A stretch of DNA of 64,000 nucleotides from a virus (IMGVR_UViG_3300008262_000022), one strand, 5' to 3'. Positions 1 through 64,000 are shown, numbered from the stretch's first letter. Translations and numbers: made by a program. The notes: a model not told the origin generated them from the sequence alone.

Positions 1-49
1 ATTTAAGCGTTTAGACAAGCAGTATCCTTGCTTTACTGAAGGTGATAAA

Positions 50-274
50 ATGAAATATGTAACTTTAAAACCTAATCCATTTGAGATAGATGTAATAGGA
101 TTTAATGGTAATGACCCTCAATTTATTACTGATTTTATTGACAAATATGTTGACAGAGAAGACGCATTTAACTCAGTACTGTTAAATAAACTACAAGGTG
201 TGTACGATGATATAGGGTGGGGTGATGATTTTCCTGTATTAGATCCTAAAATATCTCGCTTTTTTAAATTTTAG
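50..274 (+). CDS. hypothetical protein
   Basis: ORF track; same strand as neighbours, tight spacing. Confidence 0.45.
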   Translation: MKYVTLKPNPFEIDVIGFNGNDPQFITDFIDKYVDREDAFNSVLLNKLQGVYDDIGWGDDFPVLDPKISRFFKF

Positions 275-309
275 TTGGATAGTCAAAATAAAAATTATAT
301 ATTTAAGTT
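274..309 (+). promoter_or_regulatory. candidate promoter (TTG..TAtATATTTAAG upstream of ATG)
   Basis: TTGGATAGTCAAAATAAAAATTATATATTTAAGTTATG matches the recurring TTG/TAnnTTTA motif seen before many genes. Confidence 0.35.
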
Positions 310-1035
310 ATGAAAAAATTATATCTTTTGGATGTTATTGAAAAATATCATTTAGGTGGATTAGTAGAACGTGTTAAAATCTCTGTAAATAATAAGACAT
401 TAACATCAAAATTCATTGCTACTAACAAAAATTTAATAGGAGAAATAACAGCCCCTAATATTGAATTAGAAGATTGTGAGTTTGGAGTTTATGATACTTC
501 ACAATTATTAAAATTATTAGGAATTACAGATAAATTACTTACCTTAAATATTGAAAAGAAAGGTAAAATAGCTAATAAATTATTAATAGCAGATGCTGAT
601 TATAACTTAGAATATACGTTAGCTGATACTATGCTTACTCCTAGTATTCCATCGTTTGATGAACCATCATATGATATGGAAGCTAATATCGATAAAGAAT
701 TTATTGATAAATTTGTTAAAGCTAAAAAAGCTCTAACAACAGACATATTTACTATATCTTCAGGAGCAGATTCATTAAATAATAATGTACTATTCTTTAA
801 TTTAGGTGGTTCTGAAGGATATACTAATAAAGTTAATTTTTATATACCTGCTATTAAAACAGTAGTATTAGGTGAGCCGGTAAAATTTCCTATAGAGGAA
901 TTTAATGAAATACTATTAGCTAATAAAGAATCAAAATCAAGTACATTATTTGTAAGTAATGAAGGTTTATTAAAAATAAACTTTGAAAACGAAGATGGAG
1001 TAAACGTGTCATACGTTTTGGTAGGAAAAGAATAA
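310..1035 (+). CDS. putative sliding clamp (T4 gp45-like)
   Basis: 241 aa; segment FGVYDTSQLLKLLGI resembles gp45 VAIYDLNGFLGILSL; lies upstream of an RFC-like clamp loader. Confidence 0.45.
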   Translation: MKKLYLLDVIEKYHLGGLVERVKISVNNKTLTSKFIATNKNLIGEITAPNIELEDCEFGVYDTSQLLKLLGITDKLLTLNIEKKGKIANKLLIADADYNLEYTLADTMLTPSIPSFDEPSYDMEANIDKEFIDKFVKAKKALTTDIFTISSGADSLNNNVLFFNLGGSEGYTNKVNFYIPAIKTVVLGEPVKFPIEEFNEILLANKESKSSTLFVSNEGLLKINFENEDGVNVSYVLVGKE

Positions 1036-1064
1036 GTTATATATTTATATACAAACATAAAGTT

Positions 1065-1355
1065 ATGAAAATAAAACCGTTACACAACCATGTTGTTATT
1101 AAACAACAAGATGAAACAGAAATGATGTATGGAAACATCATTATACCAGATGCTGGTAAAGAAAAACCACTAATGGGTGAAGTTATTGCTACTGGACCTG
1201 GATTAATTAATATCAATGGAACTTTAATTCCTAACACAATACCAGTAGGTGCTGTAGTAACATTCCCTGCCTTTGGGGGACAACGCATTACTATTAAAGG
1301 AGAAGATTTTATTGTAATGAAAGAACAAGATATATTAGCAATAATTGAAGAATAA
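1065..1355 (+). CDS. groES: co-chaperonin GroES
   Basis: 96 aa; KPLHNHVVIK..IIPDAGKEKP..GEVIATGPG typical Cpn10. Confidence 0.85.
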   Translation: MKIKPLHNHVVIKQQDETEMMYGNIIIPDAGKEKPLMGEVIATGPGLININGTLIPNTIPVGAVVTFPAFGGQRITIKGEDFIVMKEQDILAIIEE

Positions 1356-1356
1356 T

Positions 1357-2976
1357 ATGAGTAAAATAATCAGTTTTGATCGAGAAGCAAAAGAAAAATT
1401 AAAAAACGGTATTGATAAAGTCAATAAAGCCGTTTCGGTTACAATGGGACCTTTTGGTCGTAACGTGTTAATTGAAAAAGAATATGGCCAAGTATCATCA
1501 ACTAAAGATGGTGTGTCCGTTGCTAAAACAATCGTACTAGAAGATCCAATTGAAAACATGGCTGCGACCGTTATTAAACAAGCCGCCCAAAAAACAGTTG
1601 ATGTTGCTGGTGATGGTACTACGACTTCTACCGTTTTAGCACATAGTATTGCGACTCAAGCCTTAGAAGCAACAGCCTATTCATCTACTAATGCTACGCA
1701 AGTTAAACGCGGAATAGAGCAAGCTGTAAAAGAAGTAACATTAAAACTAAAAGAAACATCAGTAGACATTACTGATGAAAATCAAATTAAACAAATTGCT
1801 ACTTTATCAGCCAATGGTGATGAAGAAATAGGTAATTTAGTAGCTACAGCTTTAGAAAAAGTAGGTAGAGATGGTGTTGTAACAGTAGAAGAATCACGTT
1901 CAGGTGAAACATCACTTGAAGTAGTAGAAGGATTACAATTTGACCGTGGTTATAAATCACCATTCTTTGTTACTGATAATAATACAATGAATGCTGTTTT
2001 AACTGATGCTCTATTATTGATTGTAGACGGAAGATTAAATCAAGCAAAAGACATATTACCTATTTTAGAATCAGTATCACAACAACAAAAATCACTTTTA
2101 ATCATTGCAGAAGATTTTGGAGATGAAGTATTATCAGTGTTAGTAGTAAATAAAATGAGAGGTATTCTAAAAACAGTAGCAGTTAAAGCACCTGATTTTG
2201 GAGAACGTAGAACATTAATTTTAGAAGATATAGCTACATTAACAGGAGGTACTGTTGTTTCTCACATTAAAGGTATGAGATTAGATAAATTCAACAAAGA
2301 TTGGTTTGGTAATGCTCGTACGGTTACTGTAGGTAAAGATACAACTACTATCGTTGATGGTAAAGGTGATACAACAGAAATTGAAAATCGTATTTTAGAA
2401 TTAAAAGCTCAAATTGATAAATCAAATTCACCATACGAAATTGAAAAACTACAAGAACGTTTATCTAAAATGGTAGGTGGAGTAGCTATTATTAATGTAG
2501 GTGGTGGAACTGAAATCGAAATGAAAGAAAAGAAGGATCGTTTAGATGATGCTTTACAAGCTACTAAAGCTGCTATTGAAGAAGGTATTTTACCTGGAGC
2601 AGGTGTAGCATTGTTACATGCTAGAAATGCTATTTCTGATAGAGGTAATACCGATTTTGGAAAAGGTGGCAAAATTGTATTTGATGCTTGTATAAAACCA
2701 TTCGAACAAATCCTCAGCAACGCAGGAGAAAAAGCAAGTCATTGGGAAATGAGTTTATACTCAGACGATAATAAAAATGCTGTTCCTCATATTTCAGCAA
2801 ATCAACTAGTAGATGCTTACGAATCAGGCATTATTGATCCAACTAAAGTAGTACGCTCAGCTATTCAAAATGCTGCAGCAGCCGCTATTACTTTACTAAT
2901 GACTGAGTGTGTTATTCATGAAAAACCATCTGACAAGAAAAAAGACGATAATCCAATGATGGATTTCGGAATGTAA
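1357..2976 (+). CDS. groEL: chaperonin GroEL
   Basis: AKEKLKNGIDKVNKAVSVTMGPFGRNVLIEK..AGDGTTTSTVLA; ATG at 1357 directly after the GroES stop (track start 1345 is TTG). Confidence 0.93.
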   Translation: MSKIISFDREAKEKLKNGIDKVNKAVSVTMGPFGRNVLIEKEYGQVSSTKDGVSVAKTIVLEDPIENMAATVIKQAAQKTVDVAGDGTTTSTVLAHSIATQALEATAYSSTNATQVKRGIEQAVKEVTLKLKETSVDITDENQIKQIATLSANGDEEIGNLVATALEKVGRDGVVTVEESRSGETSLEVVEGLQFDRGYKSPFFVTDNNTMNAVLTDALLLIVDGRLNQAKDILPILESVSQQQKSLLIIAEDFGDEVLSVLVVNKMRGILKTVAVKAPDFGERRTLILEDIATLTGGTVVSHIKGMRLDKFNKDWFGNARTVTVGKDTTTIVDGKGDTTEIENRILELKAQIDKSNSPYEIEKLQERLSKMVGGVAIINVGGGTEIEMKEKKDRLDDALQATKAAIEEGILPGAGVALLHARNAISDRGNTDFGKGGKIVFDACIKPFEQILSNAGEKASHWEMSLYSDDNKNAVPHISANQLVDAYESGIIDPTKVVRSAIQNAAAAAITLLMTECVIHEKPSDKKKDDNPMMDFGM

Positions 2977-2977
2977 T

Positions 2978-3586
2978 ATGGAAGTACATTATATATGGAT
3001 AGGGAATAGTGATATACCTAAAAAATATGTATTAAATTATCAAAAATGTGTTGGATTAAATAAAAATTTTAAATTCAACATATGGCAAACAGAAGAATGC
3101 TTAGAATTGGTAAATTATTATGGTTTAGAAAGTATATTCGGTTCCCTATCTTTTATAAGTAAATGTAACTTATTAAAATATCTTATTCTCCAAAAACATG
3201 GAGGTATCTATACTGATTTTGACATAACATGGAAACAACCATTTGTCAAAATAATGAATGATTTTAATTTTTCTAAAGTTGATGTAGTATTAACAGCAAC
3301 AAATGGAGGTACTTTAATAGATGATCCATTTATAATTAGTAAACCTAATATTTTTGGTGATTGTGTTTCATATTGCAAAAATAGAACTAATCTAAAGTAT
3401 GATGGTGAGTTATATAAAAAAACAGGTGAATTAAAAACCCATCCATTAGAACCATTTGGTCCTTTTGGATTAACAGAGTGGTTAAATAATAAAAAAATTA
3501 ATTATAGTTATTTTCCTCAAGATACACTGTTAGATAATAATGGTTTTTTAGGTATTCATGAGCAGAAAAGTATTTGGAAATTTTGA
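2978..3586 (+). CDS. glycosyltransferase, GT32-like (DXD sugar-binding region)
   Basis: HYIWIG N-terminal motif and YTDFDI (DXD) typical of Gly_transf_sug/OCH1-like enzymes. Confidence 0.55.
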   Translation: MEVHYIWIGNSDIPKKYVLNYQKCVGLNKNFKFNIWQTEECLELVNYYGLESIFGSLSFISKCNLLKYLILQKHGGIYTDFDITWKQPFVKIMNDFNFSKVDVVLTATNGGTLIDDPFIISKPNIFGDCVSYCKNRTNLKYDGELYKKTGELKTHPLEPFGPFGLTEWLNNKKINYSYFPQDTLLDNNGFLGIHEQKSIWKF

Positions 3587-3616
3587 AAGTCAAAATAAAA
3601 ATCGTATATTTAAAAC
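3583..3616 (+). promoter_or_regulatory. candidate promoter
   Basis: TTGAAAGTCAAAATAAAAATCGTATATTTAAAACATG, same motif family. Confidence 0.35.
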
Positions 3617-4531
3617 ATGAGAAAACAACATACTTTATGGATCGAACAATATAGATCAAAAACATTAGATCAATATATTGGAAATGAAGAGGTTAAAAAC
3701 CGTATTTCTGATTGTATTACCAATAATGATATTCCCCATTTTATATTTGCTGGTACTGCTGGTACTGGTAAAACAACATTAGCTAAATTAATAGTTAATA
3801 ATCTTAAATGTGATTATCTATACTTAAATGCTAGTGATGAAAATGGTATAGATATGATTCGTGAAAAAGTAAAAGGATTTGCATCATCAGCATCTTTTAA
3901 CCCTATTAAAATAGTAATATTAGATGAAGCTGATTTTTTAACCCAACCAGCACAAGCTGCCTTACGTAATATAATTGAAGAATACGCTTTAAATACTCGT
4001 TTTGTATTAACATGTAATTATATTGAGCGTTTAATTGAACCTCTTCAATCACGTTGTGAAATACATAAATTAGTTCCTCCATCTAAAGGTGAGGTAGCAA
4101 AACATGTTTGTACTAATGTATTAGATAACGAAGGAGTTAGTTACGATATAAAAGATGTAGCTCAGGTAATTAAACAGCATTACCCAGATATTCGTTCTAT
4201 CATTAAAAATCTACAAGCAGGTACTAAAGATAATAAATTTACCTTCACTGAAGCTAATATTAATTGGTGTAATCACATTATTACTATATTACAAAAGCCA
4301 GATAAAAATAGCTGGGTAAATATGAGACAAGTAGTATTAGATGCTCAGGTAGATGATTATCAACCATTAATTGAGCATTTATTTGAAAATATAAGTGTAT
4401 ATGGTAAAGGATATGAAGCTGAAATCACAGTAGAGTTAGATGAAGCACAATGGAGATCAAGAGCAGTACCTGATAAAGAAATTAATATAGCTGCTCTATT
4501 AAGTAAAATACTAACAATATTAAAAAAATAA
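3617..4531 (+). CDS. clamp loader ATPase (RFC/gp44-like AAA+)
   Basis: Walker A GTAGTGKTT, Walker B ILDEADFL, RFC box SRC. Confidence 0.75.
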   Translation: MRKQHTLWIEQYRSKTLDQYIGNEEVKNRISDCITNNDIPHFIFAGTAGTGKTTLAKLIVNNLKCDYLYLNASDENGIDMIREKVKGFASSASFNPIKIVILDEADFLTQPAQAALRNIIEEYALNTRFVLTCNYIERLIEPLQSRCEIHKLVPPSKGEVAKHVCTNVLDNEGVSYDIKDVAQVIKQHYPDIRSIIKNLQAGTKDNKFTFTEANINWCNHIITILQKPDKNSWVNMRQVVLDAQVDDYQPLIEHLFENISVYGKGYEAEITVELDEAQWRSRAVPDKEINIAALLSKILTILKK

Positions 4532-4534
4532 AAC

Positions 4535-4759
4535 ATGGAACAAAATATTAACATTAGTTTAGATAAGACAACAGCTGTTGTTTGCGAAAAATGCGAAAAC
4601 GAAACATTTGCTGAAGGTACATTATTAAGAAAAGCATCTCGATTTTTAACAGGAACATCAACAGATGCCTTAATTCCTATCCCATTATTTTACTGTACTA
4701 AATGTGGACACACAAATGAAGAGTTCTTACCTATCCAACTTAAAACAAAAACTGAGTAA
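4535..4759 (+). CDS. zinc-ribbon protein
   Basis: CEKCEN..CTKCGH paired CxxC. Confidence 0.45.
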   Translation: MEQNINISLDKTTAVVCEKCENETFAEGTLLRKASRFLTGTSTDALIPIPLFYCTKCGHTNEEFLPIQLKTKTE

Positions 4760-5012
4760 TTGGTTTGATCCGTTAGGAATAAAAAGATTAAAAATGACAA
4801 AAGCTGAATTAGAACAAGAAATAAAGACTTTAAGACAATACGTAGTTAATCTTAAAGCAGATAAAGATAATCTTTTCAATCAACTTCAACAGGCAGAGGG
4901 CCAACTTAAAATGATGTCATTATCTTTAGAATCGCTTAATGAGGAATTACGAATACGTAGATCTCAGGATGAAGCAACTAAAAAATTTAATGACGATTCA
5001 AAATACTACTAA
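4704..5012 (+). CDS. coiled-coil protein (start may be 4794 MTKAELEQ)
   Basis: ORF track; heptad-like LKxxKDNLFNQLQQAEGQL. Confidence 0.4.
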   Translation: MDTQMKSSYLSNLKQKLSNWFDPLGIKRLKMTKAELEQEIKTLRQYVVNLKADKDNLFNQLQQAEGQLKMMSLSLESLNEELRIRRSQDEATKKFNDDSKYY

Positions 5013-5401
5013 TGGAAGATAAAAAACAAACTATTTGGGACCATTTAAAAAACATTACAACTACTAAGGGTGAATACTTAGGAGATGAAGGATGGAATAA
5101 TTGGATGGTTAATAGATTTATTAGCATGAATAGAGATTATTGTGAATTAGTAAACTATATTCAAAAGAATACATGGCAAATAAAAGGAGAGTATCTGTAT
5201 AATCTATACAGAGATGTCATCCCTAAACAATATGTGTACTTAAACTATATTAAATCTAAAAACAAAAAGGAATACAAAGAAGATGTATTAGAAGCAGTAC
5301 AGTCGTATTTTGAAATTAGTAAAAAAGAAGCTAAGGAGTATATTGATATGCTTCCTAAAGATGAATTAAATAGTATTGTATCACAAGTAAAAGGAAAATA
5401 A
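5012..5401 (+). CDS. hypothetical protein
   Basis: ORF track; ATGA-type junction with the preceding gene. Confidence 0.45.
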   Translation: MEDKKQTIWDHLKNITTTKGEYLGDEGWNNWMVNRFISMNRDYCELVNYIQKNTWQIKGEYLYNLYRDVIPKQYVYLNYIKSKNKKEYKEDVLEAVQSYFEISKKEAKEYIDMLPKDELNSIVSQVKGK

Positions 5402-5680
5402 ATGGAAGGATATATTGAAAAACCAAAAGATGCTATTACTACGCAAGTAATGGAAGATTTAAAACTACGAGCAGATCGTGGTTTAAAAAAATATAATACT
5501 ACACTACAAGGCAACAATAAAGATGATTTTATGAATCATCTATATGAAGAATTACTTGACGCTGCTCAGTATTGTAAAAAAGAAATGTCAATCATACCTT
5601 CAATCCAGGATTTGATTAAAAGATATCCAAATGATCAAGAATTAGGAGCCATTGTAAGAGAATTCTTTAGTGAAAAATAA
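5402..5680 (+). CDS. hypothetical protein
   Basis: ORF track. Confidence 0.45.
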   Translation: MEGYIEKPKDAITTQVMEDLKLRADRGLKKYNTTLQGNNKDDFMNHLYEELLDAAQYCKKEMSIIPSIQDLIKRYPNDQELGAIVREFFSEK

Positions 5681-6581
5681 AACACCAGTATTTAAAATAT
5701 TTAGACAGAAGGAAATAGATTATTCATATCAGAAAAATATTTCCTTCTCTCAATTTCAGTTATATAGCCAATGTCCTCATAGGTGGTATACACAATATGT
5801 TGAGAAAGCAGTCTCTACTCCACCCAATATCAATATGGTGTTTGGCACTGCTATACATCATGTGTTCCAACATTATTTAACAGTAGGTTATAATACATCA
5901 TTCGCAGCTGCTGATAGAGAAGATATAGCTGGTATGTTTCAAAATAAAATGATAGAAGAATATCAAGAACAATATAAAAAACATGGTTCACATTTTTCAG
6001 ATGCGGCTGAAATGAGAGAATTTTATGAAGATGGGGTTGCTATTCTGAATTGGTTTAAGAAAAAACGAAAACTATATTTTGCCGGTAGAGGAATGAAACT
6101 AATTGGAGTTGAAATGCCATTACAAAAAGAAATAAGTAAAAACGTTATATACCAGGGTTTTATTGATTTGGTAATGTATGATGAATATGATGAAACTGTT
6201 ACAATATACGATTTAAAAACATCAACTAAAGGATGGAATGATTATAATAAGAAAGATGAAACCAAAATATCACAAGTATTATTATATAAACAATTCTTTT
6301 CAGAATTATACGATTATCCTATAGATAAAATAAATGTTGAGTTCATGATACTAAAACGTAAAGCAGAACCAACAGAATATCAAGAATTCCCTAAACGTAT
6401 ACAGGAATTTAAACCAGCTAGCGGTAAAATTAAACTTAAACAAAGTCAAGAAAAATTAAATGAGTTTGTTAAAGCATGTTTTGATGAAAATGGTAAGTAT
6501 CTAATTAAAGAACATCCTAAAAACGTGACGAAATTATGTGATTGGTGTCCTCTTAATAATACTTCTCTTTGTGTAAAATAA
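5670..6581 (+). CDS. PD-(D/E)XK nuclease, Cas4/RecB-like with Fe-S cysteines
   Basis: GFIDLVMYD..IYDLKTS (D..EXK) plus one N-terminal Cys (CPHRWY) and C-terminal CDWCP..LC cluster as in Cas4. Confidence 0.6.
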   Translation: MKNKTPVFKIFRQKEIDYSYQKNISFSQFQLYSQCPHRWYTQYVEKAVSTPPNINMVFGTAIHHVFQHYLTVGYNTSFAAADREDIAGMFQNKMIEEYQEQYKKHGSHFSDAAEMREFYEDGVAILNWFKKKRKLYFAGRGMKLIGVEMPLQKEISKNVIYQGFIDLVMYDEYDETVTIYDLKTSTKGWNDYNKKDETKISQVLLYKQFFSELYDYPIDKINVEFMILKRKAEPTEYQEFPKRIQEFKPASGKIKLKQSQEKLNEFVKACFDENGKYLIKEHPKNVTKLCDWCPLNNTSLCVK

Positions 6582-6624
6582 CGTTTTCTGTTTTTTATAT
6601 ATATTTATATCCAAATATATTATT

Positions 6625-6831
6625 ATGAGTAAAAATAAAGACATGGTATTAACTTCAGTAAAACTTCCAGAGAAGTTATTTGAAGATTTTAAAGTAGACT
6701 GCATTAAAAGTAAATTCAGTATCCAAAAACTAACAGAAAGATCAATGTATCTATACATGACTAATCCCGAATTTAAAAAAGAAATACATAATGTTTTAGA
6801 TACATTTTTCACAGGCAGTTCAGAAAATTAA
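6625..6831 (+). CDS. hypothetical protein
   Basis: ORF track. Confidence 0.4.
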   Translation: MSKNKDMVLTSVKLPEKLFEDFKVDCIKSKFSIQKLTERSMYLYMTNPEFKKEIHNVLDTFFTGSSEN

Positions 6832-6844
6832 TTAAAAATAAGTT

Positions 6845-8305
6845 ATGATAAAAGAAGGTTACATTCCTAAGGATCAACGTAAAAAAATCCTTTTATTATG
6901 CGACGATATTAGAATGCATTCAGGCATTTCTACTATGGCTCGCGAATTGGTAGTAGGTACCGCTCATGTATTTAATTGGGTTAATATCGGAGGAGCAATT
7001 CAACATCCTGAGGCAGGTAAACGATTAGATTTAAGTGCTGACAGCAGTAAAGTAGCAGGAATTGAAGATGCTAGTGTTTTCTTATACCCAACAAACGGGT
7101 ATGGAGATCAAACATTAGTAACACAAATAATGAATATTGAAAAACCTGATGTTTTGATGATATTTACTGATCCTAGATATTGGGTTTGGTTATTTCAAAT
7201 GGAACATGAGATTCGTGTTAAAACTCCTATAGTTTATTTAAATATATGGGATGATCTACCTTACCCAATGTACAATAAGTCATTCTATGAATCTTGTGAT
7301 GCTTTATTGGCCATCAGTAAACAAACTGAAAATATTAATAAAGTAGTACTAGGTGAATTAAGTAAGGATAAAGTAATTAAATATGTTCCTCATGGTATAA
7401 ATGAGAACCATTTCTTCCCTATTACCTCAGATAAGCCAGAATACCTAGCATTACAAGAATTTAAAAAGCATTTATTTAAAAACAAAGAGTATGATTTTAC
7501 CTTGTTATACAATGCTAGAAATATTAGACGCAAATCAGTTCCTGATTTAATGTTAGCTTGGAAAATGTTTATTGATGAATTACCTGAGGAAAAAGCTAAA
7601 AAAACAGCATTTGTACTACATACTCAACCAATAGATGAAAATGGTACTGATTTATATGCTGTTAAAGAAATGCTATTTGGAAATCATGACAAATATAACA
7701 TTATATTCTCAGAACAAAAGTTAGATGTTAATGGTATGAATTTACTATATAATTCAGCAGATGCTGTGGCATTAATAAGTTCAAATGAAGGTTGGGGATT
7801 ATCATTAACAGAAGCTATGATGTGTGGTAAACCAATTATAGCAACTGTTACGGGTGGTATGCAAGACCAAATGCGTTTTGAGGATGAAAAAGGAAAATGG
7901 ATTAAATTCACTGAAGAATTTGGCTCTAACCATAAAGGTAAATACAAAAAGCATGGTAAATGGGCGTTCCCTGTATTTCCTAGTAATGTAAGTTTAATTG
8001 GCTCAGTACCAACACCTTACATATATGATGATAGAGCACAGCCAGAAGATATAGCTACACAAATACAAAAAGTATATGCTACTAAAACCGATTCTCCTGC
8101 GATATACAACGAGATATCTCAAGAAGCGCGTAAGTGGGTGACTTCAGATGAATCGATGATGTCTTCGCGCTTAATGTGCAAAAATTTCATTGAAGGAATT
8201 GAAGATACATTTAAAAAATGGAAACCAAGAGAATTATTTTCATTCACTAAAGTAGAACAATTAGACCAACCGAAACATTACGTTAAACATCCAATCGCAA
8301 AATAA
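6845..8305 (+). CDS. glycosyltransferase family 1/4
   Basis: SSNEGWGLSLTEAMMCGKPIIAT = GT-B EX7E region. Confidence 0.7.
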   Translation: MIKEGYIPKDQRKKILLLCDDIRMHSGISTMARELVVGTAHVFNWVNIGGAIQHPEAGKRLDLSADSSKVAGIEDASVFLYPTNGYGDQTLVTQIMNIEKPDVLMIFTDPRYWVWLFQMEHEIRVKTPIVYLNIWDDLPYPMYNKSFYESCDALLAISKQTENINKVVLGELSKDKVIKYVPHGINENHFFPITSDKPEYLALQEFKKHLFKNKEYDFTLLYNARNIRRKSVPDLMLAWKMFIDELPEEKAKKTAFVLHTQPIDENGTDLYAVKEMLFGNHDKYNIIFSEQKLDVNGMNLLYNSADAVALISSNEGWGLSLTEAMMCGKPIIATVTGGMQDQMRFEDEKGKWIKFTEEFGSNHKGKYKKHGKWAFPVFPSNVSLIGSVPTPYIYDDRAQPEDIATQIQKVYATKTDSPAIYNEISQEARKWVTSDESMMSSRLMCKNFIEGIEDTFKKWKPRELFSFTKVEQLDQPKHYVKHPIAK

Positions 8306-8308
8306 GTT

Positions 8309-9625
8309 ATGAAACCACTATTCATTATAAGTTGCCCAATAGACACCTTTTCAGGTTATGGAGCACGTAGTAGAGATATTGTTAAGGCTCTACTAAAAAC
8401 AAATAAATACAACGTTAAAATATTACCTCAAAGATGGGGTTCGACATCATTTGGATTCTTAAAAGCAGATAATCCTGAACATAAAGAAATACTTGATTGT
8501 ATTTTACCTCAACCCCAGTTACCTAGACAACCTGATGTTTGGATGCAAATTACTGTACCTAATGAATTTCAACCTGTAGGAAAATTTAATATAGGTGTAA
8601 CAGCGGGTATTGAAACTACTATTTGTGATCCTAGCTGGATTGAAGGACTAAACAGAATGAATCTTAATTTAGTATCATCAGAACATGCTAAACAAGTATT
8701 TGAAAATTCTAAATTCGAGGCTCGTAACCAACAAACAGGTCAAGTTGAAAAAGTAATTGAGTTAACTTCACCTATAGAAGTATTATTTGAAGGAGCAGAT
8801 GTAAATGTTTACAAGAAATTAGATATTTTATCCGAGAATGATTTAACAAAAACATTAGATGCTATTCCTGAAAAATTTGCTTTTTTGTTCGTAGGTCATT
8901 GGTTGCAAGGTGCGTTAGGTGAAGATAGAAAGAATGTAGGGATGATGATTAAAACATTTTTAGAAACATTTAAGAATACTAAAGACAAACCAGCATTAAT
9001 CTTAAAAACACAAGGTGCTACTGCCTCTATTATTGATAAAAATGATATATTAGATAAAATCAGACAAATACAAGCATTAGTAGATAGTAAAGATTTACCT
9101 AATATCTACTTATTACATGGTATGTTTGATGATGAGGAAATAAATATGTTATATAATCATCCTAAAGTAAAAGCACACGTTACATTTACCAAAGGTGAAG
9201 GATTTGGTCGCCCATTATTAGAAGCATCTATCTCAGCTAAACCTGTTATAGCACCTAATTGGAGTGGTCATATAGATTTTCTACATAAGGATTTTTCTAT
9301 ATTGTTACCAGGTAAAATTACTCAATTACATCCTTCAGCCGTTGTTCAAAATATGTTATTAGCAGAATCAGGATGGTTTACAGTAGATTATAAAGCAGCT
9401 TCTGATAAAATGAGAGATGTCTATAAAAACTATAAAAATTATGTTGAAGGAGCTAAAAGACAAGCGTATCATTCAAGAACATATTTTACATTAGAAAGAA
9501 TGGGAAATAAATTAGATTCAATTATAGATTCTAAAATACCTAAGATCGTTGAATTAAAACTACCTCAACTTAAAAAAATAGAATTACCTAAACTAAATAA
9601 AACAAATGAAGGAACAACTAATTAA
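8309..9625 (+). CDS. glycosyltransferase family 1/4
   Basis: KGEGFGRPLLEASISAKPVIAPNWSGH GT-B motif. Confidence 0.7.
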   Translation: MKPLFIISCPIDTFSGYGARSRDIVKALLKTNKYNVKILPQRWGSTSFGFLKADNPEHKEILDCILPQPQLPRQPDVWMQITVPNEFQPVGKFNIGVTAGIETTICDPSWIEGLNRMNLNLVSSEHAKQVFENSKFEARNQQTGQVEKVIELTSPIEVLFEGADVNVYKKLDILSENDLTKTLDAIPEKFAFLFVGHWLQGALGEDRKNVGMMIKTFLETFKNTKDKPALILKTQGATASIIDKNDILDKIRQIQALVDSKDLPNIYLLHGMFDDEEINMLYNHPKVKAHVTFTKGEGFGRPLLEASISAKPVIAPNWSGHIDFLHKDFSILLPGKITQLHPSAVVQNMLLAESGWFTVDYKAASDKMRDVYKNYKNYVEGAKRQAYHSRTYFTLERMGNKLDSIIDSKIPKIVELKLPQLKKIELPKLNKTNEGTTN

Positions 9626-9998
9626 TTGCCCTCGTTGTAATTCAAACGCATGTTCTGAAATGTCAGATGGTACTATAACCATCTGGCAGTGCATGGGTTG
9701 TGGATTTACATCTAACACATTTCTAACAGAAGAAAATTCAGCTAAATATAAAGAAGTATTACCTGAACTATACAAAGATCTTGAATTTATAGATGAAAAA
9801 GGATTACGTTGGTATCCAACGTCAGTAGTTATGGAAGATAAATCTATGATATTTGCTGAAGGTATATCAACTGAAAATTGGAAATGGTCAGCTGTGCAAG
9901 CTAAAGACGGTAAGCCAGATATGACTACTAAAAAAGAGTTTAATGATAACGACTTTATAGAAGCTTTAGATTATGTAGGATATTTTAATAAAAAATAA
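9606..9998 (+). CDS. zinc-ribbon protein
   Basis: CPRCNSNAC..CMGCGF. Confidence 0.45.
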   Translation: MKEQLINCPRCNSNACSEMSDGTITIWQCMGCGFTSNTFLTEENSAKYKEVLPELYKDLEFIDEKGLRWYPTSVVMEDKSMIFAEGISTENWKWSAVQAKDGKPDMTTKKEFNDNDFIEALDYVGYFNKK

Positions 9999-9999
9999 T

Positions 10000-10635
10000 A
10001 TGAAAATAACATATGGTATTACAGTCTGCGATGAAGTAGAAGAAATCTATGATTTGTTAGATTATCTCTACTCAAATATAGATGATAATGATGAAGTTAT
10101 CATTTTACGTGATATGGATAAAACAACAGATGCTGTAACTAAAGTTATAAATCAACAAATTAGCCTGTATAAACCCAATCAAGTTAAAGTAGTAGAGTCA
10201 TCACTAAATGGTGACTTTGCTACATTTAAAAATAATTTAATTGAGCATGCTACCGGCGATTATTTATTTCAAATTGACGCAGATGAAATACCAAATCAGT
10301 TTTTGATTGATAATATTAAACCAATACTTAAAATTAATCCTGGTATAGATTGTCTATATGTGCCTCGAGTTAATAAAGTAAATGGTTTAACCCCACAGCA
10401 TATTCTGAAATGGAAATGGAGAGTTGATTCCGAAAAACGTGTCAACTTTCCTGATCCTCAGATGAGAATATTTAAATTAAACCAAGGTATAAAATGGAAA
10501 AATAAAGTACATGAGGTGTTAGATGGATATAAATCTATCACCACATTACCTTATGATGACGAGAGTTTTTGTTTAATACATATTAAATCAATCGAGAAAC
10601 AAGAAAAACAAAATAATTTTTACGAAACAATATGA
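10000..10635 (+). CDS. glycosyltransferase family 2-like
   Basis: GITVCDEVEEI N-terminus and QIDADE (DXD). Confidence 0.5.
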   Translation: MKITYGITVCDEVEEIYDLLDYLYSNIDDNDEVIILRDMDKTTDAVTKVINQQISLYKPNQVKVVESSLNGDFATFKNNLIEHATGDYLFQIDADEIPNQFLIDNIKPILKINPGIDCLYVPRVNKVNGLTPQHILKWKWRVDSEKRVNFPDPQMRIFKLNQGIKWKNKVHEVLDGYKSITTLPYDDESFCLIHIKSIEKQEKQNNFYETI

Positions 10636-11036
10636 CCAATAGAAAATATTTACCTACATTAAGTGAACTAATAGATAGATTAAGTATCACACAATTAAAA
10701 GAAGTATTTATTACTGAACACAAATCAGAATATGCTGCAGAAATAGCAGATATAGTTCATGATATTCAATTACATTTAAACGAAAGTAAAGAACCAATTA
10801 CTGCTGAAACAATTAGAGCTATTGTTGTATTATCACAAATGAATTTGCATATATGGCACAATGAATCAAATGTTAGAAGTGGTAAATCAGGCCCAAATGC
10901 TCTAGCATTAACTCATGGATTAAACGGTATTCGTAATACTGCTAAAAACCAAATTCAAGAGGTAATGGGCGGTCGTAAAGATTATAAAATTGATTGTTTA
11001 GCAGCAGATTTTAAAGACTGGGAAATTAGTTGGTAA
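10632..11036 (+). CDS. hypothetical protein
   Basis: ORF track. Confidence 0.4.
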   Translation: MTNRKYLPTLSELIDRLSITQLKEVFITEHKSEYAAEIADIVHDIQLHLNESKEPITAETIRAIVVLSQMNLHIWHNESNVRSGKSGPNALALTHGLNGIRNTAKNQIQEVMGGRKDYKIDCLAADFKDWEISW

Positions 11037-12274
11037 CACAAAATAAAATTACAACACAGATGAATAAACCTATATTTTCATTAGCAGAAAATCAACTTAC
11101 AACAGACTATGAATTGATATTGGATTTAGGGAATCAACCTTGGGGAAATAACTTCATAACTGAAGACCAAGTAGGTAAAGAACCCTTCTATCCATTACAG
11201 TTAGTATATTGTAACCAATCAGAATTATTACAATTAAGTTATTTCGTTCCTAAAGAAGTTATGTTTAAAAAACACTCTTACTTATCAGGAACTACTCGAA
11301 CATTATTAGACCACTTCTATAACTTAGCCAAGGAAAATATAGAACAGTACCAATTAACTCCAGAAGATATTATTTTAGATATAGGAGGAAATGATGGTTC
11401 ACAACTACAACAATATAAGAAATTAGGAATAACAAATACTATTAACTTTGAATCAGCTGATAATATTGTCGATATATCTAGAGAAGGTGGGATTTCTACA
11501 ATAAATGACTTCTTTAATGAGGAAAATGTTAAAAAACATTTAGAACCTAATAGCATCAAACTAATAAACGCATCTGGTGTATTCTTTCATTTAGAGGAAC
11601 TAGATAGTGTTATAAAAGGAATTAATTATTCTTTAAAAGAAGATGGTGTGTTCGTTGTACAATGCATGTACGTTGGAGCTATGGTTGATAATTTAAACTT
11701 CGACACTATATACCATGAGCATCTATGTTATTATACTTTAAATAGTCTAACAAAACTATTGTTAAAATACAATCTACATTTAGAAGATGCATACTTTAGT
11801 GAAATACATAGTGGAAGTATAATATGTAAGTTTAGAAAATACGAAACAACGCATACAGAAAGAACAAAGGTATTAGTAGAAAGAGATAGTAAATATACAT
11901 TAGAATCATTTAGAGAATTTAGTAGTAAAGTTCAAGATAAAAGGTGGAAATTAAGAGAACTATTATTATCTTTAAAAGAAAAAGGAAATAAAATATATGC
12001 TTACGGAGCTCCTGTTAAAGGAAATACTTTATTGAATTATATGAATATCGATAATACATTAATAGATAAAGTAGTAGAAATAAACCCATATAAAATAGGA
12101 ACATATACTCCCGGATCACATATTTTAGTTGAAAGTGAGAATGAGAATGATTTTCCTGATTATTATTTAATGTTATCTCATAATTTTGAAAAGGAATTAA
12201 TTGAGAAAAATAAAAACTTAATAAAAAAAGGAGTAAAATTCATCATCCCATTCCCAGAAATAAAAATTATTTAA
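11030..12274 (+). CDS. sugar C-methyltransferase-like (SAM MTase with NDP-hexose C-methyltransferase-type domains)
   Basis: LDLGNQPWGNNF (Methyltransf_13-like), DIGGNDGSQL SAM glycine-rich motif; possible start at 11060. Confidence 0.55.
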   Translation: MVTQNKITTQMNKPIFSLAENQLTTDYELILDLGNQPWGNNFITEDQVGKEPFYPLQLVYCNQSELLQLSYFVPKEVMFKKHSYLSGTTRTLLDHFYNLAKENIEQYQLTPEDIILDIGGNDGSQLQQYKKLGITNTINFESADNIVDISREGGISTINDFFNEENVKKHLEPNSIKLINASGVFFHLEELDSVIKGINYSLKEDGVFVVQCMYVGAMVDNLNFDTIYHEHLCYYTLNSLTKLLLKYNLHLEDAYFSEIHSGSIICKFRKYETTHTERTKVLVERDSKYTLESFREFSSKVQDKRWKLRELLLSLKEKGNKIYAYGAPVKGNTLLNYMNIDNTLIDKVVEINPYKIGTYTPGSHILVESENENDFPDYYLMLSHNFEKELIEKNKNLIKKGVKFIIPFPEIKII

Positions 12275-12278
12275 TATT

Positions 12279-13169
12279 ATGAAGATATTTTCTAAAAATT
12301 CAATAGCTCAAGAACGATTTGATTTTCATATAGATGTCAATTGTGAAAAATATAAGAATAAACCTATCTCTATCTTCTGTGATTGGCCAGCTTCATTAGC
12401 AGAATTAAGTGAAAATCCAATTAATATTATTATACTAAACGAACCCAATGAACTCTTTGGATTAGTTGATTGGACTATATTTAATCAAAATCATTTTGCT
12501 GTTATATTGTCTCAATGGGATAAAATTCATCAAAATTGTCCAAATTCATTAGTATTTGTTCATGGTGAAACTAATCTAGATAGAGAATATATCGAGAGTT
12601 ATAAGATTAATCCTGAACGAAAATATGAGGTAACTTTTTTAAGTGGGGTGTTAGAGATACTTCCTGGTCATAAATTAAGGCAAAGAGTATTATATAATGA
12701 ACCTAACATTAAAATTCCTCATAAATTTTGGAAAGTTCTAGATGATTTTGATCCTAGAGGACAACGCCCTGGATATTTTGAAGTAAAAATGACTAAATGG
12801 GGTAATCCTATTGAAGGTGAAGGAAAGAAACAAGTTTGGGATAGACATGCTATGTTTCATGTAGCTATAGAAAGTAAAAAAGAAATTAATTATTTCGCTG
12901 ATAAAATACTAGATTGTTTTGCAACTAAAACATTACCTATATATTTTGGAGCACCTAATATTTCTGATTTTGGGTATGATGAAAACGGGATTATTAGGTT
13001 TAGTGATGAAAATGAATTAGTAAATATACTAAATAACTTAACTCCGGATGATTATTATAGTCGATTAGAAGCAATAAATAATAACTATGAAGCTGTCCAA
13101 AAATATGGTTTCTTTTTTTCTAGAGTAGAAGCATTTTTAGATGAACTAATTAAAATAAATAATCTATGA
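12279..13169 (+). CDS. putative alpha-1,3-fucosyltransferase-like (GT10) protein
   Basis: FHVAIESKKEINYFADKILDCFATKTLPIYFG resembles FucT motif FxxAFENS..Y.TEK..PVV.G. Confidence 0.35.
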   Translation: MKIFSKNSIAQERFDFHIDVNCEKYKNKPISIFCDWPASLAELSENPINIIILNEPNELFGLVDWTIFNQNHFAVILSQWDKIHQNCPNSLVFVHGETNLDREYIESYKINPERKYEVTFLSGVLEILPGHKLRQRVLYNEPNIKIPHKFWKVLDDFDPRGQRPGYFEVKMTKWGNPIEGEGKKQVWDRHAMFHVAIESKKEINYFADKILDCFATKTLPIYFGAPNISDFGYDENGIIRFSDENELVNILNNLTPDDYYSRLEAINNNYEAVQKYGFFFSRVEAFLDELIKINNL

Positions 13170-13927
13170 AAATATTAGTTATAGGCGATAGTTGTGAAGA
13201 CCACTATATCTACTGTTCATCAGATAGATTTTGCCCAGATGCTCCAGTTCCTGTTTTAAACCCGATTAAAACTATTAAATCATTAGGAATGGCAGGAAAT
13301 GTATCGGATAATCTTAGATCATTAGGTGCTGAAGTAGATATATTATCTAACACAGAAAAAATTAAAAAGATAAGATATGTTCATGAAAGAACAAATCATA
13401 TGTTTATCAGAATAGATGAGGGTGAAAATAATATAAAACGAGTTAAACCTAATCTTTTAGAGATTATAGACTGGGGCTCATATGATGCTGTTGTGATTAG
13501 TGATTATTGTAAAGGATTCTTAACAGAAGAAGATATAGAATATATTACTAAACAGCATCCTCTAACGTTTTTAGATACTAAAAAAACATTAGGTAAATTC
13601 GCTGATAATACTGCGTTTATAAAAATAAATGATGTTGAATATAATAAAACTAAGTCAACAATAACACCTGTATTAAAAGAGAAACTTATAATAACTTTAG
13701 GTTCTAAAGGGGCCATTTACAAAGAAAATTCGTATCATGTAGACGAAGTAGATGTAAGAGATACTAGTGGTGCAGGGGACACATTCTTAGCTGGGTTAGT
13801 ATATTATTATCTCACTTATAACACCATAAATCAAGCCATCAATATGGCAAATAACTGTGCTAGTCAAGTAGTACAGAAAAAAGGAACAGCAAAAGTAAAT
13901 AAAAACGAATTAAAATATGAAATATAA
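13166..13927 (+). CDS. PfkB-family sugar kinase (RfaE domain I/heptose kinase-like)
   Basis: KILVIGDSCEDHYIY N-terminus and DTSGAGDTFLAG signature. Confidence 0.65.
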   Translation: MKILVIGDSCEDHYIYCSSDRFCPDAPVPVLNPIKTIKSLGMAGNVSDNLRSLGAEVDILSNTEKIKKIRYVHERTNHMFIRIDEGENNIKRVKPNLLEIIDWGSYDAVVISDYCKGFLTEEDIEYITKQHPLTFLDTKKTLGKFADNTAFIKINDVEYNKTKSTITPVLKEKLIITLGSKGAIYKENSYHVDEVDVRDTSGAGDTFLAGLVYYYLTYNTINQAINMANNCASQVVQKKGTAKVNKNELKYEI

Positions 13928-14441
13928 ATTTAGTGAAAAATTACCTGACGTAGCTATTATCCAACCTAGTATATTTTATGACTTTAGAGGAGAATACGTT
14001 GAAACCTGGAATTCTGAATATTATAAAGTATTTGGTAATGGTGGAATTGAGTTTAAACAAGATGACGTTAGTGTATCATGTAAACATACTTTAAGAGGAC
14101 TACATGGTGATTTTGAAACGTGGAAATTAGTACAATGTATCTATGGTTCATTACTACAAGTAGTAGTGGATATGAGAACTGATAGTAAAACCTACCTTCA
14201 ATACGATATGTTTTCTATAACTGACAAAAACAGAACACAAATTCTTGTACCTCCTGGATTTGCTAATGGGCATTTAGTAATGAGTGAAATGGGAATTTTC
14301 TCTTATAAACAATCTACATTATATAAAGGAGTAGGAGCTCAATTTACAGTAAGATGGGATGATCCTAAAATCAATATTTTTTGGCCAGTCAAAGAACCTT
14401 TATTATCTTCAAGGGATAAAAATGCAAAATATATAAATTAA
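13917..14441 (+). CDS. NDP-sugar 3,5-epimerase (RmlC-like cupin)
   Basis: IIQPSIFYDFRGEYVETW..RGLHGD pattern as in RmlC. Confidence 0.6.
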   Translation: MKYKFSEKLPDVAIIQPSIFYDFRGEYVETWNSEYYKVFGNGGIEFKQDDVSVSCKHTLRGLHGDFETWKLVQCIYGSLLQVVVDMRTDSKTYLQYDMFSITDKNRTQILVPPGFANGHLVMSEMGIFSYKQSTLYKGVGAQFTVRWDDPKINIFWPVKEPLLSSRDKNAKYIN

Positions 14442-14442
14442 C

Positions 14443-15390
14443 ATGAAAATACTAATTACAGGAGCAGCAGGATATATAGGCTCAGTTTTAATTGAACACC
14501 TATATCAAAGATCAGATGTTGAAAAAATAATAGCTGTAGATAGCTTACTTTATAATCAGACATCACTCATGCAATATTGCCATAAATCTAATTTTGATTT
14601 TCATAAATTAGATGTTCGTAACTTTGATAAAATGCTTCCTTTAGTTCAAGAAGCAGATGTGATTATACCGTTGGCTTGTATAGTAGGAATGCCAGCTTGC
14701 AAAAAATACCCTGAGCTAACAATTGCCACCAACCAAGAAGCTATTCAGTGGTTAACTAAAGTAACAAGACCTGATCAAAAAATTATTTTTCCTACTACAA
14801 ATAGCGGTTACGGAATTGGACAAGAAGGTATATATTGTACTGAGGAAACCCCGTTAACACCAATTTCTCTTTATGGTGTAACTAAAGTTGAAGCAGAAAA
14901 AGCATTATTAGAAAGTGGGAATGCCGTTACATTAAGATTAGCCACAGTATTTGGTTTATCTCCTCGTATGCGATTAGATCTACTAGTAAATGATTTTACT
15001 TACAAAGCATATAAAGACAAATACATTGTTTTGTTTGAATCTTATTTTAAACGTAATTACATTCACATAAGAGACGTTGTAAGAACATTTATGTTTGCTA
15101 TTGATAATTTCGATAAAATGAAAGGACAGGCATATAATGTTGGACTAAGCTCAGCTAATTTAAGCAAAATGGAATTATGCCAAATAATAAAACAATTTAT
15201 CCCTGATTTTTATATAGCAGAAAGCGAAATAAACAAAGACCCAGATCAACGTAACTACATTGTATCTAATAATAAATTAGAATCATTAGGATGGTCTCCT
15301 AATTATAACTTAGAATTTGGAATAGCAGAATTACTTAAAGCATATCCAATTATTGATAATATAAATAATAAAAATTTTACAAACTTATAA
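14443..15390 (+). CDS. NAD-dependent epimerase/dehydratase (SDR)
   Basis: ILITGAAGYIGS Rossmann motif; YxxxK region present. Confidence 0.65.
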   Translation: MKILITGAAGYIGSVLIEHLYQRSDVEKIIAVDSLLYNQTSLMQYCHKSNFDFHKLDVRNFDKMLPLVQEADVIIPLACIVGMPACKKYPELTIATNQEAIQWLTKVTRPDQKIIFPTTNSGYGIGQEGIYCTEETPLTPISLYGVTKVEAEKALLESGNAVTLRLATVFGLSPRMRLDLLVNDFTYKAYKDKYIVLFESYFKRNYIHIRDVVRTFMFAIDNFDKMKGQAYNVGLSSANLSKMELCQIIKQFIPDFYIAESEINKDPDQRNYIVSNNKLESLGWSPNYNLEFGIAELLKAYPIIDNINNKNFTNL

Positions 15391-16055
15391 TGGAAAACAT
15401 AAAATTACAAACCGATTTCCCAATAGCGTATGAATCACCAGATCATTTAATGCCTTGGGGTACTATGAGAGACAATTCAACTAATCCTTATTTTATTGAA
15501 GAAGTCCAAGAATTTTTTAAATTAAACTATAACCTAGATAAAATTAAATTTATGGATTTAGGTTGCTCTGGAGGACAATTAGCCGTAGATTTCTATAAAA
15601 AAGGAAATATTGCTGTTGGATTAGAAGGAAGTGACTATAGTGTTAAACACCAAAGAGCCAATTGGCCAGAATATCATAACAAAATGCTATTTACTTGCGA
15701 TGTATCTAAACCATATACAGTATCCGTAAATGATGAACAGTATAAATGCAATGTGGTAACAGCATGGGAAGTTATTGAGCATATCCATCCTGATAGTTTA
15801 AATATGTTTTTTACTAATATTTCAAATCATTTAGAAAACAACGGTATTTTTGTAGGTTCTATTTCAACTAATGTAGAAATTATAGAAGGACACGTATTAC
15901 ACCAGTCAGTATTTTCTAAAGAAGAATGGTATGAAAAGTTTTCTGAATTTTTAGCAGGAACTAATCTTGTTTTATACCATTATCCTTTCCAAAATGTTGT
16001 AAGAGGTGATTGGGGATCCTTTCATGTGTTGCTTAAAAAAGAAGTAGATGAGTAA
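15390..16055 (+). CDS. class I SAM-dependent methyltransferase
   Basis: FMDLGCSGGQLAVDF motif I. Confidence 0.55.
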   Translation: MENIKLQTDFPIAYESPDHLMPWGTMRDNSTNPYFIEEVQEFFKLNYNLDKIKFMDLGCSGGQLAVDFYKKGNIAVGLEGSDYSVKHQRANWPEYHNKMLFTCDVSKPYTVSVNDEQYKCNVVTAWEVIEHIHPDSLNMFFTNISNHLENNGIFVGSISTNVEIIEGHVLHQSVFSKEEWYEKFSEFLAGTNLVLYHYPFQNVVRGDWGSFHVLLKKEVDE

Positions 16056-16935
16056 TATATTAGTAACAGGCGCAACTGGTTTTGTAGGAAGACATTTAGT
16101 ACCAACTTTAAAAGAATTAGGTCATTGTGTTACTACTACTAATAGCAATAATTATCTATATATTCTAAATATCCACCAAAACACAAAATTTGATTATATT
16201 ATCCACCTAGCAGTTAAAACAGCTGCTGGTGGGTATTGTCAAACACATCCTGGTGAGCAATTTTTAGAAAATCAAAATATAAATACCATAATGTTTAATT
16301 ATTGGAATTCATATCAACGACAGGCTAAAATGATCACATTTGGATCATCTTGTGGATATGATAAAAACAGTATTAAAACTGAAGATAATTATTTAAAAGG
16401 TGAAACAGAGCCAGGCTATGAAGCGTACGGAGCAATAAAGCGTAATTTGTTAATAGGATTACAATCATTAAAAAAAGAATATAATATGGAATATTCTTAT
16501 TTGATTCCGTCTGTATTTTATGGTCCTGAATATGATCTAAACGATAAACACTTTATATTTGACTTAATTAGAAAGATACATACTGCTAAGCATACTGGAA
16601 GTGAAGTAGTGTTATGGGGAACTGGGGAACAAAAACGTGAATTGATATATATTAAAGATGCTGTTGATATAATTATTAAAGCTATGACTTGGAATAAAGA
16701 AATAGTTAATTTATCATCTGGTAAAGAATATTCAATTAAAGAATATGCTCAAACAATATGTGATATAATTGGATATAATTTTAATTTAATAACATGGGAT
16801 CTAAATGCTTTCGTAGGAGCTCCAAATAAAAAACTAATTAATACTCATTTACAAGATTATCAATTTACTTCATTAAAAGAAGGATTAACCGAAACAATTA
16901 AATATTATGAAAATAGGAGCAGTATGTGTTGGTAG
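16048..16935 (+). CDS. NAD-dependent sugar epimerase/reductase (SDR)
   Basis: ILVTGATGFVGRHL. Confidence 0.6.
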   Translation: MSNILVTGATGFVGRHLVPTLKELGHCVTTTNSNNYLYILNIHQNTKFDYIIHLAVKTAAGGYCQTHPGEQFLENQNINTIMFNYWNSYQRQAKMITFGSSCGYDKNSIKTEDNYLKGETEPGYEAYGAIKRNLLIGLQSLKKEYNMEYSYLIPSVFYGPEYDLNDKHFIFDLIRKIHTAKHTGSEVVLWGTGEQKRELIYIKDAVDIIIKAMTWNKEIVNLSSGKEYSIKEYAQTICDIIGYNFNLITWDLNAFVGAPNKKLINTHLQDYQFTSLKEGLTETIKYYENRSSMCW

Positions 16936-17791
16936 GAATGACGGATATAAAGACTTTGAGCGTGGTATAATTCATTTTAAATCAATGTTAGATACATTTG
17001 ATGAAGTAACTTACATTGATTGGAATTCACCTAGTGGCTCATTTTTATGGGAAATACAAGATAAATTGCCTAAAACAGGCAAATTAAAACATTTTGTTAT
17101 CCCACCAGAAGTAGTATCTCAAATAGTACAAGATCCTAAAGCACAACAATGTAATGAGGGATTAAGTAGAAACATAGGTATAAAAAGAAGTAATTGTGAT
17201 TGGGTTGTATCAACTAATCTTGATATAATTCCACCCAAACGTGAAGATTTAGTAAAACTAATTGAAACATTAGATCCTAATGCTTTTTATACTATTTCTC
17301 GTCGTGAAGCACCTAAAGATATTATATACACAAATGGGCATGAAAATTGGGAAAAGACAAGAGATATTTTATATCAATCAATTCCTGAGCGTCATTTTCC
17401 TGCTATGGTAACACCAAATGACCACTACAGTTTAATCAATTGTTGTGGTGACTTTCAGATGGCTCCTAAAAAAGTTTGGGATAAAATTAAAGGATTTGAA
17501 GAACAGATGATATATGCTTGTTTTATTGACACAAACATTCAAAAGAAAGCAACATTAAATGGGTTTAAATTAAAAGATTTATATTATCCTCCTTTATTTC
17601 ATATGGAACATGGAGCATATTACACTAAAGAAGACGGGACACGTGTCTTAGATGCTGAAAATAAAGGAGCATTTAAAGGTGATAACAAGGCATATAACGA
17701 CGCGTGGTATTGGGTAGAATATTTTAAAGAATCAGAAAACACAGATGATTGGGGATTAGGAAATATAGAAATAGAATATGAAATAATCTAA
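16907..17791 (+). CDS. hypothetical protein, possibly GT-A-like
   Basis: ORF track; last gene of the sugar cluster. Confidence 0.35.
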   Translation: MKIGAVCVGRNDGYKDFERGIIHFKSMLDTFDEVTYIDWNSPSGSFLWEIQDKLPKTGKLKHFVIPPEVVSQIVQDPKAQQCNEGLSRNIGIKRSNCDWVVSTNLDIIPPKREDLVKLIETLDPNAFYTISRREAPKDIIYTNGHENWEKTRDILYQSIPERHFPAMVTPNDHYSLINCCGDFQMAPKKVWDKIKGFEEQMIYACFIDTNIQKKATLNGFKLKDLYYPPLFHMEHGAYYTKEDGTRVLDAENKGAFKGDNKAYNDAWYWVEYFKESENTDDWGLGNIEIEYEII

Positions 17792-17813
17792 TATTTATTA
17801 AAAAATGTAGATT

Positions 17814-18404
17814 ATGAACACCGAGCAATTTATTAAACATGTTAAATCAGAATGCAAAAAATATAACATTAAGTGTGTTTTAAAAAATACTAAAACAGTT
17901 AAATTAGCAAAAGATGATGATAAATGCTCAGGTTATTTCGATGAAGAACATTTAGTTGTAGCTATGAAACACCCCGACGCACTTCAAATATTAGTCCATG
18001 AATATGGTCATTTAACCCAATGGGCAGACCAATGTGATATATGGGTAACCAGCTCTAAAAGTAAAAGCCATGATAAACTATATAGATGGCTGGCCGGTGA
18101 AGATGTTAAGGGTATTGAAGAAGCCATTAATATATGTCGTGATTTAGAATTAGATAATGAAAAACGAAGTGTTAAATTAATTAAAAAATTTAATTTACCT
18201 ATTGATGTTGACATGTATATTAAAAAAGCTAACGCTTATGTTCAATTTTACAATTATCTTTTAATTTCTCGTAAATGGTGTACTCCTAAAAATTCACCAT
18301 ATAAAAATGATCGTTTATTAGAAGCTATGCCTACTAAATTTAACATGAATTATAATAAATTAACTAAAAAATTATTAAAAATATTCATAGAAGAAAAAAT
18401 TTAA
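17814..18404 (+). CDS. hypothetical protein with HExxH motif
   Basis: ILVHEYGHLTQW suggests a zinc metallopeptidase-like fold. Confidence 0.35.
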   Translation: MNTEQFIKHVKSECKKYNIKCVLKNTKTVKLAKDDDKCSGYFDEEHLVVAMKHPDALQILVHEYGHLTQWADQCDIWVTSSKSKSHDKLYRWLAGEDVKGIEEAINICRDLELDNEKRSVKLIKKFNLPIDVDMYIKKANAYVQFYNYLLISRKWCTPKNSPYKNDRLLEAMPTKFNMNYNKLTKKLLKIFIEEKI

Positions 18405-18427
18405 TATTTATACATAAACATATAACA

Positions 18428-18715
18428 ATGGCAAACCCAAAATTATCAGTATCAGTAAATAAAAATCCAACTAAACAGGGGATAAAGATTCAATTTTCAT
18501 TTCCTAATCAAGTACAAGGGGATCAAAAAGCAGAATTAACTCAAAAATTACAACAAAAATTAACGCAAGGTTTATCACAATATAAACTAACAGTAAGTCA
18601 AGATACTGATGTGCCATATAGTAATGTTATAGGGTTTTTAATTCCTATCTCTGATATTAAATTATTGATTAAAAATGCTATAACTAGTAATAACGAATTA
18701 CCTAATAATATGTAA
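18428..18715 (+). CDS. hypothetical protein
   Basis: ORF track. Confidence 0.4.
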   Translation: MANPKLSVSVNKNPTKQGIKIQFSFPNQVQGDQKAELTQKLQQKLTQGLSQYKLTVSQDTDVPYSNVIGFLIPISDIKLLIKNAITSNNELPNNM

Positions 18716-18717
18716 TT

Positions 18718-19059
18718 ATGAAGAAACGAAAAATACCGACTCTTAAATTATCTGTATCTCCAGATGTAGACTACTCTGAAATAATAGATATACCAGGTGT
18801 AAAAGACACTGTGATGGAAGAATTGGTATTAGCTATAAAGGAAGGAGTTTCAAATAAAAAAAAGAGTATATCTCTATTTGCTTTGGCAGATACAGATTAT
18901 TATATTAACGTAGAAAAAGAACAATGGAATGCTTCTCTACATAAGGCATTAGATTATTATATTGGGATAGAAGACTATAATATGTGTGTTGAGTGTAGAG
19001 ATATTTTAAATAAACTAAGTTATGAGCAACCACTCGGAGAACCACGCAAAGAAAATTAA
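18718..19059 (+). CDS. hypothetical protein
   Basis: ORF track. Confidence 0.4.
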   Translation: MKKRKIPTLKLSVSPDVDYSEIIDIPGVKDTVMEELVLAIKEGVSNKKKSISLFALADTDYYINVEKEQWNASLHKALDYYIGIEDYNMCVECRDILNKLSYEQPLGEPRKEN

Positions 19060-19447
19060 AAGTACTATAGAAAACATTATAGGGGCGAATGCTACTCTTA
19101 AACGTAGAAGAAAAACAGAAGAAGATTTCAATAGAGAACAATTTGAAAAACTAATAAGAACTTTAGAAGAAATAGAAGTACGTTCTACTTTATTGGAAGA
19201 AGAGTTTGAATTAGGATTTTTTAAATATGAAGAAAAATTCTACTCAGCTATAGATAGTTTATTATTTTTATATCTAGGAAAAGACGCACTAGAAGTAGTA
19301 GATTTTTATCTGTTTGGTAGATTCAACCCGGATGGTTCTGAAAATCATATCACAGATGAATCAGGAAATATAATTCCTTTACGAAATCCAACAGATTTAT
19401 GGAATGTAATTCAGTATATGAAATCAAATTTACCTAAAAATGAGTAA
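19022..19447 (+). CDS. hypothetical protein
   Basis: ORF track. Confidence 0.4.
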   Translation: MSNHSENHAKKIKSTIENIIGANATLKRRRKTEEDFNREQFEKLIRTLEEIEVRSTLLEEEFELGFFKYEEKFYSAIDSLLFLYLGKDALEVVDFYLFGRFNPDGSENHITDESGNIIPLRNPTDLWNVIQYMKSNLPKNE

Positions 19448-20093
19448 ACCCAAAGGATCTAAAGGAGCACCATCTAAAACTTATTCTAAAGCAGACTTAT
19501 TAAGGGCAATGCGTTTTACCAAATCAGTAAAAGCAGCAGCTCGCTATTTAGGTTGTAGTTATCAGCATATTAAACCTTACTTTAAAATGTATAGGTTAGA
19601 TGACAATGATATAAATTCCCCTACTTTATTTGAGGTACATAAGAATCAACAAGGTAAAGGTATTCCTAAATATCTTCCTAATAGACGTAAAGAACCAAAT
19701 GTTAAAAATATCGTAGAGACAGGTACTGGTTGGGAATCATTTACTGTTAATAAAATAAAAGCTAGATTAATTGCTGAAGGTTATATTAAAGATGAGTGTT
19801 ACAAATGTGGATTTTGTGAAAAACGAATAACCGATTATAAAACACCGTTGTTATTAAACTTCAAAGATGGTAATAAAATAAATTATTTATTACATAATTT
19901 AGAGTTAGTTTGTTATAATTGTTATTTTTTATATGTAGCAGACCCTATGAGTTCAGAACAAGTTCGCGAAATAGAAAGTAATCAACAAGTAAAAACTGTA
20001 TCTTTTGATTGGGAAACAGAAGAACATATCTCATCAGCTATAACAGATGATGAACATTTAGAAAACATGCGTGCTTTAGGACTTATCGAATAA
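19440..20093 (+). CDS. HNH endonuclease with N-terminal HTH
   Basis: CYKCGFC..HNLELVCYNC HNH core; N-terminal KADLLRAMRF..AARYLGCSYQHIK HTH-like. Confidence 0.5.
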   Translation: MSKPKGSKGAPSKTYSKADLLRAMRFTKSVKAAARYLGCSYQHIKPYFKMYRLDDNDINSPTLFEVHKNQQGKGIPKYLPNRRKEPNVKNIVETGTGWESFTVNKIKARLIAEGYIKDECYKCGFCEKRITDYKTPLLLNFKDGNKINYLLHNLELVCYNCYFLYVADPMSSEQVREIESNQQVKTVSFDWETEEHISSAITDDEHLENMRALGLIE

Positions 20094-20095
20094 GA

Positions 20096-20143
20096 GTTGG
20101 AAAGGCAAAAAGAGAATCTTACATTTATATAAATAAAAAAAAT
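20096..20143 (+). promoter_or_regulatory. candidate promoter
   Basis: TTGGAAAGGCAAAAAGAGAATCTTACATTTATAT upstream of ATG. Confidence 0.4.
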
Positions 20144-20434
20144 ATGAGTTACGAATTATCAGAAAAATTTAACGATTTTAAAATACCTGAAGAGGTACTT
20201 GAGCAAGTTAAAATGGGCTTAATTACAATGCCTAAAAATATGCTTAAAATGGTATTATTTGCCGGTGAAAACAAATTAACTAATCAAGACATTGATTATT
20301 GGATGGCAATTAAACCTGAGCGTCAACCAGATGAAAGTATGTCAGTTTACAAAGCAAGACAGAAATTTCAGAGTGCTTTGGCAAAATATAGACCTTATCT
20401 TTATGATTATTCAGAAAACGTAGAAATATTATAG
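20144..20434 (+). CDS. hypothetical protein
   Basis: ORF track. Confidence 0.45.
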   Translation: MSYELSEKFNDFKIPEEVLEQVKMGLITMPKNMLKMVLFAGENKLTNQDIDYWMAIKPERQPDESMSVYKARQKFQSALAKYRPYLYDYSENVEIL

Positions 20435-20436
20435 TT

Positions 20437-20664
20437 ATGAAATATTATCAAGTACAAGTACAATTTACCTTAGATGAAGGTAAGAAACAAAAATTAGCGT
20501 ATTTAGTAGACGCTGAAAGTTGCATCGAAGCAGAAACAAATACTGTAAAACACTTAATGGATGCTGGTGAGCATAATTTTGAGGTTAAATCAGTAGTAGA
20601 ATCAAAGATCGTAGATGTAATATATGTATCAACTGTAACAGAAACAAATAAAGAAGAAGAATAA
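20437..20664 (+). CDS. hypothetical protein
   Basis: ORF track. Confidence 0.4.
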   Translation: MKYYQVQVQFTLDEGKKQKLAYLVDAESCIEAETNTVKHLMDAGEHNFEVKSVVESKIVDVIYVSTVTETNKEEE

Positions 20665-20666
20665 AA

Positions 20667-20852
20667 ATGAAAAAAGTAGCATTATTAATGGCTGTAGCAG
20701 CCTTATTCGCGTCATGCGCATCAGACAACAACACAAATTCAGGTTTATTAGGTGGTGATTCAACTACTATCTCAGCTGATACAACAGCTATTGACTCAGT
20801 AGTATACGAATCAATGGTATTAGATACTACTGTTACAGATTCAGTAAACTAG
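20667..20852 (+). CDS. putative lipoprotein
   Basis: MKKVALLMAVAALFASC signal peptide with lipobox. Confidence 0.45.
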   Translation: MKKVALLMAVAALFASCASDNNTNSGLLGGDSTTISADTTAIDSVVYESMVLDTTVTDSVN

Positions 20853-20946
20853 TAAAGTACCACGAGGCTTACCATCAGAACAGCCCAAACGCTGTGGTCA
20901 TTTAGTGACATAAACGAATAACCCAAGGTATAAGTTACAGTCACAC

Positions 20947-20999
20947 CCCTCAGAAAGACTAATAGACGTATTAGACACTGCTGAGGGTTTTATTTTTTT
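20947..20999 (+). terminator. rho-independent terminator-like hairpin
   Basis: CCCTCAG..27 nt..CTGAGGG followed by TTTTATTTTTT. Confidence 0.4.
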
Positions 21000-21004
21000 A
21001 TAAT

Positions 21005-21292
21005 ATGCAAGTAGGAAGTTTAGTTGAATGTATTAATGATTCATTTATACCAAAACAAATTGAATTAATACCTAATAGACCAAAACGAGGTAAAATATAC
21101 ACTATTAGACAAATAAAACAATATCCAAATAAATCAGTTGGTTTGTTATTAGAAGAAATAATAAATGAGCCTTTAATGTTACCTAATTTAGACGGATTAT
21201 TTGAACCTACATTTAATATTGAGAGATTCAGAGAATTACCTGAAGCTAATATAGAAGAATTAATTGAAGAATTAGAGTTAACTAATGACTAG
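21005..21292 (+). CDS. hypothetical protein
   Basis: ORF track. Confidence 0.45.
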   Translation: MQVGSLVECINDSFIPKQIELIPNRPKRGKIYTIRQIKQYPNKSVGLLLEEIINEPLMLPNLDGLFEPTFNIERFRELPEANIEELIEELELTND

Positions 21293-21953
21293 AATAGTTT
21301 TCATAAGCGATACACATAACCACCATAATGAAATTAAATTACCCGAAGGTGATATATTAGTTCATGCAGGGGACTTCAGTGGTAGAGGACTACCTGAAGA
21401 AGTGGGTCCATTTTTTGATTGGTTAGAAGAACAAGCTCAGGTATTCAAACATGTTATCTTTATAGCAGGTAATCATGATATGTCGTTTGAGTACAAACAT
21501 CCATGGATTGTAAATTGGTTAAGTAAATTACCAACTAATATTCATTACTTGGAAGATAGTGAGGCAATTATTGATAGTATAAAATTTTATGGTTCACCAT
21601 GGCAACCTGAATTTCATAATTGGGGATTTAACTTACCTAGAGGTAAAGCATTGGCTAAAAAATGGGAAATGATACCTATAGATACTGATGTATTAATTAC
21701 TCATACTCCTCCTCAAAACATATTAGACTATACAATTAGGGATATGATTAATGTGGGATGTGCTGATCTATATTTAAAAGTAAATCAAATTAAACCAAAA
21801 ATCCATGTATTTGGTCATATTCATGAAGGATACGGATATAAGGATATAAATGATACTCTATATCTCAATGCTAGTACGTGTAATTTAAGATACCAACCTG
21901 TTAATTCTCCAATAGTTGTTGATTTTTCTAAAGAAAATGTAGAATTTGTGTAG
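21285..21953 (+). CDS. metallophosphoesterase (calcineurin-like)
   Basis: ISDTHNHH, GDFSGRG, GNHD motifs. Confidence 0.7.
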   Translation: MTRIVFISDTHNHHNEIKLPEGDILVHAGDFSGRGLPEEVGPFFDWLEEQAQVFKHVIFIAGNHDMSFEYKHPWIVNWLSKLPTNIHYLEDSEAIIDSIKFYGSPWQPEFHNWGFNLPRGKALAKKWEMIPIDTDVLITHTPPQNILDYTIRDMINVGCADLYLKVNQIKPKIHVFGHIHEGYGYKDINDTLYLNASTCNLRYQPVNSPIVVDFSKENVEFV

Positions 21954-22026
21954 GGGCCTTAACAACCATTATATTTATCGGTAATCAAGTTTATGTGCGA
22001 TTAAAAACAAATATAACATATAAACT

Positions 22027-22308
22027 ATGATTAAATTTATCAAACAGTTATTCGATGACAATAATACCATCAATGAAAAGGCAGTTGTTGGTTTTATTGC
22101 TTTTTTTATGCTTGTAATAGCATTATGTGTAGATTTAATAACTGGCTACTTAGGCTCTCCATTAGTGTTAAATGAATTTATATTTGATGGATTTATGGTT
22201 ATAGTGTTAGGGGCATTTGGTATAGCATCAATTGATAAATGGTTAAATAAAAAGAATAAAAATAATGGCGAAGAAAACAACATCAACAATAACGAAGGAG
22301 GCGAGTAA
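22027..22308 (+). CDS. membrane protein
   Basis: two hydrophobic segments. Confidence 0.4.
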   Translation: MIKFIKQLFDDNNTINEKAVVGFIAFFMLVIALCVDLITGYLGSPLVLNEFIFDGFMVIVLGAFGIASIDKWLNKKNKNNGEENNINNNEGGE

Positions 22309-22309
22309 C

Positions 22310-22567
22310 ATGGTTAAAATGCCTATCTCATTTGAACAGTTTTCAAAAGATCCAGTTAAAGGATTATTATTTATAGTGTTAATTGCTATTGGTTATTTAT
22401 ATATTGATGGTAAAATGAATTACCAATCACAAATAACCAAACATGAAGAAAAAATTGTAGTATTAGAAAATAAAATAGATTTATTATCCACTGCTCTTAA
22501 GCGTAGTGATAGCGCTTTAGCTGTTACTGTGACTAAATTAGAGATCCTAACCCAAATGAAAAAATAA
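22310..22567 (+). CDS. membrane protein
   Basis: ATG directly after the preceding stop; TM segment LLFIVLIAIGYLYI. Confidence 0.4.
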   Translation: MVKMPISFEQFSKDPVKGLLFIVLIAIGYLYIDGKMNYQSQITKHEEKIVVLENKIDLLSTALKRSDSALAVTVTKLEILTQMKK

Positions 22568-22902
22568 TGAAGACAGTACTAGTATCAATTGTATTAGCAT
22601 TATTAGTCGTAACGACCTCTATTCCTAAAAAACCAAAAAAAGAAGAAATTGATGTGGATGTTATTTTATCTAAATGTGATAAAAATTTATCTAAAGCATC
22701 TACAGTTGCTAAAGTAGCAGATCAGCAACAAAAAGAAAAAATGAGTGAACTGCATCAGACTGTTCAAAAATTAGAAAAAGAGAAAAAACAACTAGAAACA
22801 GTATTAACAGAAACTAAATATGAATTACAAGTTGTTAAAGACATTGTTAATAACAATGTTGTTGATACTGGTGAGCAATATAATTTACTCCCAGAGAATT
22901 AG
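22567..22902 (+). CDS. membrane/coiled-coil protein
   Basis: N-terminal TM, then KEKMSELHQTVQKLEKEKKQLE. Confidence 0.4.
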   Translation: MKTVLVSIVLALLVVTTSIPKKPKKEEIDVDVILSKCDKNLSKASTVAKVADQQQKEKMSELHQTVQKLEKEKKQLETVLTETKYELQVVKDIVNNNVVDTGEQYNLLPEN

Positions 22903-23146
22903 GGTTATAGGTAAAGATACTTTTGTAACACTAACTGTACCTCAAGCTAAAGCGGTTAATGATACATTTATATCTCAAAGAAAAACTATTAGTGAATTAA
23001 AAAATCAAAACGAATACTATAAAGATAGTCTACAACGATTTCAATCCAAACCCCATTCAGTTGATAATAGTGTAGGTTGGGAGGGTTGGTTATTTATAAC
23101 AATAGAAGGAATTATTTTTATTGCTCTTTCAATGTATTATAAATAA
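22820..23146 (+). CDS. membrane protein (overlaps the previous gene in the +1 frame)
   Basis: ORF track; 83-nt out-of-frame overlap; C-terminal TM. Confidence 0.3.
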   Translation: MNYKLLKTLLITMLLILVSNIIYSQRIRVIGKDTFVTLTVPQAKAVNDTFISQRKTISELKNQNEYYKDSLQRFQSKPHSVDNSVGWEGWLFITIEGIIFIALSMYYK

Positions 23147-23168
23147 GCTTCTTCGGAAGCTTTTATTT
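23145..23168 (+). terminator. rho-independent terminator
   Basis: AGCTTC-TTCG-GAAGCT then TTTATTT. Confidence 0.55.
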
Positions 23169-23210
23169 GCCTGTCAAAATAATTTTCATATATTTACAGA
23201 AATAAAAGTT

Positions 23211-23411
23211 ATGAAATATTTTGAAATATTTGGTCTAGGAGAATTTACAGGCCATGATCTAAAAAAAGCAAGTGAGATTTTAAAGAAAGAATTCCCAAAC
23301 GGCCCACGTATTCAACATACAGAAAGGTTACCGGGTAAATTTTCATTTAATGAAATTGCTAATCACATTCGTAATTCACATCAAGAAGTAAGTAAATCGC
23401 TACATGCATGA
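23211..23411 (+). CDS. hypothetical protein
   Basis: ATG after terminator and AAAGTTATG context; the track ORF begins at 23121. Confidence 0.4.
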   Translation: MKYFEIFGLGEFTGHDLKKASEILKKEFPNGPRIQHTERLPGKFSFNEIANHIRNSHQEVSKSLHA

Positions 23412-23869
23412 AAGTATTATTCTTAGATAATGATGGTGTAATCTGTTTATCTCATAATTGGGGTACACGTCATAAAAAGTTACAAAAATGGATGGCTAAA
23501 AATGGTAAGAAAGCATCTTACGATATGGACCATCGTTTTGATAACTTTGACACTAAAGCCATCCAAGTGCTTAATGAAATATTAACCGAAACCGGTGCGG
23601 ATTATGTTATTAGTTCGGATTGGAAACTACATGCCACACTTGAAGAGTTACAAGGATATTATTTACTTAAAGGTGTTATTAAAGCTCCTATAGCATTAAC
23701 TCCCAACCTAAAAGACTTTGATAAAGATGCGGCTGCGATGTATAGGCACAGATGGGAATTTGAACGTATGCGCTGTTTGGAAATCAAAGAATGGCTAAGA
23801 CAAAACCCAGATGTTACTCATTGGGTAGCAGTAGATGATTTGAATATGTCTAACGGTAGCAGTAGATGA
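23408..23869 (+). pseudogene. HAD-like hydrolase gene disrupted by a 31-bp tandem duplication
   Basis: FLDNDGVI (DxDG) HAD-like N-terminus; the duplication at 23825-23886 is not a multiple of three and gives a stop at 23869; removing one copy extends the frame to a TGA that overlaps the ATG at 23987. Confidence 0.5.
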
Positions 23870-23886
23870 TTTGAATATGTCTAACG
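23825..23886 (+). repeat. perfect 31-bp tandem duplication (GTAGCAGTAGATGATTTGAATATGTCTAACG x2)
   Basis: two identical adjacent copies, 23825-23855 and 23856-23886. Confidence 0.9.
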
Positions 23887-23986
23887 AGCATCTACATCCA
23901 GGATTAGATAATTTTGTATTAACTCCTCGTTCGAACGAAGGAATAAAACAAACAGGTATTAAAGAAAAAATATTAAAACATTTATT

Positions 23987-24307
23987 ATGAGAAAACAACT
24001 TTTCATTTTTATCACTCTTCTTATTGTAGCTATAGGTTGGGCTGCTATCGTCATCAATTATAAACCTGCCCCAACCAAATCTGAACAACCTAAAGAAGTT
24101 GTTGAACAGCATACAGATGAACCAAGACGATGGAAGTCATCAGAAACCGGATTGCCTATGGGTATAGTGTTAGAGGGAGCGTATATTGAAGGTTTACCAT
24201 CATCAAATTGGTTATCAATAAAAACTATAGATGGTACTACTACAATTGTAAAGAATATAGACTGGCAGTTACACGATGCTATAAATAATGGAGATATTAT
24301 AGAATAA
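23987..24307 (+). CDS. membrane protein
   Basis: N-terminal TM LFIFITLLIVAIGWAAIVI. Confidence 0.45.
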   Translation: MRKQLFIFITLLIVAIGWAAIVINYKPAPTKSEQPKEVVEQHTDEPRRWKSSETGLPMGIVLEGAYIEGLPSSNWLSIKTIDGTTTIVKNIDWQLHDAINNGDIIE

Positions 24308-24735
24308 TGAAACCACAACGAATAAGAGCACAAGTACAAATTAATCGCGATGAGTGGCTCGAGCATAAACTTCCACCTAACGAGATTGAAGTCATACTTA
24401 AACATCAATTGATAGAAAAATTATCTAAAGAATTAATTGACCAAATTGATATTACTAAAGAATCAAATGGTTGGGTAGGTGAGGAATGGAGAGTAGATAT
24501 CACAGTAATGTCAACTTATGAGTATAGAAAGTTGATAGATGAGTTAATTAGATTACAAGGAGGTGTTACTGAGACATCTGGTTACCATTGTTCAACTTGC
24601 GGTAAGTATAATCGTACTTCAGTTATATGTAACCATAATAATGATTTTAATAAGTTGATAAATAAATTATCAAGCCAAAACTTACCACCTGAATATGGTC
24701 AAATGATAACTGATAACTTTAATGATTTGGTATGA
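24307..24735 (+). CDS. zinc-ribbon protein (paralog of 28031..28252 C-terminus)
   Basis: CSTCGKYNRTSVICNHNNDFNKLINK. Confidence 0.45.
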   Translation: MKPQRIRAQVQINRDEWLEHKLPPNEIEVILKHQLIEKLSKELIDQIDITKESNGWVGEEWRVDITVMSTYEYRKLIDELIRLQGGVTETSGYHCSTCGKYNRTSVICNHNNDFNKLINKLSSQNLPPEYGQMITDNFNDLV

Positions 24736-25205
24736 GTAAAGAGTATACAATGGGAGAATTAGTGGGTGAAATAATATTGTTAAAATATTTACCTACACTT
24801 GAAACAGATTTAATTCAAACCAATAAACGAGTTAAAATAACTGATCCAAATGATTTAAAAGAAAATCAACGTTTAGATGAAATAATGGATTCTAAAATGG
24901 GGTATGCTTATATGGAGAAGGAGTATTCAGAGGCACATGGGTTATGGTTAGCACATACTAAATTTTTAGCTAAAAAATACCTACCAGAAAAACTTGAATG
25001 TAGAGTAACTCAGTTTGAAATTGATGATATAGAATCATTTAAAGAAGGTATAAACGATTATTTATGGAATTGTGATGTGAGTTGGTATGTAGCGGAAGAT
25101 GATTTCTTAGATCGTAATTCAGATGATGAATTGTCTGCAATAGATGAATTTGATAACGAAAACGAACTCCGTGAATACTTACAACAGTTTTTTGAGCGTA
25201 CTTAA
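24732..25205 (+). CDS. acidic hypothetical protein
   Basis: ORF track. Confidence 0.45.
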   Translation: MSKEYTMGELVGEIILLKYLPTLETDLIQTNKRVKITDPNDLKENQRLDEIMDSKMGYAYMEKEYSEAHGLWLAHTKFLAKKYLPEKLECRVTQFEIDDIESFKEGINDYLWNCDVSWYVAEDDFLDRNSDDELSAIDEFDNENELREYLQQFFERT

Positions 25206-25210
25206 AATTG

Positions 25211-25245
25211 CGCCCAACGTTTTGTGGCTTTGCTTAGTGCGGGAT
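25211..25245 (+). repeat. intergenic AACGTTTTG-family motif R1
   Basis: GCGCCCAACGTTTTGTGGCTTTGC. Confidence 0.5.
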
Positions 25246-25278
25246 TGATAAGATAAATTTACTTTAAAACCGAAAATT

Positions 25279-25512
25279 ATGAATACAGAAAAAACAAACT
25301 TAGAAAACGAGAAACCTGCATTGAGCAAAGGTGCTGTTAGCGGTAGTTTACGTGCGGATGCTTTGGAGTGGTTCTTTGCGAAAAGTGAAATTGAAAAAGA
25401 AGAACTAAAAGATAAACACTTTGCACATGAATATATTGCACATGATAGCCATTGGGGATTTCATTTCACTTTTGGTCAAATAGAGAAAATGTATGTTAGT
25501 GAGCTTGGGTAA
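25279..25512 (+). CDS. hypothetical protein
   Basis: ORF track. Confidence 0.4.
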   Translation: MNTEKTNLENEKPALSKGAVSGSLRADALEWFFAKSEIEKEELKDKHFAHEYIAHDSHWGFHFTFGQIEKMYVSELG

Positions 25513-25516
25513 ATTA

Positions 25517-25592
25517 CCGCTAACGTTTTGCAGATTGCCGAAGGTGGGGCGTTGTACCACTAAACTTTAATTGAAATACAAAACTTGATAAT
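25517..25592 (+). repeat. intergenic motif R2 (TAACGTTTTG .. CCACTAAA .. TTGAAA .. AACTTGATAATATG)
   Basis: shares its core and leader with R6. Confidence 0.5.
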
Positions 25593-25991
25593 ATGGAAAA
25601 TGTTGATTTGAAAGACGAAACCCCCACTTTTGGCAATGTGCTGTTACCTGCTGTTAAATTGTGCGTAGGGCAGAAACTTTGGCTTGTTCGTTCACATCAT
25701 TACAGAAACGATGATAGAACTCCAAAAGAAGTTACAATAAGTAAGGTAGGTAAAAAATATTTTGAACTTGAAGATTATCCAAGAGCAAAATTTGAAATTG
25801 AAACATTAAAGCAAGTAACAGAAACTAACTACATTGATAGATGCCATTTAACATTACAAGAGATACTTGATGAAAGGGAATTTGATAAACTTGTAGGAGA
25901 AATTAAAAATATTTTTGGTGGATATGGAAAGCCAAAGTTGACATTAGAACAACTGCGTAAGATTAGGGATGTGGTGGGTGGCAAAATTTAA
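25593..25991 (+). CDS. hypothetical protein (MENxDLK family)
   Basis: N-terminus MENVDLKDETP paralogous to 27704 and 26068. Confidence 0.45.
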   Translation: MENVDLKDETPTFGNVLLPAVKLCVGQKLWLVRSHHYRNDDRTPKEVTISKVGKKYFELEDYPRAKFEIETLKQVTETNYIDRCHLTLQEILDEREFDKLVGEIKNIFGGYGKPKLTLEQLRKIRDVVGGKI

Positions 25992-25994
25992 TTG

Positions 25995-26036
25995 CAGGTA
26001 ACGGTAAGGTGGTTGGCGTTCGTTGCCGACCTTGGA
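25995..26036 (+). repeat. intergenic motif R3
   Basis: GGTAACGGTAAGGTGGTTGGCGTTCGTTGCCGACC. Confidence 0.4.
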
Positions 26037-26067
26037 AACAAAACATTAACTTAAAAATAAATTTGAT

Positions 26068-26322
26068 ATGGAAAACAACACTTCAATAAACCACGAAAAC
26101 GGCAATGACGCTAACCGCTTGTTAGCACCCGTTTTTGATTCTTTCCCTTTGTTCTACTGTCAACACAAGGATGAACAATGGGTTTGTAAGCATTACAAGG
26201 TTGTAGATAATGATTTTTACAGCATTGAAACTAAATGTAGATTTCTTGGAATTGATAATGAAACTTGCAATAGTAAACCTTGTAATGCTGATGCGTGTCG
26301 TCAGTTTTTAAATGGGTGCTAA
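26068..26322 (+). CDS. cysteine-rich small protein
   Basis: 10 Cys in 84 aa; MENN N-terminus. Confidence 0.45.
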   Translation: MENNTSINHENGNDANRLLAPVFDSFPLFYCQHKDEQWVCKHYKVVDNDFYSIETKCRFLGIDNETCNSKPCNADACRQFLNGC

Positions 26323-26360
26323 CGTTCCCACGCCTTGCGCTGTTGCTGATTGCGTGAGGT
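26321..26360 (+). repeat. intergenic motif R4
   Basis: TAACGTTCCCACGCCTTGCGCTGTTGC. Confidence 0.4.
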
Positions 26361-26863
26361 AAATTTGTCAACCAAAAATAAAATAATATATGCGTAGTAA
26401 AAACATAAAATTAAGTAGTTACCGGCAATGGCGCAAGACGTGTGTTACCACCTGTTGTTCTTCTTGCGTTTATTTGTCTGCAAGTAAAATGTGTTTTATA
26501 ATAAATTCATAAACAGCCATGATAAATAATATAATAGCAGTCACCCAAGTAACTTTTTCAAGCCACGATGTTTTGGCTGGTTTGGTTTCCTTAGTCGGAT
26601 TATTTGTTTGTATTGTTGGGTTTTCTCGTGCATTGTCAGACCGAGATTGATTAACATTATTACAGTCACTGTTGTCATGTTGTCTACAATAGGTGGTAAC
26701 GTGATGCGGCTTGTAGCTGAAAGGGATTTAGAAGCACAATGTTTCAACCTTGCACTACTGCCGATTAGAACCACAAATGATGAATGTAGCACATCAGCCC
26801 TTTTTGCCACAAACCGCTGTTATGTGCTGGGCGGATTATCAGCACTGAATAAAATTTGAAACG

Positions 26864-27106
26864 ATGTTACAAAAGAAAAAAAGAAGGCTCAAAACCATAG
26901 AAAGCAAAATAGAGAAATTAAAAACAGATTTTCCATTAGTTGATTTTAAGAATATGGAAATTAAAAGAGCCTATGAAAAATACCACGAATTGACAAAAGA
27001 ATTGATTTACTTAACTGTTGATGTGAAATTTTGTCAAACCGAAAATAGAAATGAAATGTGTAGTGATTGTAATTGTTGGAAGGCTGTCGCTAATCGATGC
27101 AGTTAG
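26864..27106 (+). CDS. small protein with C-terminal Cys cluster
   Basis: CSDCNCWKAVANRCS. Confidence 0.4.
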   Translation: MLQKKKRRLKTIESKIEKLKTDFPLVDFKNMEIKRAYEKYHELTKELIYLTVDVKFCQTENRNEMCSDCNCWKAVANRCS

Positions 27107-27155
27107 CATTGCACATAACGTTTTGCAGCTAACCGAAGTTGGCGATTACGAAGGA
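27107..27155 (+). repeat. intergenic motif R5
   Basis: GCACATAACGTTTTGCAGCTAACCGAAGTTGGCG. Confidence 0.5.
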
Positions 27156-27273
27156 CAAATTTTCAAACTTAAACAAATGTATAATCGAAGCATAAACGCC
27201 CATATAACCACTAAACCGCCAATTTTGGTTAGGTGCTGTTATGTGCCGTTTTTCTTCACAAATCTTAATTAAA

Positions 27274-27621
27274 ATGATAACAGAAAACGAATACCTTAAA
27301 GCAAAGGAAATTATTGCTCAATACGAAAAGGAGCAATCAGAAATGAAAGAACTACTTGCAAAAGAAACGCTAATAATTAGAATTGGTGGATGTTTACACG
27401 AAAACGGCAGGATAAGTTTAATACCATATCCAAAAGACCGTAGATTAAAGATTAGAAAGCAAGGTGAAAGATTTTACACTATTACTGACCTTAAAAAGTA
27501 TTATGGTATTAAAAAAACTACCAAAACAGGAGAAAAGGAATGGGCAATAAGTCCGAGAGGAAAAAGGTATGAGTGGGATATTCTTGAAGCAGAAATTTCT
27601 ATGGAGTATGTCGCTCTTTAA
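27274..27621 (+). CDS. hypothetical protein
   Basis: ATG at 27274 after motif R5; the track ORF from 27241 includes non-coding leader. Confidence 0.45.
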   Translation: MITENEYLKAKEIIAQYEKEQSEMKELLAKETLIIRIGGCLHENGRISLIPYPKDRRLKIRKQGERFYTITDLKKYYGIKKTTKTGEKEWAISPRGKRYEWDILEAEISMEYVAL

Positions 27622-27623
27622 AA

Positions 27624-27703
27624 TGGCACATAACGTTTTCGGGCTTTGCGTTCGTTGGGGATTTCCAGCACTAAAGCTTATTTGAAAAACTAAACTTAAT
27701 TAT
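27624..27703 (+). repeat. intergenic motif R6
   Basis: GCACATAACGTTTTCGGGCTTTGCGTTCGTTGGGG..CACTAAAGCTTATTTGAAAAACTAAACTTAATTATATG. Confidence 0.5.
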
Positions 27704-27868
27704 ATGACAGAACTTGATTTGAAAACGAAAGCCCCCAATGACGCAAAACCAGTGTTGGGCGCAGTTTTTTCTCCTTGGGATTATGCCGAAGAAGCATTTT
27801 CTGAAACACTTAATTATATGTCAGATGATGAATGGGATAATATAATAACACTAACAAGAACAATATGA
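27704..27868 (+). CDS. small protein (MTELDLK; paralogous N-terminus)
   Basis: 54 aa, below the track cutoff; nt-level similarity of the first 30 nt to the 25593 gene. Confidence 0.4.
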   Translation: MTELDLKTKAPNDAKPVLGAVFSPWDYAEEAFSETLNYMSDDEWDNIITLTRTI

Positions 27869-28043
27869 TAAACACAGAACCAACAATAATAACAATAACA
27901 TCACACGGTAAAAAATTCACAGCAGAATTACCATGGGATGTATCAATGCCTGAACTTGCTGATGCAATAAGAGGCTTAGTAAAAGCATCTGGATACCCAG
28001 ATGAATTAGTTAACGAATATATTAAGACGGATGGCGACGCTTG
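27865..28043 (+). CDS. small hypothetical protein
   Basis: 59 aa; ATGA overlap with the previous stop. Confidence 0.35.
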
Positions 28044-28252
28044 AAACACAATATAAAGACTACTTAATTGAACATCCCAACTCAACATTTAGTTTTGAGG
28101 AATGGAAGGAACATGTATTAGGTAGAAAGTTAGATACAGTACTTAATATCAAATTAGGTGGAGGATACGATTGTCCACAATGTGGTAAATATAATCGTAC
28201 ATCGGTTATTTGTAACCATGATAATGATTTCGATAAATTTATTAATAAATGA
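28031..28252 (+). CDS. zinc-ribbon protein (paralog of 24307..24735 C-terminus)
   Basis: CPQCGKYNRTSVICNHDNDFDKFINK. Confidence 0.45.
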   Translation: MATLETQYKDYLIEHPNSTFSFEEWKEHVLGRKLDTVLNIKLGGGYDCPQCGKYNRTSVICNHDNDFDKFINK

Positions 28253-28530
28253 AAACAATTAGAATAGGTTTACAAACCCAAGTTAATGTGGAAGTATCTC
28301 AAATTCCTCTTAGTTTAGAGGAAATTGTAGAGATGGCTGATAATCCACCAATTCCTAATTACCAACAACAAGCTAATGATTTCATTGATACTTTGGATGG
28401 TTATCACAATGTTGCTTTTTTGGAAGCACTACATATAGTAGCAGCTAAACGAATAGTTGAACATTGGAGAAAATTCTCTCCGAAACGATTAGAGGAAGAA
28501 CGATATAAACAATATTTGAAATATGAATAA
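28249..28530 (+). CDS. hypothetical protein
   Basis: ORF track. Confidence 0.45.
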   Translation: MKTIRIGLQTQVNVEVSQIPLSLEEIVEMADNPPIPNYQQQANDFIDTLDGYHNVAFLEALHIVAAKRIVEHWRKFSPKRLEEERYKQYLKYE

Positions 28531-29524
28531 ATTAGACTTAGCTTACCAAGCACTCCTACAAGACATACTTGATAATGGAGTTGAAAAGAAAGATAGAACT
28601 ACAACTGGTACAATATCAGTATTCGGTAGACAAATCCGTCATAAAATGAGTGAGGGGTTTCCATTACTCACAACAAAGAAAATGTACTTTAAAGGTATAG
28701 TAACTGAACTACTTTGGTTTTTAAGAGGTGATACTAATATCAAGTATTTAGTTGATAATGATTGTCATATTTGGGTAGGAGATTCCTTTTCTAACTATGA
28801 GAAAAATGCCGTTGTAGGTGATGTGATTGATAGTCACTATGAGCCAGCAACAGATAAATGGCATTTGTACAACAAAGAAGAGTTTATCAATATGATCAAG
28901 AAGGATGAAAGATTTGCTAAAAAGTGGGGTGAATTAGGACCTATATATGGTAAGCAATGGAGAAGTTGGAGACGATATAGAAAATTACCAAAAGATGATT
29001 ACACTACAGATTACAGAGAAAATGAACCAATAGATCAAATCGCAAACCTAATCAACGACCTTAAAACAAACCCAGACTCAAGACGATTAATGGTTAATGC
29101 TTGGAATGTAGGTGAGTTACATGAAATGGTTCTTCCTCCTTGTCACTTCTCGTTCCAATGCTATTCACATGAAAAAGAAGGTAAACGTTATTTAAGTTTA
29201 GCTTGGAATCAAAGGTCCTGTGATGTGGGGCTCGGTATCCCTTTTAATATTGCTTCTTATGGTCTATTATTAGAGATTATAGCTAAAGAGGTGGGAATGA
29301 TTCCGTATGAGTTAATTGGTAATTTAGGAGATTGCCACATCTATAATAATCATATAGATGGTCTTAAAGAACAGTTAACAAGAGAACCATATCCACTACC
29401 TAAAATATGTCTAGATTATAGAGAAGGGGAATACAATAAAGACCTCACTGATTTAACTCCTGATGATTTTGTATTATTCGATTATCAATCTCACCCATCA
29501 ATAAAACTTCCTTTATCAAACTAG
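28523..29524 (+). CDS. thyA: thymidylate synthase family protein (ThyA-like; a pyrimidine hydroxymethylase cannot be excluded)
   Basis: RRLMVNAWNVGELHEMVLPPCH and QRSCDVGLGIPFNIASY motifs; about 60-aa insertion relative to canonical ThyA. Confidence 0.8.
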   Translation: MNKLDLAYQALLQDILDNGVEKKDRTTTGTISVFGRQIRHKMSEGFPLLTTKKMYFKGIVTELLWFLRGDTNIKYLVDNDCHIWVGDSFSNYEKNAVVGDVIDSHYEPATDKWHLYNKEEFINMIKKDERFAKKWGELGPIYGKQWRSWRRYRKLPKDDYTTDYRENEPIDQIANLINDLKTNPDSRRLMVNAWNVGELHEMVLPPCHFSFQCYSHEKEGKRYLSLAWNQRSCDVGLGIPFNIASYGLLLEIIAKEVGMIPYELIGNLGDCHIYNNHIDGLKEQLTREPYPLPKICLDYREGEYNKDLTDLTPDDFVLFDYQSHPSIKLPLSN

Positions 29525-29568
29525 TGTAAGAAACATAATGGCGCAATATTTATAATAAACACGCCATT

Positions 29569-30081
29569 ATGATTTCAATTTATATATTATTAGAAAATGA
29601 AACACCTGTTTATTTAGGTAAAACCAATGAACCAAACAGACGATTAAGAGAGCATCGAATGAATTTTAGTAAAGATATTTGTCTTGAAGTTATAGATGAA
29701 GTAGAAGAAAATGAATGGATGTTTTGGGAACAATGGTGGATTGGATTATTTCATAATTGGGGAATAAAATTATTAAATGGAAATAAAGGTGGAGGGGGTC
29801 CTGAGTATCAAAAAGAGTCATCTAAAAAACTAATAGGGGATAAACAGAGAGGAATCAAAAAACCAACAGTTAGTAATAAACTTAAAGGGCAAAAAATAAC
29901 TTGGGATTTAGGAACTAGTACCGCTGTTTTACAATTTGATAAACAAGGAAATTTTATAGCAGAATACAAATCAATGGGTGAAGCATATTCTAAAACAGGA
30001 GTCCCAAGCTCAGCTATATGTGAGGTGTGTAAAGGAAGAAGAAAATCAGCTCATAAATTTATTTGGAAATACAAAGAATAA
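29569..30081 (+). CDS. GIY-YIG homing endonuclease-like
   Basis: SIYILLE..VYLGKT..RRLREH N-terminal GIY-YIG pattern. Confidence 0.5.
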   Translation: MISIYILLENETPVYLGKTNEPNRRLREHRMNFSKDICLEVIDEVEENEWMFWEQWWIGLFHNWGIKLLNGNKGGGGPEYQKESSKKLIGDKQRGIKKPTVSNKLKGQKITWDLGTSTAVLQFDKQGNFIAEYKSMGEAYSKTGVPSSAICEVCKGRRKSAHKFIWKYKE

Positions 30082-30124
30082 TTATTATATTAACAACAAT
30101 TAAAGCACCTTTATCTAATTAGTT

Positions 30125-30370
30125 ATGTTAAAAATAGAACAAAAAGATAACATCTACGAAGTTAAAGTAGAATCGAATAATAAAATAATAGGTCATTTTA
30201 TATTAGGTGTTGATGGGTATTATTATTTTGCTCCTAACGGACTTAATGAAGGTGGCATCTGGTCAGACTATATTTTACTTGAGATTGGTACTAAACTTAA
30301 AGCAATCAATAAACCTTGGAATGATAAGATAAACGAGTACTTCCAAGATCATATTGACCACACACTCTAA
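30125..30370 (+). CDS. hypothetical protein
   Basis: ORF track. Confidence 0.45.
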   Translation: MLKIEQKDNIYEVKVESNNKIIGHFILGVDGYYYFAPNGLNEGGIWSDYILLEIGTKLKAINKPWNDKINEYFQDHIDHTL

Positions 30371-30376
30371 ATTAAT

Positions 30377-30403
30377 AAGCTTTGCTCGGCAAAGCTTTTT
30401 TTA
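30377..30403 (+). terminator. rho-independent terminator
   Basis: AAGCTTTGC-TCG-GCAAAGCTT then TTTTTT. Confidence 0.6.
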
Positions 30404-30415
30404 TATTATTACATC

Positions 30416-30982
30416 ATGAGTTGGTTTTATGAAAATATAGGTTATAGATTTAAATACGTTTATAACAGCATTAAAAATATTATACGTTGGTTTCCGATAA
30501 TATGGAAGGATAGAGATTACGATGATTGGTACATATACACCATTTTAGAAACCAAACTCAAACATCAAGCCAAATATATTGGTGATAGAGATAGACACAC
30601 TCGAGCTAAGCGAGATGCTGAAATAATGATGACTTGTGTTAGGTTAATTCAAAAAATAAAAGAAGAGGAATATGATAGTGAATGGATGGATTATCACAAT
30701 TCAGAATATAATTGGCTAGATATACCAGAAAGACCCGACCGTAAACTTTTGGATATACAATTAGTAGATGAACGATTTGATGAATATTTTTTAACATATC
30801 CTTCCGATTATAGACGCGTTATAAACAACTCAAACAACCAAATATTCAAGTTTGGCGACGATTTAAATGACCGTGAAAATAAACAACGTATTGCGATGAA
30901 TATGGGTATAGTAAGACAAGAACGTGCTCGCAAGTTGTTATTTAAGTTATTAGAACGTAATATTAACTGTTGGTGGGAATAG
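30416..30982 (+). CDS. hypothetical protein
   Basis: ORF track. Confidence 0.45.
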   Translation: MSWFYENIGYRFKYVYNSIKNIIRWFPIIWKDRDYDDWYIYTILETKLKHQAKYIGDRDRHTRAKRDAEIMMTCVRLIQKIKEEEYDSEWMDYHNSEYNWLDIPERPDRKLLDIQLVDERFDEYFLTYPSDYRRVINNSNNQIFKFGDDLNDRENKQRIAMNMGIVRQERARKLLFKLLERNINCWWE

Positions 30983-31027
30983 TTTGGAGGGCAAGACAAA
31001 AATTATATCTTTAAATAAATAAAAAAT
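30983..31027 (+). promoter_or_regulatory. candidate promoter
   Basis: TTGGAGGGCAAGACAAAAATTATATCTTTAAAT; near-identical to 45306. Confidence 0.4.
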
Positions 31028-31189
31028 ATGAGTATAGCATTTATTATCGGTTGGGTATTTATGATAATTTCATGGCTCCCAAAACCGTTCATTAAGGATG
31101 AACGTAAACGTTTAGCAACAAACTTAGCAATTGCTGGAGTTGCTTTAGGTATTTTTATTGCGGACTTTATATATAGATTTATAAAATAA
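31028..31189 (+). CDS. small membrane protein
   Basis: 53 aa, two hydrophobic segments. Confidence 0.3.
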   Translation: MSIAFIIGWVFMIISWLPKPFIKDERKRLATNLAIAGVALGIFIADFIYRFIK

Positions 31190-31191
31190 AC

Positions 31192-31422
31192 ATGAGAATA
31201 ATAGCAATATTAATACTATTAGCCGTTGTAGTATTAGTTGTAGTAGGTTACGACTTACTAATGAAAGCGGCAATCAAAAAACAAAAAAATAGTATCAAAC
31301 AACTTAAGGATACTATTGATCGTTACCAAGAAGAAATAGAGGAAGTATCTAAATTAAAAGCAAAAATCAATGAAACAGAGCCAACAAATTCTAAACAAAC
31401 TAAAAAATCAAAATCAAAATAA
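31192..31422 (+). CDS. membrane/coiled-coil protein
   Basis: ORF track; N-terminal TM. Confidence 0.4.
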   Translation: MRIIAILILLAVVVLVVVGYDLLMKAAIKKQKNSIKQLKDTIDRYQEEIEEVSKLKAKINETEPTNSKQTKKSKSK

Positions 31423-31423
31423 A

Positions 31424-32647
31424 ATGGAAAACAAAAGCACAATTATTAAGGTGGTACTAGGTATCATAGCCTTTATTGTATTATTATTCTTCAATCCGTT
31501 ATCATATAATGATGCAGGTGAAAGAACAGTAGTAGAACAGTATGATGGTAAACAATTTGTACAATATTCTCCCGGTATTTATTGGGCAGGTTTATTTGCA
31601 AAAGAAAGAAGTTGGCCAAATCAGATTTCAGTATCATATCAGGCAGATGCAGCTGATATGGATCTGAAAGATGGAACAATTGAAATAGGTAAACAAACAA
31701 TTCGATTTGGTGGTGATGCTACCTCAGCTAATGTAAGTGGTATTGTACAGTATATTTTACCAATGGATGAAAAGGAAATGATTGAAATGCATAATACTCA
31801 TCGCACACCACAATCACTAGTACAAAAACGTTTAGCACCTTATACTAAAGAATGTTTACAATCATCAGCCCAATTAATGTCAAGTGAAGCACATTACTCA
31901 GGTGGTAGAGCTCAAATGGCTCAAGACTTCCAGGATCAATTAAAGAATGGTGTGTTTATTTTGAAAACTGTTGATAAGGTAGTATATGATTCATTAGAGA
32001 AAGAAAACAAACGTATATATGAAACTAATCCTCTAATTGATAAAAATGGTAATCCTAAACGTAAAGTATCATCAATTAAAGAATATGGTATAACAGTTGC
32101 AGATGCTGCTATCACAGATGTGGATTATGAAGAACGAGTTGATGCTATGTTAGCTAAAAAGATTGATGCTTCAACTAAAGCGTCAGTTGCTAAACAAGAA
32201 TTGTTAACTGCACAACAACAACAATTAACAGCAAAAGCTAAAGGTGAACAAAAGTTAGTTGAGATCGAATATCAACAAAAACAAGAACAAACTAAACAAG
32301 TAGTTGCCGCTCAAACACAAGTAGAGTTAGCACGTCAGGATTTAGCTAAACAAGAAATTGCACGTCAAGCTGCTGAGAAAGAAGCTGCTAAGATTAAGGT
32401 GTTAGCGGATGCTGAAGCATATGCTAAACAAAGAGTAATGGCAGCCGATGGCGCCTTAGATAAGAAGTTAAAAGCATATGTTGAGATTGAAAAGGCTAAG
32501 TGGGAAGCATTTAGTAAGTATCAAGGTAACATGGTTCCAATGTATCAAGGTGGTGCTGGAGGTAATGGTAATAATGCAATTGGTTTCATGGAATTATGGA
32601 ATGCCAAAGTAATGAGAGATTTATCATTAGACATGAAGAATAAGTAA
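31424..32647 (+). CDS. SPFH/band-7 (HflK/C-like) membrane protein
   Basis: N-terminal TM, long coiled coil, AEAYAK region typical of stomatin/HflK; ATG at 31424 follows the previous stop. Confidence 0.5.
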   Translation: MENKSTIIKVVLGIIAFIVLLFFNPLSYNDAGERTVVEQYDGKQFVQYSPGIYWAGLFAKERSWPNQISVSYQADAADMDLKDGTIEIGKQTIRFGGDATSANVSGIVQYILPMDEKEMIEMHNTHRTPQSLVQKRLAPYTKECLQSSAQLMSSEAHYSGGRAQMAQDFQDQLKNGVFILKTVDKVVYDSLEKENKRIYETNPLIDKNGNPKRKVSSIKEYGITVADAAITDVDYEERVDAMLAKKIDASTKASVAKQELLTAQQQQLTAKAKGEQKLVEIEYQQKQEQTKQVVAAQTQVELARQDLAKQEIARQAAEKEAAKIKVLADAEAYAKQRVMAADGALDKKLKAYVEIEKAKWEAFSKYQGNMVPMYQGGAGGNGNNAIGFMELWNAKVMRDLSLDMKNK

Positions 32648-32709
32648 TAATCAATAAGGGTATAGGTTAATAGCCTATACCCATTTAAGAAATTTAACGA
32701 GGAGTAGTT

Positions 32710-33105
32710 ATGAAAGAACAATATTTACCAGGTGGCTCAGTAATGGCATATAATGCCGATTGTACAACTACCTATACAAGTAATCCATTTATACATACTG
32801 GAAATGCTGTTGGAATGTCAGGAACAAGTGCAGGAACGCATATTACAAATACAATAATATCAGATACATTATCATTAACAAACAATATAAACAATATGAA
32901 TAGAGTACAAAATCATTTCGTTGCGATTTTCAAAATCGAGCGCAACGACAAAAACGAAATCACATCAGCTAAATTTATTAAAGAGATGTGGATTGAAACA
33001 AAGAACGGTTCATCAGTAGACTTTGAAGTAGCTAAAGATTCAGAAATTAGCAGATATAAAGCAGATGAAATTTCAATTAGAACAATTTATACAGTAATAT
33101 TTTAA
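32710..33105 (+). CDS. hypothetical protein
   Basis: ORF track. Confidence 0.4.
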   Translation: MKEQYLPGGSVMAYNADCTTTYTSNPFIHTGNAVGMSGTSAGTHITNTIISDTLSLTNNINNMNRVQNHFVAIFKIERNDKNEITSAKFIKEMWIETKNGSSVDFEVAKDSEISRYKADEISIRTIYTVIF

Positions 33106-33232
33106 TTATGAAAACACTATTTGACATTTACAGAAAACAAGCGGCTAAAGCTTTTAATATGCCTACAGTTAGATTATGTTCTGATGGTGATGTATTAACT
33201 TATTTAAAATCAATTAAGTTGTAAAACAGTTT

Positions 33233-33405
33233 AGTCAGGTGGCGGAAAGATATTAGTAGTGGCGAGCGAACATATCGTGGTAGACGCATGTTTGTAGGTT
33301 ACGTGTCATGAGTTGAAAGCAACCTTAAGGTGGAGTTAATAACCACATACCTGAATTGACAGGAAATTAAATAATGACATACAGGTTCGAATCCTGTCCT
33401 GACTA
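33233..33405 (+). tRNA. tRNA-like element A (shared acceptor/T arm; D-loop and core carry insertions; non-canonical)
   Basis: 5' AGTCAGGTGGCGG.. and 3' ..ACAGGTTCGAATCCTGTCCTGACTA give a 7-bp acceptor and T arm; 173 nt, no canonical anticodon arm. Confidence 0.4.
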
Positions 33406-33644
33406 CGAGTCGACGATGTAAACTACGTATAGTATCTATACGTGCTATGAACAAACATAGAAACTCATAAAGAGTATAAGTGGCAAATGAGTTACAGTTC
33501 GGATTCGAACCTTAAAAAAGCTATAGCTTCAATGTTATGTAGATTCAGAATAGTTAATCTATTTAGGTACCTGAACCATACAAAGAGGTGTTAGTGTGTG
33601 ATGATAGTTTTTAGCTGCGGCGGAAATTTTTTGATTCACAATAC

Positions 33645-33744
33645 AGTCAGGTGGCGGAATGGTAGACGCTAGCTTAGATGGAAAGAAAGGTGAAAATGTA
33701 ATCTTAAAGCAACCATCATACAGGTTCGAATCCTGTCCTGACTA
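33645..33744 (+). tRNA. tRNA-like element B
   Basis: AGTCAGG-TG-GCG-GAATGGTAGA-CGC .. ACAGG-TTCGAAT-CCTGT-CCTGACT-A; D arm resembles type-II tRNA-Leu; internal 50 nt forms a GATGG/CCATC long hairpin rather than a 5-7-5 anticodon arm. Confidence 0.45.
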
Positions 33745-33759
33745 CAAATTTAAATAAGT

Positions 33760-34011
33760 ATGATTATAGCAATAACAATTTTATCAACATTATTAATAGT
33801 AGCATTAGGTTTTATAGCATATTGTTTCATACACATAAACAAAATACAAAAAGAACTAAATTCAATAAGTGAAGAACAATCACGTCAAAATGAGGATATT
33901 CGAAACTTAATGATAGCTCATATGACATTAGTTCAAGCACTAAAAGAAGCAGCTGAAGTAGAACAAATTAATAAATTATATAATTACAATAACGTAAAAG
34001 GAGAAGCATAA
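33760..34011 (+). CDS. membrane protein
   Basis: ORF track. Confidence 0.4.
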   Translation: MIIAITILSTLLIVALGFIAYCFIHINKIQKELNSISEEQSRQNEDIRNLMIAHMTLVQALKEAAEVEQINKLYNYNNVKGEA

Positions 34012-34012
34012 T

Positions 34013-34315
34013 ATGGCAAGAATAGATGTAGAAATTGATGTAGACGATATGTTATGGGATATGGATCGTCACGAAAAACAAGAGATGGCTGATAAGTTAT
34101 ATGAGCAAGGATATGTACCAGCTGATTTGCAAGACGAATTAGATGATGTAGTTGACCGTCAACCAAGTGGATATAACGAAATGGAGTTACATCAGCTATT
34201 AAACAAAGTTTGGGATAACAGAATGTTCCTTAACTCAAATGATTTAGAAGTTTTAAATATCTATCTGAAAAAGGATTATATTAGGCAAGATCCTTTTATT
34301 ACATTTATAAAATAA
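34013..34315 (+). CDS. acidic hypothetical protein
   Basis: ORF track. Confidence 0.45.
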   Translation: MARIDVEIDVDDMLWDMDRHEKQEMADKLYEQGYVPADLQDELDDVVDRQPSGYNEMELHQLLNKVWDNRMFLNSNDLEVLNIYLKKDYIRQDPFITFIK

Positions 34316-34320
34316 AAGTT

Positions 34321-35022
34321 ATGGCAGTACAAATTTATCAAAACGAAGAATTAAACGATGTAATGTTTCAAATTGAAGCATTAGATGAATGGAAACAACT
34401 AGCAGATGAGTTAGGAATGGAATCTCAACTTGAATTTGTTAGAAAAGCAGAATCACCTATTCCGTATCCACATATAAATAAGTCTATGGAGCTTATTTTT
34501 AGAACCTTATGTCCTACAACTACTGATTTTAAAACATATAGTAAAACAACAATACCTTTGGAGGTAATGAAGCAAATAGGATATTCTGTTAGGGAAAAAC
34601 ATTTTACCAAGATAGAAATATGGTATGATGATAAATCACCTGACCCGTTTGCGATAGGATATGTCCAAAAATGGACACCATATAATAAATCATATAATCG
34701 CCTTAAAGATTCTAATAATAAAGACATGTTATTTGATTCAAGCGAACAAGCTAAGAATTATGCTGAAACTGTAGGTTTTGATTGTTATGGTACTACTGAG
34801 TCGGTTTGTGATAGATATTTAATTGCTCGTTGGGCAGATGAAATAAGACCTATTCCTGAATTAAAAGAAATGGCTAAAGAACGTTTATTAGAAAAATATG
34901 GTGCTGAGTTAAGAATTGAAATTGAAGAAAAAACACAAGCTCTTAAAAAATTAACAGACAATGTTATATTATATCTAAATGCTGAAATATCAGAAGGTCA
35001 GTTAAAAGGTAGTAGATGGTAA
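34321..35022 (+). CDS. hypothetical protein
   Basis: ORF track. Confidence 0.45.
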   Translation: MAVQIYQNEELNDVMFQIEALDEWKQLADELGMESQLEFVRKAESPIPYPHINKSMELIFRTLCPTTTDFKTYSKTTIPLEVMKQIGYSVREKHFTKIEIWYDDKSPDPFAIGYVQKWTPYNKSYNRLKDSNNKDMLFDSSEQAKNYAETVGFDCYGTTESVCDRYLIARWADEIRPIPELKEMAKERLLEKYGAELRIEIEEKTQALKKLTDNVILYLNAEISEGQLKGSRW

Positions 35023-35222
35023 AAAAACGTAAAAAGTGGATTCCACCTAAAGAATTTGTAGTAATAAGTGACTATGGTTATTTTGCTGGGTTACATAAAG
35101 GAGGTAAATTTAGGTGGTCATTTAATTTAGACGATGCTAAACCACTTACAAATGTAGAGCAATATGAAACCATCAAAAGAGGTTGTTTTGGCACAGAAGT
35201 TATCTTAGATTTCATTAATTGA
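35016..35222 (+). CDS. hypothetical protein
   Basis: ORF track. Confidence 0.4.
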   Translation: MVKKRKKWIPPKEFVVISDYGYFAGLHKGGKFRWSFNLDDAKPLTNVEQYETIKRGCFGTEVILDFIN

Positions 35223-35235
35223 TAAAATAAAGGTT

Positions 35236-36321
35236 ATGCAGTTAAATACATTATATAAAAGAGCAGTAAACGGTAAAATTAATGAGTGGACCGTTGAAGT
35301 AAATGGTGCTTGTTTTAGAACAATATCAGGTTATACTGATGGTATTAAAACAACAAGCGAATGGACATGTTGTGAACCTAAAAATCAAGGTAAGAAAAAC
35401 GCTACAACAGCCGAAGAACAAGCATTAGCAGAGGCTACAGCTATGCATCGCAAACGTATTGAGTTAGGATCATTTGAAAACATTAATGATATAGACACAC
35501 CAGTTTATTTCAAACCAATGTTAGCTCATGACTATAATGATTACAAAGATAAAATCAAATTACCTGTAGCAATACAACCTAAATTAGATGGTGTACGTTG
35601 TATTGTTAGAGCAGACGGAATGTGGTCACGTAATGGTAAACCCATCATTTCAGCACCTCACATATTCGAAGCATTAACTCCATTATTTGAAACTAATCCT
35701 GATTTGATATTGGATGGTGAGTTATATTGTGATAAAACAACAGCTGGATTTAATACAATTATATCTTGTGTTCGTAAAACAAAACCAACTGAAGCTGATT
35801 TATCATTAAGTAAACAATTCATTCAATACCATATCTACGATGTTCCTAGTGTTGAGGATAATTTCATGGAACGAATAGCTAGTATTAATGGATTAGCATT
35901 ACCTGAATGCTGTAAAGTAGTACATACACATTGGGTTAGAGAACAATCACATGTCGATTATTTATATGGTTTATTTACAGAACAAGGCTATGAGGGACAA
36001 ATGATTAGATTAAATGCTCCATACGAAAATAAGCGCTCTAAATCGCTTTTAAAACGTAAAGAATTCGTTGATGCTGAGTTTACTATATTGGGTGTTGAGG
36101 AAGGTATTGGTAATTTATCAGGTAAAGTTGGTCGTCTTAATTTTGAAATAAACGGTAAACCATTTAATGCTGCTGTAAACGGAGATTGGGAATATATTGA
36201 ACGTCTATGGAAGAGTAGAGAAGGATTAGTAGGTAAAACAGCTACAGTCAAGTACTTCGAATTAACAGAGGATCAAATTCCCCGCTTTCCTAAAGTAATA
36301 GCAATTCGTGATTTTGAATAA
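35236..36321 (+). CDS. ATP-dependent DNA ligase
   Basis: motif I QPKLDGVRC (KxDG) and OB-domain-like C-terminus. Confidence 0.75.
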   Translation: MQLNTLYKRAVNGKINEWTVEVNGACFRTISGYTDGIKTTSEWTCCEPKNQGKKNATTAEEQALAEATAMHRKRIELGSFENINDIDTPVYFKPMLAHDYNDYKDKIKLPVAIQPKLDGVRCIVRADGMWSRNGKPIISAPHIFEALTPLFETNPDLILDGELYCDKTTAGFNTIISCVRKTKPTEADLSLSKQFIQYHIYDVPSVEDNFMERIASINGLALPECCKVVHTHWVREQSHVDYLYGLFTEQGYEGQMIRLNAPYENKRSKSLLKRKEFVDAEFTILGVEEGIGNLSGKVGRLNFEINGKPFNAAVNGDWEYIERLWKSREGLVGKTATVKYFELTEDQIPRFPKVIAIRDFE

Positions 36322-36322
36322 C

Positions 36323-36359
36323 AAGATTAGGATCGTCAAGATCCTTTTCTTATCTTTAC
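36323..36359 (+). repeat. 37-bp perfect direct repeat copy 1 (hairpin AGGATCGTCAAGATCCTTTTC plus TATCTTTAC -7-like box)
   Basis: identical to 46558-46594. Confidence 0.9.
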
Positions 36360-36365
36360 TATGTT

Positions 36366-37178
36366 ATGAAAATAAAGTTAGATAAACATAAAATATTCTT
36401 TACATCAGATACTCACTATGGACATACAAATATTTGTCGTGGTATAAGTAATTGGAGAGATGAAAGTGGTAATGTACCTGTAAATCAAACTCGTGATTTT
36501 GATACACTAGAACAGATGAATGATAAGATTGTTGAGTCGATCAACAGTGTTGTAGGTGAGGATGATATCTTATTTCACTTAGGTGATTGGTCATTTGGTG
36601 GGATGGATAATATAGTCAAATTTAGGCGTAAGATTAAATGTAAAAACATCCACTTAATATTGGGTAATCACGACCATCATATTGAACGTAATAAACAACT
36701 AACCAATTACTATAAAAACCCAGATACATTAGAAATAATGGAAGGTAATATAGATGATAATTTTTATGATGAATATAAATTTGGAGAATATTGGGATAAT
36801 AGGGTATATATTCAAGACCTATTCAGTTCGGTAAATCAATACCTAAGATTATCAGTATCGTTTTACCCAGGTACTACCTTATATCAAGGCGAACATGAGT
36901 TTGTACTAATGCATTACCCAATTGCAAGTTGGCATAATATGAATGATGGTGTTATACATTTGCATGGACACGTTCACTTACCTCCAGATAAAAAACTATC
37001 ACAAGGTAAAGCAATGGATGTGGGTGTAGATGGAAACAACTTAATGCCTTATACACTTGGCCAAATTGTAAACATAATGCATAAACAACCTATCGCTAAA
37101 TTATCTTTACCTCAAGACCACCACGAGGAAAAGTTAAGTGGTAATGGTGGTAATAAAAAGGGTGGTTCAAAATTTTAA
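36366..37178 (+). CDS. metallophosphoesterase (calcineurin-like)
   Basis: SDTHYGH, GDWSFGG, GNHDHH, GH.H motifs. Confidence 0.7.
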   Translation: MKIKLDKHKIFFTSDTHYGHTNICRGISNWRDESGNVPVNQTRDFDTLEQMNDKIVESINSVVGEDDILFHLGDWSFGGMDNIVKFRRKIKCKNIHLILGNHDHHIERNKQLTNYYKNPDTLEIMEGNIDDNFYDEYKFGEYWDNRVYIQDLFSSVNQYLRLSVSFYPGTTLYQGEHEFVLMHYPIASWHNMNDGVIHLHGHVHLPPDKKLSQGKAMDVGVDGNNLMPYTLGQIVNIMHKQPIAKLSLPQDHHEEKLSGNGGNKKGGSKF

Positions 37179-37180
37179 TT

Positions 37181-37552
37181 ATGAAACACGCTCGTATAAT
37201 AAATCTACCTAAAAACCCAAAACACATCTTCGAAGAAGCTATAATGTTAGGCTCAGAGAATTGGGTTGATGAAAAGGGTACTGAAGATCATCCTAGTGTT
37301 TGGCAGCGTGAACCTAGTAAGTTAAGCTTTGAGGAGGCGTTTAATTTAATTCAACCTTTTAAACCACATTGGGTATGTATTTTTAGAAATGAAAGTTATT
37401 TAACAGGTAGAGAGGAAGATGATTATTGGGATTTTGGTGGATGTAATATAGCATCAAACGATTATGGAGAAGTTTTTATTTGGATAAAAGTTAAACCTAA
37501 TATAGCTAGACAACTTTTTGAAAAATATAATTTAACAGTAGAAGAATATTAG
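37181..37552 (+). CDS. hypothetical protein
   Basis: ORF track. Confidence 0.45.
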   Translation: MKHARIINLPKNPKHIFEEAIMLGSENWVDEKGTEDHPSVWQREPSKLSFEEAFNLIQPFKPHWVCIFRNESYLTGREEDDYWDFGGCNIASNDYGEVFIWIKVKPNIARQLFEKYNLTVEEY

Positions 37553-37553
37553 T

Positions 37554-37805
37554 ATGGCTAAGTTCACAGACGAAAACGGCAGATTCAAGTCCAACTACGA
37601 GCCCGGACAGGTCGGATACCTGGTTGAGATCATGGAGTGGGTTTACCTGCACAATAACATGACCTATGACGAGAAGTTGGATTACCTGCTAAAGCTTGAA
37701 GAGGCACATGAGAACCATTTAAAAGAAGTATTTCCAGCTGGAAATTATCGTTGGGATAATAGGTGGAGTGATAAATTAATTAAATCAAAAGATAAAGATG
37801 AATAA
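37554..37805 (+). CDS. hypothetical protein (5' two-thirds much GC-richer than the genome)
   Basis: ORF track; compositional outlier. Confidence 0.45.
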   Translation: MAKFTDENGRFKSNYEPGQVGYLVEIMEWVYLHNNMTYDEKLDYLLKLEEAHENHLKEVFPAGNYRWDNRWSDKLIKSKDKDE

Positions 37806-38193
37806 AGAATTTATATCATACGAACAAGCATTAGCTTTAAAAGAATTAGGATTTGATGAACCTTGTTTGGCGCATTGGTATAATGAAACACCAACAAACC
37901 CAGAAGGTCAGTGTCTTGTTTATTATAAAAAGCCTTGGGATAATCAAAAGATTATAAACGGAGTTATCAGAGATTATTATTTTGCACCAACCTACTCCCA
38001 AGCATTTAGATGGTTTAGAGAGAAACATAATATGTTTGTTGAAATAACATATGAAAACAATTTACATGATTATATGATAATATCTGATATTTTTACTGAA
38101 GAGGTGGATTTTGGTGATGGTCCATTTGAAACATATGAAGAAATGGAGCTATGGTGTCTTAAAAAATTAATTGAAATAGTAAAAAATAAATAA
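37798..38193 (+). CDS. hypothetical protein (paralog of 39274)
   Basis: YEQALALKELGFDEPCLAHWY vs FEQAKWLKEKGFDEICLGHY. Confidence 0.45.
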   Translation: MNKEFISYEQALALKELGFDEPCLAHWYNETPTNPEGQCLVYYKKPWDNQKIINGVIRDYYFAPTYSQAFRWFREKHNMFVEITYENNLHDYMIISDIFTEEVDFGDGPFETYEEMELWCLKKLIEIVKNK

Positions 38194-38265
38194 TATGAAA
38201 AAATATAGATTTACAATATTAAAACATAATTTAGTTAAAGCTCACACTCAACTAGAATTAATAAA

Positions 38266-38559
38266 ATGAAAACAATAACATTTCAAATTTCAGACGAAGC
38301 ATTTGAACTATTACAAAAAATAGGTAATGGTGCTGCTGAATATCGTGATACCGAATATGACACATTAGAAGATTTTAAAAATTCTGATGAATATAAAACA
38401 GGGTTAAGAACTGAAGAATGGTTTTTAAATAGAAATTTTAATGGAACTTATCATTTGATTCATGAGTTATCAAGATATGGGTTAGTAGATTCAGATGGAA
38501 TGAGTTGGCATCTTACTTATATATTAACGGATTTAGGAAAACAAATATTAAAACAATGA
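38266..38559 (+). CDS. hypothetical protein
   Basis: ORF track. Confidence 0.45.
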   Translation: MKTITFQISDEAFELLQKIGNGAAEYRDTEYDTLEDFKNSDEYKTGLRTEEWFLNRNFNGTYHLIHELSRYGLVDSDGMSWHLTYILTDLGKQILKQ

Positions 38560-38834
38560 AAGAATTAATATTATATATATCTTTATTACTACTAATTGTA
38601 AGTTGTAATAATGATCCTGTTAGTTATTCATGTACTCAAGGTACAATTAGAATATTAAATAAGGAAAAACACCCATGTGCAAGAGGTGGAGGTGATTGTT
38701 CGTTTAAGTTTTATTTATACGATGGTCAAAGGGCTTATTGGTGTGGTACAGATAGAGACACTTGGAATAAATACAATATTCAAGATACTTTACCCACATT
38801 AATAATAACTAAAACAATAATTGAGGAAAAATAA
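38556..38834 (+). CDS. putative lipoprotein
   Basis: ATGA overlap; MKELILYISLLLLIVSC lipobox. Confidence 0.4.
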   Translation: MKELILYISLLLLIVSCNNDPVSYSCTQGTIRILNKEKHPCARGGGDCSFKFYLYDGQRAYWCGTDRDTWNKYNIQDTLPTLIITKTIIEEK

Positions 38835-38836
38835 AT

Positions 38837-39217
38837 ATGAAAGAACTCATAATTCTTCGTGGCCTCCCAGGCAGCGGAAAGTCAACATTCGCAAAACTAA
38901 TCTGTAACCAACATGTTGAAGCAGATATGTACTTCATGCAAGATGGAGAATATAAATTTGATGCTACTAAATTAAAACAAGCTCATGAATGGTGTAGAAA
39001 CAAAACTGAGGCTTGGATGCAAAAACGATATAATGTAGTTGTATCAAACACCTTCACTATGGAGTGGGAAATGGATGCTTACTATGAGTTAGCCAAACAA
39101 TACGGTTATCGAGTACACTCCATTATAGTTGAGAATAGACATGGTGGAGTGAATGAACATGGTGTACCTAAAGATAAGTTAGAACAAATGAAAAATAGAT
39201 TTGAAATCAAACTTTAA
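38837..39217 (+). CDS. P-loop kinase (AAA_33/polynucleotide-kinase-like)
   Basis: ILRGLPGSGKSTFAKL Walker A in a 126-aa protein. Confidence 0.55.
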   Translation: MKELIILRGLPGSGKSTFAKLICNQHVEADMYFMQDGEYKFDATKLKQAHEWCRNKTEAWMQKRYNVVVSNTFTMEWEMDAYYELAKQYGYRVHSIIVENRHGGVNEHGVPKDKLEQMKNRFEIKL

Positions 39218-39220
39218 TGT

Positions 39221-39273
39221 TTGGCTTGTCAAAGTAAAGATATTATATTTACAATGTAATAATAATAAAGGTT
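39221..39273 (+). promoter_or_regulatory. candidate promoter
   Basis: TTGGCTTGTCAAAGTAAAGATATTATATTTACA..AAAGGTTATG; a 20-nt core recurs at 47158. Confidence 0.45.
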
Positions 39274-39735
39274 ATGCAAGAAATTAAACCAACATACGTA
39301 ACATTTGAGCAGGCTAAATGGCTTAAAGAGAAAGGATTTGATGAAATTTGTTTAGGACATTATTCGTCAGATGGAGAATTACAAACATTGCAAGATTATT
39401 TAAGTCTTGGAGCAGATGTAGAAGAAATGATTAACAAGCCATTTAATGGTATTTCTTATATGAAAACTATGTGTAAAGCACCTGAACAATGGCAAGTAAT
39501 TGAATGGTTAAGGGTTAATCATGGTATTTGGGTTTATCCTCTTCCAATAGATGATGAAATGAAATTATGGCAATGTAGAATTATTAAAGGTCAACCTTTT
39601 AGTAATTTAAAAAATACATTAAAAATAATTAGTCATGGTGAAATTTCTTATAGAGGATTATATTCACCACAAGAAGCTTACTCAGCAGCATTTGATTACG
39701 TTTTAAACAATAATTTAATATGCAAAAATTATTAA
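39274..39735 (+). CDS. hypothetical protein (paralog of 37798)
   Basis: shared N-terminal motif. Confidence 0.45.
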   Translation: MQEIKPTYVTFEQAKWLKEKGFDEICLGHYSSDGELQTLQDYLSLGADVEEMINKPFNGISYMKTMCKAPEQWQVIEWLRVNHGIWVYPLPIDDEMKLWQCRIIKGQPFSNLKNTLKIISHGEISYRGLYSPQEAYSAAFDYVLNNNLICKNY

Positions 39736-39856
39736 ATAGTATTATATTCATATGTGTTATTACATTAATAGCAAACGTAGTACCAGAATCATTTATATTA
39801 AGTATTGGATTCTGGGGAGGTTGGGCATATTGTAAATTACAAGAGAAAGGATATGT

Positions 39857-40438
39857 ATGGTAAATAATTTTAGACAAATAGTACAACTTTTAAAATTTGA
39901 TAATGAAGATGATTTCTACCACTTACAAATTCTAAAACGTAAAAAAGAAAATCCTGAGTTAGGTTCTAACTCCTATGTTATTAGGACTTATTGTATTCGT
40001 TCTAAAGAACATTTAGTAGAGAAAATGGATGAGATTATAAGTTTATGTATGCATCACAATGCAAGAGCATATATTAATCTTAACCGTAGGTCATTTGAAC
40101 GTGCCGCTTTCCACACTCTAAAAAAGATATCAGACATCATTATGAATCGAGACTATAAATCAGTTCGTAATGCGTTTGAATCAGTTTGTGGTGAGTATGG
40201 TTCTGGTAAAGACAAATATTGGATCATTGATATTGACCCAGAACATTTTGAATTGGCACCTACACTTAAAATACATTTAACTGACTTAGACCCAGTTGGA
40301 GCTAAAGTACATGCTGAGGTACCTACTAAAAATGGTTATCACATTATTACAACTCCATTTAACAAAGCTGAGTTTAAAAAGTTATATCCTGAAATAGATA
40401 TACATACTAATAACCCAACTATATTATTTTGTAATTAA
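39857..40438 (+). CDS. hypothetical protein
   Basis: ORF track. Confidence 0.45.
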   Translation: MVNNFRQIVQLLKFDNEDDFYHLQILKRKKENPELGSNSYVIRTYCIRSKEHLVEKMDEIISLCMHHNARAYINLNRRSFERAAFHTLKKISDIIMNRDYKSVRNAFESVCGEYGSGKDKYWIIDIDPEHFELAPTLKIHLTDLDPVGAKVHAEVPTKNGYHIITTPFNKAEFKKLYPEIDIHTNNPTILFCN

Positions 40439-40441
40439 GAT

Positions 40442-40729
40442 ATGTTTAGTATATTCAAATTCAATTTATTTAAACCCAACGATTGGAAATTAGTCTGGAA
40501 TGACTATGCAGTATGGAATATATGTGACTCACAAGGTGATTCAATATATGAACGTAAATGTTCCTATGAAATCTACTACTCTCAGTTTAGAGGGGAATTT
40601 AAATTAAAAGCTTCTGGTCACAGAGCAAAAGAACATAACTATTATTTCACAGTAGTTCTTCCAAAATTTATTGAATGCAATAAAATTATTTTAGCTCATC
40701 AAAATAAAGAGGCTACATTTATCGAGTAA
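40442..40729 (+). CDS. hypothetical protein
   Basis: ORF track. Confidence 0.4.
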   Translation: MFSIFKFNLFKPNDWKLVWNDYAVWNICDSQGDSIYERKCSYEIYYSQFRGEFKLKASGHRAKEHNYYFTVVLPKFIECNKIILAHQNKEATFIE

Positions 40730-40740
40730 AAATAAAAAAT

Positions 40741-40830
40741 ATGAAAACACTTAATTTAACACATCCCAATAAGTCGGATGTACAATTCAAAGTATCTCAG
40801 TTTCCGGATGGACAACATTATATTATTTGA
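40741..40830 (+). pseudogene. 29-codon ORF fragment, possibly the N-terminal remnant of a ribose-phosphate pyrophosphokinase-like gene
   Basis: MKTLNLTHPNKSDVQFKVSQFPDGQHYII weakly resembles the Prs N-terminus (..RFSDGE..); followed by about 400 bp without convincing coding. Confidence 0.2.
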
Positions 40831-41185
40831 CCATTTTGACCAAGCAATCCAGAAACTATTTGGGTTGTTGAAATAAAAAAATTGGCTAAACATTGAACCG
40901 TTGTGGAGGTTGAGCTGAAATTGCTTTTATGAAAACTAATAATTTCATTAACCACATAAAGATATTACCAGTAATGGTAAACGTATTGTTCCTAATTGAG
41001 CACGGGAAGACTGAACAGACGCTAAGAATGAATAAAACTTCCACTACAATAAAAGTAGAACGGAAAAGTTTAACAGTACAGACAATACGAATGAGCGCTC
41101 AGCTAGACCCTACTCTTATGAAAGACTGGCTTCAAGCGGTAAGTAGAAATACGTCCTGTGGAGTATAAGACAAGAGGGTGCTAAA

Positions 41186-41238
41186 TTGTTTGGTATCTCA
41201 AAATAAAGATGTTATATTTACTAAGTAAGAAATAAGAT
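41186..41238 (+). promoter_or_regulatory. candidate promoter
   Basis: TTGTTTGGTATCTCAAAATAAAGATGTTATATTTACT. Confidence 0.4.
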
Positions 41239-42369
41239 ATGGAAAATTTAAATAGCGTTTGCTACGTAGCAAAAATTGATGAAATTAAAGCAATTGAAGG
41301 AGCCGATAACATTGTACAAGGTGTTATCGGTGGGTGGAATTGCATTATTAAGAAAGGTGAACATACTGCAGGTGAATTAGTTGTAGTAGCAACTACTGAT
41401 GCTGTTATCCCTCAAGACTTATCAGATAAAATGGGAGTTACTAACTACCTAAGAAAAGGAGGTAGAGTAAGAACTGTTAAATTAAGAGGTGTATATTCAG
41501 AATGTTTAATCATCCCAACTAAATACATTCCAGGATATGGAGACATGTATAAAGAAGGAGATGACATGATGGAAAAATTTGGTATCTTCAAATATGAACC
41601 ACCAGCAGTACAAGTACAATTAGCTTCAGGTCGTAAAATTAAGTACCATCAAAATCCAAACTTTGGAGTGTACTATAAATTCCCTAACATTAAAAATGTT
41701 AAAGGTATATTTACTGAGGAGGATGAAGTTCAAATCACTCGTAAGTTACATGGTACAAATGCTCGTTACGGTATTGTAAAGAAAACTAAATTATCGTTTT
41801 GGGATAAGGTTAAGAAGTTCTTTGGTTTTGCGGATGAATGGATTGAGTATGAGTATGTTTATGGTTCACATAATGTAGAAAAAGGCAGTGACTCACAAGG
41901 TTTCTATGATACAGATGTTTGGAGAACAATAGCTGATAAATATTTTATTCAAGATAGATTATGGTCGTATGTTAAAACATATGGTCCAGAGATTATTGGA
42001 AATGGAGTTATATTGTATGGTGAGATTTATGGTCCTGGTATTCAAAAGAACTATGATTACGGTTTAAAAGAAATTGAATTTGCAGGATTTGATATTGTGG
42101 AAAACGGAAAGTACTTAAATACATATTTAGCTGGGTATATGATTGAAGATATGCTTAACTTACCTCACGCACCTGAATTATATAACGGTTTATGGTCTCA
42201 AGAAATTCAAGACCGTTATACATTCAATAATAATATTGAGGGAACTAAAGTACCACATGAAGGTATTGTTATTAAACATGTAAGTGGTGATCGTCATAAA
42301 GTGGCAAAGTGTATAAACCCGCAGTATTTAATCTATAGTGAACATAATGACGTTGGTGATAGCCATTAA
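41239..42369 (+). CDS. RNA ligase (Rnl2/Rnl5 DraRnl-like nucleotidyltransferase)
   Basis: KLHGTN (KxHGxN motif I); N-terminal VAKIDEIKAIEGADNIVQGVIGGWNCIIKKGE domain as in DraRnl-type ligases. Confidence 0.55.
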   Translation: MENLNSVCYVAKIDEIKAIEGADNIVQGVIGGWNCIIKKGEHTAGELVVVATTDAVIPQDLSDKMGVTNYLRKGGRVRTVKLRGVYSECLIIPTKYIPGYGDMYKEGDDMMEKFGIFKYEPPAVQVQLASGRKIKYHQNPNFGVYYKFPNIKNVKGIFTEEDEVQITRKLHGTNARYGIVKKTKLSFWDKVKKFFGFADEWIEYEYVYGSHNVEKGSDSQGFYDTDVWRTIADKYFIQDRLWSYVKTYGPEIIGNGVILYGEIYGPGIQKNYDYGLKEIEFAGFDIVENGKYLNTYLAGYMIEDMLNLPHAPELYNGLWSQEIQDRYTFNNNIEGTKVPHEGIVIKHVSGDRHKVAKCINPQYLIYSEHNDVGDSH

Positions 42370-42376
42370 ATAAGAT

Positions 42377-42405
42377 GGAGCCCTAAATGGGCTCCTTTTA
42401 TTTTG
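42377..42405 (+). terminator. rho-independent terminator
   Basis: GGAGCCC-TAAAT-GGGCTCC then TTTTATTTT. Confidence 0.65.
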
Positions 42406-42438
42406 TAATATTTATTATCGCCAAACAATAATATTACT

Positions 42439-43134
42439 ATGATAAATACTAAAAAGACTTGCAATCAATGTAATCTAGAACAATCTCTTGATAATTTTTA
42501 TAAGAAAAAAGGTGGTAAATACGGAGTAATGTCTGTATGTAAGTTATGTTTTAAAAATCGAGTTCAAGAATATCAAACAACAAATAAGGATATAGTTTCG
42601 GAAAGACGAAAACAACGTTACTTAGATAATAAAAGTGAATATTCTGAAAGGAATAAAACTAATTATTTGAAGAACCAAACTGTAAGAAAAGAAAAACAAA
42701 AACAATATAGTGCTCTTAATAAAGAAAAACGAAAAGAGTATAATCAACGTCCTGAAATTAAGAAACGAGATAATGAGTATAGTAAAGCACACTATAAAGC
42801 AACCCCAGAAAAACATTTAGCTAAAAACATAAGATGTTCTATATCTATGAGAATTAAAGAAATTGATTCTAAAAAAGACCAAAAAACATTAGATATAGTT
42901 GGATTAAACAGTTGGACTGAATTTAAAGAATACATTGAAAAACAATTTACTGAAGGGATGAGTTGGAATAATTATGGAAATAAAATTGAAACTGATTGGT
43001 CAATTGATCATATTATTCCTATATCATCTGCTACTACTTTAGATGAAGTGAAGAAATTGAATCACTACACCAATTTAAGACCGTTATGGCATCTTGAAAA
43101 TATTAAAAAGCGAGATAAAATAAAAAACAAATAG
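42439..43134 (+). CDS. HNH endonuclease with N-terminal zinc finger
   Basis: CNQCN..CKLCF and DWSIDHIIPIS..NLRPLWHLENIKK HNH core. Confidence 0.55.
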   Translation: MINTKKTCNQCNLEQSLDNFYKKKGGKYGVMSVCKLCFKNRVQEYQTTNKDIVSERRKQRYLDNKSEYSERNKTNYLKNQTVRKEKQKQYSALNKEKRKEYNQRPEIKKRDNEYSKAHYKATPEKHLAKNIRCSISMRIKEIDSKKDQKTLDIVGLNSWTEFKEYIEKQFTEGMSWNNYGNKIETDWSIDHIIPISSATTLDEVKKLNHYTNLRPLWHLENIKKRDKIKNK

Positions 43135-43156
43135 GGGCTGTCAAAGCCCCTTTTGT
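43134..43156 (+). terminator. rho-independent terminator
   Basis: GGGGCT-GTCAA-AGCCCC then TTTT. Confidence 0.6.
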
Positions 43157-43177
43157 ATCTTTACAAAAATAAAGGTT

Positions 43178-43567
43178 ATGGTATTAATAATAGTATTAAT
43201 AGGATTAGTTGTAGCAACAATCATTTTCGCAATTAACGAAATAATTGAATTGGAGAGTAAACCAATTAAAAAGAAAGAAAAACCATGGTGGGATAGACCT
43301 GATCCAAGAATTGATTCTTATACTCGATATGAAGGTATTTTAAGAAAATATAAAAATGATTTTTCTTCTTACTATATAGAGGTAGATAGAAATAAATTCC
43401 CTGATATGAAAGTAGATAAAATACCTTGTGTCCAATCATATAATGATGCTTTAGAATGGGACAAAAAAGGTATAGATGGTACTAAAGTTAGATTTTATTT
43501 GGATTGGGAATACAACGGATGTACAAGTTGGCAATACCCAGTAATAGAAATTTTTTATCAAAAATAA
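43178..43567 (+). CDS. membrane-anchored hypothetical protein
   Basis: N-terminal TM. Confidence 0.45.
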   Translation: MVLIIVLIGLVVATIIFAINEIIELESKPIKKKEKPWWDRPDPRIDSYTRYEGILRKYKNDFSSYYIEVDRNKFPDMKVDKIPCVQSYNDALEWDKKGIDGTKVRFYLDWEYNGCTSWQYPVIEIFYQK

Positions 43568-43572
43568 TAATT

Positions 43573-44160
43573 ATGAAAAACATTTTTAAGATTAATCCAA
43601 CAACACTTGAACCTCAACCGTTCAATGTACTTAAAAAAGTAATCATTACAACAGCAATCACCTCAACTATTTTAAGTTCAATATTTTTATATATTGGATA
43701 TAATTTAGGTAGTGATGTATTAACAGGTTTATCTGAAGAAGAAAAATTAGTTATTATTCAAGAACACAATCAATTTTCAGAAGAAAAATTAATTGAAAAA
43801 CTAATCGAGTTAAATGTTAAATTCCCTTATATAGTATTTGCTCAATCAAAACTTGAAACAGGTAATTTTACAAGTAAAATATTCAGGGAGAACTCTAATT
43901 TATTTGGGATGCGTGAAGCCAAACAACGAATAACAACAGCTAGAGGTACAGAAAATAATCATGCATATTATGCAAGTTGGGGTGAATCAGTTTATGATTA
44001 TGCTTTTTATCAATGTCGTTATTTATCTAATATTCAAACTGAAGAACAATATTTTCAATATTTGGGGCAAAGTTATGCTGAGAATCCAAATTATGTTTCA
44101 ATATTAAAAGATATGATTGTTAAGGAAAATCTTAAAGCACGATTTGGGTTGTCAAAGTAA
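43573..44160 (+). CDS. endolysin, glucosaminidase (FlgJ/LytD-like) with N-terminal signal-anchor
   Basis: VFAQSKLETGNF and NLFGMRE motifs; N-terminal TM; ATG at 43573 after the previous stop (track ORF from 43504). Confidence 0.55.
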   Translation: MKNIFKINPTTLEPQPFNVLKKVIITTAITSTILSSIFLYIGYNLGSDVLTGLSEEEKLVIIQEHNQFSEEKLIEKLIELNVKFPYIVFAQSKLETGNFTSKIFRENSNLFGMREAKQRITTARGTENNHAYYASWGESVYDYAFYQCRYLSNIQTEEQYFQYLGQSYAENPNYVSILKDMIVKENLKARFGLSK

Positions 44161-44164
44161 AAAT

Positions 44165-44196
44165 TTTACATTTACATCATAATTAAAATAAATACC
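44165..44196 (+). promoter_or_regulatory. candidate promoter
   Basis: TTTACATTTACATCATAATTAAAATAAATACCATG. Confidence 0.4.
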
Positions 44197-44406
44197 ATGG
44201 ATATAATAAGTGTATTATGTATAACTTACTTAATATTATCAAGTACAATAGGGGCTTGGTGGATGGCTAGTATGGATGTAAGTGAAGAAAAAGATCATAT
44301 AACTTTATTTGTTATATTATGTAATATCTTACCAGCAGTTCTATTTAGTTGGATATTATTTCCTCTTGTATTAGCTAATAAAATTAAAATTAAAAAATTT
44401 AAGTAA
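44197..44406 (+). CDS. holin-like small membrane protein
   Basis: 69 aa, two TM segments, immediately after the endolysin. Confidence 0.4.
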   Translation: MDIISVLCITYLILSSTIGAWWMASMDVSEEKDHITLFVILCNILPAVLFSWILFPLVLANKIKIKKFK

Positions 44407-44591
44407 TGAGATTATTTGCAGTATTCAGTATGATGCTTTGGTTATGGAAACTTATATACCATACTATGTTTTATGATGTTAGTATATGGTTATTATTTTT
44501 CTACTTAGTTATGCTTGCATTAAGTATAGCTTTATATGAATCAACTACAAAAGAAATTAAAAATGAAAAGGACATTGAAGAAAAAAATTAA
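44406..44591 (+). CDS. small membrane protein
   Basis: 61 aa, two TM segments. Confidence 0.4.
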   Translation: MRLFAVFSMMLWLWKLIYHTMFYDVSIWLLFFYLVMLALSIALYESTTKEIKNEKDIEEKN

Positions 44592-44871
44592 AATATTAGA
44601 TGCTAAAACAACTCCACTTGAAATAATGTTGGAGTCATTAGTCAACTTTAGTTGGGGATTTTTAGGTAATAGTATAGTATTATTTATATCTAAACAAATA
44701 GATTTAGCTGTATTTATAAATTTTATTTTATATTACACTCTAATATCATTTATTTTAAATAGAGAAAAATATGAAACTAAATTAGGTAAGTTTATTGTAT
44801 TACCATTTGCTGCAGCATTAGGTGCTTATAGTGGTTATTTATTTTCAAAATGGTTATCAACAATTATATGA
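44536..44871 (+). CDS. membrane protein
   Basis: ORF track; start uncertain. Confidence 0.35.
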   Translation: MNQLQKKLKMKRTLKKKIKILDAKTTPLEIMLESLVNFSWGFLGNSIVLFISKQIDLAVFINFILYYTLISFILNREKYETKLGKFIVLPFAAALGAYSGYLFSKWLSTII

Positions 44872-45200
44872 GAACAATATTATTTATTTTACTAACATTA
44901 GTTAGTTTGCAATCAATAGCATTACCGCCTGATATATTATCAGGTAAACAGGATTATTACATTGCTCCAATTAAATTAAAGATGAATCATGAAGACAAAA
45001 ACACAGGAGCACTATATGTGGTTGCTGGGGTGATGTTAACAGGGATTGGGATAATAAAAGAATACACCCGTGAACCATACCCAAACCATTCAACAAGTAT
45101 AAACTATAATCCTGAGGCTCCACAAGTATTAAATTATCTACTTATAGGCTCAGGTTTAGGGTTTACAGGTTATGGAATTAAATTATTAATCAAATTTTAA
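44850..45200 (+). CDS. membrane protein
   Basis: ORF track; N- and C-terminal TM segments. Confidence 0.4.
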   Translation: MVINNYMRTILFILLTLVSLQSIALPPDILSGKQDYYIAPIKLKMNHEDKNTGALYVVAGVMLTGIGIIKEYTREPYPNHSTSINYNPEAPQVLNYLLIGSGLGFTGYGIKLLIKF

Positions 45201-45305
45201 ACATGGTTGAGAGTGTCTTACATTTATTAGGTATATGTCCAGATTCGTTTACTCATTATGATGCTATTGATTTTATAGTCTGTAATTTTAATGAGTTAAA
45301 AAACT

Positions 45306-45359
45306 TATTTTGGAGGGCAAGATAAAAATCGTATATTTACATCGTTAAATTTAAAAAAT
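45306..45359 (+). promoter_or_regulatory. candidate promoter
   Basis: TTGGAGGGCAAGATAAAAATCGTATATTTACATCGTTAAAT. Confidence 0.45.
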
Positions 45360-45542
45360 ATGAAATATATTATTATCTGGGTGTTATTAACCGCATTATT
45401 AGTTGTAGGTGAGATTCGTTGTATTTACAAAGCAATAACATGTAACTGGGAACCTATTGGTAAAGCAGAAATTATTTATTCAGGCGCAGCTGTAACGGGA
45501 TTAGGTTGTATTATTGGTTGGATAAATATTGAGGATAAATAA
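45360..45542 (+). CDS. small membrane protein
   Basis: ORF track. Confidence 0.4.
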   Translation: MKYIIIWVLLTALLVVGEIRCIYKAITCNWEPIGKAEIIYSGAAVTGLGCIIGWINIEDK

Positions 45543-45544
45543 AT

Positions 45545-45904
45545 ATGAATTGGTTAAAAAAATTATTTAGAAAAAAGCAAAAAGAAGAACAACCTCTACC
45601 TGCTAAAAAGGATAAAACTACATCTAAATATTATAAGTATTCAACACCTCCTGCCTCTGATTCTATCAATATAGGTTCATCAAACGATATATTGGATCCA
45701 TCAAATTTATTGAATCCATTAAATCCTGTAAGTCCTATATCTATTTGGAATAATGATAATGATTCACATAGTAATGAACAGACAAATGATTATTCATCAC
45801 ATAGTGACTCTAATTCATATGGTAGCTCGGATTCATATAGTAACTCAGATTCGACAAGTTACGATAGCAGTTATGATAGTAATTCATCTAGTAGCGACTG
45901 GTAA
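45545..45904 (+). CDS. Ser/Asp-rich low-complexity protein
   Basis: [34 protein letters not shown]. Confidence 0.4.
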   Translation: MNWLKKLFRKKQKEEQPLPAKKDKTTSKYYKYSTPPASDSINIGSSNDILDPSNLLNPLNPVSPISIWNNDNDSHSNEQTNDYSSHSDSNSYGSSDSYSNSDSTSYDSSYDSNSSSSDW

Positions 45905-45906
45905 TT

Positions 45907-46152
45907 ATGCCTACATTTGAAGGAGTTGAAATAACTACTATCATAGATGTTGATTTTGAAGTATTCTGTGGTACATGTGGTGAAGGATTATGTTATGAAT
46001 CAAATACTAGACGTAGTCGAAATAGAGGGTATGCTCAAGTAGAGGTAAATGTTTGTCCATCATGTATTAAGGAGAAAAACAATGAAATAGAAGATCTCAA
46101 ACTAGAAATATCCAGGTTAGAAGAACAAATAAGTAAACTTACTGATGAATGA
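45907..46152 (+). CDS. zinc-ribbon/coiled-coil protein
   Basis: CGTCGEGLC..CPSC. Confidence 0.4.
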   Translation: MPTFEGVEITTIIDVDFEVFCGTCGEGLCYESNTRRSRNRGYAQVEVNVCPSCIKEKNNEIEDLKLEISRLEEQISKLTDE

Positions 46153-46336
46153 TCCTAATGAAGATATACCTTACGAAATACGTAAGCAATGGTTTAATGA
46201 AAATCCATCATCTAAATGGCCTAAATTAGATCAAGAAGAAATAGATAAACCTCGCTCAAAACGAGGCCGTAAGCCTAAACCATCAAAACGTATAGTTCAA
46301 GATAAACAAGAACATTATAAATGGTGGAGAACATAA
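46145..46336 (+). CDS. basic small protein
   Basis: ORF track. Confidence 0.4.
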   Translation: MNDPNEDIPYEIRKQWFNENPSSKWPKLDQEEIDKPRSKRGRKPKPSKRIVQDKQEHYKWWRT

Positions 46337-46337
46337 T

Positions 46338-46508
46338 ATGACAACAGATAATAAAATACAAGATGCCATACATGAGTTTGGCGCAAACGTAGTTCACGAA
46401 GTAATTGAAGTTGTATCTGTATCAGATGCAGATGGTGCTTATACCCTGTTCGAAGATATGGGTATGTTTGATCACCAGGCGTGTGTTGAAATGTTATATT
46501 TCGAATAA
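46338..46508 (+). CDS. small hypothetical protein
   Basis: 56 aa, below the track cutoff; ATG follows the previous stop. Confidence 0.3.
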   Translation: MTTDNKIQDAIHEFGANVVHEVIEVVSVSDADGAYTLFEDMGMFDHQACVEMLYFE

Positions 46509-46514
46509 AGAAAC

Positions 46515-46545
46515 TGTGCTTTGTTTGTAGCACATGTGTTTTAGT
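46515..46545 (+). terminator. terminator-like hairpin
   Basis: TGTGCT-TTGTTTGT-AGCACA then TGTGTTTTAGTTTTT. Confidence 0.4.
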
Positions 46546-46557
46546 TTTTAATTGTGT

Positions 46558-46594
46558 AAGATTAGGATCGTCAAGATCCTTTTCTTATCTTTAC
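46558..46594 (+). repeat. 37-bp perfect direct repeat copy 2
   Basis: identical to 36323-36359. Confidence 0.9.
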
Positions 46595-46597
46595 AAT

Positions 46598-47158
46598 ATG
46601 AAAAAGATTTTAGTAATACATCCTGATGATAGGTCAACTGATTTTTTAAAACCAATATACGAAAAACTACCTAACATAACTGTTATTACAGGTGGTGTGT
46701 CTTATATGGATATTAAACATCTAATAAAAGAACATGATCAAGTAATGATGATGGGTCATGGTTCACCTTATGGTTTATTTTCAATGGGTAAATTCCCTAA
46801 GTCAGGTGGTTATGTTATTGACTCAATGATGGTTGATTTATTAAGTGAGAAAAATGATAATGTCTATATTTGGTGTAATGCTGATCAATTTGTAGATAAA
46901 TACAAATTAAACGGAATATACTCAGGTATGTTTATATCTGAAGTAGCGGAAGCAGAATATTGTGGTTTACCAGGTACAGAACAAACTGTAGTAGATGAAT
47001 CAAATAATACGTTTGCTGAGATATTAGGTAAACAACTACTAATGGAAACATCACTCGAGCGGGTATATGATAATACTAATCAAGCGTATCGTGAATTAGC
47101 TCAATCAAATAAAGTTGCTAAGTATAATCAAAATAGATTTTATTACGCGTTAGATTAG
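46598..47158 (+). CDS. hypothetical protein
   Basis: ORF track. Confidence 0.45.
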   Translation: MKKILVIHPDDRSTDFLKPIYEKLPNITVITGGVSYMDIKHLIKEHDQVMMMGHGSPYGLFSMGKFPKSGGYVIDSMMVDLLSEKNDNVYIWCNADQFVDKYKLNGIYSGMFISEVAEAEYCGLPGTEQTVVDESNNTFAEILGKQLLMETSLERVYDNTNQAYRELAQSNKVAKYNQNRFYYALD

Positions 47159-47206
47159 GCAAAGTAAAGATATTATATTCACATTAATAAATAAATAAAG
47201 TTATGT
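47155..47206 (+). promoter_or_regulatory. candidate promoter
   Basis: TAGGCAAAGTAAAGATATTATATTCACATTAATAAATAAATAAAGTTATG. Confidence 0.4.
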
Positions 47207-47478
47207 ATAAATGGCTAGTATCATTCAATACACCTTCATCAGGTGCTATTGCACTTAAAGAAACAGTAGAAGCAACACAATGGCAGCATGCCAAAATGAT
47301 GTTGGAATCTAAGTACCCAGGAATCAGAATACTAAATTACACACCAGTCAAATAATATGAGTAAGTCAAGTCACAAACTACGCTTTGAAGCTCTACAAGG
47401 ATGGTTAGAGCAAACTAAAAAGAACGCTAAATATGGTAAACCAAAACGCGTTATTATTGATGAGGATGTTGATATTCA

Positions 47479-47691
47479 ATGGAAACCAAAAAAGAAATAT
47501 TAACATCTTTTAGAATCAGATATACTCCAGATAATCTGTTAAAATGTCAACTTAGTTACTCACTCAAATCAGTAATAGTTGAAAATAAACATATTGTCTG
47601 TGAGTTAACTGATATGCAAGCTGATTTTGTGCGAACTAATCAACTTAAACTAAACTACATTAAAAAATATATACTAAACACCCAATTATGA
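47479..47691 (+). CDS. hypothetical protein
   Basis: ORF track. Confidence 0.4.
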   Translation: METKKEILTSFRIRYTPDNLLKCQLSYSLKSVIVENKHIVCELTDMQADFVRTNQLKLNYIKKYILNTQL

Positions 47692-48650
47692 GTAAAGCTA
47701 AAGAAGCCAAAAAACAAAATCTATTTTTAAATACTACATTAATGGATTTGATAACATTATTAGACCCATCAGGTAAGTCTAAATATATTAATTTATTTGT
47801 TGGTTCTATTAAGGAAAAGATGGAACATGACATAGATAAATTAATTGTAGAACATTTTAAAAAAACAGGATTTGAGTGTCCTCAAGCATTACTCGAATAC
47901 GACAATATTACTAAACGAATATGGGTGGAGGTGTTATATAATATATTAAATGTGAGTGATATTAGTATATTATATAAATTTCATGATTTGAATGAAAGAC
48001 AATTAATTAAAAATAATGATATATCCCAATATAAAACATTAGGTGATTTAACTAATGTAGTTAATATAGCTGAGTTAAAGTTGCAAGATGTATCATTAGA
48101 TAAACAGATTACTATTTTAAATTCGGATGATGAATGGTTAATAATTAGACCACTAACACACCAGGCTTCTATTAAATATGGTTATGGAACTAAATGGTGT
48201 ACATCTATGAAAAATGAGTATGATTATTTCAGACGATATTCAACACGAGGTATATTAATATATTGCTTAAATAGAAATACAGGCGATAAAGTAGCATTCT
48301 TTAATAATTTAGACCCTGATTATGATAGAGAAGCTAGTTTTTGGAGTGCTAAGGATGAACGTATCGACTCAATGGAAACGGGATTACCATCGTATGTAAT
48401 AGATATAATCAAAACACAAATGGCAGAGCGAAAAACAAACGTTGAACTTCAGAGTGATGAAATAAGAAGATTTGAAGATGAGTATATACAGTCAATATAT
48501 AAAGAAAGAGAAATGCTTGAACCAACAGAGGAAAGAGCAACACGTGTAGAAAATCCAGTTGAGGTAGCACGAGAACATCTCCAACAAGCAATAAGTCAAT
48601 GGGCTAATCAACCTAACAACGATACTGACGATATTATTGCAGAAATTTAG
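47688..48650 (+). CDS. hypothetical protein
   Basis: ORF track. Confidence 0.5.
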   Translation: MSKAKEAKKQNLFLNTTLMDLITLLDPSGKSKYINLFVGSIKEKMEHDIDKLIVEHFKKTGFECPQALLEYDNITKRIWVEVLYNILNVSDISILYKFHDLNERQLIKNNDISQYKTLGDLTNVVNIAELKLQDVSLDKQITILNSDDEWLIIRPLTHQASIKYGYGTKWCTSMKNEYDYFRRYSTRGILIYCLNRNTGDKVAFFNNLDPDYDREASFWSAKDERIDSMETGLPSYVIDIIKTQMAERKTNVELQSDEIRRFEDEYIQSIYKEREMLEPTEERATRVENPVEVAREHLQQAISQWANQPNNDTDDIIAEI

Positions 48651-48654
48651 ATAA

Positions 48655-48708
48655 TTGGTTAGGCAAAATAAAGTTCGTACATTTACATCACAATTAAAAT
48701 AAAGGTTA
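48655..48708 (+). promoter_or_regulatory. candidate promoter
   Basis: TTAGGCAAAATAAAGTTCGTACATTTACATCACAATTAAAATAAAGGTTATG. Confidence 0.45.
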
Positions 48709-48878
48709 TGCAAACAATAGAAATAATAGCAATGATATGGGCTGTAATAATATCATTTTATGCCTTAATAGCTAAAGTGAATGGTGTAAATGTATTAAGT
48801 TTATATCTTATTAAGTTCATATCGTTTATAACTTTTATATGGTTTGGTTATAAACTAATATTATTAATACCTTAAAAT

Positions 48879-49361
48879 ATGAAAAACATACACTTATTAC
48901 CAACAGAAAAACCAAGTAGGTTGGTTAAAATTTATAGTGATATTGAAAGAAATAACTTCACTATAAAATTAGATGCAGAGGTAAATGATTCTTTCAAGGA
49001 ATATGTGAATATATACATCACTTCTGATGAAGAAATTAAAGAAGGAGATTGGTGTTATCAAGTAGAATTGAATGATAATAAAGTTGATAAATGTTATGAT
49101 ATTACATTGTATCATACTTGGACAAACAATGGAGTTGATAAAACCAGAAAATTTAAAAAAATAATCCTAACAACAGACCAAGACTTAATCAAAGATGGTG
49201 TACAAGCTATTGATGATGAGTTCTTAGAATGGTTTGTTAAGAATCCGAGTTGTGAGTATGTTCCAATTATTACAACAATAGTTTTAAATGAGTCTACCTA
49301 TAAGACAAACATTGGCTTTGAAAGTTGGAGAAAAGAAGAACCTAAAAAAGAAACACTTTAA
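48879..49361 (+). CDS. hypothetical protein
   Basis: ORF track. Confidence 0.45.
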   Translation: MKNIHLLPTEKPSRLVKIYSDIERNNFTIKLDAEVNDSFKEYVNIYITSDEEIKEGDWCYQVELNDNKVDKCYDITLYHTWTNNGVDKTRKFKKIILTTDQDLIKDGVQAIDDEFLEWFVKNPSCEYVPIITTIVLNESTYKTNIGFESWRKEEPKKETL

Positions 49362-50486
49362 ATTTTAAATAAAATGGTAGTATATGTTAATGGAATTAAA
49401 TGTTATACTTTAGAACAAATAAAGTTAGCATTAAAAAGAAAATAGGTTTGATATTTACCTTTGTGATTAAAAGAAGACTAGGACTACGAGTGTGTAAAGT
49501 CTTATTAATACTGCTAGTAGTAGTGTACGCAGCTTCACACATAATTCACATAAAAAGTTGTAGTAATATAAATCCAAAATAGACATTGTTATTCAATGTT
49601 GATAGTTTGGTTCTCTTGTCTGTTTACATAAAAACATATTGAGAATAGTATTACTACAAATTGTGTTGTTTCTCTGATTTGAGATAAGAGAAAGTTGCAG
49701 TAAGCCTAGTGAATGTGCGGACTAGTTCAACACAAAAATATCAAAATCTCTATCTAATTGTTTTGTAAAAGTTCACGTCAAGTCGTGGTTGTTGGTTATA
49801 AAGTAATCAGTGATGGTGTAGGTAGCACGTTACAAAACATTAGATGATATTCTATACCAATAATAGCATATAGCTTGAAAGAACATTACATTGGTAGAAG
49901 GTATTAAGTCATTGTGAAAATACTATCCCACTAATGTATGTTATACTTGATATAACTGTTAGGATTGTAGATGAATGGAGTATATAACCTAAGTAACAAT
50001 GTACTGTGGCAGCATATAAGACTAGCAAGAGTTCCAGTAGTTGAAATACTACAACGGTGTACAGCAAAGTGTCCTCTATATGCCTCAAACATAGTAATAT
50101 GTTTGTAGTAGTTTTGTTGGTAAAACTTTAAGTGTAACAAAACATTGTGCAAAATCCTTGTGGTGAAGATTTAATAAGAAAAAACTGTAGAATAAAATCT
50201 ACTAATGTATGAAGTTCAAAACTATACCAATTAATAAAATATTGAATGTATAGAAGTTTGTTTTGTAATACATTATATTTAATTATTAACAATTTAAACT
50301 AAAACAATATGATAACATTTTTATGGATGCTATATTTAGCATTGACTTTACTTTTTACTATAAGTATTACATATCAAGTACTAATAAATTTAGTTCATAA
50401 ACAAAAAGATGATACTTATAGTTTTATAATGCGTTTAATAACTTGTTTATTATGGTCTATTTGGTATTTTTATTATTTAAATTGAT

Positions 50487-50936
50487 ATGAAAAAGATAAC
50501 AGAAAAAACAATCCTTAAGCAAGGAGACAAGGAATTTCAACCAGTAGAAGCTGATGGAATTATTTACTGGGTTGGAAAAGAAGGTTTTGCTATAGCATCT
50601 TCAAAATTAATGACAGATGATATACCTGTTATTAGTTTGGATAGTTATGTTAAAAGATTAGCTGAAAGTAAGTATGAACTACAATCAAAAGCATTTGAAA
50701 ACTCAACTGAAATGTTTCCATTTAATGATTCAGAATTATTAAAAGCTGGATTTATTGATGGTTACAAATCAAACCCTAATCAATACACTCAAAAAGATAT
50801 TGAGAAAGCTATTGATTTGGCAAGAGAGGAAGATGGTTTTGAGTTTACATTAACTAAAGAAAAAATTTTACAACAAATCAACTCCATTTCAGTAATTGAA
50901 GTAGACGAACAATTTAACATTATAAGCTATGAGTAA
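50487..50936 (+). CDS. hypothetical protein
   Basis: ORF track. Confidence 0.45.
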   Translation: MKKITEKTILKQGDKEFQPVEADGIIYWVGKEGFAIASSKLMTDDIPVISLDSYVKRLAESKYELQSKAFENSTEMFPFNDSELLKAGFIDGYKSNPNQYTQKDIEKAIDLAREEDGFEFTLTKEKILQQINSISVIEVDEQFNIISYE

Positions 50937-51180
50937 CACAAAACAAACAGCCGTAGATTTTCTAATTGAATATTTTGATGCAATATTAGGAGTATACATA
51001 CCTAATGAAAAAATTCCGCAAAATATTATTCAACAAGCCAAAGAAATTGAAGAACAGCAACACAAAGAAACATTTAAACAATCAAGACAGGCTAAAATAT
51101 TTGAAAAAGATATGCCACCTGTTTGGGAATCATTTGAACAATATTACAAAAAAACTTACAAACTCGGAGGTAACAAATGA
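50929..51180 (+). CDS. hypothetical protein
   Basis: ORF track. Confidence 0.45.
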   Translation: MSNTKQTAVDFLIEYFDAILGVYIPNEKIPQNIIQQAKEIEEQQHKETFKQSRQAKIFEKDMPPVWESFEQYYKKTYKLGGNK

Positions 51181-51220
51181 AAAAAATGAAACGTGACAAA
51201 GTAGACGGAGGTAAATAAGT

Positions 51221-51273
51221 TGGTTGGCAAAACTATCGTTCGTACATTTATATCACAATTAAAAATAAAGGTT
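51221..51273 (+). promoter_or_regulatory. candidate promoter
   Basis: TTGGTTGGCAAAACTATCGTTCGTACATTTATATCACAATTAAAAATAAAGGTTATG. Confidence 0.45.
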
Positions 51274-51642
51274 ATGAATAAACGCGAATTTATATTAAAT
51301 ACCTTAATTGGGTATAAAAATAACCCAGAAACATGCGCATATGAAAATGATAGATGTTTATATTTAACATCTGACGGGCGAAAATGTGCTGTTGGTAAAC
51401 ATTTAAAAGAAGGTGAACATCAATATTGTCATGGGGATGTAGATATTTTATTATATGACTATAATAGTGATGATATATTCACTGATGAAGCCAAGCAATA
51501 TGATTTATCAATAAGAGAGTGGGATCTAATGCAGAAATACCACGATTATATTGCTCAAGATAAAAATATAAGTAGGTTGAATAATATTGTTACATCTTTA
51601 GAAGAGATAACTAAATTATCGTTCCCCGAACTAAAATATTAG
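51274..51642 (+). CDS. hypothetical protein
   Basis: ATG after the promoter motif; the track ORF from 51220 reads through the promoter. Confidence 0.45.
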   Translation: MNKREFILNTLIGYKNNPETCAYENDRCLYLTSDGRKCAVGKHLKEGEHQYCHGDVDILLYDYNSDDIFTDEAKQYDLSIREWDLMQKYHDYIAQDKNISRLNNIVTSLEEITKLSFPELKY

Positions 51643-51651
51643 AAATCATAT

Positions 51652-51773
51652 AGTCAGGTGGTGGAATTGGTAGACACACCCTTAGTAATGGGGATTCAAC
51701 TCAATGTACAAATGTATGAGAGAAACTATTACCGTAGATATATTGAACACAGGTTCGAATCCTGTCCTGACTA
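51652..51773 (+). tRNA. tRNA-like element C
   Basis: AGTCAGG-TG-GTG-GAATTGGTAGA-CAC .. ACAGG-TTCGAAT-CCTGT-CCTGACT-A; internal CCC/GGG stem with TAGTAAT loop (GUA-like) but position 33 is not U; 122 nt. Confidence 0.4.
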
Positions 51774-51799
51774 CAAAATGATTTATTAATTAAAATAAA

Positions 51800-52189
51800 A
51801 TGAACGCTTTAAAAATTGAAACAAGAAAACAAATTGATCTAGGAGATTGGGATAATCTAGTATCTGAGCATTATGGTAAAATTTATAGTTTTCAACAACA
51901 AGATGATTGTAAAGAAAGAGGTATTGAAACTATAACAGTACCATGTGAACCAGAAGATTATGAAAACGATTCAATTCCATTTGTAATTAACGGAGATGAA
52001 ATGGGTGTTAGTTTTAAAACTTGGTTAGAAACATCACCTGAAGACACTAAAAAAGAATTTACTGATTCTTGGGGGAATAATTTATTTTGGGATAGAAATT
52101 TTTATCCTCACGTGAGTATGATTATAAATGATCTACACGCAAAAGGAATTCTACCTGAAGGTGAATATGATATTAAAATAAATTGGTAA
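51800..52189 (+). CDS. hypothetical protein
   Basis: ORF track; between two tRNA-like elements. Confidence 0.45.
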   Translation: MNALKIETRKQIDLGDWDNLVSEHYGKIYSFQQQDDCKERGIETITVPCEPEDYENDSIPFVINGDEMGVSFKTWLETSPEDTKKEFTDSWGNNLFWDRNFYPHVSMIINDLHAKGILPEGEYDIKINW

Positions 52190-52198
52190 TCAAATTAC

Positions 52199-52296
52199 AG
52201 TCAGGTGGCGTAGATGGTGAAACGCAGAGCGGATGTGGATATCGCTTACTTTGAGACCACATAAAAAGGATACAGGTTCGAATCCTGTCCTGACTA
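52199..52296 (+). tRNA. tRNA-like element E
   Basis: same acceptor and T arm; 98 nt; internal ATGTGG/CCACAT pairing instead of a canonical anticodon arm. Confidence 0.4.
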
Positions 52297-52409
52297 CAAA
52301 ATTGAAAAGAATATGAAAAACGATAACTTAAAAACAACAATCGGGTTAGTATTGGCATTGGCATTAGTATATGTTATAGGTCAGATATTACTTAGAATGA
52401 ATTTAATTT

Positions 52410-52600
52410 AGTCAGGTGGCGAAATTGGTAGACGCTACGAGTGGGTGTTACACTAATACATCCGTAACTAAGGTATGACTCTATGTGGGTGGCTGAACGT
52501 ACTGCAAACGGTGTGATAATTCTGGGCTTGAATCCAGTGTATCCTACTACAAGCCTTTGATTAATGACCACATTTACAGGTTCGAGTCCTGTCCTGACTA
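52410..52600 (+). tRNA. tRNA-like element D (composite, contains an internal degenerate T-arm/3' end)
   Basis: same 5' and 3' ends; internal CTGGGCTTGAATCCAG..TCCTACTACAAG looks like a decayed second 3' half; 191 nt. Confidence 0.35.
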
Positions 52601-52610
52601 CAAAACAAAT

Positions 52611-52663
52611 TTGATTGGCAAAATAAAATTATTACCTTTACACCACAATTAATAATTAAGGTT
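52611..52663 (+). promoter_or_regulatory. candidate promoter
   Basis: TTGATTGGCAAAATAAAATTATTACCTTTACACCACAATTAATAATTAAGGTTATG. Confidence 0.45.
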
Positions 52664-52864
52664 ATGAATAAATCAGAACAAAACAAGGCAAAGGTACAAA
52701 ACATCATCAAGATGTTAAACGAAATAAACGTTGATGGTGAAACAATGGAATATATCCTCAACCAAGTGGGTATGGAACAACAAATGTTGAAACAATTAAT
52801 AATGAGTTCACCAATTGAATGGTCGATTAGATTATTAAACGAGAAAGTAAATTTACCTAAATAA
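52664..52864 (+). CDS. hypothetical protein
   Basis: ORF track. Confidence 0.4.
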   Translation: MNKSEQNKAKVQNIIKMLNEINVDGETMEYILNQVGMEQQMLKQLIMSSPIEWSIRLLNEKVNLPK

Positions 52865-53580
52865 TGCGAGGCGGAGTAAAGAGATAGATATAAGAATAAA
52901 TAGACGAATAATATCCAGTAATAAACAAGATATGAAAATCAAAGAAACATATATTGTGTGGAGTGAGAGATTTAATCAATTGGTTAAACTCCATTATACC
53001 ACATACCGAGATGGTAGCGGGGCTAGATACTTCATCGAAGTGAACCTAAATATAGTTGCAATAACCATAGATGAAGCCCACGAATTATTAGACCAATATA
53101 ATTAATAATCAATAATATGGAAATTCATAGCGATTATAAAGTAATTCGAACAACATTATTATCCGAGCTGGAGAAGGATGTTAATACATATCTCAATAAG
53201 GGATGGCAACTACAAGGAGGAATATCAACCGTAATGGGTCATGGCGACACCCAACATTATTTACAAGCCGTTTGTATTAAACGAGAAGTATAATTACTCA
53301 CAAAAATAAATGCAAAATATCGCGTAAAGATGCGCAAAAAACGCAAGTAAATGATATGATGTGAAAATTTGTTAAGTGTGAACTAAGTGATGGATGTGTG
53401 GAAACCGAAACGAGAGTTTCGGGCGCCCGAAAAGTGAGTTTAGGGTGATAGGTGGAATGAGTTTAGGGAATGGTTGGGGCGAGGCGTGGCGTGGGTCAGA
53501 AAATTGTGCACACCACACACCTATTTCACAACGACTCATATATCCAGATATACTTTCTCGCGTGTCTTGGCACAATTTTT

Positions 53581-53610
53581 GCTTAAATTTACACCACAAT
53601 TAAAAAAACA
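53581..53610 (+). promoter_or_regulatory. candidate promoter
   Basis: AAATTTACACCACAATTAAAAAAACAATG. Confidence 0.4.
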
Positions 53611-53889
53611 ATGAAACCAACTAAAGAACAACGTAAGCACGTGTATAATTGGATGTTAAAACAATTAAATGATGGTTGTGTCAGTCCTTTTTTGTGTAAT
53701 CTTTTAGATGATTATAACGAAACTTTTATCAAAAATTTTGTACTAATTGATTTTCCTGAATTGGTTAGACAGCGACAAGGAGATCGTTGTGCTTGGTTTT
53801 TTGAAATAGACGGTATTGTGGATTACCACGAAATACGCATCCGCGTATTAAATAACGCATTGATTTATTTAAACACTGAAATAGTATAA
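53611..53889 (+). CDS. hypothetical protein (tandem paralog 1)
   Basis: QRKHVYNWMLKQ..FLCNLLDDYNE..DFPELVRQRQ. Confidence 0.45.
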   Translation: MKPTKEQRKHVYNWMLKQLNDGCVSPFLCNLLDDYNETFIKNFVLIDFPELVRQRQGDRCAWFFEIDGIVDYHEIRIRVLNNALIYLNTEIV

Positions 53890-53891
53890 TT

Positions 53892-54242
53892 ATGAATAAT
53901 ACATTAGGTTGGAAAACAGATCACTCAGCATGTATCCTTGAGGAACAACGCCTACACGTGTACAGATGGATGTTGAAGGAAATATTAAATGGTAATACTA
54001 CCGGCGAGTTTTTGTGTCATTTGTTGGACAAATACAACGAACAACACGACACCAATTACAAATTGGATCAATTCCCCGAATTGGTTATGCAGCGACAATC
54101 AACTTATAGTTGGTGGGGTGGAATAGGGGATAAAAACAAATACAAATACCTCAACAAAAAACATGGGATGGATAGTTTTAAAGACCGAATGAAATTCCGT
54201 TCATATGTTCTGTCGGATGCAATAGAATTTTTAATGGATTAG
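53892..54242 (+). CDS. hypothetical protein (tandem paralog 2)
   Basis: QRLHVYRWMLKE..FLCHLLDKYNE..QFPELVMQRQ. Confidence 0.45.
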   Translation: MNNTLGWKTDHSACILEEQRLHVYRWMLKEILNGNTTGEFLCHLLDKYNEQHDTNYKLDQFPELVMQRQSTYSWWGGIGDKNKYKYLNKKHGMDSFKDRMKFRSYVLSDAIEFLMD

Positions 54243-54254
54243 TTAGGAAGGCAA

Positions 54255-54295
54255 GGCTTTTTACGTACCTTTACACCATAATTAATAACAAACAT
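54255..54295 (+). promoter_or_regulatory. candidate promoter
   Basis: TTTTACGTACCTTTACACCATAATTAATAACAAACATATG. Confidence 0.4.
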
Positions 54296-54559
54296 ATGTC
54301 TAAAGTACAAATCAGATCAATTTTTGAACAGATTTCAGAAATTGTTTTCAACACAGCCGATTTAGCTATTGCTAAACAAAGCACTATTGAATTTGTTTCA
54401 TCAAAAACTATCAACGACAAAGACAAACAAGCTATTTTATCCAGTATCAATGGTTGTACTACAATCACTAAATTTCAGATGTATGTAGCTAACGCGTTAC
54501 TTAAGTATGAAGGATTAGGGGCGGATAGGATGGCGAAGGAATATAAGCCTCGCGTATAA
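54296..54559 (+). CDS. hypothetical protein
   Basis: ORF track. Confidence 0.4.
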   Translation: MSKVQIRSIFEQISEIVFNTADLAIAKQSTIEFVSSKTINDKDKQAILSSINGCTTITKFQMYVANALLKYEGLGADRMAKEYKPRV

Positions 54560-54594
54560 CGCAAAGCAAATACGTAAAAAACACTATTGAATAA

Positions 54595-54620
54595 GACAAC
54601 CACTCCGGTTGTCTTTTTTT
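54595..54620 (+). terminator. rho-independent terminator
   Basis: GACAACC-ACTCC-GGTTGTC then TTTTTTT. Confidence 0.65.
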
Positions 54621-54788
54621 GTCTGCACATATGTATTGTCGTTCAAGCAGCAAATTCGATTGGTAGCCCGTGAGTTACCCAACTTAGTAGCACAGCCCTT
54701 TGTAGCACCGCAAACAGTTATAGCTAGAGAGCAAATAAATATACAAACACTTCTTTAAAAGACCTAGCATTTTTGTGCAGGCTATCTT

Positions 54789-54810
54789 TGTGCTCGGCAC
54801 AGCTTTTTTC
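54789..54810 (+). terminator. terminator-like hairpin
   Basis: TGTGC-TCG-GCACA..GCTTTTTT. Confidence 0.35.
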
Positions 54811-54869
54811 GTATCTTGTAGCCAATGCTTTTTTATCACAAATTTTTTTGCAACAGCACTTGTTGAGAG

Positions 54870-54921
54870 GCAAAGTCCAAAGCATATATTTACATCATAA
54901 TAAAATTAAATAATAAAGGTT
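54870..54921 (+). promoter_or_regulatory. candidate promoter
   Basis: CAAAGCATATATTTACATCATAATAAAATTAAATAATAAAGGTTATG. Confidence 0.45.
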
Positions 54922-55176
54922 ATGTCAACAGAAAACACAGCAGTTGCTACTGCAACTAAAAAAGTAGGTCGTCCGGTAGTAGAAGGTTCAAAGCGTCAAG
55001 CACAAATGGCTGCTCGAGCAGAACGAATCGCAAACGGAGTAGAAATTAAACGTGGTCGCCCAGCATCAACCACTTCAAAACGTGCAATTAAAATGCAAGA
55101 ACGTGCAGAACGAATCGCTCGTGGTGAGAAGGTAGGGCCGGGTCGCCCAAAAGTAAAAGTTGAGGCTGCCGCTTAA
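54922..55176 (+). CDS. basic AT-hook-like DNA-binding protein (paralog A)
   Basis: VGRPV, KRGRPA, GPGRPK (RGRP cores) with a repeated ..R.A.M.ARAERIA.G.. unit. Confidence 0.45.
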   Translation: MSTENTAVATATKKVGRPVVEGSKRQAQMAARAERIANGVEIKRGRPASTTSKRAIKMQERAERIARGEKVGPGRPKVKVEAAA

Positions 55177-55192
55177 GGTAGCTTTTTACTAG

Positions 55193-55231
55193 ATCGCCTG
55201 CGGACTTTTTGTTCGGCAGGCGATTTTTTTG
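55193..55231 (+). terminator. rho-independent terminator
   Basis: ATCGCCTGC..14 nt..GCAGGCGAT then TTTTTTT. Confidence 0.6.
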
Positions 55232-55254
55232 TATATTTATCTAAAATTTTTACC

Positions 55255-55491
55255 ATGAAAGATAAAATAATAAAACACCTAGCAAAGGCTAAAGAGGAAA
55301 TCGATAATATCCTAGATGAAGCCATGTTAAATGCAACCAACATCGAAAATATCGATCTAGAGTATATGGGTCAGCAAGTTGATGATCTGATAGTTCAGCT
55401 AGAGGAAATAGACGATATTGAATTTACCCCAGAAGAGGAAGATTTATCGTGGATGGATGACGATGATGAAGATTACGATGATAACTACTAA
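55255..55491 (+). CDS. acidic hypothetical protein
   Basis: ORF track; C-terminal DDDDEDYDDNY. Confidence 0.4.
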   Translation: MKDKIIKHLAKAKEEIDNILDEAMLNATNIENIDLEYMGQQVDDLIVQLEEIDDIEFTPEEEDLSWMDDDDEDYDDNY

Positions 55492-55496
55492 TACAG

Positions 55497-55523
55497 AGCG
55501 CTCGCATAATGAGCGCTATTTTT
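55497..55523 (+). terminator. rho-independent terminator
   Basis: AGCGCTC-GCATAAT-GAGCGCT then ATTTTT. Confidence 0.55.
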
Positions 55524-55533
55524 GTCTAACGAT

Positions 55534-55725
55534 ATGACTAGAACCAAGTGTAATAAATGCTCAAAGAATTTTTTGTCGTATGATCCTGGGGATCTTTGTC
55601 CGGCGTGTGGGGAGGGATGGCTGCTTTCCTCTAGATGGTCCGGAGGGTCTAGCACCCCTAAAAAGGCCCCTTTAGCCGATAGTAAATTTTTTAAACAGCG
55701 AAGCACAAAATTTAGTGTTAGATAG
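55534..55725 (+). CDS. zinc-ribbon protein
   Basis: CNKCSK..CPACGEG; ATG at 55534 (track start 55522 is TTG). Confidence 0.4.
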   Translation: MTRTKCNKCSKNFLSYDPGDLCPACGEGWLLSSRWSGGSSTPKKAPLADSKFFKQRSTKFSVR

Positions 55726-55775
55726 GCACAATTCTTTTTGTATATTTACACCACAATTAAAAAAAAATAAAGGTT
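55725..55775 (+). promoter_or_regulatory. candidate promoter
   Basis: TTCTTTTTGTATATTTACACCACAATTAAAAAAAAATAAAGGTTATG. Confidence 0.45.
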
Positions 55776-56201
55776 ATGAAAAACGGATTAGAATTATTCA
55801 ATGCAATGAAAGCAGAAGCTAAAGCATTAGGAATCGACATCAAAGGTATGAAAAAAGCAGAAATCGAAGCAGCAATTGTTGCGGCTCAAGAGAAATTTGC
55901 TGAACAAAACAGTGATGATGTTGAATCACAAACAGAAGTGGTTATTAGTATCACAAATGAAGGTGTTACTAAATCAACAAGACCTGGTCGCCCAGTAAAT
56001 CCTGACAGTGTTAGACAAAAAGTACTTGCTGAGAAACAGAAATTACGTGAAGCAGGTTTGTTGAGAAGGGGACGTCCGGCAGTAGAAGGATCAGCTCGAC
56101 AAGCTCGAATGCAAGCTAGGGCAGAAAAATTAGCTGCAGGTATTCCAATTAAACCGGGCAGACCGAAAATGGTTAAACCTGAAGAAGTTAAGGCAGAATA
56201 A
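55776..56201 (+). CDS. AT-hook-like DNA-binding protein (paralog B)
   Basis: RPGRPV, RRGRPAVEGSARQARMQARAEKLAAG, KPGRPK; shares its repeat unit with 54922. Confidence 0.45.
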   Translation: MKNGLELFNAMKAEAKALGIDIKGMKKAEIEAAIVAAQEKFAEQNSDDVESQTEVVISITNEGVTKSTRPGRPVNPDSVRQKVLAEKQKLREAGLLRRGRPAVEGSARQARMQARAEKLAAGIPIKPGRPKMVKPEEVKAE

Positions 56202-56230
56202 GTTGTTATTAATTGTTGTTTGTTATACAA

Positions 56231-56258
56231 GAGCGCTTCGTAATGAAGCGCTTTTTGT
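56231..56258 (+). terminator. rho-independent terminator
   Basis: AGCGCTTC-GTAAT-GAAGCGCT then TTTTG. Confidence 0.6.
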
Positions 56259-56260
56259 TT

Positions 56261-56288
56261 GTCAAGATTTTTGTATTATATTTACATC
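56261..56288 (+). promoter_or_regulatory. candidate promoter
   Basis: TTGTCAAGATTTTTGTATTATATTTACATCATG. Confidence 0.45.
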
Positions 56289-56465
56289 ATGAAAACGATT
56301 ATAATAAAGCTATTCATAATAGTGTGTTGTGGTGAATACAGTAATGGAAATTACCACTACGAAGCTAAATCAACAAGTGACACTTCAACATATAGTGTTT
56401 ACAGCACAACTAAATACAATGTTGGAGATACGATTCAATATAAATTTGTTGGTTTGTCAAAGTAA
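56289..56465 (+). CDS. small secreted/lipoprotein-like protein
   Basis: MKTIIIKLFIIVCCGE; ATG at 56289 (track start 56259 lies within the promoter). Confidence 0.35.
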   Translation: MKTIIIKLFIIVCCGEYSNGNYHYEAKSTSDTSTYSVYSTTKYNVGDTIQYKFVGLSK

Positions 56466-56502
56466 TTGTGTTATATTTACATCACAATTAATAAATAAAA
56501 CA
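56466..56502 (+). promoter_or_regulatory. candidate promoter
   Basis: TGTGTTATATTTACATCACAATTAATAAATAAAACAATG. Confidence 0.45.
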
Positions 56503-56697
56503 ATGAAAGCTTCAGAATTAATTAGTCAATTACAAGAATTGATTGACAAAAACGGTGACAAAGAATTAGTATTGAGAGTAACTGATCATACTGATTGGGA
56601 TTATCATTTCGAATTTCCTGACTTCGAATTAGACGAAGTGTATGATGAAGATGATGATTTTGAAGGTGAATATTTTGTTTGTCATCAGAGTATTTAA
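56503..56697 (+). CDS. acidic small protein
   Basis: MKASELISQLQELIDKNGDKE; the track ORF 56329.. overlaps the upstream gene and promoter, so the start was trimmed. Confidence 0.4.
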   Translation: MKASELISQLQELIDKNGDKELVLRVTDHTDWDYHFEFPDFELDEVYDEDDDFEGEYFVCHQSI

Positions 56698-56707
56698 AAT
56701 AATATTT

Positions 56708-56735
56708 GGGTAGTCAAGACTACCCATTTATTTTT
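56708..56735 (+). terminator. rho-independent terminator
   Basis: GGGTAGTC/GACTACCC palindrome then ATTTATTTTT. Confidence 0.55.
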
Positions 56736-56758
56736 ACATCACAATTAATAACAAATGA
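56736..56758 (+). promoter_or_regulatory. candidate promoter
   Basis: TTTTTACATCACAATTAATAACAAATGATATG. Confidence 0.4.
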
Positions 56759-56939
56759 TATGAAAAATAATTATCTAATTTTTCCAAATCCAAATGACGT
56801 GTATTCTAATTTAACTACTACATGTACTAGAGAAGAGTTAAATAATGTTCTAATTGAACTAGAATTGATAGAACCTAATGATCATTATTCAAATTGTGCT
56901 TGGGTAATATTTGAAAACGGAATAATGGTTCAAGGTTAA
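56759..56939 (+). CDS. hypothetical protein
   Basis: MKNNYLIFPNPNDV; start trimmed relative to track 56706. Confidence 0.4.
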
Positions 56940-56946
56940 TTAAATT

Positions 56947-56968
56947 AAGGCTCGTCAGAGCCTTTTTT
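56947..56968 (+). terminator. rho-independent terminator
   Basis: AAGGCTC-GTCA-GAGCCTT then TTTT. Confidence 0.6.
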
Positions 56969-57000
56969 ATATATTCACATCACAATTAATAATTAATCAT
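56968..57000 (+). promoter_or_regulatory. candidate promoter
   Basis: TATATATTCACATCACAATTAATAATTAATCATATG. Confidence 0.4.
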
Positions 57001-57192
57001 ATGTCAGATTTTAACGTAACAAAATTAGAAAATGGTGATTTCGAAGTAACAAAATCACATCAAAAACAAGCAAACTTATTATATGTAGTTTGGGTATTGT
57101 TTGTTGTATCAGTAGTGTTAATGTCGATGTCTTGTTCAACAAATAAATCGACCTTCAAGACAGCTCGTTATTGTAAACATCAAATGTATTAA
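57001..57192 (+). CDS. small membrane protein
   Basis: ORF track; TM segment LLYVVWVLFVVSVVLM. Confidence 0.4.
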   Translation: MSDFNVTKLENGDFEVTKSHQKQANLLYVVWVLFVVSVVLMSMSCSTNKSTFKTARYCKHQMY

Positions 57193-57314
57193 CGTTATGA
57201 GTAACTATAATAAATTTAATCAGCAAGTAGAAGATTTTATAGGTTATTTGTTAATAGCACTATTTATTTTTGCTATAATAATATCTATATAAACGTGGTT
57301 AGTCACAATTCATA

Positions 57315-57345
57315 TATTATATTTACATCGTAATAAATAAATGAT
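57315..57345 (+). promoter_or_regulatory. candidate promoter
   Basis: TATATTATATTTACATCGTAATAAATAAATGATATG. Confidence 0.4.
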
Positions 57346-57495
57346 ATGAACGATATTAAAAATGTAGATGATTTAATTAAAGTCTTATTAGAAAATCTAG
57401 AGTTAGCTTACAAATTAAAGTTTGAAGGTGAAAATGAAACACAAGACTTAGGTAGTTTAATAGATAGTTTAAATGATCAGTTTAGGTAAGTAGGG

Positions 57496-57522
57496 GTGGT
57501 GGGTCAAAACCCACCACTTATC
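57496..57522 (+). terminator. terminator-like hairpin
   Basis: GTGGTGGG-TCAAAA-CCCACCAC then TTATCTTT. Confidence 0.4.
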
Positions 57523-57691
57523 TTTATCTCATAATAAACAAAGCAATGAAAATAATAATTCAAACTATAATAATGATAGGATATGTAGGAATATATCCAC
57601 GAGAACTACAAATACTAGCACCATCTGTATTTATGATAATAGGGGTATTAATTTATATCTTAACTGAAGTAGTATATAATAAATTAAAGTA

Positions 57692-58087
57692 ATGAAAATA
57701 ATACTAACAAACGAAGAATCGGAAAAAATATTCCACAATGCATTATGTAATGGATTACCTTACATCCACGGGTATGGTCTAACTTTAGAGGCAGACAAGC
57801 AAGATTATAAAGCCGCTAGTCAAAAGCTCAAATCAGAAAAACCGAATGAATTGATCTGCTATGAGGATATTTTATTAAAAATGCTTCAAATGGGCTATAA
57901 ATTAACTCTAGTGGATGAAGAAGGAGATGGTGCTTACACTAGCGAAATAGGAATAAATGAGGTACACGAGCGAGTTCAACTAGCACCAGCAAGGAATTTA
58001 ATTAATACATTAGATGAGACGGACGATGCTGAGGATGCAGATATAATAATTCAAACCGTATTCTTTAATGAAGTAATATTTGGATAA
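57692..58087 (+). CDS. hypothetical protein
   Basis: ORF track. Confidence 0.45.
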   Translation: MKIILTNEESEKIFHNALCNGLPYIHGYGLTLEADKQDYKAASQKLKSEKPNELICYEDILLKMLQMGYKLTLVDEEGDGAYTSEIGINEVHERVQLAPARNLINTLDETDDAEDADIIIQTVFFNEVIFG

Positions 58088-58500
58088 GTAAAATCTGCGA
58101 TTTAAACGTCTTGGCGCATGCAAATATATAAGCATGCGCTCTTTATTTTCGAGCGCTAAAGATCGCGCGTATGCGAGTTTAAACAATAGAATATATGCTA
58201 GCCGGCGGTCTGAAAAAAGGGACTAGCTTTTGCAGGCGCTAGCGGCCCGCCGGCGGAATGACAGCGGAATGGCCCCATGCTAGCCGCGGTCCATGCGCGG
58301 GATGCGTTTGGTACAAAAGCCAATGTTACGTATTCACAGTTCGCACACACCTCTCGCCCATCGACAATATATACGTATATCCCCCAACTCTTGTGGTCGC
58401 ATTTTCGGTTTAACCCCTTTTGGGATAAATTGCAAGATGTCAAAGAACTCTTTTAAACAGATCTTTTATGTCGACAAAAGTATATACTTATATCTGTGTG

Positions 58501-58591
58501 AGGCTGGTATGGGTCTCGAACCCATTTAAGAGATATTTCTAATCTATCCCTACGTACCGTCCCACTGTGAAGCCGTTTACAGTGACCAGCC
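58501..58591 (-). tRNA. tRNA-like element H (distinct acceptor GGCTGGT/ACCAGCC; 91 nt, type-II length)
   Basis: minus strand: GGCTGGT-CA-CTG-TAAACGGCTTCA-CAG-T..38 nt..ATGGG-TTCGAGA-CCCAT-ACCAGCC-T; a 5-7-5 anticodon arm could not be placed. Confidence 0.35.
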
Positions 58592-58596
58592 ATTCG

Positions 58597-58705
58597 TAGT
58601 CAGGACAGGATTCGAACCTGCAAACACTCCATCGGGTATTTTAAGACTAAGCCAGAGATAAACTCCTATGCTGGTCTGATTTGGCTACCATTCCGCCACC
58701 TGACT
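58597..58705 (-). tRNA. tRNA-like element F
   Basis: minus strand: AGTCAGGTGGCGGAATGGTAGCC .. GCAGGTTCGAATCCTGTCCTGACTA. Confidence 0.4.
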
Positions 58706-58710
58706 ATTTC

Positions 58711-58845
58711 TTATTTTACTTCTCTTATACGAGAAATATCAGTTTTTAATTTTTTAGCTGCTTTTGTTTTATTCCAAGCTTTAATTGTTTTAGTTGGGTT
58801 ATCTATAGAACGATATTCAATTTTACTTTTTATTAATCTTTTCAT
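58711..58845 (-). CDS. small basic protein (44 aa) between minus-strand tRNA-like elements
   Basis: MKRLIKSKIEYRSIDNPTKTIKAWNKTKAAKKLKTDISRIREVK; the only minus-strand ORF with a plausible context. Confidence 0.3.
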   Translation of the reverse strand: MKRLIKSKIEYRSIDNPTKTIKAWNKTKAAKKLKTDISRIREVK

Positions 58846-58860
58846 AACTTTAAATCTTAG

Positions 58861-58962
58861 TAGTCAGGACAGGACTCGAACCTGTATGAAGAGATTAATT
58901 TTTGTGGTATAAGTTTCTCTTCTAACCAACAATTAGCGTCTAACCAATTCCGCCACCTGACT
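58861..58962 (-). tRNA. tRNA-like element G
   Basis: minus strand: AGTCAGGTGGCGGAATTGGTTAGACGC .. ACAGGTTCGAGTCCTGTCCTGACTA. Confidence 0.4.
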
Positions 58963-59026
58963 ATATATTTGTATATACTTATTATCTTATTTAACGTAGG
59001 TGTAAATGTAAGAAGGTTTCCTTGCC

Positions 59027-60346
59027 TTGCCAATATTTATTAGTATGAAAATAAAAGAAATACGTCAAATAATTCGTGAAGAATTAGAATATGTTCTTAG
59101 AGAACAAATCGAAGAAGATGATATTATGGATCAATTAAAATACCAATTGGCAAAAGTTGGCATTAATAAAACTAATCCTGGTGTTTTTCAGTTAGTAGAT
59201 AAACGTAAATCTGTTAAACCTAATACCATCACGTATATGTCTGTTGATAAAACAGGTGAAATTAAACCTGGAGATAAAGTAGATGAGGGTTTGAAAGACA
59301 AAATTATGGCTGGTGTAGTGTGTACTATATTAGCAACAGGTATGGTTTCATGTACTAAAGAAGACACCGCAGGTTTTGGTTATAATGTAGCTTCAAGATC
59401 AACTGAGTATACCTTAGGTAAAGGTACTCCAAATAAAAAAATTACTATTAATACACCAACAGGAGATGAAGAGCATGAAGTTGACTCAACAATGGGTGAT
59501 ACTAAATTTTACGGTGGTAGTCAACCGTTAAAATTTGGTAGACCAATGACTCCTACTGAAGCCTTAATTATAAAAATAGGTCATGCTTATCAATCAGAAA
59601 AAAGCATGAATAATAAAAAGGGTACACCTTCTAATAAAAGATGGGATTATGATCCTGAAAATGCTGAGATAACTGGTGGTGGTAGAATGTACCAAGACAA
59701 TAAAACACCTTTTGATAATGCTCGTCAACATCCATTATGGAAATTAGGTTTAGAAGCTGCTCAAAAGGCAGGTAAAGATGTTCAAGCTTTATTACAAAAA
59801 GCTGATCAAGAAGTACAAGATCAAAATTGGATACAAGAAAATACTAATTCTTCAGTTAATATTAATGGTAAAACAATTAAAAATGCTATCCAAAACGGTG
59901 ATAAATCTTATACTGTTACATATAATGATGGTAGTAAAGATACAATAGCTGTTAGTAATGATGATTGGGATGTAGTTAACGCTTCATATAAACAAAGCAT
60001 GAATGAAGAATTTAGTAGAATGAAAAAATTAGCGGGTATTATTAAAGAGAATTACGAATACGGCCCAGCATGGGTTAATTTAAACTCTCCTAAAGCTAAG
60101 ATTTTAACAAATGTTTACTATATTGGAGATAATGCTTATGGAGATTTAGCCCAATATAAAGGGGAAGCTGTTCCTTCATATGAATTACCTGGATATACTT
60201 TATCTCAAATAAAAAAAGAGGGAGATGGTTTCTTATATATCAAAAAAGGAGAAATAGGATGGTACGAAGAAGAAGAAGAAGAATTTGAATCATATGATGA
60301 AAATAGTACAACACGTATAAAAAAAGAATATATTGAACTTATATAA
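59027..60346 (+). CDS. hypothetical protein (start may be 59045)
   Basis: ORF track; 439 aa with a hydrophobic segment near residue 95. Confidence 0.5.
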
Positions 60347-60394
60347 AATAACATTTATAGACAGATTCATAGCCTGTCGCTCGTAAGATCAAAA

Positions 60395-61114
60395 TTGGAT
60401 ACAATAATGAAAAAAAAGTTTAAAATTAAATTAGAAGATAAAGCTGCTTTTATTAATCGCCTTGAAAAATTCGGAGTAAATGTTGATACATTTAATATTC
60501 AAGATAATAAATTAGATGGTACATTTACTATTGAGTTAGATGTTCCTGAAGAAATAACATTAGCTAAAAAGGTTATAAGTAAATCTAAAGGTATAGATCA
60601 AGTTAAATCAAATATAAAAGAGGTGGAAAATCCTAGGGATGTTATAAAAATGGATGTACCTTTATTTATTCGCTTGCTTGAGTATGCTCGTGAAGATGCT
60701 AAAACAGATATGGACTTACATGATGTTTCAGAAAATATTATATCATTATCAACTGAAGGTCGTGTGTTAAGTATGGCCGATTATAATAAAATTATGATTA
60801 AAAAGATGCAAGAAAATTTTAATCCTGATGATTATGAGTGGGAAGAAGAATATGATCCCAAAATTTTAAGAGTTAAGGGTAAAATGGATCAGAATAGTTA
60901 TATTGATTGTGATATTTTAACTATTAATGGGGAAGAAACAGAGCTAAGATTTCACGTAGTTCCAGATTCTGTAGAAGAGGGATATGCTGTTTGCGAGGCT
61001 GACGATGGAGATATAATTTATACTATGGATTGTAATGTATCTTATTGGGGTATGGATGGATATAGAATATACGATATTGATGAAGAATCATTAGACTATC
61101 ATGTTAATAACTGA
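60395..61114 (+). CDS. hypothetical protein (start may be 60407)
   Basis: ORF track. Confidence 0.5.
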   Translation: MDTIMKKKFKIKLEDKAAFINRLEKFGVNVDTFNIQDNKLDGTFTIELDVPEEITLAKKVISKSKGIDQVKSNIKEVENPRDVIKMDVPLFIRLLEYAREDAKTDMDLHDVSENIISLSTEGRVLSMADYNKIMIKKMQENFNPDDYEWEEEYDPKILRVKGKMDQNSYIDCDILTINGEETELRFHVVPDSVEEGYAVCEADDGDIIYTMDCNVSYWGMDGYRIYDIDEESLDYHVNN

Positions 61115-61289
61115 GGTAAAAAATAATTTAATTAAAATATTTCCTAATCATGAACTACAAATTACCGAATATATAGACGGGATTGCTGATTATGACTGTG
61201 AAAAAGCATATGATAATATTACCATTAGTGAATTAGAGGATGATTTTAAAATTTTTCTTAGTTTTTACAGAGAAGATTTGGATATCTGA
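61101..61289 (+). CDS. hypothetical protein
   Basis: ORF track. Confidence 0.35.
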   Translation: MLITEVKNNLIKIFPNHELQITEYIDGIADYDCEKAYDNITISELEDDFKIFLSFYREDLDI

Positions 61290-61312
61290 AAAAATTTTGG
61301 TAACTTTATACC

Positions 61313-61400
61313 TACGGGGTTAGGGAGAAAAGGGTAGGGGATGAGAGAACGGGTGCAAACGTTTGTACAAACGGTGGGAATGGGAAAACCCGTATATTTA
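61313..61400 (+). promoter_or_regulatory. G-tract (G4-like) block plus 12-bp perfect palindrome ACAAACGTTTGT
   Basis: GGGGTTAGGGAGAAAAGGGTAGGGG followed by GCAAACGTTTGTACAAACGG. Confidence 0.35.
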
Positions 61401-61419
61401 TATATAAACATATACAATT

Positions 61420-61629
61420 ATGAGATTTAAAAATCAAGTTATAGACGGCTTAGTACAAGCCCAAAACATTGGACAAAAATTACAACTTCAAATCAACCGC
61501 GGTATGTCTCAAGAAGAAGTATTAGATACTGTTGAGCAATTAAAAAATCAATTAGAAAAAATTAAAGAACTAGTTAGCGTTGAGGCTGACGATTTTGATT
61601 TTAATTTTAATCAATCATATAACGGGTAA
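61420..61629 (+). CDS. hypothetical protein
   Basis: ORF track. Confidence 0.45.
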   Translation: MRFKNQVIDGLVQAQNIGQKLQLQINRGMSQEEVLDTVEQLKNQLEKIKELVSVEADDFDFNFNQSYNG

Positions 61630-61631
61630 TT

Positions 61632-61904
61632 ATGGAAATATTTTTATGGGTATTAGGAATACACCTAGTTGAATTACTAGGTGTAGGTGTTTATCTTTTA
61701 ATTAAAAAGAATTCAACCCTTGAAAAAGTTATCACTCAACAACAACAATATATAGAAAATATAGATTTTGTTACCTCTCAGTTAATATCCAGTTTATCCA
61801 AAATAGATCAACGTATGTATGTTGATGGCGATGTAGAATTGGAGGAAATATTTACTAATGTAAATGAACTAAAAGAACTTCTAGAAAACATTTCTGGAAA
61901 ATAA
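61632..61904 (+). CDS. membrane protein
   Basis: N-terminal TM. Confidence 0.45.
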   Translation: MEIFLWVLGIHLVELLGVGVYLLIKKNSTLEKVITQQQQYIENIDFVTSQLISSLSKIDQRMYVDGDVELEEIFTNVNELKELLENISGK

Positions 61905-61942
61905 TTTGGCTTCCCTATTTTTCCTTATTACAATTGTAATTA

Positions 61943-62644
61943 ATGGAAACTAACAAAAACAATACACCCAGCGTATATTTTAATCAAGAAACTGAGGATG
62001 CTATTCTTGAATTTTTATCTACTTCAGACGAAATAGAGAGAAATAGAATTTATAATGATAAAATTAGGTATGCATTTTATAAATTAGCTGAAAATATTAT
62101 ACATACATTTAAATTTTATTATACAGATATAAATACTATTGAGGAACTAAAACATGAAGTAGTTACATTCTTATTAGAAAAACTTCATTTATATTCTCAG
62201 GGAAAAGGTAAAGCATATTCCTATTTTGGAACTATAGCAAAGCGTTACCTAATCATATATAATAACAACAACTACAAGAAACTTCAGAAACATGCCGAAA
62301 TGGATGAAATTGAGGAGGATAAATCTTATCTTGATAAAACGTTAAAAGAGGCCGAAGAAGATATTGGATTAGATACGTTTATAGATTTATATATTAAATA
62401 TATAGATAAACATTTGTATAAATTATTCCCTAAATCTCAAGATGCTAAAACAGCAGATGCTATTATGGAACTATTTCGTAAACGAGAATCATTAGAAATA
62501 TTTAATAAAAAAGCATTATACATTTATATCCGTGAAATAACAGATGCCTCTACTCCTCAGATTACAAAAGTAACCAAAAAACTAAATACTGTTCGTATTA
62601 AACTATATAACGAATACTACAGAAATGGTCATATAACTTTCTAA
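61943..62644 (+). CDS. putative phage sigma factor (sigma-70 region 2-like)
   Basis: EELKHEVVTFLLEKLHLYSQGKGKAYSYFGTIAKRYLI matches the region 2 pattern DDLIQEG.IGL..A...FD...G.KFSTYA.WWIR. Confidence 0.4.
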   Translation: METNKNNTPSVYFNQETEDAILEFLSTSDEIERNRIYNDKIRYAFYKLAENIIHTFKFYYTDINTIEELKHEVVTFLLEKLHLYSQGKGKAYSYFGTIAKRYLIIYNNNNYKKLQKHAEMDEIEEDKSYLDKTLKEAEEDIGLDTFIDLYIKYIDKHLYKLFPKSQDAKTADAIMELFRKRESLEIFNKKALYIYIREITDASTPQITKVTKKLNTVRIKLYNEYYRNGHITF

Positions 62645-62673
62645 TTGTATTATATTTATATTAAACAATAATT

Positions 62674-63063
62674 ATGGCTACATTCGATGACATAACATTA
62701 TTTGGTCAAACATCTTTATCAGATATATTTAAACAAATACATAAAAACAATAAAGCTGTTGATAATCAAATTAACGAACTTATAAATGCTCTAAAACCTT
62801 TAGCATCATCTAACGCAGGTTCTGCTGTAATGTTAATGCCTACTGTGAAAGATTTAATTGATGTTAACGTAAAGAATAATGATCAATTAATTAAAATGGC
62901 AGGTATTGCTCAAAGAGCATCTAATAATACAGGAAATACCAATGATAGTTTAATAGATATGAGTGAAATTCAATTATTATTGGAAGAGCAAAATGCTATA
63001 AAAGAAGAAGGTAATAAATTATTAGAAACAGCTAGTAAAGATTTACAAAAACGTTTAGAATAA
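62674..63063 (+). CDS. hypothetical protein
   Basis: ORF track. Confidence 0.45.
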   Translation: MATFDDITLFGQTSLSDIFKQIHKNNKAVDNQINELINALKPLASSNAGSAVMLMPTVKDLIDVNVKNNDQLIKMAGIAQRASNNTGNTNDSLIDMSEIQLLLEEQNAIKEEGNKLLETASKDLQKRLE

Positions 63064-63064
63064 A

Positions 63065-64000
63065 ATGGCTTTAAAATACGGTTTAAAAGGTAGTAACCAA
63101 ATTAGTAATCCTGTAAAAAATAAAACTACAGGGAAAAATAATGGTACTACTCCTATATATGGAAAAATATTTGGAGTAGTTAATGGTATAAATCTACCTA
63201 CAGTTAAAATGTACGAAAAAGCAAATAAACGAATAGGGGCTGTATTCTATAAAGATTATTATGCTAGTAGAATTGAAGATGGAAGTTTAACAGATGATTT
63301 TTTAGACACCTGTAATATAGCTTATCCATTTTATAGTAATATTCAAGATTATCCTTTATTAAATGAAATAGTTCTTATATTACAAGGAACATCTATAGGT
63401 TCACAAGTAAAAAGAGATATAAAATCTGATATACCTTATTGGTTATGTACAATTAATCTTTGGGGAAATAGTGAGCAAAACGCTCAATCTTCCAACGATG
63501 GTACTCCTTTAGGAAAAACATATAATGAAAACGGAAATATAAAAAATTTAATATCTTATGAAGGAGATTATATATTATCTGGTCGTACAGGCCAATCAAT
63601 TCGTTTCGGTAGTACCGTTGGATTATATAGTAATCCTGATAACCCAAATTTTAACGAATGGAGTAAAGTAGGAAATAATGGAAGTCCTATAGTAATTTTA
63701 TCTAATGGTTTAAATTTTAACAGCAAACCACAAAGTTTATACTCAGAACAAATAAACAGGGATGCTTCTTCAATTTATTTAACTTCTACTCAGGCTTTAC
63801 CTATAGAATTAGATTCTAGTGGTTTAAAGTCACCTTTAATAGGTGAACCAGTTTTACCTGATACTTATAATAATTCACAAGTAATATTAAATGGTGATAG
63901 AATATTAATTAATTCTAAAAAAGATGAGGTAATGTTGTTTTCTAAAACCAACACTATTTTGAAAGCGAATGGAATTAACTTAGTAGGAAATTCAATAGAA
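63065..64000 (+). CDS. hypothetical protein, partial (runs off the window end; possibly virion structural)
   Basis: open frame from ATG 63065 to the window end; follows the sigma-like gene. Confidence 0.4.
   Translation, partial: MALKYGLKGSNQISNPVKNKTTGKNNGTTPIYGKIFGVVNGINLPTVKMYEKANKRIGAVFYKDYYASRIEDGSLTDDFLDTCNIAYPFYSNIQDYPLLNEIVLILQGTSIGSQVKRDIKSDIPYWLCTINLWGNSEQNAQSSNDGTPLGKTYNENGNIKNLISYEGDYILSGRTGQSIRFGSTVGLYSNPDNPNFNEWSKVGNNGSPIVILSNGLNFNSKPQSLYSEQINRDASSIYLTSTQALPIELDSSGLKSPLIGEPVLPDTYNNSQVILNGDRILINSKKDEVMLFSKTNTILKANGINLVGNSIE

Follow-up and report, generated by a model that had tools for sequence, protein, structure and literature searches.

A candidate heal-and-seal RNA repair gene set with an Rnl5-type ligase in a phage genome

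Cuts made by metal-independent ribonucleases, such as the ribotoxins of hosts or rivals, leave 2',3'-cyclic-phosphate or 3'-phosphate ends and 5'-OH ends. Phage T4 reverses the tRNA cuts of the anticodon nuclease PrrC with two proteins of its own: Pnkp, which is both 5'-kinase and 3'-phosphatase, and the ATP-dependent RNA ligase Rnl1. In the bacterial Pnkp/Hen1 and Pnkp1-Rnl-Hen1 systems (Clostridium thermocellum, Capnocytophaga), the kinase, a calcineurin-type metallophosphoesterase and the ligase are fused in one polypeptide, which works with the 2'-O-methyltransferase Hen1. The RNA repair kit of large phages is described as a ligase with PNK and a HAD or calcineurin-like phosphatase (PMC7824862).

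In the Rnl5 clade of RNA ligases, the N-terminal OB domain precedes the nucleotidyltransferase (NTase) domain, and phages have previously been noted to carry homologs (PMC4408790). The characterized Rnl5 ligases need RNA as the strand with the 3'-OH in order to seal a 3'-OH/5'-PO4 nick in a duplex, and act feebly on single-stranded RNA; breaks in stem-loops are the business of the Rnl1 and Rnl4 clades, not of Rnl5 (PMC4408790). The literature assigns no physiological substrate to the Rnl5 clade (PMC4408790, PMC5397189). The sole recorded genetic phenotype is in DNA repair: the DraRnl knockout is radiation-sensitive (PMC5397189).

Here we describe a viral sequence of 64,000 nucleotides (IMGVR_UViG_3300008262_000022; the window), in which an Rnl5-type ligase is found near a kinase and phosphoesterases. 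All ORFs named in the initial annotation of the window are present at its coordinates. The features are as follows.

21285..21953, + strand: MPE2, a second metallophosphoesterase (222 aa; PF00149, 2.5e-14)
23408..23869, + strand: HAD_SAK_2 "Swiss-army-knife" RNA repair phosphatase, possible alternative or additional 3'-phosphatase (153 aa; PF18143)
35236..36321: separate ATP DNA ligase (Pfam)
36366..37178, + strand: MPE1, binuclear metallophosphoesterase, proposed 3'-end healer removing 2',3'-cyclic phosphate or 3'-phosphate (270 aa; Pfam, PHROGs)
38837..39217, + strand: minimal P-loop kinase of the PNK clade, proposed 5'-OH end healer (126 aa; Pfam, PHROGs, Foldseek)
39857..40438, + strand: AEP-fold (primase/primase-polymerase-like) protein, candidate accessory nucleotidyltransferase (193 aa)
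40876..41207, + strand: hyper-conserved structured RNA-like block of ~330 nt, just 5' of the ligase start (conservation, folding)
41239..42369, + strand: Rnl5-type ATP-dependent RNA ligase (376 aa; Pfam, PHROG, TIGR02306, NgrRnl profile)
42377..42395, + strand: terminator-like GC-rich hairpin and T-run, immediately 3' of the ligase stop (scan)

The predicted ligase, kinase, metallophosphoesterase and HAD domains all have E-values far beyond chance. The ligase was initially annotated as an RNA ligase with a DraRnl-like N-terminal domain, and three profiles agree with this: the PHA02142 OB-fold (PF21189, residues 10-94, E = 1.4e-13), RNA_ligase (PF09414, residues 162-358, E = 2e-15), which covers the NTase domain, and phrog_968 "RNA ligase" (2e-57). 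TIGR02306 (RNA_lig_DRB0094), the JGI label on its close homologs, spans residues 10-364 against model positions 5-339 of 341 (E = 7e-25). Its score of 87.6 bits is below the curated equivalog cutoff of 151.15, which marks a divergent subfamily. A profile of 10 homologs matched NgrRnl (5cot) with an E-value of 7e-43 in two stretches; positions 5-175 pair with NgrRnl residues 5-177, and the alignment runs to NgrRnl residue 337 (of 340), paired with profile position 364 (of 373). In the single-sequence comparison, residues 10-123 align to NgrRnl 10-127. As the alignment runs nearly to the end of NgrRnl, a C-terminal module is absent. The 10-sequence alignment includes three homologs from cultured phages at 28-30% identity. 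Invariant in all 10 sequences are K169 and G172 (motif I), G261-E262 (III), D285 (IIIa), E341-G342 (IV) and K357 (V), and they align with the motifs of NgrRnl in the profile comparison. Judged from its sequence, the protein belongs to the Rnl5 (DraRnl/NgrRnl) clade of ATP-dependent RNA ligases and is intact; it has OB and NTase domains and lacks a C-terminal module.

Motif I is K169-L-H-G-T-N, as initially annotated, and resembles the KxHGxN of T4 Rnl2. KxHGxN had been proposed as characteristic of the Rnl2/Rnl5 clade, which does not hold for Rnl5 in general: motif I is KLDG in NgrRnl (PMC4408790) and KLDGS in one phage homolog in the alignment. Other ligase identities were considered. For Rnl1, in which an RNA_lig_T4_1 NTase is joined to a C-terminal domain for tRNA specificity, there was no PF09511 (RNA_lig_T4_1) match at E <= 0.01 and no Rnl1 chain among the PDB matches. 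For Rnl2, which has its own C-terminal domain after the NTase and lacks the N-terminal OB domain, similarity to T4 Rnl2 was confined to the motif III-IV region (residues 254-328, E = 5e-6), and TIGR02307 (Rnl2), with a cutoff of 197 bits, gave a score of 22.6. In Pfam the protein matched neither DNA ligase nor capping enzyme families, and the DNA ligase at 35236..36321 is distinct from it.

The kinase ORF, also annotated initially as PNK-like, matches AAA_33 (PF13671, 5e-15), phrog_2071 (4e-42), phrog_505 "polynucleotide kinase" (4e-13) and phrog_8238 (9e-9), a kinase fused to RNA ligase in other phages. Its P-loop (Walker A, GxxGxGK[ST]) is GLPGSGKST. The AF2 model has a pLDDT of only 78.6; its best Foldseek match is T4 Pnk (1ly1, E = 5.6e-6, TM 0.71), and further top matches are 4jt2/4gp7, 2ia5, 4xru and 3u7g; the proteins at the top of the ranking include the CthPnkp kinase, PSTK, Pnkp1 and mammalian PNKP. 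D30, conserved in at least 90% of homologs, pairs in the alignment with the general base D35 of T4 Pnk. In T4 Pnk, R38 and R126 contact the phosphates; here R101 and R121 are invariant among homologs, and there is no Arg at the position of T4 R38. The best solved relatives by sequence are a Mucorales tRNA-splicing 5'-OH kinase, PSTK, T4 Pnk and Pnkp1, all of which use polynucleotide or tRNA substrates (PMC11571804). The protein is thus predicted to be a minimal P-loop kinase, its model being closest to the T4 and Clostridium polynucleotide kinases.

The annotation of the ORFs at 36366 and 21285 as metallophosphoesterases was borne out by PF00149, and that of the ORF at 23408 as HAD-like by PF18143. 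MPE1 matches PF00149 at 2.7e-7 and phrog_547 at 7e-41. Across 12 homologs there is no variation in the motifs DxH, GD, GNHD and GHxH or in D15, H17, D74, N101, H102, H183, H202 and H204, and its metallophosphoesterase active site is complete. In the PDB profile search (E <= 0.1), the only solved relative was the uncharacterized aq_1665 (1xm7, 5.6e-13), and there was no sequence kinship to the lambda-phosphatase-like CthPnkp domain. The HAD_SAK_2 match of the 23408 ORF (E = 9.3e-19) scores 68.6 bits, above the gathering cutoff of 27.5; this family was defined via its association with RNA repair. MPE2 matches the PADLOC candidate PDC-S10 (1.7e-85). Genes of the MPE2 type are close to the ligase in just 14 of 83 loci; the linkage is weak, and MPE2 is probably not part of the core.

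Linkage was counted in those related phage contigs, 39 in number, whose 10-kb flanks around the ligase are complete. Of these, 31 have the kinase within 10 kb and 30 have MPE1; the two occur together in 30, and HAD_SAK is found in 20. In 25 of 53 relatives MPE1 directly adjoins the kinase, and in several it lies immediately downstream of the ligase. Three gene orders are observed: MPE1, kinase and ligase at intervals; a contiguous kinase-ligase-MPE1 array; and a kinase-MPE1 pair that precedes the ligase by 3-8 kb. The closeness is kept in all three, indicating that proximity survives rearrangement. As the relatives are all from a single phage clade, part of the linkage is due to shared ancestry. 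In the window, unrelated small ORFs separate the three genes, which are 1.7 kb and 2.0 kb apart. One relative (L003) has a cREC_REC gene near the ligase.

The initial annotation had pointed to an abundance of tRNA-like elements. Such elements are present, seven by a motif search and four by the Rfam tRNA model, but ARAGORN found no tRNA gene in the window, and the seven make up a single non-canonical family that differs from ordinary tRNAs. They are tRNA-Leu-like, with invariant acceptor and T arms and an oversized middle unique to each. Inserts of 20-150 nt replace the anticodon arm, and two elements carry extra inserts in the D-loop. Minimal elements free of inserts likewise do not have a normal anticodon loop. 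Elements near the ligase are found in only 12 of 83 loci; in one of them (L024), four begin 9 nt past the ligase stop. Relatives of this phage bear 20 tRNAs and a tmRNA. Within 10 kb of the ligase, tRNA or tmRNA genes occur in 13 of 83 related loci, about the level of chance, and there is no tRNA-array enrichment. About half of the MAG contigs with the phage tRNA-like element are binned as Bacteroidota, which is no more than a hint at the host.

The AEP-fold protein shows the catalytic fold with an invariant DxD and the motif II His. For the third catalytic acidic residue (motif III), the consensus has D181, which is less than 90% conserved, whereas H183 is invariant. Its structural matches include LigD POL domains. 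Its gene is located between the kinase and the ligase here, and immediately upstream of the kinase in ~8 relatives. Viewed from the AEP side, linkage is weak (14 of 67 loci), and its membership in the repair system is uncertain. The block at 40876..41207 is 98.7-99.4% identical at the nucleotide level to those of L001 and L176, while the flanking genes of L001 are 86-92% identical. In L001 and L177, hairpin insertions at the same site disrupt the sole ORF, and the sequence downstream is still identical. The + strand folds at z = -3.0, and RNAalifold predicted 43 pairs, nine of them with compensatory changes. There was no Rfam match. The block is probably non-coding and structured RNA-like. Its direct neighbor is the ligase gene in the window as well as in L001 and L177; in L176, a NadV-like gene comes next instead. 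The AEP-fold neighbor, this block and the seven tRNA-Leu-like elements are more unusual than the repair kit.

The kinase, ligase and MPE1 genes stay close, in variable order and sometimes contiguously; thus the best reading of the locus, which we consider somewhat probable, is a split, phage-borne heal-and-seal pathway for RNA. The family and fold identities, the intact catalytic motifs and the conserved gene linkage are established. In this pathway, MPE1 and/or the HAD_SAK phosphatase would turn the 3' end of a break into 3'-OH. The kinase would move a phosphate from NTP onto the 5'-OH. The ligase would then adenylylate itself at K169, transfer AMP to the 5'-phosphate and seal the break, while base pairing still joins both RNA pieces, as in a nicked tRNA, rRNA or other structured RNA. 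We infer the substrate, the order of steps, the acting phosphoesterase and a counter-defence purpose; it is gene linkage that suggests which phosphoesterase heals the 3' end. Counted against the pathway are the Rnl5 preference for duplex nicks, the DNA repair phenotype of the DraRnl knockout, the dissimilarity of MPE1 to CthPnkp, the non-enrichment of tRNA arrays, the single clade of relatives and the spacing of the genes.

The substrate may instead be DNA or an RNA:DNA hybrid. The ligase would seal nicks in phage DNA with ribonucleotides at the 3'-OH side, such as RNA patches or primers from a primase-polymerase, possibly the AEP-fold protein, and the kinase and phosphoesterase would tidy nuclease-made 5'-OH and 3'-phosphate DNA ends, like a split LigD (POL + PE + LIG). 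Rnl5 ligases require RNA solely on the 3'-OH side and tolerate 5'-PO4 DNA, genome reassembly after irradiation is delayed in the DraRnl knockout, and PNK-clade kinases such as T4 Pnk and mammalian PNKP also use DNA. The AEP-fold protein, with its DxD and His and its LigD POL matches, is beside the kinase, and an ATP DNA ligase is a neighbor in this window, as it is in 10 of 83 loci. However, the phage already has its own DNA ligase, the AEP linkage is weak, neither Ku nor another end-joining factor was found, and HAD_SAK_2, as well as the cREC_REC of L003, are families of RNA-ligase neighborhoods (PMC7824862). A DNA substrate is considered doubtful. A related reading joins the kinase, ligase, phosphoesterase, AEP-fold protein and ~330-nt block in one nucleic-acid-processing module, distinct from generic tRNA repair. 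As one example, the AEP enzyme would make or lengthen a run of ribonucleotides on a dedicated substrate, RNA or DNA, whose ends would then be healed and nick-sealed by the Rnl5 ligase. If true, it would provide the first defined natural substrate for this widespread ligase clade, but we regard it as decidedly unlikely.

The enzymes could also be mere neighbors in a conserved early or auxiliary region with no common pathway; for example, the kinase may act on nucleotides, the phosphoesterases on cyclic-nucleotide immune signals or in nucleotide metabolism, and the ligase alone. The unrelated small ORFs among the repair genes, the single lineage of the relatives and the distance of the kinase-MPE1 pair from the ligase (3-8 kb in most of the more distant relatives) are consistent with this. 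Homology does not reveal the MPE1 substrate, and phage calcineurin-like phosphodiesterases are proposed to counter nucleotide signals (PMC7824862). The contiguous array, the closeness retained across three gene orders, the kinase-ligase fusions in other phages and a kinase fold nearest to polynucleotide kinases, not to nucleoside or NMP kinases, make mere neighborhood rather improbable. Least probable, with a very slight chance, is that the kit matures the phage's own structured RNAs, the tRNA-Leu-like elements or the ~330-nt block, by excising inserts and rejoining the halves or by circularization. The inserts at the anticodon-arm place, the L024 elements starting just beyond the ligase stop and the block adjoining the ligase gene in three genomes would fit. 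However, no splicing endonuclease was identified, and removal of the inserts would not yield a decoding tRNA, since the insert-free elements have no normal anticodon loop. The rarity of elements near the ligase and the NadV-like gene after the block in L176 also argue against it.

Compared with known systems, the heal-and-seal set shows partial likeness to several. The LigD (POL-PE-LIG) NHEJ system is similar only in a possible mode, in which AEP adds ribonucleotides, PE trims the 3' end and the ligase favors a nick with a 3'-ribonucleotide. The window likewise has an AEP-fold protein, phosphoesterases and a ligase of a 3'-RNA-dependent clade side by side, but the ligase and phosphoesterase families are different, the genes are separate, Ku is absent and AEP linkage is weak. 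The Pnkp/Hen1 systems share the combination of kinase, calcineurin-type metallophosphoesterase and ligase. Here the activities are not fused, no Hen1 was found, MPE1 belongs to an aq_1665-like subfamily, and the ligase is Rnl5 instead of Rnl4-like.

The initial annotation had drawn an analogy with T4 Pnkp, Rnl1 and PrrC. It is supported only in part. The presence of a PNK-clade kinase, an RNA ligase and phosphoesterases fits, as does the kinase fold, which is closest to T4 Pnk; the Rnl5 rather than Rnl1 ligase, the tRNA-array counts and the ARAGORN result do not. Kinase and phosphatase are also separate genes here, and where Pnkp uses its HAD domain, the candidate for the phosphatase role is a metallophosphoesterase and/or HAD_SAK. 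DraRnl of Deinococcus radiodurans and NgrRnl of Naegleria gruberi have, like the ligase here, an N-terminal OB domain, an NTase domain with motifs I, III, IIIa, IV and V, and no C-terminal domain. Relative to NgrRnl, the phage ligase has KLHGTN in place of KLDG and a motif I-III insert ~40 residues larger; its identity to the homologs from cultured phages is less than 30%. Scans of ~70 of the window ORFs against Pfam or PHROGs detected no RlaP, CCA-adding enzyme, 2H or KptA gene. The sets of jumbo and large phages surveyed by Iyer et al. 2021 consist of RNA ligase, PNK and HAD Swiss-army-knife, calcineurin-like or cRec proteins, with many tRNAs; that survey stresses Rnl1, Rnl2 and RtcB, whereas the ligase here is Rnl5-type (PMC7824862).

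The initial annotation had named a ligase, a P-loop kinase, two metallophosphoesterases and a HAD-like gene. All five ORFs are present as listed below, and Pfam and PHROG matches place each in the superfamily proposed there. An AEP-fold protein is added to the list.

21285..21953 (+), calcineurin-like metallophosphoesterase (MPE2)
23408..23869, HAD_SAK, PF18143 HAD_SAK_2, "HAD domain in Swiss Army Knife RNA repair proteins"
36366..37178, calcineurin-like metallophosphoesterase (MPE1)
38837..39217, kinase, AAA_33 P-loop kinase, phrog_505 "polynucleotide kinase"
39857-40438 (+), AEP-fold protein of 193 aa, phrog_14949
41239..42369, RNA ligase, PHA02142 OB-fold at residues 10-94 followed by PF09414 RNA_ligase at 162-358, phrog_968 "RNA ligase" at 2e-57

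The nearest solved structure to the ligase is Naegleria gruberi NgrRnl (E 5e-14 in a single-sequence search), the prototype structure for the Rnl5 clade (PMC4408790). NgrRnl was also matched at 7e-43 by a profile of 10 homologs, three of which are ligases of cultured phages (28-30% identity). This match consists of two stretches, one from the N-terminal domain to motif I, and the other from motif III to a point no more than 3 residues from the NgrRnl C-terminus. K169 and G172 (motif I), G261-E262 (III), D285 (IIIa), E341-G342 (IV) and K357 (V) are invariant. The NCBIfam model TIGR02306 (DRB0094, the DraRnl family) matched the ligase end to end at 7e-25, under its equivalog cutoff. The match of T4 Rnl2 is confined to the region around motifs III-IV, and neither Rnl1, DNA ligase nor capping enzyme showed any match in the Pfam and solved-structure searches. 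Thus, the ligase is of the Rnl5 type, divergent but intact. The DraRnl-like N-terminal domain in the initial annotation was correct, as seen from the OB-fold and the NgrRnl match, and the profile check it proposed gave PF09414, not a DNA ligase or a capping enzyme. It had also used the motif KxHGxN as a mark of the Rnl2/Rnl5 clade; the motif is not general for Rnl5, because NgrRnl has KLDG. Rnl5 homologs in phages have already been recorded (PMC4408790). In a cultured mycobacteriophage, a polynucleotide kinase is encoded ~4 kb upstream of the Rnl5-like ligase, and in CcrColossus tRNAs and a nucleotidyltransferase are close to it.

A further match of the kinase is to the N-terminal kinase portion of phrog_8238, a family of 737 positions that carries the annotation RNA ligase. 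Its sequence matches to solved structures are weak but consistent, and all are kinases of polynucleotide or tRNA substrates: 9d8a/9drz, PSTK, T4 Pnk, Pnkp1 and the kinase domain of CthPnkp. 9d8a/9drz is the Mucorales stand-alone tRNA-splicing 5'-OH kinase (PMC11571804). The structure nearest to the AlphaFold model (pLDDT 78.6) is T4 Pnk (E 5.6e-6, TM 0.71), followed by CthPnkp, PSTK, Pnkp1 and mammalian PNKP; gluconate, APS and adenylate kinases rank behind all of these. D30 aligns with the general base D35 of T4 Pnk. These sequence matches, model neighbors and the D30/D35 alignment place the kinase in the PNK clade, and its substrate is probably a polynucleotide. The kinase may also resemble the eukaryotic N4BP2/N4BP2L kinases. 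The PADLOC model CARF4--CARF_PDDEXK_AAA matches the kinase over its first ~110 positions (E 6.6e-13); in type III CRISPR contexts, therefore, a CARF/PD-DExK protein carries a fused PNK-like kinase domain.

All motifs of a binuclear metal site are present in MPE1, and a C-terminal DHH is conserved as well. Its sole solved relative is the uncharacterised Aquifex aq_1665, and profile comparison with solved structures showed no relationship to the lambda-phosphatase-like domain of CthPnkp.

The window has a G+C content of ~30%, and nearly all its genes are on the plus strand. The gene content is typical of large phages and includes a GroEL-like chaperonin, glycosyltransferases, thymidylate synthase, a gp44-like clamp loader, a PD-(D/E)XK nuclease, sugar-nucleotide enzymes and an ATP-dependent DNA ligase. 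No near-DNA match to the window or the locus was found among 50,697 GenBank phage records, yet the ligase has thousands of protein homologs in metagenomes, and the closest 120 (73-98% identity) come from contigs with a maximum length of 178 kb, of which one or more originate from a freshwater metagenome. The window is therefore part of an uncultivated large-genome phage. A free-standing HNH/endonuclease VII-like gene (42439-43134, +) lies directly 3' of the ligase, bracketed by terminator-like hairpins at 42377-42395 and 43133-43151, and is absent from this position in the related locus L001. A GIY-YIG gene (29569-30081, +) is found near thymidylate synthase. Both are likely to be homing endonucleases.

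Gene linkage was examined in 83 loci around ligase homologs at 64-88% identity, where homologs of the window genes were located by tblastn and iterated HMM searches. In the 39 loci whose flanks reach 9 kb or more on both sides, 31 contain the kinase, 30 contain MPE1 and 30 contain both, compared with 20 for HAD_SAK, 8 for the AEP-fold protein and 4 for the DNA ligase; these counts are not independent, because all the phages are related. The kinase directly adjoins MPE1 in 25 of the 53 loci holding both; in 10 of 57 it is immediately next to the ligase. The genes were seen in three orders: MPE1, kinase and ligase, as in the window; contiguous kinase, ligase and MPE1; and a kinase-MPE1 pair 3-8 kb upstream of the ligase. 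This proximity, which survives differing gene orders, and the kinase-ligase fusions in other phages argue for a functional unit. MPE2 was not counted as a core member, as it is seldom near the ligase (14/83 loci); the PADLOC "phage defence candidate" model PDC-S10 matches it almost end to end (E 1.7e-85). Paralogous small proteins of phrog_12005 with a common N-terminal motif (..EQA..LKE.GFDE..) are encoded on either side of the kinase (37798-38193 and 39274-39735, both +), and their homologs occur near the cassette in 11/83 loci. In L003, a relative 73% identical, a cREC_REC (PF20274) gene is located 1.6 kb downstream of the ligase (12727-13161). This family has been proposed to act on cyclic-phosphate RNA ends. 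The gene was not seen in the window.

A split heal-and-seal pathway is the best-supported reading of this gene set. MPE1 and/or HAD_SAK would produce a 3'-OH from 2',3'-cyclic or 3'-phosphate ends, the kinase would phosphorylate the 5'-OH, and the ligase would seal the ends via lysyl-AMP on K169. The same combination of kinase, phosphoesterase and ligase genes is known as the RNA-repair set of large phages (PMC7824862). The initial annotation had proposed such a toolkit and, by analogy to T4 Pnkp and Rnl1, its use on tRNAs cut by an anticodon nuclease. The gene identities hold, but the tRNA-specific part receives no positive support from the context, because ARAGORN found tRNA or tmRNA genes in only 13 of the 83 ligase loci, a frequency close to that expected for 21-kb stretches drawn at random from a ~160-kb genome. 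The window itself contains no canonical tRNA. Two close relatives have such genes a few kb from the ligase, a tmRNA and 20 tRNA genes in L004 (5088-9420) and 13 tRNAs in L003 (277-4181).

The literature assigns stem-loop breaks to Rnl1 and Rnl4, and nicks in RNA or RNA:DNA duplexes to Rnl2 and Rnl5; on single strands NgrRnl is feeble, and for Rnl5 the physiological substrates "are not known" (PMC4408790, PMC5397189). A broken tRNA whose halves are kept together by stems could be a substrate of the ligase. The DraRnl knockout is radiation-sensitive and delayed in genome reassembly (PMC4408790, PMC5397189). Repair of DNA or RNA:DNA hybrids, possibly with the AEP-fold protein, is a rather unlikely role for the kit. 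The linkage of the AEP-fold protein is weak when seen from its own side: across 68 loci fetched with it, the ligase or the kinase lies within 8 kb in 14/67, HMM searches included. For this reason, it was rejected as a core component and is a possible accessory. Its family, phrog_14949, has 1359 metagenomic homologs and no Pfam match. The AEP (primase-polymerase) fold is confident, and a DxD, a His and many basic residues are invariant. Its viral structural relatives, which include a protein of Campylobacter phage CP21, are all uncharacterised.

The gap upstream of the ligase is 500 bp long and contains two features.

40741..40830 (+), PRPP-synthetase-like (Pribosyltran) remnant of 29 codons, the gene being whole in relatives
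40876..41207 (+), RNA-like block of ~330 nt, seen by conservation and fold

The PRPP-synthetase-like gene is intact beside the ligase in L040, L005 and L031, and in L176 a NadV/Nampt-like gene follows the block in the ligase position. This hints at a variable slot for NAD/PRPP metabolism in this part of the genome. In L001 and L176 the block DNA is 98.7-99.4% identical to that of the window, against 86-92% DNA identity (L001) and 77-95% protein identity (L176) for the flanking genes. L001 and L177 have hairpin insertions at one identical site, with a shared stem and differing loops. They break the sole ORF (79 aa, 40929..41168; no Pfam match), shifting its frame and end, while ~80 nt downstream are still identical; thus, this ORF was rejected as a gene. 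The plus strand folds better than shuffles (z -3.0), and RNAalifold gave 43 pairs, 9 with compensatory changes, from two lineages only. Rfam gave nothing credible in the gap including the block, and a block 25-mer has no exact match in IMG/VR. The 2.5 Mb of related loci contained only 5 copies of the block. A divergent copy is located in L135 ~1 kb downstream of an AEP-protein homolog. The block has the look of a structured RNA not yet described. Since the NadV-like gene comes after it in L176, no specific link between the block and the ligase is established.

The tRNA-like elements, whose abundance the initial annotation had noted, belong to one non-canonical family. ARAGORN found 0 tRNAs in the window; the Rfam tRNA model detected 4 of the elements and a motif search all seven.

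33233-33405 (+), tRNA-Leu-like element, also with a ~30-nt D-loop insert
33645-33744 (+), tRNA-Leu-like element
51652-51773 (+), tRNA-Leu-like element
52199-52296 (+), tRNA-Leu-like element
52410-52600 (+), tRNA-Leu-like element
58597-58705 (-), tRNA-Leu-like element
58861-58962 (-), tRNA-Leu-like element

All seven share the acceptor stem AGUCAGG/CCUGACU, discriminator A, the T arm and a covarying, tRNA-Leu-like D arm. The position of the anticodon arm is occupied by a 20-150-nt segment unique in each copy; in the shortest ones a tetraloop, for example, replaces the anticodon loop. The minus-strand pair (58597-58962) lies in an ORF-poor stretch of raised G+C in an otherwise plus strand-transcribed genome. 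Related contigs and MAG contigs yielded 51 more unique copies, 58 in total; around half of the MAG contigs fall in Bacteroidota bins, which hints at the host. The middles show no similarity between copies or to the window, and no GenBank phage match. An H-type pseudoknot in the middles, convincing by eye in three copies, was rejected (10 against 11.7 expected from shuffles of the 58 copies), as was an antisense or spacer-like role, complementarity within the window being not beyond chance. Mimicry of a host tRNA was also rejected: among 185,579 species genomes a 22-mer occurs in 18 contigs and in no canonical tRNA, and all 18 are low-GC MAG contigs with the same odd element. The elements look like an undescribed RNA family separate from the ligase finding; they adjoin the ligase in L024, and nothing beyond such occasional adjacency ties them to it.

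The AEP-fold protein, the RNA-like block and these elements are the parts that could be new biology, and the finding would be more interesting if the first two share a module with the repair kit. The linkage to an Rnl5 ligase suggests a candidate function for the uncharacterised aq_1665-type metallophosphoesterase subfamily. It is accepted that phages counter RNA-cleaving host defences with kits of RNA ligase, PNK and phosphatase. The observation of the initial annotation is confirmed and its interpretation supported in part, the genes being best read as an RNA-repair kit of a phage with an Rnl5-type ligase at its centre; the theme is known, and it is extended here to an abundant uncultivated freshwater phage clade with contigs of ~160-180 kb. 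Rnl5 ligases are without a known physiological substrate, which gives modest value to a clade where such a ligase occurs in repeated tight linkage with a PNK-like kinase that stands alone and with an aq_1665-type metallophosphoesterase, a compact three-protein system for reconstitution.
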